This document shows positions 1 to 64,000 of a DNA stretch of 64,000 nucleotides, piece after piece; the stretch's first letter is position 1, and each line of letters starts with the position of its first letter. Position numbers and translations under genes: made by a program. The notes beneath the pieces are model-generated. The model was not told the origin of the DNA and ran no database searches. It saw only the letters and a list, made by a program, of their open reading frames with translations. This stretch comes from Alphaproteobacteria bacterium (GTDB lineage: Bacteria > Pseudomonadota > Alphaproteobacteria > Bin95). The stretch spans positions 768,001 through 832,000 of the forward strand of contig CAXXWS020000002.1 of the NCBI GenBank assembly GCA_963665325.3. Reading direction: 5' to 3'.

Positions 1-1
1 G

Positions 2-829
2 GGCGTGGTGGACGGGATCGGCGCGCGCCTTGTGGCGAAGGCCGGCTTCGACGCCATCTACATGACAGGCGCGGGGACCACGGCCAGCCGCCTCGGTATG
101 CCGGATGTCGGCCTGCTGACGATGACCGAGATGGCCGACAATGCCGGGCGCATCGCCGACGCCTCCGGCCTGCCACTGGTCGCCGACGCCGACACGGGCT
201 ACGGAGGGCCGGTGAATGTGCGCCGCACCGTCCAGGCCTATGAACGCGCGGGTGTGGCCGGGCTGCATATCGAAGACCAGGGCTGGCCGAAGCGCTGCGG
301 GCACCTGGCCGGCAAGAGCGTGATCCCGAAGGCCGAAATGGTCGCCAAGATCAAGGCCGCGTGCGATGCGCGCATCGACCCCGACTTCCAGATCATCGCG
401 CGTTGCGACGCCATTGCGGTGGAAGGCTGGGAGCCGGCTATCGAGCGCGTGGAGGCCTATGAGGAAGCGGGCGCCGACATCCTCTTCGTCGAGGCGATGA
501 CCACGATGGAGCAGCTCGCCTTCGCGCCGAAACATTTCGGCGTGCCGTGCCTGTTCAACATGGCCGGCAGCGGCAAGACGCCGGACCTTTCGGCGGCGGA
601 GATGGAGGCGCTCGGCTTCGGCATCGCGATCTTCCCCGGCATCACGATGTCGGCGGCCGTTCCCGCCATGACCCGCGCCCTCGACATGCTGAAGGAAACC
701 GGCGACGTCCGCCCGATGCGCAACGAGTTCATCCCGTTCCGGGAATATTTCGACCTGATGGGCATGGCCGAGGTCCAGGCGCTGGAAGACCGCTATGCGG
801 TCGATGAAACAACCCGCGTCGGCTATTGA
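2..829 (+). CDS. Isocitrate lyase/PEP mutase family C-C lyase (2,3-dimethylmalate/methylisocitrate lyase-like), 5'-truncated by window edge
   Basis: Motifs DADTGYG, HIEDQ, KRCGH (catalytic Cys loop), ARCDA; frame is open to the window start. Confidence 0.85.
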   Translation, partial: GVVDGIGARLVAKAGFDAIYMTGAGTTASRLGMPDVGLLTMTEMADNAGRIADASGLPLVADADTGYGGPVNVRRTVQAYERAGVAGLHIEDQGWPKRCGHLAGKSVIPKAEMVAKIKAACDARIDPDFQIIARCDAIAVEGWEPAIERVEAYEEAGADILFVEAMTTMEQLAFAPKHFGVPCLFNMAGSGKTPDLSAAEMEALGFGIAIFPGITMSAAVPAMTRALDMLKETGDVRPMRNEFIPFREYFDLMGMAEVQALEDRYAVDETTRVGY

Positions 830-841
830 GGACGCGCGCCC

Positions 842-2236
842 ATGCCAGCCACGATGTTCGACAAGATCTGGGATGCGCACACGATCCTGGAGCGTGAGGG
901 CAACACCCTCCTGCATGTCGCTTTCCACCTCTGCCATGACGGCTCGGCGGGAGGCTTCGCGAAGCTGAAGGAGCGCGGCATCGAGGTGCGCCGCCCGGAC
1001 CGCATGGCCGGCACGCCGGACCATTATGTGCCGACCACCAGCCGGCGCATCGAGGACCTCGCGACCGAGGACATGAAGCGCATCTTCCGCGCCTTCGGCG
1101 AGAACTTCTCCGCCAACGGGATCACGCATTTCCCGGTGGAGGATGCGCGCCAGGGCATCATCCATGTCGTGGGCCCCGAGCAGGGCTTCACGCAGCCGGG
1201 GCTGGTGATCGTCTGCGGCGACAGCCACACCTCGACGCATGGCGCGGTCGGGGCCATCGCCTTCGGCATCGGCTCGTCCGAGGTCGCCCATGTGATGGCG
1301 ACGCAGGCGCTCTGGCAGAAGCGGCCGAAGACGATGCGCGTCAACATCAACGGCGAGCGTCCCTTCGGCGTGACGGGCAAGGACGCGATCCTGGCCGTCA
1401 TCGCCCATATCGGAGCGGTCGGCGGCACGGGCTATGCCGTCGAATATGCGGGCTCGCTCATCCGCGCCTTCTCGATGGAGGAGCGGCTGACGGTCTGCAA
1501 CATGTCGATCGAGGCGGGCGCGCGCTGCGGCATGATCGCGCCCGACGAGAAGACCTTCGACTATCTGAAGGGCCGGCCGTTCGCGCCCGCCGGCGCCGAA
1601 TGGGACAAGGCCGTGGCCCACTGGCGCAGCCTGCCTTCCGACCCCGGTGCGGCGTTCGACCGCGAGGAGGCGCTGGACGGGGCCGCGCTTGCGCCGATGG
1701 TGACCTGGGGCACGAGCCCGGAGAACGCCGTCGCGGTGACGGGACAGGTGCCGGACCCGGTGGACGAGGCGGATGACGAGCGCCGCGCCGCGCTTGAGGG
1801 CGCCATCGACTATATGGGGCTCAGCGCCGGCCAGGCGATTACCGACATCGAAGTGGACCGGGTGTTCATCGGGTCGTGCACCAACAGCCGCATCGAGGAT
1901 CTGCGCGCCGCCGCGAAGGTTGTCGAGGGGCGCAAGGTCAGGGTCGGGCACGCCTTCGTGTCGCCCGGCTCCGGCCTCATCAAGAAGCAGGCCGAGGAAG
2001 AGGGCCTCGACCGCATCTTCACCGAGGCGGGCTTCGAGTGGCGGGAAAGCGCGTGTTCGATGTGCGTCGGCATGAACGGCGACATTGCGCGCCCCGGCGA
2101 GCGGACCGCGTCCACCTCCAACCGCAACTTCCGCGGCCGGCAGGGGCCGGGCGTGCGCACGCATCTGGTGAGCCCGGCAATGGCGGCCGCTGCCGCTGTC
2201 AGTGGGCGGTTCGCCGATGTGCGCGAATTCGGCTGA
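842..2236 (+). CDS. leuC: 3-isopropylmalate dehydratase large subunit-like aconitase-family hydratase (possibly a catabolic paralog)
   Basis: GDSHTSTHGA, IGSCTNSR, CSMCVGMN Fe-S ligands, STSNRNFRGRQG; GAGGA SD; N-terminal motif diverged (HLCHDGS rather than HLVHEVTS). Confidence 0.85.
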   Translation: MPATMFDKIWDAHTILEREGNTLLHVAFHLCHDGSAGGFAKLKERGIEVRRPDRMAGTPDHYVPTTSRRIEDLATEDMKRIFRAFGENFSANGITHFPVEDARQGIIHVVGPEQGFTQPGLVIVCGDSHTSTHGAVGAIAFGIGSSEVAHVMATQALWQKRPKTMRVNINGERPFGVTGKDAILAVIAHIGAVGGTGYAVEYAGSLIRAFSMEERLTVCNMSIEAGARCGMIAPDEKTFDYLKGRPFAPAGAEWDKAVAHWRSLPSDPGAAFDREEALDGAALAPMVTWGTSPENAVAVTGQVPDPVDEADDERRAALEGAIDYMGLSAGQAITDIEVDRVFIGSCTNSRIEDLRAAAKVVEGRKVRVGHAFVSPGSGLIKKQAEEEGLDRIFTEAGFEWRESACSMCVGMNGDIARPGERTASTSNRNFRGRQGPGVRTHLVSPAMAAAAAVSGRFADVREFG

Positions 2237-2252
2237 GCGGAGGGAGAGGCAG

Positions 2253-2882
2253 ATGGAACCCTTCAAGACCTTCTCCGCCGTCGGCGTGCCGCTCGACATG
2301 CTCAATGTCGATACCGACCAGGTGATCCCGGCGCGCTTCCTCAGCCGCCCGCTGGATGAGCGCTACGGCAGCTACCTCTTCCACGACCTGCGCTTCGATG
2401 CGGACGGCGCGGAAAGGCCGGACTTCGTGCTGAACCGGGCGGGCTTCCGGGATGCCGAAGTGCTGGTCGCCGACAGGAATTTCGGCTGCGGCTCCTCGCG
2501 CGAAAACGCGGTGACGGCGCTGGTGGAGGCGGGCTTCCGCACGGTGATTGCGCCGTCCTTCGGCGACATCTTCTACAGCAACTCGCTGAAGAACGGTTTC
2601 CTGCCGGTGCGGCTGCCTGACGAGACCTGCCGACGGCTGCGCGAGATGCTGCACGAAGGGCCGGGCGGTGAGATCACCGTCGATCTGGACAGTCAGACTG
2701 TCACCGCGCCAGACCAGTCCACCTACAGCTTCGAGATCGATCCGTTCCAGAAGAACAAGGTCATGCAGGGCCTCGACGACATCGACTTCACCATGCAGTT
2801 CCTCGGCGAAATCGAAGCCTTCGAGCAGGACTACGACACCCGCATGACCTGGGTCACGACCCGGCCGGTCCAGGGGGTCTGA
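2253..2882 (+). CDS. leuD: 3-isopropylmalate dehydratase small subunit-like
   Basis: NVDTDQVIPARFL, NFGCGSSRE, SFGDIF, GLDDID; ATG at 2253 after GGAGGGAGAGG. Confidence 0.85.
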   Translation: MEPFKTFSAVGVPLDMLNVDTDQVIPARFLSRPLDERYGSYLFHDLRFDADGAERPDFVLNRAGFRDAEVLVADRNFGCGSSRENAVTALVEAGFRTVIAPSFGDIFYSNSLKNGFLPVRLPDETCRRLREMLHEGPGGEITVDLDSQTVTAPDQSTYSFEIDPFQKNKVMQGLDDIDFTMQFLGEIEAFEQDYDTRMTWVTTRPVQGV

Positions 2883-3011
2883 CGGCGGGAACATCGCGAA
2901 TGAGGTTGCGCACACGGCTTTATACGCAAGAAAGTTTGCGTCTATGTTGATATTTGCGCATAGTCGGTTTATTTTGCGCGTAAGGTACTGCGCGCAAACT
3001 GGAGCGGCAAG

Positions 3012-4415
3012 GTGCAAAGGCGCACTCGGGAAGAGAATCTACAAGCGATAGAGCAGGCCATACAGAGCCGTTCCGAAGGCGTGACCATGCAGGAAATCGC
3101 GGGAGCGCTGGAAACCGCGCCGCCGCGCCGGACCCTGCAATACCGCCTCAAGACGCTCGTCGACAGCGGACGCCTCGTCATGGAGGGCTCGGGCCGGTGG
3201 GCGCGCTACCGTGTGCCCCAGAAATTCAGCGTGAATGCACAACCTTCATCATTCGTTTTCTCTACCGGCTCCGTTCAAGTAGAGGTATTGCCGCCGCTTT
3301 CGGACGCCGGTGCAGAGATACGGAAATATGTCCGCCAGCCCATAGGCGCGCGTCAGCCGGTCGGTTACGACTTGGACTTCCTGTTCTCATACCGGCCCAA
3401 TGAGAGCTTCTACCTCTCGCAGGACGAGCGGGCGCAGCTTCGGGACGTCGGCCGGGCGGGCATCGCGGAACAGCCTGCCGGCACCTATGCCAAGCAGATA
3501 CTGAACCGGCTGCTGATCGACCTTTCGTGGAACTCGAGCCGCCTCGAGGGCAACACCTATTCGCTGCTCGATACCCTGCGCCTGATCGAGGCCGGCGAGG
3601 CGGCGGAGGGGAAAGACCGGCGCGATGCGCAGATGATCCTCAACCACAAGAGCGCCATCGAGTTTCTCGTCGATGCGGCGGAGGACACAGGCTTCGACCG
3701 TTACACGATTCTCAACCTGCATGCAGCGCTGGCGGAGAATCTGCTGCCAGACCCGGATGCGCCCGGCCGTCTGCGGCGGTTCGGCGTGGGCATCCACGGC
3801 TCGGTCTTCCATCCGCTGGAAGCGCCGCAGCTTGTCGAAGAGTGTTTCGACCGGATTCTCGCGACCGCAGCTGCTATCGAGAACCCGTTCGAGCGGGCCT
3901 TCTTCGCGATGGTGCAGATTCCTTGCTTGCAGCCCTTCGACGATGTGAACAAGCGGGTGTCCCGCCTCGCCGCGAACATCCCACTCATCGGGGCGAACCT
4001 GGCGCCCCTGTCCTTCGAAGACGTGCCGCGGGATCTCTACACGGAAGCTGTCCTGGGGGTTTACGAACTGAGGCGCGTCGAACTGTTGCGCGATGTGTTC
4101 CTGTGGGCCTACAGCCGCTCCGCCGCCCGCTATGGAGCGGTGCGGCAGTCGCTCGGCGAGCCGGATCCGTTCCGGCTGCGGCACCGGGCGGCGCTGCACG
4201 AAGTCGTCGGCGCCGTTATCCGCGGCCGTATGGACAAGGCGCAGGCCAACGCTCATGTCGAGGGCTGGACCGCCCGGCATATCGACGAGCCGGAACGCGG
4301 ACGCTTCTGCGAGATCGCCGAGCGTGAACTCCTCGGCCTGCATGAGGGCAATTTCGCGCGCTACCGGGTCAGGCCGTCCGAGTTCTCGGCCTGGCAAGGG
4401 GCTTGGCGCGGATAA
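3012..4415 (+). CDS. Fic-domain protein with N-terminal winged HTH, non-canonical Fic motif
   Basis: N-terminal PRRTLQYRLKTLVDSGRL...G.GR.ARY HTH; inhibitory helix SSRLEGN; Fic loop QPFDDVNKRVSR; GTG start after GGAG. Confidence 0.85.
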   Translation: MQRRTREENLQAIEQAIQSRSEGVTMQEIAGALETAPPRRTLQYRLKTLVDSGRLVMEGSGRWARYRVPQKFSVNAQPSSFVFSTGSVQVEVLPPLSDAGAEIRKYVRQPIGARQPVGYDLDFLFSYRPNESFYLSQDERAQLRDVGRAGIAEQPAGTYAKQILNRLLIDLSWNSSRLEGNTYSLLDTLRLIEAGEAAEGKDRRDAQMILNHKSAIEFLVDAAEDTGFDRYTILNLHAALAENLLPDPDAPGRLRRFGVGIHGSVFHPLEAPQLVEECFDRILATAAAIENPFERAFFAMVQIPCLQPFDDVNKRVSRLAANIPLIGANLAPLSFEDVPRDLYTEAVLGVYELRRVELLRDVFLWAYSRSAARYGAVRQSLGEPDPFRLRHRAALHEVVGAVIRGRMDKAQANAHVEGWTARHIDEPERGRFCEIAERELLGLHEGNFARYRVRPSEFSAWQGAWRG

Positions 4416-4419
4416 GGGA

Positions 4420-5631
4420 TTAACCCCGCCGCCGTTCCGTCAACGCGACGCCGGTTTCGATGAGGCTCTCGACTTCGGTTGCCGTATAGCCGGTTTCGAC
4501 CAGTACCTCGCGGGTGGCGTTGCCGAAGCGCGGCGGTGCGGTGCGCACGGTGCCCGGCGTGCGGGAGAGCTTGGCGGCGATACCGGGCGCTTCCCACTCG
4601 TCGCCCTTAACCGAAGCGCGCATGCCACGGTGCAGCGTGTGCGGATGGGTGAACACCTCGGGGATCGCGTTGACGGGGCCTGCCGGCACGCCCTGCCGGA
4701 GCAGTGTGTCGCAGAGCGCGTCGCACTCGAAATCCGCGAGCTTTGCCTCCAGCAGCGGTTTCAGTTCGGCGCGGTTGCGCGAGCGGGCGGCGTTGTCGGC
4801 GAATCGCGCGTCCTCCGCGAGGTCGCTTGCGCCGATGGCGTTGCAGAAGCGCGCCCACTGGCCGTTGTTTCCGATGGCGAGGAAGGCCTGCTTGTCCTGT
4901 GTGCGGAAGGCGTCATAGGGGTAGATGTTGGGGTGGGCATTGCCGGTGATCGCCGGCGCCTTGCCCGACATGAGCCAGTTGGGGGCCTGCGGGTGCAGCA
5001 GGGCGACCGCACAGTCGTAGAGCGTGAGGTCGAGGAACTGGCCGCGGCCGGAGCGCTCGCGCTCCAGCAGCGCCATCAAAATGGCAATGACTGCGTTGAG
5101 GCCGGTGCCCATATCCACCATCGGCGTGCCGACCCGGACGGGACCGCTCTCGGGCGAGCCGTTGACGCTCATCATGCCGGACATCGCCTGGATCACGGCG
5201 TCGTAGCCGGGGAAGCCGCCGAGCGGCCCGTCGGCGCCGAAGCCGGTGATGCGGCAATGCACAAGGCGGGGAAAGCGTTGGCTCAGCACGTCGTCGTAAC
5301 CGAGGCCCCATTTCTCCAGCGTGCCGGGCTTGAAGTTCTCGGCGATGACATCCGCGCCTTCCAGCAGGCGCATCAGCACCGCCTTGCCGTCATCCTTCGA
5401 GAGGTCGAGGCCGATGGACCGCTTGTTCCGGTTGACGCCCTGAAAATAGGCAGCCTCGCCGTCGGCGCGGAAGGGCGGCCCCCAGTCCCGCGTCTCGTCG
5501 CCCTGCGGCGGCTCGACCTTGACGACCTCGGCGCCGTGGTCGGCGAGGATCATGGTGCAATAGGGGCCGCCGAGCACCCGCGTGCAGTCGATCACACGGT
5601 AGCCGGCGAGCGCACCTCCAGAATGCGGCAT
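4420..5631 (-). CDS. CaiB/BaiF family III CoA transferase
   Basis: RVIDCTRVLGGPYCTMILADHGAEVVKVEPPQGD, NRNKRS, ENFKPG, GYDAVIQA; ATG at 5631 after GAGGAG. Confidence 0.9.
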   Translation of the reverse strand: MPHSGGALAGYRVIDCTRVLGGPYCTMILADHGAEVVKVEPPQGDETRDWGPPFRADGEAAYFQGVNRNKRSIGLDLSKDDGKAVLMRLLEGADVIAENFKPGTLEKWGLGYDDVLSQRFPRLVHCRITGFGADGPLGGFPGYDAVIQAMSGMMSVNGSPESGPVRVGTPMVDMGTGLNAVIAILMALLERERSGRGQFLDLTLYDCAVALLHPQAPNWLMSGKAPAITGNAHPNIYPYDAFRTQDKQAFLAIGNNGQWARFCNAIGASDLAEDARFADNAARSRNRAELKPLLEAKLADFECDALCDTLLRQGVPAGPVNAIPEVFTHPHTLHRGMRASVKGDEWEAPGIAAKLSRTPGTVRTAPPRFGNATREVLVETGYTATEVESLIETGVALTERRRG

Positions 5632-5786
5632 GGGAGCGGGACTCCTCAAGAAACGGAGGGGAAGGCCGGGAACCTAGCGGGTGCAGCGGCTGCGCGAAAG
5701 CGGCGGACCCCGAAGTGTGCCTTGATGCTGTTTGGCTCGTCCGCTAGCTACAGGACGCCGGATGGCGGCGAAGCGGGGAGAAGACG

Positions 5787-7127
5787 ATGAATCTGTCCAG
5801 AATGCTGGCGGCGCGGGCCGCCGAGGGGCGGCCGGTGCGGGTCGGGTTGATCGGCTGCGGCAAGTTCGGCGCGATGTTCCTCGCCCAGGCGGGCCGGACA
5901 ACGGGAATGCATGTCGTCGGCATAGCCGATCTGGACCTTGAGCGGGCGCGCTCGCAACTGGCGCGCATCAATTGGCAGGCCGAACGCTACGCCGCCGCAT
6001 CCTTCGCCGATGCCTTCGGGGACGGCACGACATTTCTCACCGAGGATGCCCACGCGCTCATCGGGGCCGACGGTGTCGAGGTGATCGTGGAAGCCACCGG
6101 CAACCCGGCCGCCGGCATCCGCCATGCGCTCGCCTGTTTCGAGGCCGGCCGCCACATCGTCATGGTCAATGTCGAGGCGGATGTGCTGGCCGGACCGCTG
6201 CTCGCGCGCAGGGCGGAGGAAGCGGGCGTGGCCTGCGCCATGGCCTATGGCGACCAGCCGGCGCTGATCTACGAAATGGTGGACTGGGCGCGCACCTGCG
6301 GGCTGGAGGTCGTGGCGGCCGGCAAGGGCACCAAGCATATGGCGCACTACCACCAGTCCACGCCTGAGACCGTATGGGACTATTACGGCATCGACGCCGA
6401 GCGGGCGGCACTGGGAGGCATGAACGCGCAGATGTTCAACTCCTTCGTGGACGGCACCAAGTCCGGCATCGAGATGGCGGCGGTCGCGAATGCCACGGGT
6501 CTGAATGTGCCCCGCAAGGGCCTGTCCTTCCGCCCGGCCTCCGTTTACGAGCTCGCGGACCTGCTGAAGCCGGAAGCCGACGGCGGCACGCTGGAAGGCC
6601 GCGGCGGCTATGTGGAGGTGATCTCCTGCTTCGGCGCCAACGGGCAGGAAGTGCCGAACCATCTGCGCCAGGGGGTCTATGTCACCTTTGCGGGCGCGGA
6701 CGAATATGTGCAGCGCTGTTTCGCCGAATACCACGTCTCGACCGATGAGAGCGGCGAATATGCGGCGCTCTGGCGGCCGTCGCACCTGATCGGCCTTGAA
6801 CTCGGTGTGTCGGTGGCGACGGCCGCGCTGCGCGGCGAATCCACCGGCCATGCCGAAGGCTGGGCCGGCGATGTCGTCGCCACGGCTAAGCGCGACCTCC
6901 GCAGCGGCGAGACGCTGGACGGGGAGGGCGGCTATTGCGTCTGGGGCAAGCTGATGCCGGCGGCCGACTCGCTGGCGCTGGGAGGGTTGCCCATCGGCCT
7001 TTCCCACGGCGTGCGGCTTCGCAACGCCATACCCGTCGGCCGTCCCGTGACCTGGGACGATGTGGAGTTCGACCCGAACGATTCGACGGTCGCCTTCCGG
7101 CGCGAGATGGAGCGCGCCTTCGCTTGA
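5787..7127 (+). CDS. Homoserine dehydrogenase-like NAD(P)-dependent oxidoreductase with C-terminal SAF domain
   Basis: GLIGCGKFG Rossmann fold, VEATG, NVEAD, GDQP, DGTKS, C-terminal AKRDLRSGETLDGEGGY...LPIGL SAF domain. Confidence 0.85.
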   Translation: MNLSRMLAARAAEGRPVRVGLIGCGKFGAMFLAQAGRTTGMHVVGIADLDLERARSQLARINWQAERYAAASFADAFGDGTTFLTEDAHALIGADGVEVIVEATGNPAAGIRHALACFEAGRHIVMVNVEADVLAGPLLARRAEEAGVACAMAYGDQPALIYEMVDWARTCGLEVVAAGKGTKHMAHYHQSTPETVWDYYGIDAERAALGGMNAQMFNSFVDGTKSGIEMAAVANATGLNVPRKGLSFRPASVYELADLLKPEADGGTLEGRGGYVEVISCFGANGQEVPNHLRQGVYVTFAGADEYVQRCFAEYHVSTDESGEYAALWRPSHLIGLELGVSVATAALRGESTGHAEGWAGDVVATAKRDLRSGETLDGEGGYCVWGKLMPAADSLALGGLPIGLSHGVRLRNAIPVGRPVTWDDVEFDPNDSTVAFRREMERAFA

Positions 7128-8263
7128 CGGGAGCCGTCGTATCGGGGGCCGCAGGAGGGCCGCTGCCCGCCTGGCGCGCGCAGGTCGAAGCTCAGGCGCT
7201 GAGCGGTGACCCCGACCAGGAGGTCTGCGCGCGGGCCCTTCAGGACCTGCATGAAGCGCTGAAGTCGCCTGCCGCCGCGAGAACGGGCGGGCTGCTGGGC
7301 CGGCTGGGTCTGACACGCCGGCCGGAACCGGCGGCGGATGGGCCGCAGGGCATCTACATCCACGGAGCGGTCGGGCGCGGCAAGTCCATGCTGATGGACC
7401 TGTTCTTCGAAACCGCGCCGGTCAAGCGCAAGCGGCGCGTGCATTTCCACGCCTTCATGGCGGAAGTCCATGACCGCGCGCACCGTATGCGTAAGCGGGC
7501 AGGCGATCCGATACCGGGACTTGCCTCCGCTGTTGCCGCGGAGGCGACGTTGCTCTGTTTCGACGAGTTCCAAGTGGACAACATCGCCGATGCAATGATC
7601 CTCGGGCGGCTGTTCGAGGCGCTGCTGGCGCGAGGGGTCACCGTGGTCGCGACCTCCAACACGGCGCCGGCAGACCTCTACCGCAACGGCCTGCAGCGCG
7701 AGCGTTTCCTTCCCTTTGTCGACATTCTGCAGCAGCGCCTGCACGTGCTCGAACTGGCCGGCGGGGACGACCACAGACTGGCGCGGCTGAAGGGCAGGCA
7801 GGTCTATCACGCACCGCTCGACGCCGCCGCGGCAGCTGAACTCGACCGGGCTTTCCACGACCTCACCGACATGGAGCGGGGTGCGCCGGATACCGTCTCG
7901 GTCCGAGGGCGAGAGGTCGCCGTGCCGGAGGCCGCGCGCGGCGTGGCGCGCTTCCATTTCGACGACCTTTGCCGCAAGCCGCTCGGTGCCGGCGACTATC
8001 TGGCACTCGCCGAGAGGTTCCACACCTTCATCCTCTCCGGCGTGCCGGCCATGCGCCCGGAAGACCGCAACGAGGCCCGCCGCTTCATCAACCTGATAGA
8101 CGCTCTTTACGAAGCACGCTGCAACCTCGTGTTGTCGGCCGCGAGCGGCCCCGACAAGCTCTATCCCCTGGGCCTTGGAGCCGACATATTTCGCCGCACG
8201 ACATCGCGCTTGATCGAGATGCAGGCGGAGGACTATATCGCGCGCCGCCATATGGCTGCCTGA
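7124..8263 (+). CDS. zapE: ZapE/AFG1 family ATPase
   Basis: Walker A GAVGRGKS, HFHAFM, LCFDEFQV, TSN, RFINLIDALYE, RTTSRLIEM; probable TTG start overlapping upstream TGA. Confidence 0.88.
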   Translation: MTGAVVSGAAGGPLPAWRAQVEAQALSGDPDQEVCARALQDLHEALKSPAAARTGGLLGRLGLTRRPEPAADGPQGIYIHGAVGRGKSMLMDLFFETAPVKRKRRVHFHAFMAEVHDRAHRMRKRAGDPIPGLASAVAAEATLLCFDEFQVDNIADAMILGRLFEALLARGVTVVATSNTAPADLYRNGLQRERFLPFVDILQQRLHVLELAGGDDHRLARLKGRQVYHAPLDAAAAAELDRAFHDLTDMERGAPDTVSVRGREVAVPEAARGVARFHFDDLCRKPLGAGDYLALAERFHTFILSGVPAMRPEDRNEARRFINLIDALYEARCNLVLSAASGPDKLYPLGLGADIFRRTTSRLIEMQAEDYIARRHMAA

Positions 8264-8305
8264 ACCGCGCGGCCCTGTCGCCGTCCTCCCCCGCGAGGTG
8301 TCCTA

Positions 8306-9574
8306 ATGCCCGCTTATCTGGGGCCTATCCTGCCGATTCTGGCAGCGGCGGCATTGCTGCAACTCGGCAACGGGTTGCTCGCCACCCTTATCGGCGTGCG
8401 GCTGGAGAGCGCCGGTTTCGCCGCTTCCGTGGCGGGCCTGGTAACGACCGCCTATTTCGCAGGCCTGCTCGCCGGGTCCAGCCTGTCGGGCCACGTCATC
8501 AATCGCGTGGGTCACATTCGCGCATTCGCGAGCTTCGCGACTGTGCTCTCCGCAGCGGCGTTGATCTATGCCCTGTCCGGCGGGCCGTTCGTCTGGTCGG
8601 CCGTCCGGTTCGCCAACGGTTTTGCAATGGCGGGCGTTCTGCTGGCTATGGAGAGCTGGCTGAACCATGTCTCCGGCAATGCCCGACGGGGCTCCGCGCT
8701 CTCGGTCTATATGGCGGTGTGCTATGCGGCTCTGAGCGTCGGTCCGCTGCTGATGACGATCGAGGAACCGGGCGGCTTCGCGCTCTTCAGCATCGCGTCG
8801 ATACTGATGGGCCTGTCGCTGCTGCCGATGTCGCTCTCGAACCGCGCCCAGCCCGGCGTCACCCAACCCTCCCGGCTGCGGTTCCGGGACCTTGTCCGCA
8901 TCTCCCCGCTCGGGATTGTCGGCGCCATCCTGGCCGGTGCAATGATCGCGCCGCTGGTCGGCTTGACATCGGTCTATGCAGTATCCGTCGGCCACGGCGT
9001 TTCCGGCGCGGCGGCGTTCTGGCTTGCGCTTATCGGCGGCGGCTTCGCGCTTTCCTTTCCGATAGGCCGGCTTTCGGATCGTATCGAGCGGCGGCTGGTC
9101 CTGTCCGGCATCGGCTTTGCGGCGCTCGCGACCGCGCTGGTGTTCAGGGCGGCCGGGGACGGATCGCTTGAGGTGCTGATGCTCTTCGGTGCCGTCTTCG
9201 GCGGCCTCGTCTTTGCCGCATATCCTCTTTCCGCGGCGCATACCAACGACCATCTCCCGCCCGAGGACAGCGTGCCGGCAGCGGCGGGACTGCTGATCGC
9301 TTTCGGGGCGGGTGCGGTGGCCGGCCCCCCCGTCGCAGCGCTCGCGATGGACCTTGCCGGGCCGGGAGCGCTGTTCGACAGCGTGGCCGCGATCGCAGCC
9401 GGGCTCGGACTGTTCGCCCTCTACCGGCGCACTCGCCGGCCGGACGTGGATGAGGCCGAGAAAGGCGCCTTCATCGTACTGCCCCGTACCTCGCCTGCGG
9501 CCTATGAAATGGACCCTTGGACGGGCGATGCGACCGCAGGCGAACCGCTTGTCGGAGACGATGAAAGCCATTAG
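8306..9574 (+). CDS. MFS transporter (YcaD-like)
   Basis: About 12 hydrophobic segments, LLQLGNGL, RVGHIRAF, ESWLN, GRLSDRIERR, AHTND. Confidence 0.85.
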   Translation: MPAYLGPILPILAAAALLQLGNGLLATLIGVRLESAGFAASVAGLVTTAYFAGLLAGSSLSGHVINRVGHIRAFASFATVLSAAALIYALSGGPFVWSAVRFANGFAMAGVLLAMESWLNHVSGNARRGSALSVYMAVCYAALSVGPLLMTIEEPGGFALFSIASILMGLSLLPMSLSNRAQPGVTQPSRLRFRDLVRISPLGIVGAILAGAMIAPLVGLTSVYAVSVGHGVSGAAAFWLALIGGGFALSFPIGRLSDRIERRLVLSGIGFAALATALVFRAAGDGSLEVLMLFGAVFGGLVFAAYPLSAAHTNDHLPPEDSVPAAAGLLIAFGAGAVAGPPVAALAMDLAGPGALFDSVAAIAAGLGLFALYRRTRRPDVDEAEKGAFIVLPRTSPAAYEMDPWTGDATAGEPLVGDDESH

Positions 9575-9616
9575 GTTGCGGCCGGCAGTGGCGTCGTGGC
9601 GATTGGGGTGATTTGA

Positions 9617-10582
<966 letters not shown>

Positions 10583-10697
10583 CGTGGGTGTTTGGGGCCG
10601 GTTTCCCCGATGGGGCCGATCGCCCTGCCGTCGCTGCGGCAGGAAAGAATGACGGAGCGGGTCGCATGGCAATAGGGCGCGCGCGGCGCAGCCTCGG

Positions 10698-11864
10698 ATG
10701 AATATCCACGAATACCAGGCGAAGACGGTGCTCGCACGGTTCGACGTGCCGGTGCCGCGCGGCCATGTGGCCTACACGGTGGATGAGGTCGTCGAGGGCG
10801 CGGAGAAGCTCGGCGGGCCGGTCTGGGTGGTCAAGGCGCAGATCCACGCCGGCGGGCGCGGCAAGGCCGGTGGCGTCAGGGTGGTGCGCTCGGTCCCCGA
10901 AGTGCGCGACGCGGCGGCCGGCCTGCTGGGCCGAACGCTCGTCACACACCAGACGGGACCGGAGGGGCAGACGGTCAAGCGCATCTATGTGGAAGAAGGC
11001 TGCGACATTGCCCGCGAGCTTTACCTCTCCATGCTCGTGGACCGGACGATCGGGCGCGTGACCGTGGTCGCATCTACCGAAGGCGGCATGAATATCGAGG
11101 AGGTGGCCGAGACGACGCCGGAGAAGATCGTCACCTTTTCGATCGACCCCGCGACGGGCGTGCAGGCGCATCACGGGCGCCGCCTTGCATCCGCCTTCGG
11201 GCTCGGGGCGGCGGAGGTGCGCGGGGCGGCAGGACTGCTCGCCAATCTCTACAGGGCATTCACGGAGCTCGATGCCAGCCTGATCGAGATCAACCCGCTA
11301 GTCGCAACCGGCGGCGGTGCGTTGCTTGCGCTGGATGCGAAGATGAGCTTCGACGACAATGCGCTCTTCCGCCAGCCCGGCGTCGAGGAACTGCGCGACG
11401 AGGACGAGGAAACGCCTGTGGAGCGACAGGCGGAGGCCCTCGGTTTCAGCTATGTCAAGCTGGACGGCAATATCGGTTGCATGGTGAATGGCGCGGGCCT
11501 CGCCATGGCGACGATGGACATCATAAAATTGCAGGGTGCGGAGCCGGCCAACTTCCTCGATGTCGGTGGCGGGGCCGACAAGGAGCGCGTCATCAGCGCG
11601 TTCAAGATCATCCTGTCCGATCCCAATGTCGAGGCGATCCTGGTCAATATTTTCGGCGGCATCATGCAGTGCGACGTGATTGCCGCAGGGGTCGTGGAAG
11701 CCGCTCGCGAGGTCAGCCTCGACGTGCCGCTGGTGGTGCGTCTGGAAGGCACCAATGTGGAGCAGGGCAAGCGCATCCTCGCTCGTTCCGGGCTGCCGAT
11801 CACCGCTGCGGACGACCTGGGCGAGGCGGCGGCCAAGGTCGTCGCCGCGGTCGGGGAGGGCTGA
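10698..11864 (+). CDS. sucC: Succinyl-CoA synthetase beta subunit
   Basis: [48 protein letters not shown]. Confidence 0.97.
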
Positions 11865-11868
11865 GGTC

Positions 11869-12744
11869 ATGGCGGTGCTGATCGACGAGCACACCCGCGT
11901 GATCTGCCAGGGGATCACGGGCAAGCAGGGCACCTTCCATTCGGAGCAGGCGATCGACTACGGCACGCAGATGGTCGGCGGGGTGGCGCCCGGCAAGGGC
12001 GGCCGCCGCCATCTCGGGCTGCCGGTGTTCGACACCGTGGCCGAGGCGAAGGCGGAAACCGGGGCCGACGCGACGGTGATCTATGTGCCGCCGCCCTTTG
12101 CAGCCGACGCGATGCTGGAGGCGGCGGCGGCGGAAATCCCGCTCATCGTCTGCATTACCGAGGGCGTGCCGGTGGTCGATATGGTGCGTGTCAAGCGGGC
12201 CGTTGCTGGCTCGGGCTCCCGGCTGATCGGGCCGAATTGTCCGGGCGCGATCACACCCGATGCCTGCAAGATCGGCATCATGCCGGGGCATATCCACCGT
12301 CGCGGCCGCATCGGGATCGTCTCGCGCTCCGGCACGCTGACCTATGAGGCCGTCGCGCAGACCACCGCTGCCGGCCTCGGCCAGTCCACCTGCATCGGGA
12401 TCGGCGGCGACCCGGTAAACGGCACCAATTTCATCGACTGCCTGAAGCTCTTCCACGACGACCCCGAAACCGAGGGCATCGTCATCATCGGCGAGATCGG
12501 CGGCAGTGCGGAAGAAGATGCGGCGGCGTTTTACGCCACCCTGCCGAACTGCAAGCCCGCCGTGGGCTTCATCGCAGGGGCATCGGCGCCGCCCGGCAAG
12601 CGCATGGGCCATGCCGGGGCCATCGTTTCCGGCGGCAAGGGCACGGCAGAGAACAAGATCGACGCCTTCGCCGAGGCGGGTATTCTGGTCAGCCGGTCGC
12701 CGGCCGCGCTGGGAGAAACCATGCTTGAGGCCCTGGGCCGCTAA
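11869..12744 (+). CDS. sucD: Succinyl-CoA synthetase alpha subunit
   Basis: [33 protein letters not shown] phospho-His; ATG at 11869. Confidence 0.97.
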
Positions 12745-12781
12745 CGTGCGGGCAGGGAGGCAGGAAGGAGGTAACCAGACA

Positions 12782-15637
12782 ATGGCGGTATCTTCTGAAG
12801 CGGACGATTTCCTGCATGGCGGCAATGCCGTCTTCATCGCCGAACTCTACGAACAATATCTGCGCGATCCGGGCTCGGTGGACGAGAGCTGGACAGGTTT
12901 CTTTGCCGAGTTGAAATCGAACGGGCGCGCGGACCAGGCTCCAGCGCCCGCCGCCTGGGGCCGGATGCGCCCGCAAGTGATCGCCAACGGCCACGATGCG
13001 GCCGAGACACTCAATGGCGCTGCCCTTGCCGGGATGGATGAAGGCGACCGGCAGACCACCCTGGACTCGATCCGCGCGCTGATGCTGATCCGGGCCTACA
13101 GGGTGCGTGGCCACCTTTATGCCAGGCTCGATCCGCTGGGCCTGCACGAACCGGAGCACCATCCCGAACTCGATCCTGCAACTTACGGTTTCGGCGAGGA
13201 CGACTGGGACCGCCCGATCTTCATCGACGGCGTGCTGGGCCGCGAGCGCGCCAGCATGCGCGAAATCATTGAGGCCCTGCACGACATCTACAGTTCGAGC
13301 ATCGGCGTCGAGTTCATGCATATCCAGGACCCCGACCAGAAGGCCTGGATCCAGAAGCGCATCGAGCGGCCGCTGAACCGCACGGAGTTCACCAAACGCG
13401 GCCGCCGCGCCATTCTCGAGCGGCTGACGGAGGCCGAGGTCTTCGAGCATTTCCTGGACCGGAAATATATCGGCACCAAGCGCTTCGGCCTCGAAGGCGG
13501 CGAGGCGCTCATCCCGGCGCTGGAGCAGATTATCAAGCGCGGCGGCGAGATAGGCCTGGAAGAAGCCGTGGTCGGCATGGCCCATCGAGGACGCCTGAAT
13601 GTGCTCGCCAATTTCATGGGCAAGCCCTTCCAGGCGATCTTCTCGGAGTTCCAGGGCCAGCCCGCGAACCCTGAGGACGTGCAGGGTTCGGGCGATGTGA
13701 AATACCATCTGGGCACCTCGTCGGACCGCGAGTTCGACGGCAATGTCGTCCATCTGTCGCTCTGCCCGAATCCCAGCCATCTCGAGATCGTCAACCCGGT
13801 CGTCATCGGGCGGGCGCGGGCCAAGCAGGAACAGCGCGGGGACCACGAGCGCGACAAGGTGATGACGATCCTGCTGCACGGCGATGCGGCGTTTATCGGG
13901 CAGGGCCTCGTGGCCGAGACCTTCGAGCTCTCCGAGCTCAAGGGTTACCGTGTCGGCGGCACCATACACATCGTCATCAACAACCAGATCGGTTTCACCA
14001 CCTCGCCGACGGACTCGCGCTCCAGCCCCTACTGCTCCGGCATGGCGCAGATCGTCCAGGCGCCCGTCTTCCATGTGAACGGGGACGATCCCGAGGCGGT
14101 GGTGCATGTGGCGCGGATCGCCACCGAATTCCGCTTCCGCTTCAAGCGCGATGTCGTCATCGACATGTACTGCTATCGCCGCCAGGGCCATAACGAGGCG
14201 GACGAGCCGGCTTTCACCCAGCCGCTCATGTACGATGCCATCGACAAGCATGCGACTACCCGGGCCATCTATGCCGACCGGCTGGCGGCGGAGGGGCTCA
14301 TTTCGCCGGAGGAGGCAGACGGCATCGTCGAAAGCTTCCGTGCGCAGCTTGAGCACGATTTCGAGGCCTCCAGCAGCTACAAGCCCAACAAGGCGGACTG
14401 GCTCGAAGGCGCATGGAGCGGTATCGAGGTCGCCGCGGAAGGCGACCGGCGCGGCTCGACCGCCGTGCCGCTCGATCAGTTGAAGGCTGTCGGCAGCCGT
14501 TTGGCGACCGTGCCCGAAGGCTTCGACCTCAATTCCAAGATCGCCCGCCAGTTCCGGCAGCGGGCGCGCGTATTCGAGACCGGCGAGGGGTTGGACTGGG
14601 CCAACGCGGAGTCGCTGGCCTTCGGAACGCTCGCCGCGGAAGGCATTGCGATACGCCTCTCCGGCCAGGACTGCGGGCGCGGCACCTTCTCGCAGCGTCA
14701 TGCCGTGTTGCGCGACCAGACGGATGAGAGCCAATACATCCCGCTCCAGCATGTCGGCCCGGGGCAGGGGCGGGTCGAGATCATCGACAGCCCGCTCGCC
14801 GAAGCCTCCGTGCTCGGCTTCGAATACGGCTATTCGCAGAGCGAGCCGCATGCGCTGGTGATGTGGGAAGCGCAGTTCGGAGACTTCGCCAATGGCGCGC
14901 AGGTGGTGATGGACCAGTTCATCTCCTCCGGCGAGTCCAAATGGCTGCGCATGTCGGGTCTGGTCGTGCTGTTGCCGCACGGCTATGAGGGCCAGGGCCC
15001 CGAGCATTCCTCCGCCCGGCTGGAGCGCTATCTCCAGCTTTGCGCAGAGGACAACATGCAGGTCGTCTATCCGACCACGCCGGCCAACTACTTTCACGCG
15101 CTCCGCCGCCAATTGAGGCGCGAGTTCCGCAAGCCGTTGATCGTGATGACGCCGAAATCGCTCTTGCGCCACAGGCTTTGCGTTTCCGGCCTCGACGAGC
15201 TTGCCGACGGCAGCTCCTTCCACCGGGTCATGCCCGAGATCGATGAAGTCGCGGCGGGCAAGTCGATTCGCCGTGTCGTGCTTTGCACAGGCAAGGTCTA
15301 TTACGACCTGTTGCAGCAGCGTCGCGAGGACGGGATTTCGGATGTGGCGCTGCTGCGTGTCGAGCAGCTCTATCCGTTCCCTGAGGGAACGCTTGCGGAG
15401 GAACTCGCGCGCTATCCCGAGGCCGAGATCGTCTGGTGCCAGGAAGAGCCGGCGAACATGGGAGCCTGGACCTTTGTGGACCGGCGCATCGAGGCGGTGC
15501 TGGAGGAACTCGGCGGCAAGGCGCGCCGGCCCTGCTATGTGGGCCGGCCGGCAGCGGCATCTCCTGCCACCGGCCTCCTGAAGCGGCATAATTTCGAGCA
15601 GAAGGCGCTGGTCGCCGAGGCGCTTGCCGCAGACTGA
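12782..15637 (+). CDS. sucA: 2-oxoglutarate dehydrogenase E1
   Basis: [27 protein letters not shown] motif, [21 protein letters not shown]; SD AAGGAGG, ATG 12782. Confidence 0.97.
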
Positions 15638-15656
15638 CACGAGGGAACGCAAGGCG

Positions 15657-16859
15657 ATGGCGATCGAGATACAGGTGCCGCAACTCGGCGAAAGCATCAG
15701 CGAGGCGACGGTCGCCCGCTGGATGAAGGCGCCCGGCGACGCGGTGGAAGCGGACGAGCCGCTGGTCGAACTCGAAACCGACAAGGTCACCATCGAGGTG
15801 CCGGCGCCCCGGAGCGGCGTGCTTGAAGAGATTCTCGCGGGCGAGGGCGAGGAGGTGGAGGTAGGCGCCGTGCTGGGGCGCATGGCGGCCGGCGCCGTTG
15901 CTGCAAAGACCGCTCCCGCGCCGAAGGCGAAGGAGCAGGCGCCGGCGCCGTCCGATGCATCGGCGCCGCTCTCGCCGGCGGTCCGCAAGCTGCTGGCGGA
16001 CAACGCTCTCCCGCCTGAGGTTGTCGCCGGCACCGGCAAGGACGGCCGGATCACCAAGGCCGATGTGCTGGGCCATCTGGAAGCCGCGGCCGCAGCGCCA
16101 CTTGCGCCGGCCCCGGTCTCCGCCGCGCCCGCGCCGCCGCGTCCTCCCCGCCCGGACCATCCGCGCGAGGAGCGGGTGCGGATGTCGCGCTTGCGCCGGC
16201 GTGTCGCCGAGCGGCTGAAGGACGCGCAGAACACCGCCGCCATGCTCACCACCTTCAACGAGGCGGATATGAGCGGCGTGGTGGCGCTGCGCCGGCGCTA
16301 CCGCGAGGCGTTCGAGAACCGCCACGGCGTGCGCCTCGGCTTCATGTCCTTCTTCGTCAAGGCCTGCATCGGCGCGCTCAAGGAAATCCCGGCGGTCAAT
16401 GCCGAGATCGACGGCGGCGACATCATCTACAAGAACCACTACGACATCGGCGTCGCGGTCGGCACGGCGCAGGGACTCGTCGTTCCGGTGCTGAAGGACG
16501 CCGACGCGATGAGCTTCGCCGAGGTCGAGCGCAGCATCGCCGATCTGGGTGCGAGGGCTCGTGACGGCAAGCTCTCCATGGAAGACCTGACAGGCGGCAC
16601 CTTCACGATCTCCAACGGTGGCGTTTACGGCTCGCTCATGTCGGCGCCGATCCTCAATCCTCCGCAATCCGGCATTCTCGGCATGCACAAGATCGAGGAC
16701 CGGCCGGTCGCCGTGGACGGCAAGGTGGAAATCCGGCCGATGATGTATCTGGCGCTTTCCTACGACCACCGGATCATCGACGGGTCCGAATCGGTGACTT
16801 TCCTGGTGCGCGTCAAGGAAGCGATCGAGAATCCCGAGCGGGTCCTGCTCGACGTCTGA
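15657..16859 (+). CDS. sucB: Dihydrolipoamide succinyltransferase E2
   Basis: Lipoyl domain ETDKV, E3-binding [25 protein letters not shown]. Confidence 0.97.
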
Positions 16860-16874
16860 GGAACGGGGAACTCC

Positions 16875-18284
16875 ATGACCGACAGTTTCGATGTCGTCGT
16901 CATCGGCGGCGGGCCGGGCGGCTATGTGGCGGCGATTCGGGCCGCACAGCTAGGCCTGAGCACCGCATGCGTCGAGAAGCGGGCGACGCTCGGCGGCACA
17001 TGCCTGAATGTCGGCTGCATACCGTCGAAGGAGCTGCTGCACAGCACGCATCTGTTCGAGCAGGCGCAGCACGGCTTTGCGAAGCGGGGTATCAAGGTTC
17101 CCGGCGGCGTCGAGGTCGATCTTGCGGCCATGATGGCCGGCAAGGACAAGGTGGTGCGCGACCTGACGCGCGGCATCGGCTTCCTGTTCCGCAAGAACGA
17201 GGTGGAGCACGTTTCGGGCGAGGGGCGCATCGCCGGACCGGGCCGTGTAGAGGTTGCTTCCGAGAAGGGGGAGACCCGCATTCTCGAAGCCCGCAATATC
17301 GTCATCGCGACGGGCTCCGAGCCTGCAGGTCTGCCGGGCATCGAGATCGACGAGAAGCGCATCCTCTCCTCCACCGGCGCGCTGGCGTTGGAGACGGTAC
17401 CGGAGCGGCTGGCGGTTATCGGCGGCGGCTATATCGGGCTGGAGATGGCAGTCGTCTGGAGCCGGCTCGGCGCGAAGGTGACTGTGATCGAGTTCCTCGA
17501 CCGCATCCTTCCCAACATGGACGGAGACGTTGCCAAGGGGATGCACCGCATCCTGAAGAAGAAGGGCTTTTCCTTCATGCTGGGCCACAAGGTGACGGGC
17601 GCGAAGACCGGCAGGAACGGCGTGACGCTCTCGGTCGAGAAAATGGCCTCGGGTGAGGCCGCGACCGTCGAGGCGGATGCCGTGCTCGTCGCGGTGGGGC
17701 GGCGGCCCTATACGGCGGGGCTCGGCCTCGAGACCGTCGGCATAGAGACGGATGCCCAGGGCCGCATCGGGATAGACGAACATTTCCGCACGGGCGCAGC
17801 GGGCGTCTATGCCATCGGCGATGTCGTGCGGGGACCGATGCTGGCCCACAAGGCGGAGGACGAAGGCGCGGTCTGTGCCGAGATCGTCGCCGGGCAGTCC
17901 GGCCACATCGACTACGACGCGATTCCGGGCGTGGTCTACACATGGCCGGAAGCGGCGGCCGTGGGCCGGACGGAGGAAGAGTTGAAGGAGGCGGGCGTCG
18001 AATACGCCGCCGGGCGCTTCCCGTTCCAGGCCAACAGCCGGGCCCGGTGCAGCGGCGAGACCGAGGGCTTCGTGAAGATCCTGGCCGACAAGCGCACAGA
18101 CCGCGTGCTCGGCGTGCATATCCTGGGCGCGGATGCGGGCACGATGATTGCCGAAGCGGCGCTGGCGATGGAGTTCGGCGCTTCGGCGGAGGACATCGCG
18201 CGCACTTGCCATGCCCATCCGACTCTCAACGAAGCGGTCAAGGAAGCGGCGCTCGCCGTGGACGGCCGCCCGATCCACGTCTGA
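16875..18284 (+). CDS. lpdA: Dihydrolipoamide dehydrogenase E3
   Basis: GGGPGGY, GGTCLNVGCIPSK, HAHPTLNE. Confidence 0.97.
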   Translation: MTDSFDVVVIGGGPGGYVAAIRAAQLGLSTACVEKRATLGGTCLNVGCIPSKELLHSTHLFEQAQHGFAKRGIKVPGGVEVDLAAMMAGKDKVVRDLTRGIGFLFRKNEVEHVSGEGRIAGPGRVEVASEKGETRILEARNIVIATGSEPAGLPGIEIDEKRILSSTGALALETVPERLAVIGGGYIGLEMAVVWSRLGAKVTVIEFLDRILPNMDGDVAKGMHRILKKKGFSFMLGHKVTGAKTGRNGVTLSVEKMASGEAATVEADAVLVAVGRRPYTAGLGLETVGIETDAQGRIGIDEHFRTGAAGVYAIGDVVRGPMLAHKAEDEGAVCAEIVAGQSGHIDYDAIPGVVYTWPEAAAVGRTEEELKEAGVEYAAGRFPFQANSRARCSGETEGFVKILADKRTDRVLGVHILGADAGTMIAEAALAMEFGASAEDIARTCHAHPTLNEAVKEAALAVDGRPIHV

Positions 18285-18317
18285 ACGGCGCACACTCCCG
18301 AAGGAAGGATACTCCAA

Positions 18318-18926
18318 ATGAAGCTCTACACATCCATCGGCCCGAACCCGCACGTCGTGCGCATGTTCATGGCCGAGACCGGCATCGAACTGCCCGAGGA
18401 GACCGTCGATATCCGCAAGGCCGTGAACCGGGAAAGCGAATACCTGTCGAAGAATCCGTCCGGCCAGAGCCCCTGCCTGGAGCTCGACGACGGCAGCCAT
18501 ATCGCCGAGATCACCGCGATCTGCGAATATCTGGCGGACAAGCAGGGCGGCTCGCCGCTGATCGGCTCGACGCCGGAGGAGCGCGGCGAGACGCGGATGT
18601 GGACCCGCCGGGTCGATCTCAATATCTGCGAACCGCTTACGAGCGGTTTCCGCTACGGCGAGGGGCTGAAAATGTTCCAGAGCCGGATGCGCTGTCTTCC
18701 GGAGGCATCCGACGGCTTGAAGGCCATCGCGCAGGACAAGATCGCCTGGCTGGACGGGCTCATGGACGGCAAGCAGTTCCTCTGCGGCGACCGCATCAGC
18801 CTCGCCGACATCCTGCTCTACTGCTTCCTTGCTTTCGGCAAGCAGGTCGGCCAGGACATCGCGCCCGAGAACAAGAACATGACCGCTTGGTTCGAGCGCA
18901 TGAAGGCGCGTCCCACCTCCGCCTGA
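18318..18926 (+). CDS. Glutathione S-transferase family protein
   Basis: GPNPHVVRMF, KNPSGQSPCLELDDG, EITAICEYL, ISLADI; SD AAGGA. Confidence 0.88.
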   Translation: MKLYTSIGPNPHVVRMFMAETGIELPEETVDIRKAVNRESEYLSKNPSGQSPCLELDDGSHIAEITAICEYLADKQGGSPLIGSTPEERGETRMWTRRVDLNICEPLTSGFRYGEGLKMFQSRMRCLPEASDGLKAIAQDKIAWLDGLMDGKQFLCGDRISLADILLYCFLAFGKQVGQDIAPENKNMTAWFERMKARPTSA

Positions 18927-19152
18927 CGGGAGCCCGCGAGCCCCGGCCGCGGGCGGGGTAACCGTCGCCGCAGGCGAGCTTGCCGGTTCGCTTGCGGGCC
19001 GCCGGGCGCTGCGTGTCGGAAATCGGCAAGTGTCCGGTCGGTCACGGACAAATTTGGCCGGCGGACCGGTGTGATCGTTGGCGCCCTGTAAGGCTGTACG
19101 TTGAGGGTATGGGCAAGGCCGCCCTGTTCTCGCGCAGCGTCGTGGGGTTGCC

Positions 19153-20268
19153 ATGGACTCATCCCTGCAGAGCGTCATTGGGGCGCAAACGCTTGCGGCG
19201 TTTGAGGCGACGGTCCCCGTAGCCCACGGACTGCCTGCGGCGACCTATACCAGCGAAGCCTTCTTCGCGCTGGAAAACGAGCGGATTTTCACGTCCTCGT
19301 GGGTGCTCGCCGGTTTCAAGCACGAGCTGGCACGGCCGGGCGACGCTATGCCCGCAACCGTGGCAGGCCGGCCGGTCCTGCTGCTACGCGATACGGCAGG
19401 CCAGATCAGGGCATTCCATAATGTGTGCCGCCACCGTTGCCTCAAGCTTGTGGATGAGCCGGGCAATGTCGGGCGGGCGATCCGCTGCCCTTACCATTCC
19501 TGGACCTACGGCCTCGACGGTGCGCTTCGCGCCGCGCCCTATTTCGGCGGTCGCGAGCCGCGTGCGGCGCCCGCCGGCTTCGACCGCTCGCAGCACGGGC
19601 TGGTGCCGGTGCGCTCGGCGGTCTGGCACGACTGGATATTCGTGAACCTGGATGGCGGCGCGCCGCCGTTCGAGGAGTTCGTCGCTCCGCTCCGAAAGCG
19701 GCTTCACGGGCTCGACCTCGACCGGCTGCAGCATCTCTCCACCATCGACTTCGGGGAGGTCGCTGCGAACTGGAAGCTCCTGATGGAGAACTTCATCGAG
19801 CCTTATCATGTGCAATTCGTCCATTCCCGCACCACCGACCAGCCCCTTGCCGACCACTACACGGTAAATGAGCAAGGTTGCCTTGGCTGCGCCGTCGACG
19901 TCTCCCGCGAGGTGAGGAAGATGGATGTCCTGTCCGAGGACTCGCGTTTCCTGACGCTTTTTCCGAATTTCGCCTTCGGGCTCTACCTGCCGGACCAGGT
20001 GGGCGTGCATCTCGACACGCCGCTCGCGCCTGGCCGCACCCTGCAAAGGCGCGCAATCTACAGCCTGAACCCGACGCAGGAATCGAGCGGGCGGGCCGAG
20101 CGGCTAACGGCGCTTTGGCGGGACGTGCATCGCGAGGACCACGCCATGTGCGAGCGGCTCCAGCAGGGGCGCGCCAGCGATGTGGCTGCCGGCGGCGGCG
20201 TCCTGTCGCCGGTCTGGGAAGACTCGGTGCGGAACTTCCAGGAACTCGTGATCGAACGCTTGCGGTAG
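19153..20268 (+). CDS. Rieske non-heme iron oxygenase alpha subunit (choline monooxygenase/quaternary-amine oxygenase-like)
   Basis: Rieske CRHR...CPYHSW; mononuclear Fe motif NWKLLMENFIEPYHVQFVH and EDHAMCE. Confidence 0.88.
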   Translation: MDSSLQSVIGAQTLAAFEATVPVAHGLPAATYTSEAFFALENERIFTSSWVLAGFKHELARPGDAMPATVAGRPVLLLRDTAGQIRAFHNVCRHRCLKLVDEPGNVGRAIRCPYHSWTYGLDGALRAAPYFGGREPRAAPAGFDRSQHGLVPVRSAVWHDWIFVNLDGGAPPFEEFVAPLRKRLHGLDLDRLQHLSTIDFGEVAANWKLLMENFIEPYHVQFVHSRTTDQPLADHYTVNEQGCLGCAVDVSREVRKMDVLSEDSRFLTLFPNFAFGLYLPDQVGVHLDTPLAPGRTLQRRAIYSLNPTQESSGRAERLTALWRDVHREDHAMCERLQQGRASDVAAGGGVLSPVWEDSVRNFQELVIERLR

Positions 20269-20422
20269 CCGGACCGGAGCTTTCCCCAGCCGGTGGAACC
20301 GGAGATATCGGGGCTCGGCGCCGATTTACAATCTTCAACGTTGATCGGAGCGTAGCGGAGCCAGGCGGCCAGCTTGGCCGGAAAGCTGTCAATACGCCAA
20401 CACTGAAGCTGGACCAGTCGCC

Positions 20423-20434
20423 GGGGGGGGGGGG
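20423..20434. repeat. G12 homopolymer tract
   Basis: 12 consecutive G in the intergenic region upstream of the TAXI promoter. Confidence 0.9.
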
Positions 20435-20448
20435 CAGCACGGAAAGGC

Positions 20449-20476
20449 TTGTCAAGCAAAGCAAGTGCGCTAAAGT
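20449..20476 (+). promoter_or_regulatory. Putative sigma70 promoter of the TRAP operon
   Basis: TTGTCA-N16-TAAAGT about 60 nt before the ATG at 20536. Confidence 0.5.
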
Positions 20477-20535
20477 GTCCCAAGTATGCAAAGACTATTG
20501 TGCGCCTGCAGAAATGCATTCTTGGGAGGAAAACC

Positions 20536-21495
20536 ATGTTCCAGAGAGTTTTCGCCACGGGCCTTGCCGCCGCGATCCTGTCGCTTGGCATGGCGCAACC
20601 GGTCGTCGCGCAGGACAGCTTCGTCCGGATTGCCACTGCCGGATCGGGCGGTAACTACTACCGGTTAGGCGGCGGGCTGGCCGCGATCTACAACGACACC
20701 GTCGACGGCATTCAGGCCTCGATCCAGGCCACTGGCGGGTCGGTGGAAAATCTCGATTTACTCGCCGACAAGGAGGTCGAGGTCTCGTATCTCTCGGGCA
20801 GCGTAGGCCAGCAGGCCTTTACCAATACCGGCCGGTTCAAGGACCGCCCGGCGGACCGCTACAAGGGTCTGCGCGCGATCGCCACGGTCTATCCCAACCC
20901 GCAATGGTTCATCGCGATGGATGAGGACATCCAGTCGCTCGACGATCTCAAGGGCAAGCGCGTCTCGGTCGGCATGCAAGGCAGTTCCGGCGAAGCATGG
21001 TGGCGGATGATCATGGAGTACAAGGGCTGGACCTATGCCGACATCCAACCGGAATTCACTGTGCACCAGGCCGCCATCGACCAGGTCCGCAACCGCCAGA
21101 TCGACGCGATAGTGTGGCCCGACGCGCCGGGTTCGGCCTCGATCCAGCAGGTCGCCGATACCGGGCTCGCCCGTCCGCTCGATATCGACGCCGATTTGAT
21201 CGAGTTCATGGATGGCGAGGGGCTCGACTATGCATACACGATCCCTCCAGCGGCCAACCCGTTCGGCGATTTCTCGGTGGAATCCTTCGCCTCGCCGATC
21301 ACCTTCGCGACCCATACGGGCATGTCCGAGGACATGATCTATGAGCTCACCAAGGCGATGTTCGAGAACAAGGAGCGCTTGATCCGGGTGCATCCGCTGG
21401 CCGAATTCATGACGCTCGAAAACGCCATGAGCGGGCTGCCCTTTCCGCTGCATCCGGGCGCCGAGCGCTACTATCGCGAACAGGGCCTGATGTAG
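20536..21495 (+). CDS. TAXI family TRAP transporter solute-binding protein
   Basis: Signal peptide ending VVAQD; IATAGSGGNYY, ATGGSVEN, LKGKRVSVG, PLHPGAERYYRE; SD GGGAGG. Confidence 0.92.
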   Translation: MFQRVFATGLAAAILSLGMAQPVVAQDSFVRIATAGSGGNYYRLGGGLAAIYNDTVDGIQASIQATGGSVENLDLLADKEVEVSYLSGSVGQQAFTNTGRFKDRPADRYKGLRAIATVYPNPQWFIAMDEDIQSLDDLKGKRVSVGMQGSSGEAWWRMIMEYKGWTYADIQPEFTVHQAAIDQVRNRQIDAIVWPDAPGSASIQQVADTGLARPLDIDADLIEFMDGEGLDYAYTIPPAANPFGDFSVESFASPITFATHTGMSEDMIYELTKAMFENKERLIRVHPLAEFMTLENAMSGLPFPLHPGAERYYREQGLM

Positions 21496-21519
21496 CACAC
21501 GCCCCTGCGTCGATCCCTC

Positions 21520-21552
21520 ACCGGAGTGCCGCGACAGTCGCGGCGCTCCGGT
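21520..21552 (+). promoter_or_regulatory. 15-bp intergenic stem-loop between SBP and permease genes (likely mRNA stabiliser or attenuator)
   Basis: ACCGGAGTGCCGCGA-CAG-TCGCGGCGCTCCGGT, one G-U pair, no U tract. Confidence 0.6.
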
Positions 21553-21579
21553 TGGCGTTGCATATCCGGACGGTGACAA

Positions 21580-23595
21580 TTGGCCCAGCGAGAGTCCGAA
21601 AAGGCGCAGGGAAGCGCCGGCGAATGGCAGCGCCCGGAACTCGAGGGCGAGGGCGTCATCGACATCGACGCGCTACAGGTCCAGAGCGACGTCCCCTCGA
21701 CGACGCGACAGTTGACGGCGCATTGGGCCTTCATCTTTGCCGCTGTCGCGGTGGTGGCCTCGCTCTTTCACCTCTACACCGCCGGATACCGGCCGTTGCC
21801 CGCTATGGAGCAGCGCCCGATCCATATGGCGTCCATGCTCTTTCTGGGCTTCCTGATCTATCCGGCGGCGAAGTCGCGGCTGGCGGGCAATCCGGGTATC
21901 GCCGATGTAATCCTTGCTCTGGTGGGCGCGGGATCGGCCTACTACCTCGCCTATAACTACCTCGACATCGTGATGCGCGGCGGGTATCCCACCGAGGTCG
22001 ATATCGTGGTGGGCACGATCTTCTGTCTCGTCGTGCTCGAGGCCGCGCGCCGGACCATCGGGATGTTCCTTGTGGTGCTGTCGGCGCTCTTCCTGGCTTA
22101 TCTCTTCTTCGGGCCGAGCCTACCGGGCGTGCTGGCTCATGGCGGGTTCAGCTACGAGCGGATCATCCGCCAGATGTACATGTCGACCGAGGGGATCTTC
22201 GGCGTCGCGGTGGGCGTGTCGGCGACCTATGTCTATCTCTTCATCCTCTTCGGCGCCTTTCTGCAGAAATCGGGCACCACGACCTTCTTCACCAACCTCG
22301 CCTTCGCTGCGGCCGGCCACAGCCCCGGTGGACCGGCCAAAGTCGGCATCCTCGCCAGCGGCATGATGGGCATGATCCAGGGATCGTCCGCGGCCAACGT
22401 CGCCTCTACCGGCGTCTTCACGATCCCGCTGATGAAGCGCCTGGGCTTCAGGGGGTATTTCGCCGCCGCAGTCGAGGCTGTGGCCTCCTGCGGCGGGCAG
22501 TTCCTGCCGCCGGTCATGGGGGCGTCGGCCTTCATCATGGCCGAATACCTGCAGGTGCCGTACGCGCAGGTCGCCCTCGGCGCGATCCTGCCCGCGGTGC
22601 TCTACTATGCCGCGGTCTATCTTCAGGTGCATCTGAGAGCGCGCAAGCTCGGGATGCAAGGCCTGCCGCGCGACCGGTTGCCCATCGTCCGCCATGTGGT
22701 GCTGTCTCACGGTCATCTGGTGCTGCCGATCTTCCTGCTCATCGGGATGCTGCTTTTCGGCTTTACGCCGCTTTTCGCCGCCTTCTTCTCGATCATCAGC
22801 GTGATCTTCATCAGCGCGCTGCGCGCGCATACGCGGATGGGGCTTCGGGACATTATCGATGCTCTGGTGCTGGGTGCACGCAACACGATCTCGACCGCAA
22901 TCGCCTGCGCGGCGGTAGGGTTCATTGTGGGTGCCGCGGCGCTTTCCGGTATCGGCCTTCTGATGACGCAATCCATCATCGGCATCGCGGACGGCAATCT
23001 GCTGCCCGCGCTCCTGCTCGCGGCGGGAGCATCGCTCTTTCTCAGTTTCGGCCTGCCCACGACATCGGTCTATATCATCACCGCGACGCTGGCGGCGCCG
23101 AGCCTTGTCGAGATGGGATTGCCGCCGCTCGTAGCGCATCTCTTCTGCTATTACTGGGGCGGGGTCTCGGCGATCACGCCACCCGTGGCGCTCGCGGCCT
23201 ATGTCGGGGCGGGGATCGCCAATGCGCCATTGATGAAAACGGGCTTCACTGCGATGCGCCTCGGCATGGCGGCCTATATCGTGCCTTTCGTCTTCGTCTA
23301 TGCCCCGGCGCTCGTGCTCTGGCAGAGCGCGCCGCTCTGGCAGGTGGCGGTCGCCGCAGCAAGTGGTGTTGTGGCCGTGATCTGCATGGCTGCCCTCGGC
23401 GAGCAGTATGCATTCCGTGCCCTGTCCCTGCCCAAATTGGGACTGTTGCTCGTGGCGGTTATCCTGATCGTGGCGCCGGCGCTTTGGACCTCGGTGATCG
23501 CTGTCCTTATCGTGTGCGGCCTGTTGGGCTTCGAGTATTCCCGTACCCGAAGCAAGACGTCCGAGCCGGCGACAAACACCCATACCACGGACTGA
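21580..23595 (+). CDS. TRAP transporter fused 4TM/12TM permease (TAXI type)
   Basis: EGIFGV, GGPAKV, GSSAANV, EAVASCGGQFLPPVMGASAFIMAE, GLPTT, ITPPVALAAY. Confidence 0.92.
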   Translation: MAQRESEKAQGSAGEWQRPELEGEGVIDIDALQVQSDVPSTTRQLTAHWAFIFAAVAVVASLFHLYTAGYRPLPAMEQRPIHMASMLFLGFLIYPAAKSRLAGNPGIADVILALVGAGSAYYLAYNYLDIVMRGGYPTEVDIVVGTIFCLVVLEAARRTIGMFLVVLSALFLAYLFFGPSLPGVLAHGGFSYERIIRQMYMSTEGIFGVAVGVSATYVYLFILFGAFLQKSGTTTFFTNLAFAAAGHSPGGPAKVGILASGMMGMIQGSSAANVASTGVFTIPLMKRLGFRGYFAAAVEAVASCGGQFLPPVMGASAFIMAEYLQVPYAQVALGAILPAVLYYAAVYLQVHLRARKLGMQGLPRDRLPIVRHVVLSHGHLVLPIFLLIGMLLFGFTPLFAAFFSIISVIFISALRAHTRMGLRDIIDALVLGARNTISTAIACAAVGFIVGAAALSGIGLLMTQSIIGIADGNLLPALLLAAGASLFLSFGLPTTSVYIITATLAAPSLVEMGLPPLVAHLFCYYWGGVSAITPPVALAAYVGAGIANAPLMKTGFTAMRLGMAAYIVPFVFVYAPALVLWQSAPLWQVAVAAASGVVAVICMAALGEQYAFRALSLPKLGLLLVAVILIVAPALWTSVIAVLIVCGLLGFEYSRTRSKTSEPATNTHTTD

Positions 23596-24013
23596 CGGTC
23601 ATGCGGGGAGGCAGCTACCGTCCCGTCTTGAAGCGGTTGCGTTGTGTGCGCGCGACAGCACGTTGCTAGCACGCCCGGCGACGGTCTATGCCTCGGGCGC
23701 CAAGACCTGCGGCTCCGTCCTCGGCCTCGATATCTTCGAGGGGGTGCAGGAGGTCAGAGCCGAATTGATGGCGATCGCCTCATTCCCCGGCGCGCTCGAT
23801 CAGGTGATAGTGGCCAATCCCGGAGGAAGTCACGCCCGGAAACTGCCAGCCACTGGCGTGATGGGCTCTGTCGAGCGCGAAGGGAGCCGGCTGCGACTTC
23901 ACGCAGCCGGGAACCCAGGGACATGAAAAAGGGGCGATATGCCGTGTTGTCCAAACAGATATGACAATTGTGTATAAGATGCCGTCGAAGCTCAATTTCA
24001 AGGGTGCGGCGGC

Positions 24014-24511
24014 ATGGGAGCCAACGCACAAGGGGCACCGAAGAAGGAAAGAGGCATCCGGCTTTCGAAGGCGGTGGCAGTCGCGACTGTCTTTGCAGCC
24101 GCCTTGCTGGCTCCGCATGTGCAAGCCGCCGACTATTCTTGGCCCGTGGTTCGCGTTGTCGACGGCGATACGGTGAAGGTCGATGCGAGCGCGGACCTGC
24201 CGCCCGAGCTTGCTTCCCTCTCCATCCGGCTGCGCGGCGTCGACACGCCCGAAAAGGGTGGGCGGGCGAAATGCGAGACCGAGCGCCAGGCCGGCCGCGC
24301 CGCAACCGCCTTCACCGAGGCGGCGGTCGGGAAAGCGAAGACCGCCGTCGTCCGCGACCCCGCTTGGGGAAAATGGGGCGGGCGGGTCGTCGCGGGCCTG
24401 ATTCTGGACGGCAAGCCGCTTTCCTCGACCCTGATCGAGGCGGGTCACGGCCGGGCTTATGACGGCGGCCGGCGCAAGGCCTGGTGCCCGAACGAACCGC
24501 GCAGGAACTGA
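24014..24511 (+). CDS. Thermonuclease (SNase) family protein with signal peptide
   Basis: VVRVVDGDTV, IRLRGVDTPE, KWGGRVV, LIEAGHGRAYDGG; hydrophobic leader ending VQA; start uncertain. Confidence 0.85.
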   Translation: MGANAQGAPKKERGIRLSKAVAVATVFAAALLAPHVQAADYSWPVVRVVDGDTVKVDASADLPPELASLSIRLRGVDTPEKGGRAKCETERQAGRAATAFTEAAVGKAKTAVVRDPAWGKWGGRVVAGLILDGKPLSSTLIEAGHGRAYDGGRRKAWCPNEPRRN

Positions 24512-24769
24512 CGCACGACCCGTTCGAGTTGCAACGAAGTCGAAACCGCAGCCTCAATCGTCGCCCCGGACGGAGCAAAGCGGAGATCCGCGGCCCAGCC
24601 TGCCGAGGTCCGAGCGGGCTGCGCTGGCAGTTCTGGACTCCGGCGCGGGGGCCGGGGCGACGATTGTGGGTTCGGTTCCAATTACCGTCCAGCCCGCTCG
24701 AATTCCTGTAGTTCGTATATGAGTCACAGGTAAAATCTCTCTATAGACACGGTGAAGGACTCTGCCCCG

Positions 24770-25567
24770 ATGGCTCGGAGACGAGACAGGAAGCGCCGGG
24801 CCGGCGCGGACCGGGCGCGCCGGCCGACCTCCTCGTCGAGCGCGATCCCCCGCATCGCGCTCGTCGATTTCCTCCGGGGCGCGGCTCTCCTCGGCATGAC
24901 CGTCTTCCACTTCGTTTACGACCTCGAATTTTTCGGTCTGGAAGAGCGCGGTTACGCGGACCGCCTTCATTGGTGGACGCTTGCCACCGTCGTCGCCGGA
25001 AGCTTCCTCTTTCTCTCAGGCGTGAGCCTCTATTTCGCGCACAGCGGCGGGGTTCGATGGAGGCGGTGGGGACAGCGCGTCGTCATCGTCATGCTCGCTG
25101 CGCTTGCGATCACCGTCGTGACCCGGTTCGTGACCCCGGAGAGCTACGTCTTCTTCGGAATCCTGCACATTATCGCCTTTGCAAGCGTAGTCGGGCTCAT
25201 GTTTCTTAGGGGTCCGTGGTGGCTGGCCGTAGCCGCGGCGGCCGCGGTCTTCGCGGTCGATGGATTCGTTGCGATCGAGTGGCTGAATGCATCCGCCATG
25301 AGCTGGCTCGGTCTCGGAACTGTGGTTCCTGTGGCCAGCGATTTCCGACCGGTCTTTCCTTGGCTCGCACCGGCGCTTCTCGGTGTTGGGGCGGCGAAAA
25401 TGTGTCATAGAGCCGGCTGGTTGCACGTTCTGGCGACGCCGAAGCTCGATAGCCGATCGGGAAACGTTCTTCGTTTCCTCGGCCGCCACAGCCTCATCTA
25501 CTACCTGCTGCACCAACCCGTGCTCTTCGCCCTCTTCTGGATATGGCTCCAGCTCGCAGGGCGCTAA
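24770..25567 (+). CDS. DUF1624 / heparan-alpha-glucosaminide N-acetyltransferase-like membrane protein
   Basis: RIALVDFLRGAALLGMTVFHFVYDL, FFGILH, DFRPVFPW, LGRHSLIYYLLHQP. Confidence 0.85.
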   Translation: MARRRDRKRRAGADRARRPTSSSSAIPRIALVDFLRGAALLGMTVFHFVYDLEFFGLEERGYADRLHWWTLATVVAGSFLFLSGVSLYFAHSGGVRWRRWGQRVVIVMLAALAITVVTRFVTPESYVFFGILHIIAFASVVGLMFLRGPWWLAVAAAAAVFAVDGFVAIEWLNASAMSWLGLGTVVPVASDFRPVFPWLAPALLGVGAAKMCHRAGWLHVLATPKLDSRSGNVLRFLGRHSLIYYLLHQPVLFALFWIWLQLAGR

Positions 25568-25616
25568 GACGAGGTCCTTTCCGCGTGGACCGCGCTTCGG
25601 GCTGAACCCGACATCT

Positions 25617-28034
25617 TCACCCCCGCAGCACGGCCCCCGTCGCCTTGGCGACGGCGGTGACGATGCGGGTGGAGGCGGCTTCCAGGTCGGTGTCGGTCAG
25701 GGTGGCGTCCTGCGGTTGCAGGGTGACCGCGACGGCGAGCGACTTGCTGCCCGGCTCGATGCCCTTGCCGCGATAGATGTCGAAGACCGCGGCATCGGCA
25801 ATCAGCTTCTTGTCGGCGCCGAGCACGGCTCTCAGCACGCTGTCGGCATCGACCTCCTCGGAAACGACGAAGGCGAAATCGCGTTCCACTGGCTGGAAGG
25901 CGGAGCGGTTGAGCGCCGGGCGGAGCTTGCCGCCGGCTTTCGCTCTAGGCGTCGGCGCGGCGGCCGGGAAGGACTCGAAGGCGGCCATCGGACCGGATGC
26001 ATCGAAGGCTTCCAGCACGCGGGGATGCAATTCGCCGAAATGGGCCAGCGCGACCGCGCCGAGCCTGAGCACCCCGGAGCGGCCAGGATGGAACCAGGCG
26101 GGAGCGTCGGCGGTCACGCGCAGCTTGTCCACGGGGGCGGCCACCGCCGCCAGCGCGGCAAGCGCATCGGCCTTGGCGTCCAGTGCGTCCACAGGGCGCG
26201 GGCGCTCGCTCCAGTGGCGGGGCGTCGTTCCCCAACGGATACCGCCTGCGGCCTGCAGCTGACCGTCCGGCTCGATCGCTGCTGCGCCCGGACGGAACAC
26301 GGGGCCGACCTCGAACAGCGCGCCCGTGGCGCGCCCGCCATCGGCATTGCGCCGCGCCGCGTCGAGCAGGTTCGCCAGGATCGAGGGGCGCATGCAGTCG
26401 AGGTCGCTGCTGATCGGGTTGTCGAGGCGCAACACCGCCTCCCCGCCGCCGAACAGCGACGCCTGCCGCGCCGGCATGAAGGAGAAAGTGACCGCTTCCG
26501 CCATGCCGTGCGCTGCAAGTCCGCGGCGCAGCTTCGCCGCCCGCAACGCGGCGCGTGTGAGCGCCGGCGCCGGCAACACCGTCGGCGCGGGAAAATCCGC
26601 CACCGGGATATGCTCGAAGCCGTGGACCCTGAGCACTTCTTCCACCAGGTCGGCCTCGCCCAGAATGTCCGGCCGCCAGGGCGGCGGGGCGGCCGATATA
26701 TCGTCACCTTCGACCTCGACCTCGAACCCGAGTCCCTGCAAAATTTCGACGCTGCGCTCCGCGGGGACGGCGACGCCGCCCAGGCTCTCGACCCGTCCGG
26801 CGCGCAGGCGGTAGCTCCGCCGCCATTCCGGTTCCCCGCCGGCAATGACCGGCTCGCTCGCCTCGCCACCACAGAAGTCGAGGATCATGCGCGTGGCGGC
26901 TTCCATGCCTGCCACGGCCGAAGTCGGGTCGACGCCGCGCTCGAAGCGGTAGCGTGCGTCGCTCAACACGCCGATCTTGCGGCCCGTAGCCGCCGTGCGG
27001 ACGGGGTCGAACAGCGCGCTTTCCAGGAAGACATTGACGGTGTCTTCCGTGCAGCCGGTCGCCTCGCCGCCGATGATCCCGCCGAACGCATTGCCTTTGG
27101 CTTCGTCGCAGATCAGCGTCATCGTGCCGTCGGCCGTGTAGCTGCGGCCGTCGAGAGTGGCGATTTCCTCACCGTCGCGGCCCATGCGCACCACGACATC
27201 GCCTTCGAGCTTGTCGGCATCGAAGACGTGCAGCGGGCGGCCCATGTCCATGGTGAAATAGTTGGTGATATCGACGAGCGCGGAGATCGGGCGCAGGCCG
27301 ACCGCGCGCAGGCGGTCCTGGACCCATTTCGGCGACGGGCCGTTGCGTATGCCGCGGACATAGCGCCCCGCGAAGAGCGGACAGGCGTCGGGCCAATCGC
27401 CGAGTTCGAGGCGCACGGCGACGGGACTTTCGAAGGCGCCGGGCACGGCCTCGCCCCAGCCCGGCACGCCCTTCAGCCGGCCGAGGCCGCGGGCGGCCAG
27501 GTCGCGGGCGATGCCGCGGATACCCGCGCAGTCGCTGCGATTGGGCGTGAGGCCGATCTCGATCACCGGGTCGTCGAGCCCGGCAACCCGTGCATAGGGC
27601 GCGCCGAGAGGCGTGCCGGCCGGCAGCTCGACGATGCCTTCATGCTCGTCGGAGATGCCGAGTTCGCGCTCCGAAAGCAGCATGCCGTTGCTCTCGACGC
27701 CGCGAATGGCTGCCTTCTTCAGCCGGAGCGCCGAGCCCGGTATCCAGCTCCCCGACGGCGCGAACACGCCCATCATGCCGGCCCGGGCATTCGGCGCGCC
27801 GCACACCACCTGCACCTCTTCGGTGCCGGTATCCACCACGCAGACGCGCAGGCGGTCGGCCTGCGGATGAGGCTCGGCGGAGAGCACGCGGCCGGCCAGG
27901 AAGGGCGCGAAGTCCTTGGCGCGGTCCTCGACGCCGTCCACCTCCAGGCCGAGCATGGAGAGCGCCTCGCAGACCTCTTCGAGCGACGCTTCGGTGTCGA
28001 GATGGTCCTTTAGCCAGGAGAAGGTGAACTTCAC
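25617..28034 (-). CDS. pheT: Phenylalanine--tRNA ligase beta subunit
   Basis: [46 protein letters not shown]; GTG overlaps pheS stop. Confidence 0.97.
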
Positions 28035-29110
28035 TCTGCCGCCTCCGCAATCAGGCCCGGAATGTCCAGCGGCCGGAAGCCGTAATGCCGGAGCCAGCGC
28101 AGGTCCGAGTCATACATCGTGCGCAGGTCCGGAATGCCGTATTTCAGCATGGCGATCCGCTCGATGCCCATGCCGAAGGCGAAGCCCTGCCACTCTTCCG
28201 GGTCCAGGCCGCAATTGGCGATCACCTTCGGGTGCACCATGCCGGATCCGAGGATTTCCAGCCAGTCGCCGCCCGCGCCGATGCGCAGCTGCCCGCCCTC
28301 GCGCGTGCAGCCGATATCGACTTCCGCAGAGGGCTCCGTGAACGGGAAATGGCTCGGGCGGAAGCGCACGGGCAGGTCCGCCACGCCGAAGAACGCCCGG
28401 CAGAAGGCGATCAGGCAGCCCTTGAGATGGCCCATATGGATCGACCTGCCGATGGCCAACCCCTCCACCTGGTGGAACATGGGCGAGTGGGTGGCGTCGT
28501 GGTCGGAACGGTAGGTCCGCCCCGGAACGATGACGCGCAGCGGCGGCGGCTCGGATAGCATCGTGCGGATCTGGACCGGGCTGGTATGCGTGCGCAGCAC
28601 CGGCCGTGCGTGTCCCTCTTCAGCCGCCAGATAGAAGGTATCCATCTCCTGGCGCGCGGGGTGTTCGGGCGGGATGTTGAGGGCTGTGAAATTGTACCAG
28701 TCGTCCTCGATGTCCGGCCCTTCGGCCCAGCGGAAACCCATCTCGCCGAAGATCTGGGTGATCTCGTCAATGGTCTGGGAGATCGGGTGCAGACTGCCCT
28801 CGGGCGCCGGCCGGACAGGCAGGGTGATGTCGATGCGCTCCGATGCCAGACGCCGCTCGAGCTCGACATCCGCGAGCGCCGCCTTGCGGGCGTCTATGGC
28901 GTCCGATACTGCCTGTTTCAGCCGGTTGAGGGCCTGTCCGCGCTCGCGCCGTTCTTCGGGCGCGGCCTTGCCCAGGCTCTTCATCAACTCTGTGACGGCG
29001 CCGCGGCGGCCAAGCGCGCGCACCCTCACATCTTCCAATGCCTCCAGGCTGCCGGCCGCCAGAACGGCGCCCTCCAGCTCGTCCCGGAGCGCCGTCAATT
29101 CGTCCGACAT
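28031..29110 (-). CDS. pheS: Phenylalanine--tRNA ligase alpha subunit
   Basis: [43 protein letters not shown]; ATG at 29110. Confidence 0.97.
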
Positions 29111-29168
29111 GGAAGGCCCTCTCTTCCGACTGTCGCCTTTGGCGCCGTTGTGGCGGCGGGCATCGCGC

Positions 29169-29525
29169 TCAGGCGCGTGCGTCCCGCGCCTGCTCCACCA
29201 GCGCCTTGAAGGAGTCCGGCTCGCTGACGGCGAGGTCGGCCAACACTTTACGGTCCACCTCGATCCCGGCCTTGGCAATACCGTCCATGAAGGCGGAATA
29301 GGTCAGGCCGTGCTCGCGGGCGGCGGCGTTAATGCGCTGGATCCAGAGCGAGCGGAAGTTGCGTTTGCGCGTCCGCCGGTCCCGGTAGGCGTATTGCAGC
29401 CCGCGCTCGACGCGCTCGATGGCGATACGGAAATTGTTTTTGGCGCGGCCCCGATAGCCCTTTGCCTGCGCCAGAACCTTCTTGTGCCGGCGGCGGTTGC
29501 CGGCGCCTCCCCTGATTCGGGACAT
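29169..29525 (-). CDS. rplT: 50S ribosomal protein L20
   Basis: [40 protein letters not shown]. Confidence 0.97.
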
Positions 29526-29543
29526 GCTCTGCGACCTCCCGGT

Positions 29544-29741
29544 TCAGGCGTAAGGCATGAAGCGGAGCACGATCCTCGCGTCCGGCTTCGACATCGTCGT
29601 GGTGCCGCGCGACTGGCGCCTCATCCGCTTCGTCTTGTTGGCGAGGCAATGGCGCTTGTAGGCGTGGTTCATCAGCACCTTGCCGGAGCCGGTCTTCTTG
29701 AACCGGCCTTTCGTGCTGCTCTTCGTCTTGAGCTTGGGCAT
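29544..29741 (-). CDS. rpmI: 50S ribosomal protein L35
   Basis: MPKLKTKSS.KGRFKKTGSGK, ends MPYA; upstream of rplT. Confidence 0.97.
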   Translation of the reverse strand: MPKLKTKSSTKGRFKKTGSGKVLMNHAYKRHCLANKTKRMRRQSRGTTTMSKPDARIVLRFMPYA

Positions 29742-29825
29742 TTTCCTGTCCTTCGAGCAAAGGCGGATTCGGGACGGCCGGGCATGCCCTCATTCGCGCC
29801 GGGCCGTCCGTCTATAGAGGCGCGC

Positions 29826-29854
29826 GGTATAGCCGGCCCCGAGGCCGCGCGCAA
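29826..29854 (-). promoter_or_regulatory. Putative sigma70 promoter for rpmI-rplT
   Basis: Minus strand TTGCGC-N17-TATACC. Confidence 0.55.
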
Positions 29855-29917
29855 GGGCGGGGCTGCGACGGCGCCGTCGCATTCGCAGTGGGTCGAATAT
29901 GCGGCTGCCTCAGGCGG

Positions 29918-30454
29918 TCAGCGCGGCGACATCACCATGACCATCTGCCGCCCTTCCATCTTCGGGAACTGCTCGACCTTGACGGCCTCGCCCAGTTCCG
30001 TCTGGACGCGTTGCAGGACGGCGCGGCCGACTTCCTGGTGAGCCAGTTCCCGTCCGCGGAAGCGCAGGGTCACCTTTACCTTGTCGCCTTCTTCGAGGAA
30101 CCGTCGGACCGAGCGCATCTTGGTGTCGTAATCGTGCTGCTCGATCCCGGGGCGCATCTTGATTTCCTTGACCTCAATGATCTTCTGCTTCTTGCGCGCT
30201 TCGTTCTTCTTTTTTTGAGCTTCGTATTTGAAGCGTCCGTAGTCGAGGACCTTGCAAACCGGCGGCTCCGCATTCGGCGAGACCTCGACCAGGTCGAGGC
30301 CTGCTGCCTGGGCTTCACCCATGGCCTCGTGGATTCCCACAACACCGAGCATGCTGCCGTCAGCGCCGACTAGGCGGACCGACCGCGCCTCGATGTCCTG
30401 ATTCACGCGCGGCCCTTCCTTTTTGGGCGGCACTGTAGACGTGTGTCGAACTAT
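29918..30454 (-). CDS. infC: Translation initiation factor IF-3, non-canonical ATA start
   Basis: EGPRVN, LDLVEVSP, DYGRFKYE, KEIKMRP, GDKVK; SD AAGGAGA 6 nt before in-frame ATA at 30454. Confidence 0.95.
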   Translation of the reverse strand: MVRHTSTVPPKKEGPRVNQDIEARSVRLVGADGSMLGVVGIHEAMGEAQAAGLDLVEVSPNAEPPVCKVLDYGRFKYEAQKKKNEARKKQKIIEVKEIKMRPGIEQHDYDTKMRSVRRFLEEGDKVKVTLRFRGRELAHQEVGRAVLQRVQTELGEAVKVEQFPKMEGRQMVMVMSPR

Positions 30455-30475
30455 GGACCGTCTCCTTCTTGTTCG

Positions 30476-32404
30476 CTAGCGGCCCCGGCTCGGGACCGCC
30501 GCTTCTTCGCACAGGGTATGAATCGAGTCGACAACTGCAAGTATTTCTTGCTGCTGCGAGCCGAGCCGGCGCAATGCGACCGTTCCCTGCTCCGCCTCGC
30601 GCCGCCCTACAACCAGCAGAACCGGCACCTTGGCGACGGAATGTTCGCGCACCTTGAACCCGATCTTCTCGTTGCGCAAATCGAGCTCCACGCGCAGCCC
30701 GGCCGCCCGCAAACGGTCGAAAACCTCGCGCGCGTAAGCGTCGCCGTCGCTCGTGATCGTCGCCACCACCGCCTGCACCGGCGCCAGCCAGAGCGGGAAC
30801 CGCCCCGCATAGTGTTCGATGAGCACGCCGATGAAACGCTCGAACGAGCCGAGGATGGCCCGGTGCAGCATCACCGGCCTGCGCTTCTCGCCGCTTTCGT
30901 CCACATAGCTGGCGTTCAGCCGCTCGGGCAGCACGAAATCGACCTGGAACGTGCCGCATTGCCAGTCCCGGCCGATGGCGTCGCGCAGCACGAACTCGAG
31001 CTTGGGGCCGTAGAACGCACCCTCGCCGGGGTTCAGCTCGACCTCCAGCCCGGTGGCGCGCACGGCGTCCATCAGCGCGGTTTCCGCCTTGTCCCAGACG
31101 TCGTCCTCGCCCGCGCGGACCTCGGGGCGGTCGGAAAATTTGACCAGCACGTCCTCGAAGCCGAAATCCGCATAGATGCTCTGGAGAAGGGTGCAGAATC
31201 GCTCCGTCTCCGCCGTCACTTGGTCCTCGGTCGAGAAGATGTGGGCGTCGTCCTGCGTGAAGGCGCGCACCCGCATGATGCCGTGTAGCGCGCCCGAGGG
31301 CTCATTGCGGTGGCAGGCGCCGAACTCCGCCATACGCAGCGGCAGGTCGCGATAGCTCTTGATGCCCTGTTTGAAGATCTGCACATGGCCGGGGCAGTTC
31401 ATCGGCTTCAGCGCGAACAGCCGGTCCTCCGCCGCCTCGGCCACGAACATGTGCTCGCGGAATTTCTCCCAGTGGCCCGAGGCCTCCCAGAGCGCGCGGT
31501 CGAGAAGCTGCGGCGTCTTCACCTCGACATAGCCGTTCGTGTCGAGGCGCATGCGCATATAGTCCTCGCAGACGCGGAACAGCGTCCAACCCTTGGGCAT
31601 CCAGAAGACCGACCCGGCAGCCTCTTCCTGCAGGTGGAACAGGCCCATCTCGCGTCCGATGCGGCGGTGGTCGCGCCGTTCCGCCTCCTCCAAACGCTCC
31701 AAATAGGCCTTGAGCTCCCTCTCGTCCCGCCAGGCCGTGCCATAGATGCGTTGCAGCATCTCGTTGCGGTGGTCGCCGCGCCAATAGGCCCCGGCGACGC
31801 TCATCAGCTTGAACGCCTTGCCGAGCTTGCCGGTGGAGGGCAGGTGCGGCCCCCGGCAGAGATCGAGGAAGCTGCCCTGCCGGTAGAGCGTGATCGGCTC
31901 TTCCGACGGGATCGAGCGGATGATCTCGGCCTTGTAGTGCTCGCCCTCGCTTTCGAAGAAGCGCGCCGCCTCGTCGCGGTCCCAGACCTCGCGGCCGATC
32001 GGCTCGTCGCGGTCTACGATCTCCCGCATCCGCTGTTCCAGTAGCGCAAGGTCGTCGGGCGTGAACGGCTCGGCGCGCGAGAAGTCGTAGTAGAAGCCGT
32101 TCTCGATCACCGGGCCGATGGTGATCTGGACCTCCGGATAGAGCTCCTTCGCAGCCTCGGCGAGCGCATGGGCGGCGTCGTGGCGTATGAGGTCGAGGCC
32201 GTCGGCATCGGTGCGCGTCACGATCTCGACCGCAGCATCGGCGGTAAACGGTTCCGACAGGTCGCGCAGCGCACCGTCCACCCTGACGGCAACGGCCGCC
32301 TTCGCGAGGCTTCTGGAAATGGCCGCCGCAAGGTCGGCGCCGGTGCCGCCATGCGCGAAGGGGCGGACGGAACCGTCGGGCAATGTCAGGGCGATCTCGC
32401 TCAT
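30476..32404 (-). CDS. thrS: Threonine--tRNA ligase
   Basis: TGS domain, [44 protein letters not shown]. Confidence 0.97.
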
Positions 32405-32443
32405 CGGAGTGGCAAATGTCCCGGAACTCGGAAAGGAGGCCGC

Positions 32444-32471
32444 AATCTAGAAAGCGCCGCTGCTGCGTCAA
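32444..32471 (-). promoter_or_regulatory. Putative sigma70 promoter for thrS
   Basis: Minus strand TTGACG-N16-TAGATT about 40 nt before the thrS ATG. Confidence 0.55.
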
Positions 32472-32507
32472 GCGAGGAGAAGCGCCCCCATCCGGTCGCC
32501 GCGGCTC

Positions 32508-33389
32508 TTACGGCATGACCTTTACATCCGCGTTGCGCTCGACGGTGCGCAGCAGCTCGGTCACATCAGCCTCGCGGCCCAGATGGGCGAGCGAGGCCTG
32601 GTGCAGCTCGCGCACGACATTGGCGACGAACATGGGCGCGGCGCTGTCGGAGCCGAGCTGGGTCGCCAGGCGTACATCCTTGTGCATCAGCGCCAATGCG
32701 AAATCGAAGGGCTGCGGGCCCTCTGTCTGCGCGGCCAGCATGGCCTCCGACATGAAGCTTCGGCCCGAGCTCTTGTTCAGCACCTCGACGGCCCTGGCGA
32801 AGTCGAGCCCGTTCTTGACCCCCATCGCGACCGCTTCGCAGGCAGCCGCATATGCGGAAGCGGCGGTCACATTGTTCACCAGCTTCATCACATGGCCCGT
32901 CCCGACGCCGCCGCAATGGAAGACGTTGGGGCTGATGGCATGCAGCATCGGCAGCACCTCGGCGTAATCGGCATCCTCCGCGCCGACCATGATCGCGATG
33001 GTGCCGGCGTCCGCCCCCTTCTTGCCGCCCGAGACCGGCGCGTCGATCAGCCGGATGCCGCGCTCCGCGAGTTCCGCCGCCATGGCGCGCGTCGCATTCG
33101 GGTCGCCGGTCGTCTGGTCGAGGATGATGTTGCCCGGAGCCATACCCTCGGCAAGCCCGCCCGGCCCGAACACCGCCTGACGCACATTATCCGAGGTCGG
33201 CAGGCAGGTCAGCACGGTTCCGCACTCCGCGCCGAGTGCTGCGGCAGACTGGACCGGCGTGCAATTGTTGTCTGCCAGCGCCTGCATCGCCTCGGGGCGC
33301 AGGTCGAAGACGCGCAGCGGATGGGTGAGGGCGAGGCGGCGGGCCAGCGCGCCTCCCATGTTGCCGAGGCCGACATAGCCGATGCTCAT
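32508..33389 (-). CDS. Beta-hydroxyacid dehydrogenase (3-hydroxyisobutyrate dehydrogenase family)
   Basis: GYVGLGNMG, DAPVSGG, GHVMKLVNN catalytic Lys, MHKDVRLA. Confidence 0.9.
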   Translation of the reverse strand: MSIGYVGLGNMGGALARRLALTHPLRVFDLRPEAMQALADNNCTPVQSAAALGAECGTVLTCLPTSDNVRQAVFGPGGLAEGMAPGNIILDQTTGDPNATRAMAAELAERGIRLIDAPVSGGKKGADAGTIAIMVGAEDADYAEVLPMLHAISPNVFHCGGVGTGHVMKLVNNVTAASAYAAACEAVAMGVKNGLDFARAVEVLNKSSGRSFMSEAMLAAQTEGPQPFDFALALMHKDVRLATQLGSDSAAPMFVANVVRELHQASLAHLGREADVTELLRTVERNADVKVMP

Positions 33390-33488
33390 GGGGACGGTTC
33401 CTTCGTTTCCGATTTTCAGGCTATCCTATGCAGAATTCGCGCGCCGGAAAGCAGGATGGCCCCAAGGGGTGTCCGAGGAGTTCAGTCT

Positions 33489-34259
33489 ATGCCCGATTCC
33501 CATGCTGCCGACTATTCGATGCAGGACCGCGTAAGCCCCGAGGAATGGGCCATTCGCGTCGATCTCGCCGCGCTCTACCGCCTCTGCGCCCGGCACGGCA
33601 TGACCGACCTCACCTACACGCACCTCTCCGCGCGGGTGCCGGGCGACGAGGATGCGTTCCTCCTCAACCCCTGGGGCCTGCTGTTTGAGCAGGTGACAGC
33701 CTCGAACCTGGTCAAGGTCGACACGGAAGGCAATCTGCTGGGCGAGAACCGCTACGGGGTCAATGCCGCCGGTTTCACCATCCACTCTGCGGTCCACATG
33801 GCGCGGCACGATCTGATTTGCGTCGCGCATACCCACACCCGCACGGGCATTGCGATCTCGGCGCTGCCGCAGGGCCTCCGGCCGGTGAACCAGAAGGCGA
33901 TGCAGTTCCACGGGCGCCTCGCCTACCACGACTATGAGGGCATCGCCTTCGACCTCGGAGAGCGCGAGCGGCTGATCGCGGATCTGGGCGACGCGGATGC
34001 GATGGTGCTGAGGAACCATGGGTTTCTTGTCGGCGGACGCAGCATTCGCGAAGCCTGGGCGCGGCTCTACGACCTCGAAAAGGCTGCAAAGACGCAGATG
34101 CTCGCCGAGGCCTCCGGCGCGCCGCTCGCCACGCTCTCGGATGCATTCCTCGACGAGCAGAAGAACCGGCCGCGGCTGAACCGCAGCTACAATCCCTATG
34201 ACGGTTGGGAATCGCAGCTTCGCCTGCTGGACCGGGCCGACACCTCCTACCGGCACTGA
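33489..34259 (+). CDS. Class II aldolase/adducin family protein
   Basis: RVDLAALYR, THLSAR, FLLNP, IHSAVH, HTHT, LRNHG, DYEGIA; SD GAGGAG. Confidence 0.9.
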   Translation: MPDSHAADYSMQDRVSPEEWAIRVDLAALYRLCARHGMTDLTYTHLSARVPGDEDAFLLNPWGLLFEQVTASNLVKVDTEGNLLGENRYGVNAAGFTIHSAVHMARHDLICVAHTHTRTGIAISALPQGLRPVNQKAMQFHGRLAYHDYEGIAFDLGERERLIADLGDADAMVLRNHGFLVGGRSIREAWARLYDLEKAAKTQMLAEASGAPLATLSDAFLDEQKNRPRLNRSYNPYDGWESQLRLLDRADTSYRH

Positions 34260-34278
34260 AACGGGAGCGCGTAGTCTC

Positions 34279-35046
34279 ATGCCCGACATCCGTTCCCGCG
34301 TCTCCGAGGCCGAATGGCAGGCGCGCACCGACCTGGCGGCCGTCTTCCGGCTGGCGGCGAAGCACGACCTTTCCGACTTGGCACTCACCCATTTCGCGGC
34401 GCGGGTGCCGGACGAACCCGACAGCTTCCTCCTCAACCCCTACGGGCTGATGTTCGAGGAGATGACCGCCTCCTCGCTGGTCAAGACAGACCGCGACGGC
34501 GGCGATCCGCTGGACACGGGCAGTCCGCTGAACGCGGTCGGGATCATGCTGCATTCCGCCGTGCTCGATGCTCGGTCGGACGTGGCCTGCACCGTGCATA
34601 CGCACACCGTGCCCGGCATGGCGATTTCTTCCCTGGACACCGAACTGCTGCCGGCTTCGCAGACCGCGCTGATCTTCCACGGGCGCGTCGGCTACCACGA
34701 CTGGGAGACCGACGAGACGGAGCTGGACGAGCGCGAGCGGCTCGCGCGCGATATCGGCTCCAACGGGCGGGCATTGATCCTGAAGAATCACGGCCTGTTG
34801 GCCGCCGGCCCCTCGATCCCGACAACCTGGATGCTGCTCCACGCTCTGGAACGGGCCTGCGCCTCGCAGCTGGACGCGATGGCGGCGACCCGCGCCGCCG
34901 GCGCCGGGCTCGAAATGCCGCGGGCGGAGGTTTGCGAGAGCACCGCCAGGCAGTTCGACGAGTTCCTGGCCCGGCCCAGCCGGGACGACGACTGGCCGGC
35001 CTATCTGGAACTGCTCGACCGGGAAGACCCGAGCTACAGGGAATAA
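34279..35046 (+). CDS. Class II aldolase/adducin family protein (tandem paralog)
   Basis: RTDLAAVFR, FLLNPYG, LHSAV, HTHT, LKNHG; ATG 34279. Confidence 0.9.
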   Translation: MPDIRSRVSEAEWQARTDLAAVFRLAAKHDLSDLALTHFAARVPDEPDSFLLNPYGLMFEEMTASSLVKTDRDGGDPLDTGSPLNAVGIMLHSAVLDARSDVACTVHTHTVPGMAISSLDTELLPASQTALIFHGRVGYHDWETDETELDERERLARDIGSNGRALILKNHGLLAAGPSIPTTWMLLHALERACASQLDAMAATRAAGAGLEMPRAEVCESTARQFDEFLARPSRDDDWPAYLELLDREDPSYRE

Positions 35047-35101
35047 GCCGCCGAACGCCACCTAGCAGGGGAGAGCAGCCGCAAGGCTGCGCCGTCAAGC
35101 C

Positions 35102-35944
35102 ATGAACATGACCGAATCGAAAGTCGCGATGGACTATGCCCGCGACGGTTTCGTCTTTCCGCTCGATATCGTGACGCAGGCGGAAGCCGCGGAACTGCGC
35201 GCCGACCTGGAGAAGGGTGAGGCCGAGCTGGCCGATGACCGCAAGCGCCTCGGCCTGCTGCGCGGGTTCCCGGCGCGGTTCCTGCCGTCCTTCGACCGCC
35301 TCGTGCGCCATCCGAAGATGGTGGAAGCGGCTAAGGCGGTGCTCGGGCCGGATGTCATGGTCTGGGGCTCCGGGCTGTTCATCAAGGAGGCGAACACGCC
35401 GAGCTTCGTTTCCTGGCACCAGGACCTGACCTATTGGGGCCTCGACAAGGCCGAGGAGACGACCCTCTGGGTCGCGCTCTCGCCGACGACGCAGGAGAGC
35501 GGCTGCATGCGCTTCATCCCCGGCAGCCACCGGGAGCGCATCGTGCCGCATGCCGACAGCTTCGCCGCCGACAACCTGCTGACGCGCGGCCAGGAAATTC
35601 AGGTCGAGGTGGACGAAGAGGCCGCCGTCGATGTGGTGTTGAAGCCGGGCCAGGCCTCGCTGCACCATGGCCACCTGTTCCACGCCTCTGGCCCCAACCG
35701 CACGGGCGACCGGCGCATCGGGGCCGCCATCCGCTACATCGCGCCCTCCATGAGTGCGCGCTCCGGTCCGGAAACCGAGGTCGCGCTGGTGGCGGGCGAG
35801 GATCGCTTCGGGCACTTCGCCATCGTGCCCCCGCCGGCCCGTCGGATGGACGAAGCGGACTTCGAGACGGTCGCGGCCGATGCCGAACGGCGCGAGCAGA
35901 TCCTGTTCGACGGCACGGGCGGCCGCCGGCGCAAGCCGCGATAG
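35102..35944 (+). CDS. Phytanoyl-CoA dioxygenase (PhyH) family Fe(II)/2OG dioxygenase
   Basis: FIKE, WHQD (HxD), WVAL, GCMRFIPGSH, distal His HASGPN, RRIG. Confidence 0.9.
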   Translation: MNMTESKVAMDYARDGFVFPLDIVTQAEAAELRADLEKGEAELADDRKRLGLLRGFPARFLPSFDRLVRHPKMVEAAKAVLGPDVMVWGSGLFIKEANTPSFVSWHQDLTYWGLDKAEETTLWVALSPTTQESGCMRFIPGSHRERIVPHADSFAADNLLTRGQEIQVEVDEEAAVDVVLKPGQASLHHGHLFHASGPNRTGDRRIGAAIRYIAPSMSARSGPETEVALVAGEDRFGHFAIVPPPARRMDEADFETVAADAERREQILFDGTGGRRRKPR

Positions 35945-36000
35945 CGGCGGCGGGACGCCCGGCCTCTCGATGTCGCCCGCGTAACGGGAGGGGAGTCGCG

Positions 36001-36912
36001 GTGACGGGCGCCGACTTGCCGAAGGCGCAGCCCGCGTTGACCTTCGCCGGATGCCGGTCTGCAACCCTTGAGGATATTCGCGCCGGTCTCGTGGTCTTCA
36101 GCGGGGTCGGCGGGGAACAGGCAAGCGCCAGCGGCGTCGCCGCGCGCCCATACGGATCGGCGGCATCGTCGGTGCGCGCGGCATCGAACGGCCTGCTGCG
36201 CCCCTATCGGGAGTCGCCCTCCGGCGTTGCGGTCGATCTCGACACGGGCCGGCGTTCAAGGTTGCGCGCCCCCGGTTCCTGCATCGATCTCGGCGATCTC
36301 GTGTCGTCCGGGGACCGGAACGACGCCTGCGCAACCCTCAGCGGCCGAATTGCCGAGGCGGGAGCGCGGCCTCTGTTCGTCGGCGGAGGCGATGAAGCAG
36401 CCCGAGGGTTGGCCGCCGGCATTTGCGGCGCACATTCGATGGTCGGTGCAATCGAAATCGGCGACCGCTGCCTCGCCGGACGCCTGGGCATTGCCGGACC
36501 GGTTCTTTCCCTCGGCGTCAGCGGGTTTCAGGACGTCGGGGTCTGGCGCCGGCAAATCGCGAACGGCGGCAGGATCGTGACGGCCGAACAGCTGCACGAC
36601 AACGGCCTCAATGCAGCGCGGGAGGGTTTGTCGGACTATGGCGGCGGCGATGCCGGACCTGTTTGCATCCTCGACTGCCGGGCGGTCGATATCGGCTACG
36701 CTGCCGGATGCGACAGCTTCACGGTCGGCGGCCTGACCCCGGAGCAGTTCGTTTCCCTGGCCGAACTGGCGGGCGCCTCGTCGCCACCCTCCGCAGCAGC
36801 GGTCATCCACCTCGATCCGGCCCGGGACCCGCGCGGCCACATGGAAAGCCTGGTCGCGGAGGCACTCCTTGCCCTCTTCCGGGATGCGCTCTTCCAGGAA
36901 ATCGAACCGTGA
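36001..36912 (+). CDS. Ureohydrolase (arginase/agmatinase)-fold protein A, metal ligands lost
   Basis: LTFAG, VRAAS, IDLGD, PLFVGGGD (for GGDH), ILDCRAVD (for SxDxD), GGLTP, LDPARD; GTG after GGAGGGGAG; 303 aa. Confidence 0.7.
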   Translation: MTGADLPKAQPALTFAGCRSATLEDIRAGLVVFSGVGGEQASASGVAARPYGSAASSVRAASNGLLRPYRESPSGVAVDLDTGRRSRLRAPGSCIDLGDLVSSGDRNDACATLSGRIAEAGARPLFVGGGDEAARGLAAGICGAHSMVGAIEIGDRCLAGRLGIAGPVLSLGVSGFQDVGVWRRQIANGGRIVTAEQLHDNGLNAAREGLSDYGGGDAGPVCILDCRAVDIGYAAGCDSFTVGGLTPEQFVSLAELAGASSPPSAAAVIHLDPARDPRGHMESLVAEALLALFRDALFQEIEP

Positions 36913-37826
36913 CGGTTGAAGCAGGGCGCGCGCCGGTCCCGGAGTCACTCTCCGGGGTGCCGACATTCTTCAATGCGCCGGTCGCCGATCTCGAAGATGT
37001 CGGACCCGGAGACGTGGCGGTCGTCGGCATCTACTGCGACCACTATGCCGAAGGCGAACCGGGCGCCCGTTTCCTTCCGCGGCAATTCCGCTATGCCTGC
37101 GCCCTCGACGGACGCGAGCCGCCGTCGGGCGTCTTCGATCTGGGCGATTTGAGCGTCTTTCCCCTCGAACCGGAGCGGTGCATGGAGGTCCTCTCGGATC
37201 AGGCCCTGCGGCTGACCGGAACGGGCGCGCACATGCTCGCAATCGGCGGGGATTACGGGCTGACGCCGGCGCTGCTGGCCGGTCTGCGTGCGGCGCGGCC
37301 TTCCGGGACGCTGGGCGTATTGCGCATCTCCGGTTCGGCCGACTTGGCCCCGAGCGGCACATCGGTTCTCGCGCGCACCGCCGCCAGCACCCGGATCCGG
37401 GCGATGGGAGGGGGCTTAGACGTTGCATTCGCCTGGCTGTCCGGCCCGGTGCCCGAGGCCGAAGCGGGCGCGCTCGCGGAAACGATATTCATCCCCGCGC
37501 GCGGCTGCCTCGGCGAAACGCCCGCCGGGATCGCGCCGCTTCGCGCCTGGGCCGAGAGCCAAGACCGCATCTATCTCAGTGTGGACGCCGATGTCCTGTC
37601 GCCCGCCTGCGCACGGACGGCGAGGGCCCGGCGACAAGGAGGCCTGTCTCATGGAGACGTGCTGAGGCTTCTCGATGCGCTCGGCCCACTGCATCCGGTC
37701 GGTGCTGAGTTCACCGGCCTTGTGCCGGACCTGGATGTTGCGGGACGCGGGCGCAGGACCATGTGCCTGGATTTGGTCGAGGCGCTGCTTTCCGGGGTGA
37801 TTGCGGGGCGCGACTCATGCCGCTGA
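36909..37826 (+). CDS. Ureohydrolase-fold protein B, partially degenerate
   Basis: GVPTFFNAP, VAVVGI, PGARFLP, FDLGD, GGDY, ISGSAD (for DAHxD), YLSVDADVLSP, GGLS; GTGA overlap; 305 aa. Confidence 0.78.
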   Translation: MTVEAGRAPVPESLSGVPTFFNAPVADLEDVGPGDVAVVGIYCDHYAEGEPGARFLPRQFRYACALDGREPPSGVFDLGDLSVFPLEPERCMEVLSDQALRLTGTGAHMLAIGGDYGLTPALLAGLRAARPSGTLGVLRISGSADLAPSGTSVLARTAASTRIRAMGGGLDVAFAWLSGPVPEAEAGALAETIFIPARGCLGETPAGIAPLRAWAESQDRIYLSVDADVLSPACARTARARRQGGLSHGDVLRLLDALGPLHPVGAEFTGLVPDLDVAGRGRRTMCLDLVEALLSGVIAGRDSCR

Positions 37827-38752
37827 GGACGGCACCCCTGCCGCGCATGGCCGGACACCTCACCTTCATGCGTGTCGAGCATGCGGCGGCCGATGCGCTG
37901 GCGACCGGCAGTATCGGCCTCGTCGGCATTCCGCGCGAAGACACCGATACGCGCACAACCGGCGCCCGGTTCGGCCCGAATGCGATTCGCGAGACCTCCG
38001 TCTATTTCGGCTGGCATGCCAACCCGCAGTTCAGCCGTCCGATCGCTATCGGTGACCGCATGGCGATTGACACATCGTCGATACAGGCATGCCTCTTCGA
38101 TCTCGGGGACATCCCCGTAGGCGGGCTGACCGCGGAAGCCGGCGACGACCTCATCCGCGCAACGCTCGGACAAATTGCCCGTTCCGGAGCGTCCGCACTC
38201 GTTCTCGGCGGGGACAGCGGCATCGTGGTGCCGGCGCTGGAGGGCGTTGCCATGGAAACGCCGGCTGCCCGGGTCCAGATCGGAGGGTTCGCAAGCATGG
38301 CGGGGAGTGGCGGCCCTGCGCTCCATTTCGCTCCGCGCAGGATTGCTCCCGCCAAGGTAGCGCCGGATCGCGGCGCATCCCGCCCGACGATCGTGAGCGC
38401 CCGGCAACTGGCCGGCCTCGACGACGGCGCGATAAGCCGAATGGCGGAGCGCGCCGCCGGCGGACGTCCCCTGGCGGTGCATCTCGATCTCTCGGCGCTC
38501 AATTCCTGCTGGCACGGAGCCTCCGACATGCCGCGCTTCGACGGTCTGGCCCTGTCCAGGCTCAGGCGGGTGCTGACCGGGCTGGGCCGCCTTCCCGTTG
38601 CGATGCTCGTCGTGACGGGCCTGAACCCGACGCTCAGCGGCCTCGCAACGGTCAAGACCGGTCAGCGCCTGCTGGTGACCGCGCTGCTCGATTACATCTG
38701 CGCACGTCTGGGCGCGCCGGAGGACCGCAACCGCGAAGGGCGGACGGCATGA
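37817..38752 (+). CDS. Ureohydrolase-fold protein C, metal ligands lost
   Basis: PRMAGHLTFMR, LVGIP, GARFGPNAIRETS, FDLGD, LGGDS, QIGGFAS, HLDLSALN, GLNP; 311 aa. Confidence 0.78.
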   Translation: MPLRTAPLPRMAGHLTFMRVEHAAADALATGSIGLVGIPREDTDTRTTGARFGPNAIRETSVYFGWHANPQFSRPIAIGDRMAIDTSSIQACLFDLGDIPVGGLTAEAGDDLIRATLGQIARSGASALVLGGDSGIVVPALEGVAMETPAARVQIGGFASMAGSGGPALHFAPRRIAPAKVAPDRGASRPTIVSARQLAGLDDGAISRMAERAAGGRPLAVHLDLSALNSCWHGASDMPRFDGLALSRLRRVLTGLGRLPVAMLVVTGLNPTLSGLATVKTGQRLLVTALLDYICARLGAPEDRNREGRTA

Positions 38753-39750
38753 CGGTCCTGTCGTTCCAGCTGGCGGAACCGACGCTCTTCGATGTCGGGC
38801 GCTGCGATGCCGACCGGATCGAACCGGGGGAGGTCGGCGTCGTCGGCATGCCGTCGGACTGGACGCACGGGAGTCGAATCGGCACGCGCTTCGGGCCTTA
38901 TGCCGCACGCCGGGCCACAACCGGGCTCATGCGCTGGAGAGCGGCTAAATGCGCGGGCGGCGATCTGGTGGATCCCGTCGCTGGAACCCTTTGGCGGGGT
39001 CGGGACCGTCCTGCGATCCGGGATCTCGGAGACGCTCCCATCGATGCTCAGTCGGTGCAGGCCACGACCGCTTCGATTGCCGCGCTCACCCGGGCCGTTC
39101 GCGCCCGCGGCGGCGTCCCCCTTGCGGTCGGGGGCGACCACTACAACAGTTTCCCCGCCTGCCTCGGCTATGCGCGCGGCCTTGCCGAGCGCCATCCCTC
39201 CCGCCGCTTCGGGTATGTCCAGATCGACGGCCATCTGGACTTTTCCGACCGGCTCGGGGCCTGGGGCACGCACAATCATGCGACCAACGCCCGGCGCATA
39301 TCCGAGATCGGGAACATCGTGCCGCAGAACATGGTGTGGATCGGTATCGAGGGTTGGGTCGATGGTGGCGACCTCGCGCTGATCGACGAGATGGGCGGCC
39401 TGGTGCTCTCCGCCGCGGATGTCCACCGCCTCGGACCCGACGAAACCGTGGCGCGCGCTCTGGCCCATGCAACCCGCGGGTGCGAGAGCCTCTATCTGTC
39501 CATAGATATCGACGCGATGGACGCGGGCTTCCTTCCCGGAACCGGATCGATCGTCCATAGCGGCATTACGCCGAGGCAATATTGCCGCATGTTGGCCGCA
39601 CTCGCCTTCGCTCCGGTCGACGGGCTGGATATCGTTGAGCTCTCTCCGCCGCTCGACCCGTCCGGCCGCAGCGAGCGCATCGTGGCGCAGATGCTGGAGC
39701 ATGTGCTCCGTCCCTATCTCTACGAACGAGTCGAGGGGCGTCTTGCATGA
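38749..39750 (+). CDS. Agmatinase/guanidino-hydrolase family ureohydrolase D, catalytic motifs intact
   Basis: GTRFGP, DLGD, GGDH, DGHLD, NHAT, SIDIDAMD, PGTG, DIVELSPPLD; ATGA overlap; 333 aa. Confidence 0.9.
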   Translation: MTVLSFQLAEPTLFDVGRCDADRIEPGEVGVVGMPSDWTHGSRIGTRFGPYAARRATTGLMRWRAAKCAGGDLVDPVAGTLWRGRDRPAIRDLGDAPIDAQSVQATTASIAALTRAVRARGGVPLAVGGDHYNSFPACLGYARGLAERHPSRRFGYVQIDGHLDFSDRLGAWGTHNHATNARRISEIGNIVPQNMVWIGIEGWVDGGDLALIDEMGGLVLSAADVHRLGPDETVARALAHATRGCESLYLSIDIDAMDAGFLPGTGSIVHSGITPRQYCRMLAALAFAPVDGLDIVELSPPLDPSGRSERIVAQMLEHVLRPYLYERVEGRLA

Positions 39751-39814
39751 TCCGGCGCAAGACGTCTCCCGCTTACACCCGGCTGCCCGACAATTTGCAC
39801 TGAGGAGCGCGACC

Positions 39815-40798
39815 ATGCGTATCGCCATCGAAGACGCCCACGTCCTGCTGACCGGCGTGATGGCGAAGCTCGGCTACGAGGCGGGCGACATCCCCGCCAT
39901 CGTGGACCATCTGATCGACAGCGAGCTTCGCGGGCTCTCATATGGCGGCCTGGCGCGGGCGGTGTCGATTACCGAGCGCATCGGGCGCACCGGGATGCCC
40001 TCCCGGCCCATGACGGTCACGCACGAGACGCCGGTTTCGGCCCGGATCGACGGCTCGGACCATCTCGGCTACCTCGTCGGCCAGCGCGCGACCGACATGG
40101 CCATCGGGAAGGCCAGTGCGATGGGCCTCTCGGCCGTCGGCGCGATCGATACCTGGTACACGGGCATGCTCAGCTACTTCGCCGAGCAGGCGGCGGCCCG
40201 CGACCTCGTGACGATGATCGCTTCCAACGCTTCGCCCTGGGTGGCGCCACACGGGGCTGTAGAGGGTCGATTCGGCACCAACCCGATGTGTTTCGGCTTT
40301 CCTTCGACTGGCCACCCCATCGTCTGGGATATAGGCACCAGCAACATCATGCATGCCGAGGTGCTGCTCGCCCGCCGTCAGGGCGTTCGGTTGCCGGAAG
40401 GCCGCGCCTTCGGTCCCGACGGCCGGCCGACCACCGATCCCGACGCGGCGCTGGCAGGCGCGTTCACGAGCTGGGGCGGGCACAAGGGCTCCGGCCTCGG
40501 CCTGGTCGTGCAGATGCTGGGGGTGCTGGCCGGCTCCGATGGCATGACTCCCGACCTTGCCGGGTTCGGCATGGTCATCGTCGCCATCCGCCCCGATATT
40601 TTCGGCGACACGGACGGATTCAAGCAGCGCATCGCTGACTATGCGGAGGCGGTGCGGACGGCGAAGCCCGCCGATCCGGCAAAGCCCGTCCGAATGCCCT
40701 TCGACCGCTCATGGGCCGTGCGCGAGGCCGCGAGGGCCTCGGGCGCCTTCGAGGCGGACGAAGCCATCGTCGAGCAGCTGCGGGCGTTCGTCGGCTAG
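39815..40798 (+). CDS. Ldh_2 family oxidoreductase (ComC/AllD/DpkA superfamily)
   Basis: SELRG, VAPHG, FGTNP, WDIGTS, GRPTTDP, GGHKGSGL; SD GAGGAG. Confidence 0.88.
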   Translation: MRIAIEDAHVLLTGVMAKLGYEAGDIPAIVDHLIDSELRGLSYGGLARAVSITERIGRTGMPSRPMTVTHETPVSARIDGSDHLGYLVGQRATDMAIGKASAMGLSAVGAIDTWYTGMLSYFAEQAAARDLVTMIASNASPWVAPHGAVEGRFGTNPMCFGFPSTGHPIVWDIGTSNIMHAEVLLARRQGVRLPEGRAFGPDGRPTTDPDAALAGAFTSWGGHKGSGLGLVVQMLGVLAGSDGMTPDLAGFGMVIVAIRPDIFGDTDGFKQRIADYAEAVRTAKPADPAKPVRMPFDRSWAVREAARASGAFEADEAIVEQLRAFVG

Positions 40799-40810
40799 GA
40801 GCGCCTGAAG

Positions 40811-41299
40811 GTGGGCGGGGAACCGATAGCAATTGTCGAGGCCTCGCGGGCCGATGAAATCGCCGAAATTCGGGCGCTCTTCGCGGAATACCAGCAATGG
40901 CTGGGCGAAGACCTCTCCTTCCAGGACTTCCCGGCGGAACTGGACTCGCTGGCGGAGTTGTATGCGCCGCCGGAAGGGCTGCTGTTGCTCGCCCGCGCCC
41001 CTGACGGAGCGGTGGCCGGCGGCGTCGGCATGAAGGGGCTGGAACCCGGCATCTGCGAAATGAAACGCCTCTTTGTCCGCCCGTCCTGGCGCGGCCACGG
41101 CTTGGGACGCTCGCTGGCCGAGGCGGTCGTGCAGGCAGGACGGGATGCGGGCTACGCGTTCATGCGCCTCGACACGCTGGCCCGCCTGGAAGAGGCGGTC
41201 GCGCTCTACCGGTCGATCGGCTTCTACGAGATCGCGCCCTATTACGAGAACCCGATGGACGGCGTGTTCTATCTGGAAAAGGCGCTGGGCCGAGGGTGA
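40811..41299 (+). CDS. GNAT family N-acetyltransferase
   Basis: LSFQDF..EL..L...YAPPEG, CEMKRLFVRPSWRGHGLG, MRLDTL, LYRSIGF. Confidence 0.9.
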   Translation: MGGEPIAIVEASRADEIAEIRALFAEYQQWLGEDLSFQDFPAELDSLAELYAPPEGLLLLARAPDGAVAGGVGMKGLEPGICEMKRLFVRPSWRGHGLGRSLAEAVVQAGRDAGYAFMRLDTLARLEEAVALYRSIGFYEIAPYYENPMDGVFYLEKALGRG

Positions 41300-41377
41300 C
41301 GACGGCGGGCGAAACGATGCAGAATGGCCGCAATCGAACGGGATGGCGGCAGAATTGCCGCGAACTGGGGGAAGCGC

Positions 41378-42160
41378 ATGGAATTCGAGGGCCGGACCGT
41401 CATCGTGACGGGAGCGGGCACCGGTGTGGGAGCAGCTGCCGCGCAACGTCTCGCCGGGGGCGGCGCGAAGGTGATCGTCAACTACTCCCGCAGCCGGGAC
41501 GAGGCGGAGGCCGTGGCGGCCGCTTGCCGGGAGGCGGGCGGCGAGGCCGCGGCGGTGCAGGGCGATGTGGCGGACGAGGACGATTGCAAGCGCCTGGCCG
41601 GGGAAGCCGTGTCGCGCTGGGGCCGGATCGACGGCCTCATCAACAGCGCGGGCACCACGGTGTTCCGGCCCGGCAACGACTTCGACACACTCTCCCAGGA
41701 GGACTTCCAGCGCATCTACAGCGTGAATGTGGTCGGGGCCTTCCTGATGACGCGGGCGGTGTCGGCGCAGATGAAATCCCAGGGCCGGGGCAGCGTCGTC
41801 AATATCTCGTCGATTGCCGGCGTGATGGGCGTGGGCAGCTCCATCGCCTATGCCGCATCGAAAGGCGCGCTCAACACCCTGACCCTGTCGCTCGCGCGTG
41901 CGCTTGCGCCTGAAATTCGCGTCAACACGGTGGCGCCCGGTTTCATAACCGGCCGCTGGTGGCGGGAGAAGATGGGCGAGGGTTACGACAAGATGGTCGC
42001 TAACACCGAGGCGGCGACGCCGCTCAAGCGAGCCGGGACTCCCGAGGACATGGCGGCAGCGGCGGTCTGGCTGCTCTGCGGCGATGTCAACATTACCGGC
42101 GAAATCCTGATCTCGGACGCCGGGATGCACTTGGGCGCGGCGCCGTTGAAGGCGCGGTAG
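41378..42160 (+). CDS. Short-chain dehydrogenase/reductase
   Basis: TGAGTGVG, NSAG, YAASK, RVNTVAPG; ATG 41378. Confidence 0.9.
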   Translation: MEFEGRTVIVTGAGTGVGAAAAQRLAGGGAKVIVNYSRSRDEAEAVAAACREAGGEAAAVQGDVADEDDCKRLAGEAVSRWGRIDGLINSAGTTVFRPGNDFDTLSQEDFQRIYSVNVVGAFLMTRAVSAQMKSQGRGSVVNISSIAGVMGVGSSIAYAASKGALNTLTLSLARALAPEIRVNTVAPGFITGRWWREKMGEGYDKMVANTEAATPLKRAGTPEDMAAAAVWLLCGDVNITGEILISDAGMHLGAAPLKAR

Positions 42161-42185
42161 GGCACGTCCGGAACGCGCCTCGGAC

Positions 42186-42797
42186 TCAGAGCGCGGCCGC
42201 GCGGGCGAAGGCGGGGCGGGCTGTCGTGCGGTCCCAGTAGGCCTGGATGTTCGGCGTGAAGGCTTCTGCGATGCCGAGCCGCCCGGCGAAATGCAGCGCC
42301 CAGACGATGGCGATATCGGCAATGGTGAAGCGCCCGGAACAGAGGTAGTCGCGCGTTTCCAGCGCGGCCTCCAGCACGCGCAGCCGGGCGAGGAACCAGA
42401 CCCGGTAATCCTCCACGACCTGCGGCAGGCGCCGTTCCTCCGGCTCCAGGTCGCGGTAACGGAACACCAGCGTCTGCGGGAAGGTCAGGGTTGCGTCGCT
42501 GCGGTGCAGCCAGTCGAGCCAGAGGGGAAAGTCCGGCTCGTGCGCCGCAACCCGGAGCGGCGTCGGGCCGTAGCGGTCCACCAGATAGTGGCAGATGGCC
42601 CCGGACTCCGTCATCCAAGCGTCGCCGTCGATCAGGCAAGGCACCGTGCCAAGCGGATTGACCTGCTTGTAGTCCTTGTGATGCGCGCGCGGCGGGAACT
42701 CCAGCGTCACCAGCTCGTAGTCGAGCTCCATCTCCTCCAGCGTCCACACACACCGCATCGAGCGCGCATGCGCGCAGTGGTAAAGCTTGATCGCCAT
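42186..42797 (-). CDS. Glutathione S-transferase family protein
   Basis: ARSMRCVWTLEE, NPLGTVPCL, ESGAICHYL, FTIADI. Confidence 0.9.
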   Translation of the reverse strand: MAIKLYHCAHARSMRCVWTLEEMELDYELVTLEFPPRAHHKDYKQVNPLGTVPCLIDGDAWMTESGAICHYLVDRYGPTPLRVAAHEPDFPLWLDWLHRSDATLTFPQTLVFRYRDLEPEERRLPQVVEDYRVWFLARLRVLEAALETRDYLCSGRFTIADIAIVWALHFAGRLGIAEAFTPNIQAYWDRTTARPAFARAAAL

Positions 42798-42972
42798 GGC
42801 CTGTATTCCCGTACGCCACCGGGTCTCGTTGTTGCAAGATTAGAGCGGGATCATTCAATTGAGAATTGGAAGGGAAATCTCCCAAATCCTTTGCCTGAGT
42901 CAATACGTCCACACGGCCTCGCGACACCGGATTGCCCCCGGTCGCGGCAGGCCATTGGACGGAGCGGCGGCT

Positions 42973-43536
42973 TTAACGGTTTGCGCCGGGAACCCAGAGA
43001 ATGTCGGCCCCGCCCTTGTCGTTGACCAGCCGGGCGGCGACGAAGAGGTGGTCCGAGAGGCGGTTGATATAGTGCCGTGCGGCTTCGCCTACCGGCTCTT
43101 CCCGCGCCAGTGCCGTCATCGAGCGCTCCGCCCGCCGGGCCGTCGTGCGAGCAAGGTGCAGCGCCGCCGCCGCCGCCGACCCACCTGGCAGCACGAAGGA
43201 GTTGAGCGGCGCGAGGCCGGCGTTCATGGCATCGATCTCGGCCTCCAGCCGGAGAACCTGTTCGGGCACGACGCGCAGGGCGCCGGAGCGCCGTTCGCCG
43301 CCCTCCGGCGTGCAGAGGTCCGCGCCCAGGTCGAACAGGTCGTTCTGGATGCGCGCCAGCATCTCATCTATCTCCCCGGATGTATGGAGGCGCGCGAGGC
43401 CGATGCAGGCATTGGTCTCATCCACCGCGCCGAATGCCTCGACGCGAACGCTGTCCTTTGCGACGCGCGCACCGTTGCCGAGCGAAGTCTCGCCCCTGTC
43501 GCCGCCCCGTGTGTAGATTTTCGTGAGCCGGACCAT
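42973..43536 (-). CDS. PduO-type cob(I)alamin adenosyltransferase
   Basis: MVRLTKIYTRGGDRGET, GAVDETN, QNDLFDLGADL, FVLPGG, RRAER, NRLSDHLF. Confidence 0.93.
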   Translation of the reverse strand: MVRLTKIYTRGGDRGETSLGNGARVAKDSVRVEAFGAVDETNACIGLARLHTSGEIDEMLARIQNDLFDLGADLCTPEGGERRSGALRVVPEQVLRLEAEIDAMNAGLAPLNSFVLPGGSAAAAALHLARTTARRAERSMTALAREEPVGEAARHYINRLSDHLFVAARLVNDKGGADILWVPGANR

Positions 43537-43721
43537 CAGGTTCCGGCCAGCAGCGCCGCCGCAGCGATCAGGACAATTGCGAGGAATTGCAGGCCGACGC
43601 GAAGCTGCATCAGCTTGTTGCCGTACTTCCGGTTGAAGTCGCCACCCCGCATCATCCCGAAAATCCCGGTGAACAGGACGAGCGCCACCGCAGCAAGGGC
43701 AATCGGGATGAGGAATGACAC
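43536..43721 (-). CDS. Twin-transmembrane-helix small protein (HIG1-like)
   Basis: Two hydrophobic helices, GGDFNRKYGNKLMQLRVGLQ; stop overlaps the pduO-type ATG. Confidence 0.85.
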   Translation of the reverse strand: MSFLIPIALAAVALVLFTGIFGMMRGGDFNRKYGNKLMQLRVGLQFLAIVLIAAAALLAGT

Positions 43722-43733
43722 GCGACGGCTCTT

Positions 43734-44027
43734 CTATCTCGCTGGCGCGGCGGGCCCGGTGCGCTCGATCAATGTCCTCAGCGCCGTCATGGACTCGGTA
43801 TGCAAGGCCCGAAGCGTTGCCATGGCCTCCTCGTTCCGGCGGATGTCGGCGTCCCGCCATTCGGCGAGCTCGGCGGCGGCCGCCTCGCGGGCGCGGGTGC
43901 GTTCGTCCGACGACCGGTGCATCTCGCCAATACCGCGCCAGATGAGGAAGCAGGCGGCCCCGCCGACCAGCACTGTCGATCCTGCGATGGCGACGGTTGC
44001 CCAAGCTGTTATCAGCGCGGGGTCCAT
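43734..44027 (-). CDS. Small hypothetical protein: N-terminal TM helix plus charged coiled coil
   Basis: MDPALITAWATVAIAGSTVLVGGAACFLIW followed by an E/R-rich helix; fills the gap exactly. Confidence 0.6.
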   Translation of the reverse strand: MDPALITAWATVAIAGSTVLVGGAACFLIWRGIGEMHRSSDERTRAREAAAAELAEWRDADIRRNEEAMATLRALHTESMTALRTLIERTGPAAPAR

Positions 44028-44092
44028 GGCGGCACTGTTCCCGTAACCGACATTCGGTTGCGAACGTAACCTATGGCCCGCCCCGGGGTGCG

Positions 44093-45271
44093 TCAATCGG
44101 AACGCGCCGCGAGCGCCGCCTCGGCGTCGTAGCCGTAGAGCCAGATCTGGCCGGGCGGAAAGCCGCCGCGATACTCCGCGCGGTCCTTCGCCAGCTTGGC
44201 ATTGCGAACAGCAACTTCGGCTGGGTCCGCGAGCAGGCAGTGGCGCTCGATGGCGCGGGACCAGCCCTGCACCCGGTTGGCGCGGTCGCGGCGCAATGCC
44301 TCGTAGCGGGCGAGGCCGGTCTCACCCTTGTCCTCGGCGAGGCAGCCGGCCAGCACCCAGGCGTCCTCCAGACTCATCGCGGCGCCCTGGGCATGGTAGG
44401 GCATCATGGCGTGCGCTGCGTCGCCGATCAGCGTCGTCCGCCCGACGGTCCAGGCCGGCAGACCCTCGCGGTCGAACAGCGCCCATTCGTGCACGGCCTC
44501 CGTGCGTTCCACCATGCGCGTGACCGTGGCTGGGAAGGGCGCCATCGCCGCAGCGGCGTCCTCCACGCGGCCGAGGCGGGACCAGGATTCCGGCGTCTCG
44601 CGGTCGATGCGTGCAATCGCGATCCAGTTCATCAACCGCCCGGCCGAGACCCAATAGCGCACCATGCACGAGTCCGGCCCCCACCAGACGCCGGACTCGC
44701 GCGGAATGTCCAGATCGGCCAGGCGCTCGGCCGGAACCAGCGCCCGCCACGCGACCGAGCCCGAGTCCCGCGCATTGCCGGTGCCGAATAGATGCCGGCG
44801 CACCGGGCTGTGGATTCCGTCAGCACCGATGACGACATCGGCCTCGACGGTCTCGCCGTCCGCAAGCGCGAGGCGTCCTTCGTCCATGGCGACGACCTGC
44901 GATCCGAGCCGTATCCTCCCCGGTGGCTGGCGGTTGAGCAGTCCGTCCAGCAAATCCGCCCGGTGGGCGTGGTAGTAGGGATAGCCAAAGGTCTCGCGTG
45001 CTTCCCGGCCGAGCGGGGCCTCCACCAGGGTCTCGCCTTCATGGCTGCGGATCGCAAGCCCGCCCGGCTCGACGCCCCACCCGGCCATGTCGTCTTCGAG
45101 GCCGAGCCAATTCAGGATACGGGTCGCGTTCGGGCTGAGCTGGATGCCGGCGCCCACGGGCTCGATACGCGGCGCCTGCTCCAGCACCAGGGCGTCGATG
45201 CCGCGCTTTGCGAGGGAGAGGGACAGGGCCAGCCCGCCGATGCCGGCGCCGACGATAACGATCCGTGACAT
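44093..45271 (-). CDS. FAD-dependent monooxygenase (class A, salicylate/hydroxynicotinate hydroxylase-like)
   Basis: VIVGAGIGGL, GAGIQLSPN, HRADL, GADGIHS, IGDAAHAMMPYHAQGA. Confidence 0.9.
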   Translation of the reverse strand: MSRIVIVGAGIGGLALSLSLAKRGIDALVLEQAPRIEPVGAGIQLSPNATRILNWLGLEDDMAGWGVEPGGLAIRSHEGETLVEAPLGREARETFGYPYYHAHRADLLDGLLNRQPPGRIRLGSQVVAMDEGRLALADGETVEADVVIGADGIHSPVRRHLFGTGNARDSGSVAWRALVPAERLADLDIPRESGVWWGPDSCMVRYWVSAGRLMNWIAIARIDRETPESWSRLGRVEDAAAAMAPFPATVTRMVERTEAVHEWALFDREGLPAWTVGRTTLIGDAAHAMMPYHAQGAAMSLEDAWVLAGCLAEDKGETGLARYEALRRDRANRVQGWSRAIERHCLLADPAEVAVRNAKLAKDRAEYRGGFPPGQIWLYGYDAEAALAARSD

Positions 45272-45290
45272 GCAAATGCGCTCCGGGGGC

Positions 45291-46922
45291 TCAGTTGCGG
45301 CGTTCCAGAAGGCCGCGCGCGATGACATGGGCCTGTATCTCAGCCGCGCCCTCGAAGATGTTGAGGATGCGGGCGTCGCAGAGGATCCGCCCCACCTCGT
45401 ATTCCTGCGCGTAGCCGTTGCCGCCATGCACCTGCACGGCATTGTCGGCATTGGCCCAGGCGGCGCGCGCCGCGAGCAGCTTTGCCATGCCGGCCTCGAT
45501 GTCGCAGCGCCGTCCGTTGTCCTTCTCGCGCGCGGCGAAATAGGCGAGCTGGCGGGCGATCTGGGTTTCGACCGCCATCCAGGCGATCTTGCCGGCGACG
45601 CGCGGGAAGCCGAGGATCGCCTTACCGAACTGCCTGCGGCCGGCAGCGTAGTCCAGCGCAAGCTCCATCGCGCGCTCCGCTACGCCCACTGACCGCGCCG
45701 CGGTCTGGATGCGGGCGCTCTCGAAGGTCGCCATCAACTGCTTGAAGCCCTGTCCTTCCTCGCGTCCGAGCAGGTCTCCGGCATCCACCTCGAAGCCGTC
45801 GAAGCCGATGTCGTATTCCTTCATGCCGCGATAGCCGAGCACCGGAATCTCGCCGCCGTCGATGCCGGGGTCGGGGAAGGGGTTGCCGTCGTCGCCGCGC
45901 GTCTTCGGGGCAAGGAACATGGAGAGGCCCCGATAACCGGGCGTGTCGGGGTCGGTGCGGGCGAGCAGGGTCATCAGGTCGGCGCGCGCCGCATGGGTGA
46001 TCCAGGTCTTCGCGCCGGAAATCCGGTAGGTGCTGCCGTCCCGGACCGCGCGGGTGCGCACGCCGCCGAGGTCCGAGCCGACGTCGGGCTCGGTGAACAC
46101 GGCGGTCGGCAGCACGGCGCCGCTCGCAATGTCCGCGAGCCAGCGTTCCTTCTGCTCCTTTGTGCCGCCGAGCCGGATCAGCTCGGCCGCGATCTCGGAA
46201 CGGGTGCCGAGCGAGCCGACGCCGATATAGCCGCGCGACAGCTCTTCGGTGACCACGCACATGGCCACTTTGCCCATGCCGAGCCCGCCCCATTCTTCCG
46301 GCACGGTGAGGCCGAACACGCCCATATCCGCCATGTCCCCGACAACGGCCATCGGAATGAGCTCGTCGCGGCTGTGCCATCCGTGGGCCGGCCCGACGAT
46401 GCGCTCGTCCGCGAATCGGCGGAACTGGTCCCGCACCAGGGCCAGCGACTCGTCCTCCAGTCCGTCGGACGGCCTCTGGCCCTCGGCAAGCAGGGCGGCA
46501 ATTTCCATGCGTGCGGCGTTCGAATTGCCCTCGGCTGCGACGCGCTCGACGGCAGGACCGCGCAGTGCCGCGCCGTCGAGGCCGAGGTCCGCGGGCCGGA
46601 CCACTTCTCCCTGCGAGACCGCGATGCCGCCGGAAAGCTGCGCCAGATACTCCCCGAAGGCCGCTTGCAGGACGAGCCGGTCCAGCTCCGTGAGGGCGTC
46701 GGAGGCTTCGAGTCGCCGCCCCCAGCCGAGCATTTCGCGCAGGCCCGCGACATAAGTTGCGATCCAGGCAAAACCGTGGGCGGCGAACTGATCGCGTTCC
46801 AGTGCGGCGGGGTCGGTCCGACCGCCGGCCTGCACACGCGCCGCAACGCCGCCGCGCGCGTCATCGAGATAGGCCTCGGCTGCGGCGAGTGCCTCTTCGA
46901 GGAGGGAGATCGGGAGGGTCAT
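45291..46922 (-). CDS. mcd: Acyl-CoA dehydrogenase, (2S)-methylsuccinyl-CoA dehydrogenase-like
   Basis: 543 aa with N-terminal extension LERDQFAAHGFAWIATY; LPTAVFTEPDVGSDL, LGYRGMKEY, FESARIQTAAR, NIFEGAAEIQ. Confidence 0.8.
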   Translation of the reverse strand: MTLPISLLEEALAAAEAYLDDARGGVAARVQAGGRTDPAALERDQFAAHGFAWIATYVAGLREMLGWGRRLEASDALTELDRLVLQAAFGEYLAQLSGGIAVSQGEVVRPADLGLDGAALRGPAVERVAAEGNSNAARMEIAALLAEGQRPSDGLEDESLALVRDQFRRFADERIVGPAHGWHSRDELIPMAVVGDMADMGVFGLTVPEEWGGLGMGKVAMCVVTEELSRGYIGVGSLGTRSEIAAELIRLGGTKEQKERWLADIASGAVLPTAVFTEPDVGSDLGGVRTRAVRDGSTYRISGAKTWITHAARADLMTLLARTDPDTPGYRGLSMFLAPKTRGDDGNPFPDPGIDGGEIPVLGYRGMKEYDIGFDGFEVDAGDLLGREEGQGFKQLMATFESARIQTAARSVGVAERAMELALDYAAGRRQFGKAILGFPRVAGKIAWMAVETQIARQLAYFAAREKDNGRRCDIEAGMAKLLAARAAWANADNAVQVHGGNGYAQEYEVGRILCDARILNIFEGAAEIQAHVIARGLLERRN

Positions 46923-47016
46923 GGGGTGGGGCGGACGCCTTTTTCGAGTGGCGCGTTATAGCAAGACGGCCGCTCCGGCTATACACTGGCGGCCCATAAA
47001 CTGCGTGGTCACCGCG

Positions 47017-47976
47017 ATGCCGCTTCTCGACCCGAGCCCGACCTACAAGCCCTTCCGCTATCCTTGGGCCTACGACGCCTGGCTGACGCAGCAGCGCATC
47101 CACTGGCTGCCGGAAGAGGTGCCGCTTTCCGACGACGTGACCGACTGGCGGCGCATCCTCACGCTCGCCGAGCGGAACCTGCTCGCCCAGATTTTCCGCT
47201 TTTTCACCCAGGCCGATGTCGAGGTGAACAACTGCTACATGAAGCACTATGCCCGCGTCTTCGAGCCGACCGAGGTGCAGATGATGCTGGCGGCCTTCTC
47301 GAACATCGAGACGGTGCATATCGCGGCCTACAGCCATTTGCTCGATACGGTGGGGATGCCGGAAGTCGAGTATTCGGCCTTCATGCACTACAAGGCGATG
47401 CGCGACAAATACGATTACATGAAGCAGTTCGGCTCCGACTCGAAGGAAGACATTGCGCGCACACTCGCCGTGTTCGGCGCCTTCACCGAGGGGGTCCAGC
47501 TCTTTGCGAGCTTCGCGATCCTGCTGAATTTCCCACGCTTCGGCAAAATGAAGGGCATGGGGCAGATCGTGGCCTGGTCGGCGCGCGACGAGACCCTTCA
47601 TACCGAGAACGCGATCCGCCTGTTCCGCACCTTCATCGGCGAATATCCCGAAGTGTGGACCGATGCGCTCCGCCGGGACCTGACGGACGCCTGCCGGACG
47701 GTGATCGAGCATGAGGACGCCTTCATCGACCTTGCCTTCGAGATGGGCGGCGTCGAGGGCCTGGAGGCGGAGGAGGTCAAGGCCTATATCCGCTTCATCG
47801 CCGACCGGCGGCTGGAACAGCTCGGCCTGGAGGCGATCTTCGCCGTGGCGGAGAACCCGCTTTCCTGGATGGACGAAATGCTGAACGGCGTGGAGCACGC
47901 CAACTTCTTCGAGAACCGCGCCACCGAATACGCCAGGGCCGCGACGCGCGGCAGCTGGGAAGAGGCATTCGCCTGA
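47017..47976 (+). CDS. nrdB: Ribonucleotide-diphosphate reductase class Ia beta subunit
   Basis: HWLPEEV, FFTQADVEV, IETVH...Y (radical Tyr), EGVQLF, RDETLH, NFFENRATEY. Confidence 0.93.
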   Translation: MPLLDPSPTYKPFRYPWAYDAWLTQQRIHWLPEEVPLSDDVTDWRRILTLAERNLLAQIFRFFTQADVEVNNCYMKHYARVFEPTEVQMMLAAFSNIETVHIAAYSHLLDTVGMPEVEYSAFMHYKAMRDKYDYMKQFGSDSKEDIARTLAVFGAFTEGVQLFASFAILLNFPRFGKMKGMGQIVAWSARDETLHTENAIRLFRTFIGEYPEVWTDALRRDLTDACRTVIEHEDAFIDLAFEMGGVEGLEAEEVKAYIRFIADRRLEQLGLEAIFAVAENPLSWMDEMLNGVEHANFFENRATEYARAATRGSWEEAFA

Positions 47977-48038
47977 GCCGGGAAAGGAGGCGGACCGGCA
48001 TGGCCGGCATCGCGGCCGTGCCGGAGGCGCGCTGAGCG

Positions 48039-48767
48039 ATGGCGTTCCTGTCTCCGGAGTTGTTCCTTGCCATGGGCGTTGCGGCCGCGGCCGGGCTGAT
48101 GCGGGGTTTCGCCGGCGTCGGCTCCGGCATGCTGATGGCGCCGGTCTTTGCGATCCTGTTCGGCCCGGTCCAGACCGTCGCGGTCATCATCCTCATGGAA
48201 ATCGTGGTCACCGGCCAGCTCCTCCCCGGCGTGCGCCGGGAGATCGACTGGAAGGTGATTGCCCCGATGGGGATCGCGGCCGCCCTTCTCATGCCGGCGG
48301 GAAGCTGGCTTCTCGTGACGCTCGATCCCGACCTCATCGCGCGGGGGATCGCACTGGTCGTGGTGGCCTTCTCGGTCGTCCTGATGGCCGGGTGGCGCTA
48401 TGAGGGCGAGAAGAAGCTGTGGGCGACCGTCGGCGTCGGGGGGCTATCGGGCGTATTGATGGCTTCGACCAGCCTCGGAAATCCTCCGGTGATGGCCTAC
48501 CTGCTCTCCAGCCGGGATTCGGCGGCGACCAACCGCGCAAATTTCACCGGCTACTTCGCGGTCACGCTGGTGGCGCTGATCGCCATGATGGCGGTTGCAG
48601 GGCTGATCGACGGCAATGCCGTCGTAACGGCGGCGATATTGCTGCCGGTGTTCATGGCAGGGGCATGGGCCGGCTCCCGGCTCTTCCGGCAGTCGAGCGA
48701 AACGCTCTACCGCCGCGTCGCCCTCGGCCTCCTGTTCTGCGTCGGGCTCTACGGGCTGCTGCGGTAG
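48039..48767 (+). CDS. TSUP (TauE/SafE sulfite exporter) family membrane protein
   Basis: AGLMRGFAGVGSG, GGLSG...GNPP, multiple TM helices. Confidence 0.85.
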   Translation: MAFLSPELFLAMGVAAAAGLMRGFAGVGSGMLMAPVFAILFGPVQTVAVIILMEIVVTGQLLPGVRREIDWKVIAPMGIAAALLMPAGSWLLVTLDPDLIARGIALVVVAFSVVLMAGWRYEGEKKLWATVGVGGLSGVLMASTSLGNPPVMAYLLSSRDSAATNRANFTGYFAVTLVALIAMMAVAGLIDGNAVVTAAILLPVFMAGAWAGSRLFRQSSETLYRRVALGLLFCVGLYGLLR

Positions 48768-48851
48768 GTTCCGAAGCGTTCGTGGCAGTGGACAGTGGCA
48801 CCGGCACCGGACTCACGGGGACGCTTCAGACGGTACGGATATACGCCAAGT

Positions 48852-49973
48852 TCAAAGCAGCGGCTGCTGGCCGCCATTGTCGCCGAAGGCCTGTTCGCGG
48901 TAGAGGCCGAGGGCGCGCATGACCGGCAGGTCGGAGAGGCAGAACAGGCAGGTGTCGTCGGTGTCCGAGGCGTTGGCGTGTTCGTGCCACGCCCAGGACG
49001 GCACGCAGAAGATGTCGCGCTCGGTCCAGTCGTAGCGCTTGCCGTCGATGACCGAATGGCCGCTGCCCTTCGCGACCTGATAGAGGAAGCTGCCGGTGTG
49101 GCGGTGCGCCTTCGTGCGCTCGCCCGGCCGCAGCAATTGCATGCTGGCGCCTATTGTCTGCATCACGGGGCCGTTGGTCGCCGGGTTCACATATTCCATC
49201 AATACGCCGTCATGGGGTGAGCCGTCAGTGCAGGAGGCGTAGTTGCAGAGCGCTTCGTAGGTCCGCCGCCACTCATACTTGAACAGCGGCGAATAGCCCT
49301 TGCTCCAAGTGCCACCGCCCGGCGTCAGCCCCGGATTTCCCCAGGTGCTCGTCACGTCGTCGACCTCGTACGCCACGGCTTGCGCGAGGTCGGGATGCAC
49401 CTCGTAGAAATTCGCCTCCATGGCGTTGACGAAGGGGATGTCCAGACCGTCCTGCCAGATGCAGGGGCTGCCCGAGGCCTCGACCCCGTGCTCATGCCAG
49501 GTGCCGTTCGGCGTCAGTACGAAGTCGTTTGCGCCGAGCGTGATCTTGTGCCCGTCGACGACGGTGTAGGCGCCTTCGCCCTCCATGATGAAGCGGATTG
49601 CGGAGGCCGAGTGGCGATGCGCGCTCGCCGCCTCTCCCGGGTTCATCGCCTGCAGCCCGGCATAGATCCAGCCCACAGCCGCCGCGACCTCCGTGCGGCC
49701 CGGATTGTTGAGATAGACGACCCGGCGGCCCGCCTCTTCCGGCGTCACCAGATCGAGGGACCTCAGGACGTGTTCGCGGAGGTCCCGGTAACGCCAGACG
49801 ACCGGGATCGATTGCGATACCGGCTCCCACGGTTCGATCTTGTTGGCGACCGTCCACAAGGCACCCGCGCGATGCCTGTCGAGTTCGTCGTAGTAAGCCA
49901 GCAGTTCCGGCGTATCCCGGACATTCGCCCTGCCGGGAACGTCTTCACGGTAGTTCTCGTGCTTCCTGCCCAA
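48852..49973 (-). CDS. Gentisate 1,2-dioxygenase-like bicupin ring-cleavage dioxygenase
   Basis: RRVVYLNNPG, AHRHSASAIRF, WHEH, DGLDIP, YVNPATNGP, second AHRHTGS and WHEH; TTG start after GGGAGG. Confidence 0.88.
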   Translation of the reverse strand: MGRKHENYREDVPGRANVRDTPELLAYYDELDRHRAGALWTVANKIEPWEPVSQSIPVVWRYRDLREHVLRSLDLVTPEEAGRRVVYLNNPGRTEVAAAVGWIYAGLQAMNPGEAASAHRHSASAIRFIMEGEGAYTVVDGHKITLGANDFVLTPNGTWHEHGVEASGSPCIWQDGLDIPFVNAMEANFYEVHPDLAQAVAYEVDDVTSTWGNPGLTPGGGTWSKGYSPLFKYEWRRTYEALCNYASCTDGSPHDGVLMEYVNPATNGPVMQTIGASMQLLRPGERTKAHRHTGSFLYQVAKGSGHSVIDGKRYDWTERDIFCVPSWAWHEHANASDTDDTCLFCLSDLPVMRALGLYREQAFGDNGGQQPLL

Positions 49974-50016
49974 ATGCCGCGCCTCCCGTCGATGAGCGGC
50001 TACCGGCCTCGCCGCA

Positions 50017-51174
50017 TCACTCGGCTGCCGCCTTGCGGGCCTCTTCCCTCGCGATTTCGGCGGCGATGGCTTCGGCGGCGGTGCCGACGAAGAGTTCGCG
50101 GTTCTCGTGGCTGTAGTCGTAGGACTCGCGTCTCAGCGCATTGGAGCCCTGGAAATGCGGCATCACATAGCGCTGCACCAGCTCGAAATGGCGCTTGGTC
50201 TCGGGGAAATCGGCCCAGTTGTGGGCAAGCTCCAGAAACGCGCCGAAGCCGCCGGAGCCTTCCTGCAGGAGCTCGATATGCTCGATCATGTCGTCGGGCG
50301 TGCCGATGACCGCCATGCGGTTCTCGGTGAGATAGGCCACCGGGTCGTCGATCTCCGGCGGCACGATGGGGAAGGTCGCGATCTCGCGGAAATATTTGGC
50401 CCAGAGTTCGAGGCCGAATTCGACATTGCGGTAGGCCTGCTCGCGCGTCTCGGCGATATGGGCGAGCGTGACGATGCGCCAGTTGGCGCGGTCCACGGTC
50501 TTGCCGTTCTCGGCCGCCGCCCGCTCGCAGAGTTTCCAGTTGTTGGCGTGCGCCTCGAGCGCCTCGGGCGAGGTGCCGCCGATGGACAGCATGCCGAGCC
50601 CGTGCTTGCCCGCCGCCAGCCCGCCCGCCGGCGAGCGCGCGCAGGCCACCGCCATCTCCATATGCGGCCAGCTGTAGTTCGCCATCTGGAGCTGGGCCTC
50701 GCGCAGCTCGAACCAGTCGGTCTTCATCGAGACCCGCTCGCCGCGGAGCAGCGCCATCAGCGCGTCGATGGCCTCGTTCATCATGCGGCGCTGTTCGCGC
50801 GGGTCGATGCCCATGCGGAAGGCATCGCCGGCCAGCGCGCCCGGCCCCACGCCGAACATGCTGCGCCCCTTGGTCATGTGGTCGAGCTGCACCATCCGGT
50901 CGGCGAGCGCGAAGGGATGGTGGTAGGGCAGCGAGACGACGCCCGTGCCGAGCCGGATATGGCGTGTTCGCTCGGCCGCCGCGGCTATGAACATTTCCGG
51001 GCAGGCGATGATCTCGAAGCCGCCCGAATGGTGCTCGCCTATCCATGCCTCGTGGTAGCCGAGCCGGTCGAGATGCTCGACCAGTTCCATGTCCCGGTCG
51101 AGGCAGGCGGTCGGGTTCTCATTCACGGGATGGAAGGGGGCGAGGAAGATGCCGAAACGAAGCGGGGCGGGCAT
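50017..51174 (-). CDS. Luciferase-like (LLM) flavin monooxygenase, limonene 1,2-monooxygenase-like
   Basis: FGIFLAPFH, WIGEHHSGG, LGTGVVSLPYHHP, GVGPGAL, IGTPDD. Confidence 0.88.
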   Translation of the reverse strand: MPAPLRFGIFLAPFHPVNENPTACLDRDMELVEHLDRLGYHEAWIGEHHSGGFEIIACPEMFIAAAAERTRHIRLGTGVVSLPYHHPFALADRMVQLDHMTKGRSMFGVGPGALAGDAFRMGIDPREQRRMMNEAIDALMALLRGERVSMKTDWFELREAQLQMANYSWPHMEMAVACARSPAGGLAAGKHGLGMLSIGGTSPEALEAHANNWKLCERAAAENGKTVDRANWRIVTLAHIAETREQAYRNVEFGLELWAKYFREIATFPIVPPEIDDPVAYLTENRMAVIGTPDDMIEHIELLQEGSGGFGAFLELAHNWADFPETKRHFELVQRYVMPHFQGSNALRRESYDYSHENRELFVGTAAEAIAAEIAREEARKAAAE

Positions 51175-51255
51175 GGGAATGCAGGTCCTTCTGGCAGGTC
51201 GCCGCGCATATTGCCCCTGCGGTTCCGATAAGGAAAGGCGCAGGCCTGTTGCCGC

Positions 51256-52497
51256 CTACGGCGCCTTGAGCGCGCGCCACGGACGGACCGCGGGAATGGC
51301 GAGCAGGACCAGGGCCATACAGGCGAGCCCTTCCGCAGCCATGATCCCGACCGCGGTCTGGGCGCCGAAATGCTCCGCCATGAACCCGACATGAAGCGTG
51401 CCGACCGGCCCGCCCGCGCCGATGGAAACGGTCATTACTCCCATGACGCGCGCGCGGAGCGCCGGCGCGGCGCTGTACAGAATCAACGCGCCCTGCATGG
51501 CCGCGAAACCCGCGAAGCCGATGCCGCTCGCCAGCAGTACGGCCATGGCCTCGGGATAGCCCGGGGTGAAGGAAAAGCCGACGATGCACGCGAGGAACGC
51601 TGCGCCCGAAACGACATAGAGGCACAGGAAATGCCGGGGTCGGACGAACGCGGCTATGACCAGCGCGGTAGCGAATGCGGTCACCGCCTCGGCGGACATC
51701 AGCGAGCTGGTCGCGAGCGCATCGAGCCCCAGCACTGCCTTGCCGATAACCGGGATCATGTTGAGATAGGGGAAGCCGAAAACATTCATCGTCACTGTCA
51801 GCAGGATCGTGCCCAGCACCACCGGCACATGCGGCAGATAAGCGAAGGCATCGCGGACATCGGAGAAGATGCCCCGGCCGGCGGGCGGCGCGGGCGGCCT
51901 CCGGTAGGAGGTGAAAAGCAGGAGCAGCGCGCCGCCGCCGAAACAGGCCACGCTTGCCAGATAGGCGCCCGAAATGCCGATAGTGAGCATCAGCGCGCCG
52001 CCGGCGAGCGGCCCCAGCATCCGGGTAAGGTTGGCGGTGGCGCTGTCCAGGGCCATGGCGGTGCCGAATCGCGACGGTCCGGCGAGGTCCCCCAGCATGG
52101 TGCGCCTGACCGGGAAGTCGAGCGCCCAGATGACTCCGCTGCAAAAGACCCCGGCCGCAACGTGATAGACCGTCAGATCGCCGAGGAACGCCAGGAGGGT
52201 CAGCAGGCCCATGACGGCAGCCATGGCGGCGAAGGCAATGACGAGAATCCTGCGGCGGTCGCCGCGTTCCGAGATCGCGCCGGCAAAGGCGCCAAGCAGG
52301 AACATCGGCGCCTGACGGAGAAACAGCACCAGCGCAACCGCCATCGGCGAGCCCGTTTCTTCGACGACGAACCAGCCTACGGCCAGCACTTCAAGCCAGC
52401 GCACGCTGCCGGCCAGCGCACCGGCGGCCCAGGCGCGGCGGAAGCGCTTGCGGGACAGCAGGCGCAGCGGGGCGGCAGCTACGAGCCGGCGGGGCAT
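51256..52497 (-). CDS. MFS transporter
   Basis: About 12 TM, GAISERGDRRR, DFPVRR, ALDS...RMLGP, LRARVMG. Confidence 0.85.
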   Translation of the reverse strand: MPRRLVAAAPLRLLSRKRFRRAWAAGALAGSVRWLEVLAVGWFVVEETGSPMAVALVLFLRQAPMFLLGAFAGAISERGDRRRILVIAFAAMAAVMGLLTLLAFLGDLTVYHVAAGVFCSGVIWALDFPVRRTMLGDLAGPSRFGTAMALDSATANLTRMLGPLAGGALMLTIGISGAYLASVACFGGGALLLLFTSYRRPPAPPAGRGIFSDVRDAFAYLPHVPVVLGTILLTVTMNVFGFPYLNMIPVIGKAVLGLDALATSSLMSAEAVTAFATALVIAAFVRPRHFLCLYVVSGAAFLACIVGFSFTPGYPEAMAVLLASGIGFAGFAAMQGALILYSAAPALRARVMGVMTVSIGAGGPVGTLHVGFMAEHFGAQTAVGIMAAEGLACMALVLLAIPAVRPWRALKAP

Positions 52498-52533
52498 CCG
52501 GGCGCCCTCAAGCCCCGCAGCCGGGGCTTATCG

Positions 52534-52564
52534 AAAAAAGGCCCGGCGCTCGGCCGGGCCTTTT
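52534..52564 (-). terminator. Rho-independent terminator downstream of tRNA-Ala (bidirectional shape)
   Basis: Minus strand AAAAGGCCCGGC-CGAGC-GCCGGGCC-TTTTTT; second hairpin AAGCCCCG-CAGC-CGGGGCTT at 52510-52529. Confidence 0.8.
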
Positions 52565-52572
52565 GGATGGGT

Positions 52573-52648
<76 letters not shown>

Positions 52649-52744
52649 TAAGGTGTCGGCGCGGCGCGCGAACCGGCTTCCGGCGCGCCGGAAGCGGGCA
52701 ATATAATCGCCGACCTCGATTGCGGGCAAGTGCGAGTCGGCGGC

Positions 52745-53062
52745 TCAGACCTCGCCCTCCCCGTCCTTCTTGGTGCCGGCAGGAACAACCTCGCCGATAT
52801 CGTCGTCGTCCAGATCCTCAACGTCCTCCTCGTCCTCGTTCTCGTCATCGAGATCGATATCGTCTTCGGCCTCTTCCTTCGGCGCCGGCTTCTTGGGCGC
52901 CGGGCGCGGGGCGGGCGGCTTGACACGGCGGGGTTTCTGGAAATTCGCCTGCGGATGCTCCGCCCCGCATTCAGGGCAGACCGCAGGGTCCCTTCCGAGG
53001 TCGTAGAACTTGGCATTGCATGATGCACAGACACGCTTGCTGCCGAGGTTCGGTCGGGCCAC
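52745..53062 (-). CDS. FYDLN acidic-tail protein (TIGR02300-like)
   Basis: [28 protein letters not shown] zinc ribbon plus D/E tail; GTG after GGAGA; usual position between tRNA-Ala and aroA. Confidence 0.9.
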
Positions 53063-53173
53063 GGGCGGTCTCCAGAAAGCGGACAAACGAAAGCGGCGAG
53101 CGTTTGCCAGAAGGCCGGCGGAGTGTCAAAACGAATTCGACCGAACGGCGGACCGGATAGGGAGGATGAACCT

Positions 53174-54487
53174 GTGACGGGGACAGGCGGGGCGGTATCG
53201 CGCCCGTGCGGCGCTCTTGAAGGAGAGGTCAGCGTGCCGGGCGACAAGTCCGTTTCGCACCGGGCGCTGATGCTTGCCGGCGTCGCGGTCGGCGAGACGA
53301 AAATCGACGGCCTCCTCGAAGGCGAGGATGTGCTGGCGACTGCTGCAGCGCTGCGTGCGCTGGGTGTGGAGGTGGAGCGGACAGGACCGGGTCGCTGGCA
53401 GGTTCACGGGCGCGGAGTCGGCGGGCTGGCGGAGCCGGAAAATGTACTCGACATGGGCAATTCCGGAACCGCCGCGCGACTTCTGCTCGGTTTGCTGGCG
53501 ACCCATCCGCTGACAGCGACGCTGACCGGCGACGCTTCGCTCAGGTCGCGTCCGATGCGCCGGGTGAGCGAGCCGCTCTCTCGATTCGGCGCAGCGTTCC
53601 ATGGTCGAGCGGGCGGCAGGCTGCCGCTCACTGTCGTCGGCACCCGCAGTCCCGTGCCGGTGCGCTATGAACTGCCGGTCGCCTCGGCGCAGGTGAAATC
53701 GGCAGTGTTGCTCGCCGGGCTGAACACACCGGGCGAGACGGTGGTGGTGGAGCCGTCGCCAACGCGCGACCACACGGAGCGCATGCTGCGGCATTTCGGA
53801 GCATGCGTGCGGCAGGAGGAGGGCGGCACGGTGCGGCTTACCGGCGAGCCGGAACTGACCGCAAGCGCGATCTCGGTGCCGGGCGACATTTCATCGGCGG
53901 CATTCCCGCTTGCGGCTGCCGCCATCGTGCCGGGCTCGCGAGTTGCAGTAACCGGCGTTGGCCTCAATCCGGGCCGCATCGGGCTCCTCCACACTCTTCG
54001 CGAAATGGGCGCCGCACTCGCTGTCGCCAATGAACGGGTCGAGGGCGGCGAGCCGGTCGGCGATGTCACCGTGGCCTGGAGCCCACTCACTGCTGTCGAT
54101 GTGCCGCCGGAGCGCGTGCCGAGCATGATCGACGAATTCCCTATCCTCGCGGTCGTGGCGGCATTCGCCGAGGGAACCACGCGCATGTCGGGCCTGGCCG
54201 AGCTTCGCGTCAAGGAAAGCGACCGCCTGGGCGCTATGGCGGCCGGGCTGGAGGCCTGCGGCGTCAGCGTGCGGGAAAGCGCCGATACCCTGGAGGTTGC
54301 GGGCGGCCAGCCGCACGGCGGCGTCGAGATCGCAAGCCGGCTCGACCACCGCATCGCCATGGCCTTCATGGTGCTGGGCATGGGCGCGCGCGAGGCCGTG
54401 CGCATCGACGATATCGTACCGGTAGCGACTTCCTTTCCCGGTTTCGTCGGGCTGATGAACCGGCTCGGTGCGGCGGTCGAGGCGTGA
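53174..54487 (+). CDS. aroA: 3-phosphoshikimate 1-carboxyvinyltransferase
   Basis: [46 protein letters not shown]; GTG after GGAGG. Confidence 0.96.
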
Positions 54488-55140
54488 TCGTCACCATCGA
54501 CGGGCCGGCAGCGGCCGGCAAGGGCACGCTGGCGCGCCGGCTCGCGGCCGCCCTCGGCTATGTGTATCTCGACACGGGCGCCCTCTACCGCGCGGTCGCC
54601 AAATCGGTCCTGGACGCAGGCGACAACCCGGACGATGCCGGGGAGGCCGCCGCGCATGCGGAAGCGCTGATCCCGACCGCGCTGGAGGATCCCGGCCTGC
54701 GGGACGAGGAGGTGGGCGATGCCGCCTCCCGCGTGGCCGCCCTGCCGGCGGTGCGGACCGCCCTGCTGGCGTTTCAGAGGCGGGTGGCGGCGACGCCGCC
54801 GGGAGCCGTGCTGGACGGGCGCGACACCGGGACCGTCGTCTGCCCGGAGGCGGAGCTCAAGCTGTTCGTAACGGCGAGCATCGAGGAGCGTGCGCACCGG
54901 CGCCTGGAAGAGTTGCGTTCCCGGGGGCAAGCGCATAAGTTACCGCAAGTTCTGGCCGAGGTTGCCGCGCGCGATTCGAGAGACCGTGCCCGGCCGACCG
55001 CGCCACTGCGGCCGGCAGACGATGCCGTCGAGATCGACACTACGGGAATGACCCCGGAGGCGATCTTCGAGCGGGCGTTGCTGCTGGCGGGTGAGCGTCT
55101 CGCGAAGTTTGAAGGCGGGTTGGGCCCGAGCGGACAATAA
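54484..55140 (+). CDS. cmk: Cytidylate kinase
   Basis: [31 protein letters not shown]. Confidence 0.96.
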
Positions 55141-55218
55141 GGAAGGACTGGCCTGTCGTTCGCTGAGAAGGCGCGGGTGGCCAGCCGGTTTGCAGTTGGA
55201 AAGGAACGCAGCAGCCGA

Positions 55219-56994
55219 ATGGCTACTTCTCTTGCCGAAACCGGCGCGGCGGGCGCCGAAAAGGAAAACTTCGCAGCCCTGCTGGAAGAGTCGCTGGATG
55301 CGACCAAGGGCTTCGAAGGAACGGTCGTCAAAGGCAGGGTCATCGCGGTCGAAAACGACATGGCGCTGATCGATGTCGGACTTAAGGCGGAAGGGCGGGT
55401 GCCCCTCAAGGAGTTCACGACGCCCGGCCGGCCGGCGGAAATCTCGACCGGCGACGAAGTCGAGATCTATGTCGAGCGCCTTGAGGACAAGAACGGCGAG
55501 GCGGTACTCAGCCGCGACAAGGCGAAACGCGAGGAAGCCTGGAGCCATCTGGAAAGCGCGTTCAAGGACAGCGACAAGGTCTCCGGCGTTATCTTCGGCA
55601 AGGTGAAGGGCGGGTTCACCGTCGATCTTTCCGGGGCGGTCGCCTTCCTCCCGGGCAGCCAAGTCGATATCCGCCCGGTGCGCGACATCGGACCGCTGAT
55701 GGGTGCCCCGCAGCCCTTCATGATCCTCAAGATGGACCGTTCGCGCGGCAATATCGTGGTGTCGCGGCGCGCGGTGCTGGAGGAGAGCCGGGCCGAGGCG
55801 CGCAACGAACTCATCGCGAATCTGCGCGAAGGGCAGGTGTTGAACGGCGTCGTCAAGAACATTACCGACTACGGCGCCTTCATCGACCTGGGCGGCGTGG
55901 ACGGGCTGCTGCATGTCACCGACATCGCCTGGCACCGCATCAACCACCCGAGCGAAGCTCTCCAGATCGGCCAGACGGTTGAGGTCCAGGTCATCCGGTT
56001 CAACCTCGAAACCCAGCGTATCTCGCTCGGCATGAAGCAACTCCAGGTGGACCCCTGGGAAGGTGTGGCGCTCAAATATCCGGTGGGCGCGAACTATCGC
56101 GGCCGCGTCACCAACATCACGGACTACGGTGCGTTTGTTGAACTGGAGCCGGGTGTCGAGGGGCTTGTCCATGTCTCGGAGATGAGCTGGACCAAGAAGA
56201 ACGTCCATCCCGGCAAGATCGTGTCCACCAGCCAGGAGGTAGATGTACGCATCCTCGACCTGGACCTAGAGAAACGCCGTATCAGCCTCGGTATCAAGCA
56301 GACCCAGGGCAATCCCTGGGAGAGCTTCGTGGAGCAGTTCCCGCTCGGCAGCACTGTCGAAGGCGAGGTCAAGAACATCACCGAGTTTGGACTGTTCGTT
56401 GGCCTTCCAGGCGAAATCGACGGCATGGTGCACCTTTCGGACCTCGCTTGGGGACGCCAGGGCGACGACGCGGTGCAGGACTTCTCCAGAGGCGACACGG
56501 TCGAGGCGAAAGTGCTGGATGTGGATGTCGAGAAGGAGCGTATCAGCCTCGGCATCAAGCAGCTTTCCGAGGACCCGTTCGAGAGCGCGACGCGGAGTGC
56601 TGCGCGTAGCGGCGGCGGCGGCATACGCCGCGGTACGGTGTTGACCGTGACAGTAGCGTCCGTTCTGGAAAATGCTCTTGAGGTGACGCTGCCGGGCGAG
56701 CTGACGGGCATTATCCGGCGCAGCGAGCTCGGAAGGGAACGCTCTGAGCAGCGCCCAGACCGTTTCGCGGTCGGCGAGCGCATCGATGCCAAGATCACCC
56801 AGGTGGACAAGGCCGGCAGGCGTATCCAGCTTTCGATCAAGGCGTTGGAAATCGAGGAGGAACGCTCGGCGATGGAGCAGTTCGGCTCGTCCGACAGCGG
56901 CGCCAGCCTGGGCGATATCTTGGGCGCGGCACTCCGCAACCGGGTGCAGCAGGACGAAGCCGACGACAAGCAGGACGAAGCCGACGACAACTGA
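55219..56994 (+). CDS. rpsA: 30S ribosomal protein S1
   Basis: Tandem S1 domains (AFLPGSQVD, NITDYGAF, GLVHVSEMSW), GSSDSGASLGDILGAAL. Confidence 0.97.
   Translation: MATSLAETGAAGAEKENFAALLEESLDATKGFEGTVVKGRVIAVENDMALIDVGLKAEGRVPLKEFTTPGRPAEISTGDEVEIYVERLEDKNGEAVLSRDKAKREEAWSHLESAFKDSDKVSGVIFGKVKGGFTVDLSGAVAFLPGSQVDIRPVRDIGPLMGAPQPFMILKMDRSRGNIVVSRRAVLEESRAEARNELIANLREGQVLNGVVKNITDYGAFIDLGGVDGLLHVTDIAWHRINHPSEALQIGQTVEVQVIRFNLETQRISLGMKQLQVDPWEGVALKYPVGANYRGRVTNITDYGAFVELEPGVEGLVHVSEMSWTKKNVHPGKIVSTSQEVDVRILDLDLEKRRISLGIKQTQGNPWESFVEQFPLGSTVEGEVKNITEFGLFVGLPGEIDGMVHLSDLAWGRQGDDAVQDFSRGDTVEAKVLDVDVEKERISLGIKQLSEDPFESATRSAARSGGGGIRRGTVLTVTVASVLENALEVTLPGELTGIIRRSELGRERSEQRPDRFAVGERIDAKITQVDKAGRRIQLSIKALEIEEERSAMEQFGSSDSGASLGDILGAALRNRVQQDEADDKQDEADDN
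56949..56990 (+). repeat. Exact 21-bp tandem duplication at the rpsA 3' end
   Basis: GCAGGACGAAGCCGACGACAA x2, encoding QDEADDK QDEADDN. Confidence 0.9.
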
Positions 56995-57013
56995 CCCGGA
57001 GCCGCGGTCCTGA

Positions 57014-57928
57014 ATGGCCGCTATCCCGGAGCCCCGGCTTTACTATGCGCGGCTGAAGCGCCAACTTCGCCTGTGGCGGTTCGCGGCCCTGTTGGTCGCG
57101 GCGGCCGCGCTCGGGGCCGCTCTGTACGTTGCAACGGGCCCTGCCGGTGGCGGCAGCGACCATGTCGCGCGGATCAATATCGAGGGGTTCATTCGCGACG
57201 ACCGCACGCTGCGGCGTCAGCTGGATGAGATCGCTGCGGACGAGCGTGCCAGGGCGCTGCTGGTCGTTATCGACAGTTCCGGTGGGTCCGCGGCCGCGGC
57301 CGAAGCGCTCTATACGGCAGTCAGGAAGGTCGGCGCGGCCAAACCGGTCGCCGCCGTGCTGGGCTCGACGGCGGCGTCGGGAGCGTATTTGGTTGCCATT
57401 GGCGCGGACCGTATTTTCGCGCGCAACGCCACGCTGACGGGCTCCATCGGCGTCATTCTCCAGGCGCCACAGGTCGTGGGGCTGCTCGAAACGCTCGGTG
57501 TCGGTGTGGATGTCGTGCGCAGCGGTCCACTGAAGACGGTGCCGAACCCGGCCGAACGGTTGACGCCCGCTGGCCGCGCTGCCGTCCAGGCTCTCGTGGA
57601 CGAAATTTTCGAAATGTTCGTCGATATGGTGGCCGATCGCCGCCCACTCAGCCGGGCAGAAGTCCTGGCCGTGGCGGACGGCCGCGTTTTCACCGGACGG
57701 ACGGCTGTCGGAAATGGCCTCGCCGATGCGATTGGCGGCGAGGCAGCGGCGCGCGACTGGCTTGCCGAGGAGCATGGCATTGAGCGTGGCCTCGCAGCGA
57801 TCGATCGGGACCCTGAACGCGATGCCGGCCTGCTGGATCGGCTGGTCGGTCGTTTGTTGGGGAAAAGCACCGCTGCGGAAAGTCTTTTGCTTGACGGGCT
57901 GATGGCAGTTTGGCATCCTCCTCTTTAA
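57014..57928 (+). CDS. sppA: Signal peptide peptidase SppA (S49)
   Basis: N-terminal TM, IDSSGG, AASGAY, TGSIGV, ADGRVFTG, C-terminal LDGLMAVWHP. Confidence 0.92.
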   Translation: MAAIPEPRLYYARLKRQLRLWRFAALLVAAAALGAALYVATGPAGGGSDHVARINIEGFIRDDRTLRRQLDEIAADERARALLVVIDSSGGSAAAAEALYTAVRKVGAAKPVAAVLGSTAASGAYLVAIGADRIFARNATLTGSIGVILQAPQVVGLLETLGVGVDVVRSGPLKTVPNPAERLTPAGRAAVQALVDEIFEMFVDMVADRRPLSRAEVLAVADGRVFTGRTAVGNGLADAIGGEAAARDWLAEEHGIERGLAAIDRDPERDAGLLDRLVGRLLGKSTAAESLLLDGLMAVWHPPL

Positions 57929-57960
57929 TTCTATCATGCTGGTGATTGGGGGTTTGTATC

Positions 57961-58248
57961 ATGACACGTTCCGAACTCATCAGGCGAATAGCAGAACGGA
58001 ATCCCGAATTAGCGTACAGCGATGCTGTGAAATTAATTGCAACATTTTTCGACGAAATCTCGGGAGCGTTATCGCGCGGCGATCGTATCGAATTGCGTGG
58101 CTTCGGCGCATTTTGGACCAAACGAAGGGGCGAGCGTATTGGACGCAATCCCGCTACCGGTGATCCGGTGCCGGTCGAGGCGAAATCTCTTCCCGCCTTT
58201 AAGGCGGGGAAGCGCCTTCGCGAACGGTTGAACAGCGAATCGAAATAA
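57961..58248 (+). CDS. ihfB: Integration host factor beta subunit
   Basis: [35 protein letters not shown]. Confidence 0.93.
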
Positions 58249-58261
58249 AGGCGGGCGGATC

Positions 58262-58570
58262 GTGGCGTTCCTCCGGGCAGCTTGCATTCTGGTGATCGCC
58301 CTGATTGCGGCTCTCTTTGCAGTCGAGAACATGCATGAAGTCGCTATCGGTGTTTTTCCGGTTGCATCGACCGTATCGCTGCCGGTTTACCTGATCGTTC
58401 TGGCACCGCTGGCGGCCGGCCTGATTGCAGGCTGGGCGTTTGCCAGGATTTCCGGTGGCGGGGTACGCAGCCGGCGACTGCGCCGGAAAGCCAGGCAGCC
58501 GGCGCACCGGAAAGAAACGGGGGCGGTGCGCAGAACCGGGGAAAACACGGTACTGCCAGCCACTCCGTGA
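58262..58570 (+). CDS. lapA: LapA-domain small membrane protein
   Basis: Two TM helices, FAVEN, LPVYL, basic tail; follows ihfB. Confidence 0.75.
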   Translation: MAFLRAACILVIALIAALFAVENMHEVAIGVFPVASTVSLPVYLIVLAPLAAGLIAGWAFARISGGGVRSRRLRRKARQPAHRKETGAVRRTGENTVLPATP

Positions 58571-59211
58571 TGCCGGTCCCGGTCAAGATTTGCGGCATCC
58601 GGAATCGACCGGTTCTGGACGGCGCCGTGGAAGGCGGCGCGGCGGCGGTGGGCTTCGTCTTCGCCGGCGGAAGCCCGCGAGAGGTGTCGCCGGAGGATGC
58701 GGCGAGGCTCGCACCGCATGTTCCGCCTGCCGTGCTCAAGGTCGGGCTCTTCGTGGACGCGGGCGACGAGGCTATCGACGCGGCGGTGAAAGCGTGCGGG
58801 CTCGATGTGCTGCAATTGCACGGCAAGGAAACGCCCGAGCGGGCCGCGGGGGTCCGCCGGCGCTTCGGTTGCGAAGTATGGAAGGCACTGCCCATCGCGG
58901 AACGGGCGGATGTTGCGGCAGCCTTTGCCTTTGAGAAGGCCGTGGACCGGCTTCTGTTCGACTCGCGGCCGCCGGCCGGCGCGCGCCTGCCGGGCGGCAA
59001 CGCCGTAGCCTTCGACTGGTCGCTGCTGGCCCCGCCCTTGCCGAAGCTGCCCTGGCTGCTGTCCGGAGGGTTGACGGCCGTCAATCTCGAGGAGGCGGTG
59101 CGCGTCTCCGGCGCCCGCATGGTCGATGTATCGTCCGGCGTCGAGCGAAGCCGGGGCGTCAAGGACCTGGAGTTGGTTCGCACCTTTCTGGAGAAGGCGG
59201 CGGCGCTTTGA
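58570..59211 (+). CDS. trpF: Phosphoribosylanthranilate isomerase
   Basis: [45 protein letters not shown]. Confidence 0.95.
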
Positions 59212-59269
59212 TTCCGCCGTTCCGGCGCGTATGGTCCGATGCGATTGCGTGATCCGGGGAACGAACGCG

Positions 59270-60490
59270 ATGAGTCCCGATACCGCGGCCAACAGCTACC
59301 GCCTGGGGCCAGACGAGCGAGGCCATTTCGGCCTCTATGGCGGCCGCTATGTCGCCGAGACGCTGATGCCGCTCATCAGCGAGGTCGGCGCCGCCTATAA
59401 GCAGGTGAAAAACGATCCGGCATTCCACGAAGAGATGGGCCGGTTCCACAAGCACTATACCGGGCGCCCGAGCCCGCTCTATTTCGCCGAGCGGCTGACG
59501 GCGCATTTGGGCGGCGCGAAAATCTACTTCAAGCGCGACGAGCTGAACCACACCGGCTCGCACAAGATCAACAACTGCCTCGGGCAGATCCTGCTCGCCC
59601 GCCGCATGGGCAAGACGCGGATTATTGCAGAGACCGGCGCAGGGCAGCATGGCGTAGCGGCGGCGACGGTCTGTGCGCGGTTCGATCTCCCTTGCACGGT
59701 CTATATGGGCTCGGTCGATATCGACCGGCAGGCGCCGAACGTCTTCCGCATGCGCCTCCTCGGCGCGGAGGTGAAGGCGGTCGAGAGCGGCTCGCGCACC
59801 CTCAAGGACGCCCTCAACGAGGCGCTCCGCGACTGGGTCGCCAATGTCCACGACACCTTCTACATCATCGGCACGGCCGCGGGCCCCGCGCCCTATCCCG
59901 AGATGGTGCGCGACTTTCAGTGCGTCATCGGCGAGGAGGTGCGCTCGCAGATCGTGGAAGCCGAAGGCCGGTTGCCGGACACGGTGGTCGCCTGCATCGG
60001 CGGCGGATCGAACGCGATCGGCCTCTTCCACCCCTTCCTCGACGAGCCCGATGTGCGGATTGTCGGGGTGGAGGCGGCGGGGCGGGGGCTGGAGAGCGGC
60101 GAGCACGCGGCCTCGCTCACCGGCGGCGCCCCGGGCGTGCTGCACGGCAACCGCACCTATCTCCTCCAGAACGACGACGGCCAGATTACGGACGCGCATT
60201 CGATCTCGGCCGGTCTCGACTATCCGGGAATCGGGCCGGAGCACGCCTGGCTGAAGGATGCCGGGCGGGCGGAGTACATGTCGGCGACGGACGCGGAAGC
60301 GCTGGAAGCCTTCCAGCTCTGCGCCCGGCTGGAGGGCATCATCCCCGCGCTGGAGCCCGCGCATGCGCTCGCCTGGGTGATCCGCGCCGCGCCCGACCTG
60401 CCGCGGGACCATATCCTGGTGATGAACATGTGCGGACGCGGCGACAAGGATGTCTTCAGCGTCGGCGACGCGCTGGGGATCGAACTGTGA
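59270..60490 (+). CDS. trpB: Tryptophan synthase beta chain
   Basis: [11 protein letters not shown] (PLP Lys), [29 protein letters not shown]. Confidence 0.97.
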
Positions 60491-61290
60491 GCCGGATCGC
60501 GGCGCGTTTCGAGGCCCTGCGGAAGGCGGGCCGGGCGGCATTCATGCCCTTTGTCAGCGGAGGCGACCCGGACTTCGACACCAGCCTCGCCATTCTGCGC
60601 CGCCTGGCGGATGCCGGCGCGGACATGTTTGAGATCGGCGTTTCGTTCACGGACCCGATGGCGGACGGGCCGACGGTTCAGGCGGGCGGCGCGCGCGCCC
60701 TTGCGGCCGGCATGAACATGGGGCGCGTCCTCGACCTCGTGCGCGCCTTCCGCGCCGAGGACGATGAAATGCCAATTGTGCTGATGGGGTATTTCAACCC
60801 GATCTACCGCTATGGCGCGGAGCGCTTCGCGGCGAATGCGAAGGCGGCGGGTGTGGACGGGCTGATTACCGTCGATCTGCCGCCGGAGGAGGAGGAGGAG
60901 TTGCGCGGGCCGGCCGAGCGCGCAGGCCTCGATATCGTCCGCCTCATTGCGCCGACGACGGATGAAGACCGCCTTCCGCTCGTGCTCGAGCGGGCAAGCG
61001 GCTTCGTCTATTACGTGTCGATAGCCGGCATCACCGGCACACGGTCGCCGACCATGGCGGATGTGGAATTCGCCGTCGACCGCCTGCGCCGCTTCACCGA
61101 ACTGCCGGTCGCGGTCGGCTTCGGCATCAACACGGCGGAACAGGCCGGCGCGGTAGCCCGCGTTGCCGAAGGTGCGGTCGTCGGGTCCGCTATCGTTCGC
61201 GAGATCGGGGCCGGCGGCCCGGACATGCTGGACCGCGTCGGCGCGCTCGCCCGCGAGCTGGCGGAGGGCGTCGCGGGAGCGCGCGCATGA
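60487..61290 (+). CDS. trpA: Tryptophan synthase alpha chain
   Basis: [43 protein letters not shown]; GTGA overlap. Confidence 0.96.
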
Positions 61291-62246
61291 ACTGGCTCAC
61301 CGAATTCGTCCGGCCGCGCCTTCGCAGCCTCGTCCGCAAGACGGACGTGCCGGAGAACCTCTGGCTGCAATGCGACAATTGCGGCCAGATGATCTTCCAC
61401 CGCGAGCTGCACGAACTGATCAATGTCTGCCCGCATTGCGACCACCATATGCGTCTCGATGCGCCGGGCCGCCTGGCCATGCTGTTCGACCACGGTATCT
61501 ACGAGACCATCGAGCTGCCGGATGCGCCGGTCGATCCGCTCAAATTCCGCGACCGGCGCCGCTATACCGACCGCCTGAGGGATGCCCAGGCGCAGTTGAA
61601 GACGAAAGACGCCATGCGCGTGGCGCACGGCACCATCGACGACCAGCCAGCGGTTGCGGCGCTGCTCGATTTCGCTTTCATGGGCGGCTCGATGGGCATT
61701 GCCGTCGGCGAGGCGTTCCTGGCCGCGGCGCGGCTGGCGGTCGTACAGCGGGCTGCGCTGATCGCGGTCACGGCTTCCGGGGGCGCCCGGATGCAGGAGG
61801 GCATCCTGTCGCTGATGCAGATGCCGCGTACGACGATTGCGGTCGCCGAGGTCAAGGAAGCGGGGCTGCCCTATATCGTGCTGATGACCGACCCAACCAC
61901 GGGCGGCGTCTCGGCATCCTTTGCCATGCTGGGCGACATCGCCATCGCGGAGCCGGGCGCTGCAATCGGCTTTGCCGGGCAGCGGGTCATCCAGCAGACG
62001 ATCCGCGAAACCCTTCCGGAGAACTTCCAGCGCGCCGAATATCTGCACGAGCACGGCATTATCGACATGGTGGTGCACAGGCGCGAACTGCGCGGCACGC
62101 TCGGCCGGCTGCTCTCGATGCTGATGCAGCCCAAACCCGCGCCGGTCGAGGTTGACGGCGCGCCCCTGCTGGCCAATCCGGAGATCGTCGAAACGGCGGC
62201 AGCGAACGACTCCGGCGGCACCAACCCGGAGCAGATCGAGGGTTGA
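61287..62246 (+). CDS. accD: Acetyl-CoA carboxylase carboxyltransferase beta subunit
   Basis: CDNC...CPHC zinc finger, FMGGSMG, SGGARMQEG, PTTGGVSAS. Confidence 0.96.
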   Translation: MNWLTEFVRPRLRSLVRKTDVPENLWLQCDNCGQMIFHRELHELINVCPHCDHHMRLDAPGRLAMLFDHGIYETIELPDAPVDPLKFRDRRRYTDRLRDAQAQLKTKDAMRVAHGTIDDQPAVAALLDFAFMGGSMGIAVGEAFLAAARLAVVQRAALIAVTASGGARMQEGILSLMQMPRTTIAVAEVKEAGLPYIVLMTDPTTGGVSASFAMLGDIAIAEPGAAIGFAGQRVIQQTIRETLPENFQRAEYLHEHGIIDMVVHRRELRGTLGRLLSMLMQPKPAPVEVDGAPLLANPEIVETAAANDSGGTNPEQIEG

Positions 62247-63469
62247 GCACGCTCGATCCGGTGCTGGCGCGGTTGACGGCGCTGCATCCGAAGCTGATCG
62301 ACCTCAAGCTCGACCGGGTGCTCCGCCTTCTCGAGCGGCTGGAGAATCCCGAGCGACGCCTGCCGCCCGTCATCCATGTCGCCGGCACCAATGGCAAGGG
62401 TTCGACCGTCGCCTTCATGCGCGCCATGCTGGAAGCGGCGGACCGGCGCGTGCATGTCTATACTTCGCCGCACCTGGTCAGGTTCAACGAGCGCATCGTT
62501 GTGGCCGGCGAGATGCTTGCCGACGGCGAGCTCCTGGCGTTGCTGGAAGAGTGCGAACGGGCGAACGAAGGCAGGCCGATCACCTTCTTCGAAATCACGA
62601 CCGCGGCGGCGTTCCTCGCCTTTTCCCGCGCCCCCGCCGACGTGCTGCTGCTGGAGGTCGGCCTGGGCGGGCGGCTCGACACGACCAATGTTGTCGAACG
62701 CCCGGCGGTGACGGCGATTACGCCGGTTGCCCGCGACCACACGCAGTTCCTCGGCGAGACCCTGGCGGACATCGCTGCCGAGAAGGCGGGCATCGTCAAA
62801 CCCGGCGCGCCATTGGTTCTCGCCCCGCAGGAGGCGGAGGCGAAGGCCGTCATTCTGGCAAAGGCGGCGGATAGTGGCGCGCCGGTCTATGACGACTGGC
62901 GGGTGTCTGAAGGCGTGTTTCACGGACGCCGGATGACGCTTCCCCTGCCGAAGCTCGGCCTTGCGGGCCCGCACCAGGCGGGCAATGCCGGGCTCGCCCT
63001 TGCCTGTCTCGAAGGGTTCGACCTGCCGGAGGCGCCGCTCGTTCGCGGCCTCGAAACCGCGCACTGGCCGGCGCGGCTTCAGCGCCTCTCGGAGGCGCCG
63101 GAAATCTGGCTCGACGGCGGCCACAACCCGGCTGCGGGCCGCGTGCTGGCGGACTGGCTCGCCGGGCGGCGCCAGCGCTTCGACCTTATCGTGGGCATGC
63201 TGGACACCAAGGACCGCGACCGCTTTCTGGCTGCGCTGGCGCCGCACGTCGAGCGGGCGGTAGCGGTGCCCGTGCCCGGCAGCGATGCTTCCGTGCCGGC
63301 CGAAGCGCTGGCGGAAACGGCGCGAGCCGCCGGCATGGATGCAACGGCGGCCCCGAATGTGGAAATGGCACTGGAACGCCTGGGCGGCGCGCGGCCGGTG
63401 CTGATCGCCGGCTCGCTCTACCTTGCAGGCGCGGTGCTCGCCGGGCGCGGCGCCCGATGTTCTCTATAG
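62243..63469 (+). CDS. folC: Folylpolyglutamate synthase/dihydrofolate synthase
   Basis: HVAGTNGKGS, YTSPHL, EVGLGGRLDTTN, DHTQFLG, WPARLQ, DGGHN, GSLYLAG. Confidence 0.96.
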   Translation: MSTLDPVLARLTALHPKLIDLKLDRVLRLLERLENPERRLPPVIHVAGTNGKGSTVAFMRAMLEAADRRVHVYTSPHLVRFNERIVVAGEMLADGELLALLEECERANEGRPITFFEITTAAAFLAFSRAPADVLLLEVGLGGRLDTTNVVERPAVTAITPVARDHTQFLGETLADIAAEKAGIVKPGAPLVLAPQEAEAKAVILAKAADSGAPVYDDWRVSEGVFHGRRMTLPLPKLGLAGPHQAGNAGLALACLEGFDLPEAPLVRGLETAHWPARLQRLSEAPEIWLDGGHNPAAGRVLADWLAGRRQRFDLIVGMLDTKDRDRFLAALAPHVERAVAVPVPGSDASVPAEALAETARAAGMDATAAPNVEMALERLGGARPVLIAGSLYLAGAVLAGRGARCSL

Positions 63470-63490
63470 AGATTTATTTCCTGAATATGC

Positions 63491-63518
63491 TTGCAATCTG
63501 CCGGATCCGGACTATCTT
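63491..63518 (+). promoter_or_regulatory. Putative sigma70 promoter with no convincing downstream ORF
   Basis: TTGCAA-N16-TATCTT just after folC. Confidence 0.4.
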
Positions 63519-63742
63519 CGCTCTCGCAGGAAGAACCGGAAACGAGAGCATGACCTGAGAACGATGGGCGGGGACTTACCTCCCTGGCGGCCCCAGATGC
63601 GAACCCGTAAGCGAATCGACCGCGCCGGCCGCGGACAGAACAGGTGCGCCCGCAAACGGAAAAGGTCCGGTGAGGTTTGCACGGTTTGCGCGGAAAGTGT
63701 CCGAACGGGTTGAGTCGGTCCGGCGCGAATTTGACGCCAGCG

Positions 63743-64000
63743 TCACGGTCTGCGCAGCGCTGCGGCGCGGCTCCGGCCGGGCGGCCGGCCGATCCTGCGC
63801 CTGACGCCGTGGCGCCTGAGGAAGCGCTTCATCGCGCTGTGGCTGAAAATGAGGCCGTGCTCGCAAAGCGCCGCGCACAACGCATTCACGGGCATGTCCG
63901 GGTCCGCCTCCAGAAGGCCGAATATCCGGTCCCGTTCCGCCTCGATGCGCCAGGAGCGGGTCCTGCCGGTTCCGGTCTTCGGCCGCAGGTGGCCGCGCTC
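63743..64000 (-). mobile_element. 3' part of an IS630-family OrfA-like HTH protein, start outside window; no DDE OrfB follows
   Basis: My translation (not in the ORF track): ERGHLRPKTGTGRTRSWRIEAERDRIFGLLEADPDMPVNALCAALCEHGLIFSHSAMKRFLRRHGVRRRIGRPPGRSRAAALRRP*, resembling the IS630 OrfA pattern RS.RIE...I..L.E..PD.T..EL...L.E.G...S.S...RFL.RHG. Confidence 0.65.

Follow-up and report, generated by a model that had tools for sequence, protein, structure and literature searches.

A conserved cassette of one ligand-complete and three ligand-degenerate ureohydrolase paralogs, candidate subunits of a single enzyme

Four overlapping genes, A to D, in a 64,000-nucleotide stretch of alphaproteobacterial DNA (the window) probably encode one hetero-oligomeric ureohydrolase with a single catalytic subunit, D, and three non-catalytic subunits, A, B and C. 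All four proteins belong to the ureohydrolase superfamily, D alone has the full set of metal ligands, and the same four genes recur in the same order in distant lineages, where A, B and C are maintained by purifying selection and diverge in step with D.

Fold and metal ligands of the four paralogs

The sequence-only reading had described four same-strand frames, joined by overlaps and free of frameshifts; the coordinates, overlaps and open frames were all reproduced (Table 1), and none of A, B, C and D contains an internal stop. The strong divergence that it reported between the genes was also recovered, the identity to A being 25% for B, 24% for C and 27% for D. Each protein exceeded the Pfam gathering score of the ureohydrolase/arginase superfamily (PF00491, 22 bits), with 32.4 bits for A, 78.0 for B, 58.4 for C and 178.9 for D. 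Profiles of the A, B and C families aligned along almost their entire length with ureohydrolases of solved structure, that of A with 3m1r (4.5e-30, positions 29-292 of 299), that of B with 1wog (4.7e-19) and that of C with 7esr (8.1e-17). The three-layer alpha/beta/alpha arginase fold was checked by model for C, and A, B and D were placed by sequence evidence. The AF2 model of C (pLDDT 73.8, pTM 0.80) found E. coli agmatinase 7lol in a Foldseek search of the PDB (E 2.8e-16, TM 0.69/0.72), and 202 PDB chains matched it at E <= 0.001. The PF00491 scores, the family profiles and the model of C together uphold the placing of A-C in the ureohydrolase fold.

Table 1. The four paralogs and their neighbours in the window
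Feature	Coordinates	Strand	Remarks
3-hydroxyisobutyrate-dehydrogenase-like gene, divergently transcribed	32508-33389	-	PF03446, PF14833
Two class II aldolase/adducin-family genes	33489-34259, 34279-35046	+	PF00596; NF005451 332 and 261 bits
PhyH-family Fe(II)/2-oxoglutarate dioxygenase	35102-35944	+	56 nt upstream of A; PF05721 119.5 bits
A, non-catalytic ureohydrolase paralog	36001-36912	+	GTG start, 303 aa; GGAGG-like site upstream
B, non-catalytic ureohydrolase paralog	36909-37826	+	GTG start, 305 aa; 4-nt overlap (GTGA) with A
C, non-catalytic ureohydrolase paralog	37817-38752	+	ATG start, 311 aa; 10-nt overlap with B
D, sole ligand-complete, presumably catalytic ureohydrolase subunit	38749-39750	+	ATG start, 333 aa; 4-nt overlap (ATGA) with C
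Ldh_2-family oxidoreductase	39815-40798	+	64 nt downstream of D; PF02615 263.7 bits
GNAT acetyltransferase	40811-41299	+	variable operon tail
Short-chain dehydrogenase (SDR)	41324-42160	+	variable operon tail

The six His/Asp ligands of the binuclear centre and the conserved His and Glu are present in D and not in A, B or C. All motifs that had been quoted in this respect occur in the translations (GGGD and LDCR in A; GGDY, SGSAD and SVDAD in B; GGDS, GGFAS, LDLS and YFGWHANPQF in C; GGDH, DGHLD, NHAT, SIDID and DIVE in D), and the statement that only D keeps its metal and catalytic residues is true of the window and of the aligned family. Across the aligned D sequences the eight positions (H/D/H/D/H/D/D/E) are unchanged (41-43 of 41-43), save that Cys replaces the first DxD Asp in 5 of 41. 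At seven of these positions the A-C families lack the canonical residue or have it in a minority of sequences, and only the equivalent of D232 is universal; this loss is family-wide. A retains the D232 equivalent in 44/44 sequences and an Asp at the D128 equivalent in 6/44, its other ligands being lost throughout the family, and B has lost the His ligands and the Glu, with an Asp at the equivalents of D128 and D234 in 24/46 and 25/46 sequences, respectively. Each of the three families has invariant polar residues of its own (D225, D230 and R278 in A; C43, D44, R54, R58, Q59, R61 and Y62 in B; R58-S61, W66, N69 and Q71 in C, where K280-R284 are nearly invariant). C also contains stretches without variation across 44 sequences, and its specific invariant segments are the N-terminal PLPRMAG, RETSVYFGWHANPQF and VKTGQRL.

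Conservation and mobility of the cassette

Loci were collected with a C-specific motif (n=44). The order A-B-C-D on one strand, with intact homologues of A-C, was found in 37 of them, six others being cut by contig ends and one broken, and the four-gene order is therefore conserved in other genomes. Carriers include Alpha-, Gamma- and Betaproteobacteria and others; A is merely 23-36% identical across lineages with open frames, and D shows 55-64% identity among cassettes from outside its lineage. As the same four genes stand in the same order in dozens of genomes, the set is not a product of chance. The junctions measured -8 to -1 nt between A and B (40/41 loci), -10 to -1 nt between B and C (41/43) and at most 33 nt between C and D (39/40), lengths for which the start codon closest to the upstream stop was taken, a choice that favours overlaps. 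A metagenome scan with an alignment as query returned one or more relatives, and with the single-sequence query P0142 it returned none.

In a FastTree phylogeny of 81 rows, built from 20 loci and the genome's fifth arginase, with the other loci, near-duplicates among them, left out, each paralog formed one clade (SH-like support 98, 99, 100 and 100). The four subtrees were congruent, and between-locus pairwise distances correlated from paralog to paralog with r of 0.97-0.99. A-C are old paralogs whose metal site was lost before the examined lineages split. The dN/dS values were 0.29-0.37 for A, 0.28-0.35 for B, 0.34-0.48 for C and 0.12-0.15 for D. A-C evolve at two to three times the rate of D and are under purifying selection, their values not being near 1 as decay would have it.

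The block stands alone amid unrelated neighbours in five loci (L011, L019, L021, L026 and L028), which marks the four genes as the constant unit, and the cassette travels as one unit between different operons. Most marine carriers have a PotD-type ABC importer on one side of the block and, on the other flank, genes for a protein that we call Y, for an aldehyde dehydrogenase and for a family-III CoA-transferase, together with one that resembles HMG-CoA lyase or citrate synthase. The block of the window's lineage is flanked by the PhyH dioxygenase and the Ldh_2 oxidoreductase. The dioxygenase is 94-95% identical in genomes G011 and G016 and lies outside the cassette in other lineages. The oxidoreductase, the class II aldolase/adducin pair and the 3-hydroxyisobutyrate-dehydrogenase-like gene are also conserved in both genomes, of which G011 alone has the GNAT gene and G016 alone the SDR gene. 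The importer and the catabolic neighbours suggest that the cassette serves the breakdown of an imported nitrogenous compound. Protein Y follows D in 33 loci. Neither Pfam (E <= 1e-5) nor NCBIfam (E <= 0.01) gave a match to it, its AF2 model was of middling confidence (pLDDT 67) and gave nothing at E <= 0.001 in a Foldseek search of the PDB, a wide VIA-align search reached a best Z of 3.0, and a protein Y query found no copy in the window's genome. In roseobacter loci a 270-aa frame upstream of A, 'X', looked like a fifth conserved gene but is an antisense shadow, the opposite strand carrying an IclR regulator gene there. The cassette is a widespread conserved module rather than a local oddity, which strengthens the case made from the window.

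Proposed enzyme and alternative roles of A, B and C

We propose that D holds the binuclear metal centre and would carry out the chemistry, which is most likely a hydrolysis that frees urea from a guanidino or amidino group. Its metal is probably Mn2+, because the cassette is not accompanied by nickel chaperone genes. HypAB-type chaperones are absent from the window neighbours, as the sequence-only reading had noted, and no nickel chaperone gene was seen in the marine operons scanned; the 100% complete genome gave no match to PF01155 (HypA) and eight to PF02492 (the cobW/HypB family), all outside the window. The substrate class is taken solely from the family membership of D, since no guanidine riboswitch, urease or other urea-handling gene was seen alongside the cassette; an Rfam scan of the window and five loci matched only a tRNA. 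A, B and C may have been retained because D requires them for structure and specificity, in the way that MetCa/MefH-alpha requires MetCb/MefH-beta. In this role they would stabilize D and enclose its pocket by conserved loops particular to each family, chiefly the N-terminus of C and its WHANPQF loop.

A predicted complex of B, C and D (A left out) weakly supports physical assembly. With D as partner, ipSAE was 0.56 (runs 0.59, 0.55 and 0.56) against 0.01 for the best of three controls, a score that may reflect memory of solved ureohydrolase oligomers. Of 80 solved complexes 58 attained the ipSAE mark, as did 2 of 110 mismatched pairs; 7 of those 80 and both mismatches attained it with 0.60 or less. 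Contacts agreed by at least 78% between runs, and the partner pLDDT was at least 87. The segments of the C model with low confidence (1-12, 65-74 and 272-278) fall on C-specific invariant motifs, as would be expected of loops that become ordered only in a complex. Ureohydrolases form trimers or hexamers, neither of which accommodates a 1:1:1:1 set of four different subunits in a simple way.

An alternative that we regard as unlikely is that A, B and C each work as an enzyme or binding protein in which the arginase fold is re-used without its binuclear metal site, for successive steps of a pathway or for ligand sensing beside D, whether or not in a stable complex. The invariant polar residues peculiar to each family could reflect separate activities, all three keep the D232-equivalent Asp, dN/dS is clearly below 1, and the two- to threefold faster evolution of A-C also fits roles outside a tight complex. 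However, our literature search gave no precedent for metal-free catalysis in the arginase fold, and the known precedent, metformin hydrolase, has in the available sections of its reports a scaffold role for the non-catalytic chain. Fixed order and overlapping junctions are typical of subunits produced in set proportion, and the conserved C-specific segments are disordered in the monomer prediction; both count against this alternative. We give little credence to the idea that A-C are maturation or stabilization factors, acting transiently in the folding or metal loading of D and absent from the active enzyme. Such helpers would be in keeping with the insolubility of MetCa without MetCb described in the same sections, with a cassette devoid of genes for nickel or other metallochaperones, and with the faster evolution of A-C, but three different helpers of one fold for one client would be unprecedented, the overlapping junctions suggest equimolar synthesis, and the predicted complex, if weakly, sets D against B and C in reproducible contacts. 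Decay of A-C as pseudogenes from a tandem duplication of D, to which the missing catalytic residues and the damage in two MAG loci might point (L032, with a short B and a split D; L047, with a truncated B), is refuted by the conservation data: frames are open in 37/44 loci from lineages in which A has diverged so far, dN/dS is 0.28-0.48, each paralog is an old monophyletic family, and C retains invariant stretches.

Comparison with known ureohydrolases

The nearest solved relatives of D are GpuA (guanidinopropionase, 3nip, 1.4e-28) and GbuA (3nio, 4.8e-18) of Pseudomonas aeruginosa and the guanidine hydrolases of Synechocystis (guanidinium hydrolase, 7esr, 4.6e-26) and Nitrospira inopinata (9fek, 1.2e-25). 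GpuA, GbuA and the guanidine hydrolases are single-gene homo-oligomers. They resemble D in their metal ligands and in the conserved His and Glu, but the match is distant and D constitutes its own subfamily. D does not qualify as the guanidine hydrolase GdmH: at 4.6e-26 to 7esr it has no close similarity to Sll1077, the genome is without HypA, and the window and five loci are without a riboswitch. In the available sections of the literature, guanidinium hydrolase is Ni2+-dependent, and PMC12508155 links guanidine riboswitches to guanidine hydrolase-type genes. The best-scoring curated families for D were those of SpeB agmatinase and HutG formimidoylglutamase, and it stayed below their cut-offs (TIGR01230, 99.7 against 174.3 bits; NF002564, 113.2 against 302; TIGR01227, 96.8 against 229.15), so that agmatinase assignment by TIGR01230 or NF002564 fails. 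D was in fact below every NCBIfam equivalog cut-off, and A-C were far lower. With scores so far beneath the curated cut-offs, a database name denotes the fold and not the function; members of the C family are named 'agmatinase' or 'arginase family protein', and on several hundred such genes these labels are uninformative.

The first demonstration of a partnership of enzyme and pseudoenzyme in the arginase fold reportedly dates from 2024 and concerned one drug-degrading enzyme, recently evolved and encoded by two genes. The cassette suggests that the principle is old, natural and extended, with three different dead paralogs for each live one, in ecologically important marine bacteria and within a complete uptake-and-catabolism operon. 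It offers an entry to how and why pseudoenzyme subunits diversify inside one complex, and to which guanidino or amidino compound the carriers harvest for nitrogen and carbon. Our literature search gave no account of a ureohydrolase operon with three or four paralogs, the similarity networks in the supplements of PMC11271267, where such clusters might be seen, lying outside it. The cassette may, tentatively and with the odds slightly against it, be the first ureohydrolase holoenzyme from four gene products, one catalytic and three pseudoenzymes each at a distinct position, and part of a larger group, so far undescribed, of ureohydrolase cassettes with three, four or five paralogs (as at loci L063 and L057), opening up the catabolism of a nitrogen-rich metabolite that abundant marine heterotrophs import, roseobacters, Pseudothioglobus and Njordibacter among them.

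The parallel with metformin hydrolase that had been drawn from the window is apt, as far as the available sections of its reports extend (PMC11399263, PMC11271267). In these, metformin hydrolase (MefH/MfmAB/MetCaCb) and dimethylguanidine hydrolase (DmgH) are encoded by neighbouring ureohydrolase paralogs, one with the His/Asp ligands and one without. In metformin hydrolase nickel is bound by the alpha subunit only, which alone is insoluble and inactive; only the heteromer is active, beta solubilizing alpha and capping its pocket with an N-terminal loop, in an alpha2beta4 assembly that is a dimer of alpha-beta2 trimers. The cassette likewise adjoins complete and degenerate paralog genes, one to three, and by analogy its proposed mechanism would work as that of metformin hydrolase does. 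The two differ in that metformin hydrolase, on the same sources, has two gene products instead of four, is nickel-dependent with hypA and hypB within its operon, which were not found with the cassette, and is described as recently evolved, whereas the cassette is older than the divergence of the examined carriers. A-D matched the MefH chains at 1e-5 to 1e-14 and other ureohydrolases down to 1e-30, and for all four queries the MefH chains ranked well below other ureohydrolases, which does not bear out common descent with MefH alpha and beta. A-D and MefH are not orthologous and the loss of ligands is therefore convergent; judged by these similarities, the cassette arose independently of metformin hydrolase.

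Four ureohydrolase genes and their metal sites

The sequence-only reading had placed four open ureohydrolase genes, A to D (together, the cassette), on the + strand at 36001-39750 of the window, and that observation is confirmed (see Table). The translations contain all the motifs quoted for them, and the genes are joined by overlaps of 4 nt (GTGA) at A/B, 10 nt at B/C and 4 nt (ATGA) at C/D. All four exceed the gathering threshold of 22 bits of the Pfam ureohydrolase family PF00491 (A 32.4, B 78.0, C 58.4, D 178.9 bits), and identity to A is 25% for B, 24% for C and 27% for D. Elsewhere in the genome (100% complete) lies one additional, canonical member of the family.

Table. Coordinates of the cassette genes and of features at related loci (window positions unless a locus, L, is named)
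Feature	Position	Strand	Description
A	36001-36912	+	GTG start, 303 aa, no internal stop
B	36909-37826	+	GTG start, 305 aa, no internal stop
C	37817-38752	+	ATG start, 311 aa, no internal stop
D	38749-39750	+	ATG start, 333 aa, no internal stop
tRNA gene	52576-52648	-	RF00005, 67.3 bits
Y	L041:9850-10560	+	conserved protein, 230-240 aa; after D in 33 of 45 loci examined
IclR regulator	L041:5774-6544	-	HTH_IclR and IclR_C
ORF upstream of A	L041:5759-6568	+	270 aa
TRAP transporter	L010:10799-13809	-	DctP, DctQ, DctM; G016
Transposase fragment	L011:5850-6635		adjoins cassette of G014
Transposase/integrase genes	L020:12222-14439		adjoin cassette
Tandem paralogs	L063:5040-8045		three, same strand

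D is a complete ureohydrolase: its motifs GGDH, DGHLD and DIDAMD, the His of NHAT and the Glu of DIVE fall at ligand and catalytic positions when aligned with solved enzymes. Its family keeps the eight key positions in 41-43 of 41-43 aligned sequences, excepting the first Asp of the DxD motif, which is Cys (SLCIDAMD) in 5 of 41; these five come from gammaproteobacterial loci of the Thioglobus/Njordibacter clade (L013-L016 and L054) and retain all remaining ligands. The Cys could indicate a different metal or metal affinity. In the A, B and C families the canonical residue is absent or in the minority at seven of the eight key positions; about half of the B members retain Asp at two key positions (24/46 and 25/46), and the Asp equivalent to arginase D232 is universal (A 44/44, B 45/45 and C 46/46 aligned). 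The earlier view that D alone carries the full metal and catalytic set, ligands having been lost from A-C, thus holds across the families in the aligned cassettes. So does the fold proposed for A, B and C, whose family profiles match solved ureohydrolases over nearly their full length; an AF2 model of C (pLDDT 73.8, pTM 0.80) matches Escherichia coli agmatinase at E 2.8e-16. Each of the three has its own set of invariant residues. Among 44 C sequences, R4, P7 and P9-G13 at the N-terminus, R58-Q71 (RETSVYFGWHANPQ) and K280-R284 are invariant or nearly so, and the low-confidence parts of the C monomer model (residues 1-12, 65-74 and 272-278) are regions counted among these.

Distribution, ancestry and selection

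The cassette is rare. A was detected in 3 of 16 other genomes of the window's genus, and a class-wide sample of 400 other genomes had a D ortholog (E <= 1e-60) in 2. The C profile matched 36 of 1.84 billion cluster representatives at E <= 1e-30. Among the 8000 candidates scored, 245 clusters (90% identity) had E <= 1e-10, those with names being labelled 'agmatinase' or 'arginase family protein'. Within the genus, the whole block of genomes G011 and G016 is 82-93% identical to that of the window, and genome G014 has the same order and overlapping junctions at identities of 24% (A), 32% (B), 43% (C) and 63% (D).

Two peptide motifs specific to C, scanned against one genome per species, picked out 44 loci. 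Culturable carriers are known, such as Shimia sp. SK013, Pelagimonas varians DSM 23678 and Ruegeria lacuscaerulensis. The hosts include Roseobacter-group Alphaproteobacteria (including Ruegeria, Shimia, Sulfitobacter, Pelagimonas and HTCC2083), further Alphaproteobacteria, Gammaproteobacteria (including Thioglobus/Pseudothioglobus, Njordibacter and Halioglobus), one Comamonadaceae MAG, Desulfuromonadales MAGs and one Acidimicrobiales MAG. With each ORF assigned by one of four paralog HMMs built for the purpose, the conserved order that the sequence-only reading had proposed searching for, A-B-C-D on a single strand, was found in 37 of the 44 loci, and none of the 44 has a different order. Six are cut by a contig end (L017, L023, L025, L033, L052 and L053) and contain the two or three genes to be expected there. 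Locus L047, a second, broken copy in a MAG with one complete cassette, has C and D with B reduced to its C-terminal ~75 residues, and in L032 B is short and D is split over two ORFs; these damaged copies, both in MAGs, may be assembly errors or real decay. Junctions, measured from the start codon nearest the upstream stop and so biased towards overlaps, were -8 to -1 nt at A/B in 40/41, -10 to -1 nt at B/C in 41/43 and, at C/D, -4 nt in 22/40 and at most 33 nt in 39/40. One predicted protein, P0037 (440 aa, on a 4616-nt contig), joins a full C (residues 1-328, 421 bits) to an N-terminal part of D (346-427), which may reflect a gene fusion, read-through or an error in sequencing.

In a FastTree phylogeny of 20 cassettes, where long branches call for caution, each paralog forms one clade (SH-like support 98, 99, 100 and 100) with internal groupings shared between clades, and inter-locus pairwise distances correlate between paralogs (r 0.97-0.99). 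A-D were thus already distinct, and the metal site of A-C already gone, in the common ancestor of the cassettes, since which the four genes have diverged jointly. Mean p-distances over 39 loci are 0.59 (A), 0.57 (B), 0.49 (C) and 0.32 (D). One explanation for the lost ligands, raised at the outset as the alternative that would count against a heteromeric enzyme, is that A-C are decaying genes. Nei-Gojobori dN/dS among the window, G011 and G016 excludes this, the values of 0.29-0.37 (A), 0.28-0.35 (B) and 0.34-0.48 (C) pointing to purifying selection, relaxed relative to D (0.12-0.15); the neighbouring PhyH gene gives 0.06-0.11.

Three relatives of C (P0142, P0145 and P0147) are C-like at both termini and keep GGDH, and a search from them brought up metagenome contigs of soil type that carry further tandem ureohydrolase sets. 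Contig L057 (5545 nt; overlapping pieces in L060, L061 and L066) carries five consecutive same-strand paralogs with the key-position residues HSQDHDDE, QSQDRDDG, HDHDNDDE, HSRDRDDG and HDHDHDD- (truncated where the contig ends); in L063 the three paralogs have RSDDSDGG, HSKDRDDG and HDHDHDDE. Since these related cassettes, one member of which has a C-like N-terminus, mix ligand-complete with ligand-degenerate paralogs, cassettes of active and degenerate ureohydrolases seem to be a broader, undescribed theme.

Operon surroundings and mobility

In the window the operon runs from two class II aldolase-family genes and a PhyH dioxygenase through A-D to an Ldh_2 oxidoreductase, a GNAT and an SDR gene, beside a divergently transcribed 3-hydroxyisobutyrate-dehydrogenase-like gene. 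The arrangement up to Ldh_2 is common to G011 and G016; G016 has a DctPQM TRAP transporter inserted between PhyH and A, which hints at an organic acid substrate there. Most marine loci have another, highly regular operon around A-B-C-D, with an importer (PotD-type binding protein, ABC ATPase and two permeases), an IclR regulator, frequently on the opposite strand, an aldehyde dehydrogenase closest to 2,5-dioxovalerate dehydrogenases but scoring below their cut-offs, a family-III CoA-transferase closest to succinate-glutarate CoA-transferase, and an HMG-CoA-lyase-subfamily gene or, in its place, a short citrate-synthase-like gene. Importers of this type suggest that the compound is polyamine-like or cationic. 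In roseobacter loci the conserved ORF upstream of A was rejected as a gene, being an antisense shadow of the IclR gene, a trap for ORF callers in GC-rich genomes.

Protein Y, encoded after D in marine loci, has the invariant motifs NEWD, HNxxWNW, CRG and HRHEDIGWRP; it has no Pfam match at E <= 1e-5 and no NCBIfam match at E <= 0.01, and a search of the window's genome did not find it. Its AF2 model (pLDDT 67) has no Foldseek match at E <= 0.001 and a best VIA-align Z of 3.0. Y may belong to the marine pathway as an additional component. Apart from a tRNA, Rfam matched no family in the window or in the five loci searched, the window's sole match being the tRNA gene listed.

Elsewhere A-D lie amid unrelated neighbours (L011 of G014, L019, L021, L026 and L028). 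The G014 cassette, although from the window's genus, clusters with the one in a Rhodospirillales MAG (L027) rather than with the window's own, and this, with the adjacent transposase and integrase genes, points to horizontal transfer of the block. Given such varied surroundings, the four genes are the part that stays constant and moves as a unit, set into differing catabolic operons that include an importer.

Proposed assembly and comparison with metformin hydrolase

Genes for the subunits of one enzyme would be expected to keep a fixed order, to overlap at their junctions, to diverge together and to move as a block, and their three ligand-less members to stay under selection, as is the case here. 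From these features and the parallel with metformin hydrolase, we propose that D is the catalytic subunit and that A, B and C have structural and specificity roles; prime candidates to wall in the D pocket are the N-terminus and loops conserved in C. Assembly into one enzyme, like its stoichiometry, reaction and substrate, is something we infer; four unlike subunits at 1:1:1:1 do not fit a trimer or hexamer. A complex prediction with chains B, C and D, without A and with D as the scored partner, gave an ipSAE of 0.56 (runs 0.59, 0.55 and 0.56); the best of three controls gave 0.01. The tool grades this as weak support: 58 of 80 solved complexes reach its mark, as do 2 of 110 mismatched pairs, but at an ipSAE of 0.60 or less only 7 of those complexes and both mismatches do so. 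Agreement of contacts between runs is 78% or more, with partner pLDDT at least 87. The pass may reflect likeness, since homomeric ureohydrolase oligomers and the metformin hydrolase MefH are already solved. The interpretation of one active and three inactive subunits in a heteromeric enzyme is supported as far as computation can go.

Curated cut-offs reject the cassette as an agmatinase, formimidoylglutamase or arginase: none of A-D reaches an NCBIfam equivalog cut-off, D scoring 99.7 against 174.3 for agmatinase. The closest solved relatives of D are guanidinopropionase and guanidine hydrolases, at only 1e-25 to 1e-28, and for each of A-D, MefH chains rank among the weaker matches in the PDB. 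Full-text literature searches, supplements aside, turned up metformin and guanidine hydrolase work only, and no operon with at least three ureohydrolase paralogs. To our knowledge, metformin hydrolase and its relative dimethylguanidine hydrolase are the only characterised parallel to the cassette. Metformin hydrolase is reported to be an alpha2beta4 dimer of alpha-beta2 trimers in which only alpha binds Ni, alpha by itself is insoluble and inactive, and the first 23 residues of beta form a cap over the alpha pocket (PMC11399263, PMC11271267). HypA- or HypB-type Ni chaperone genes, which the sequence-only reading had noted as missing beside the window's cassette, are absent in or near the operons scanned, those of the window and the marine loci, unlike in MefH/MetCaCb; because of this, Mn2+ is our guess for the metal of D. 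By analogy the cassette would work in a similar mode to MefH/MetCaCb, but it does not belong to that lineage: MefH chains match weakly, the Ni chaperone genes are missing, and the cassette is old where MefH/MetCaCb is recent.
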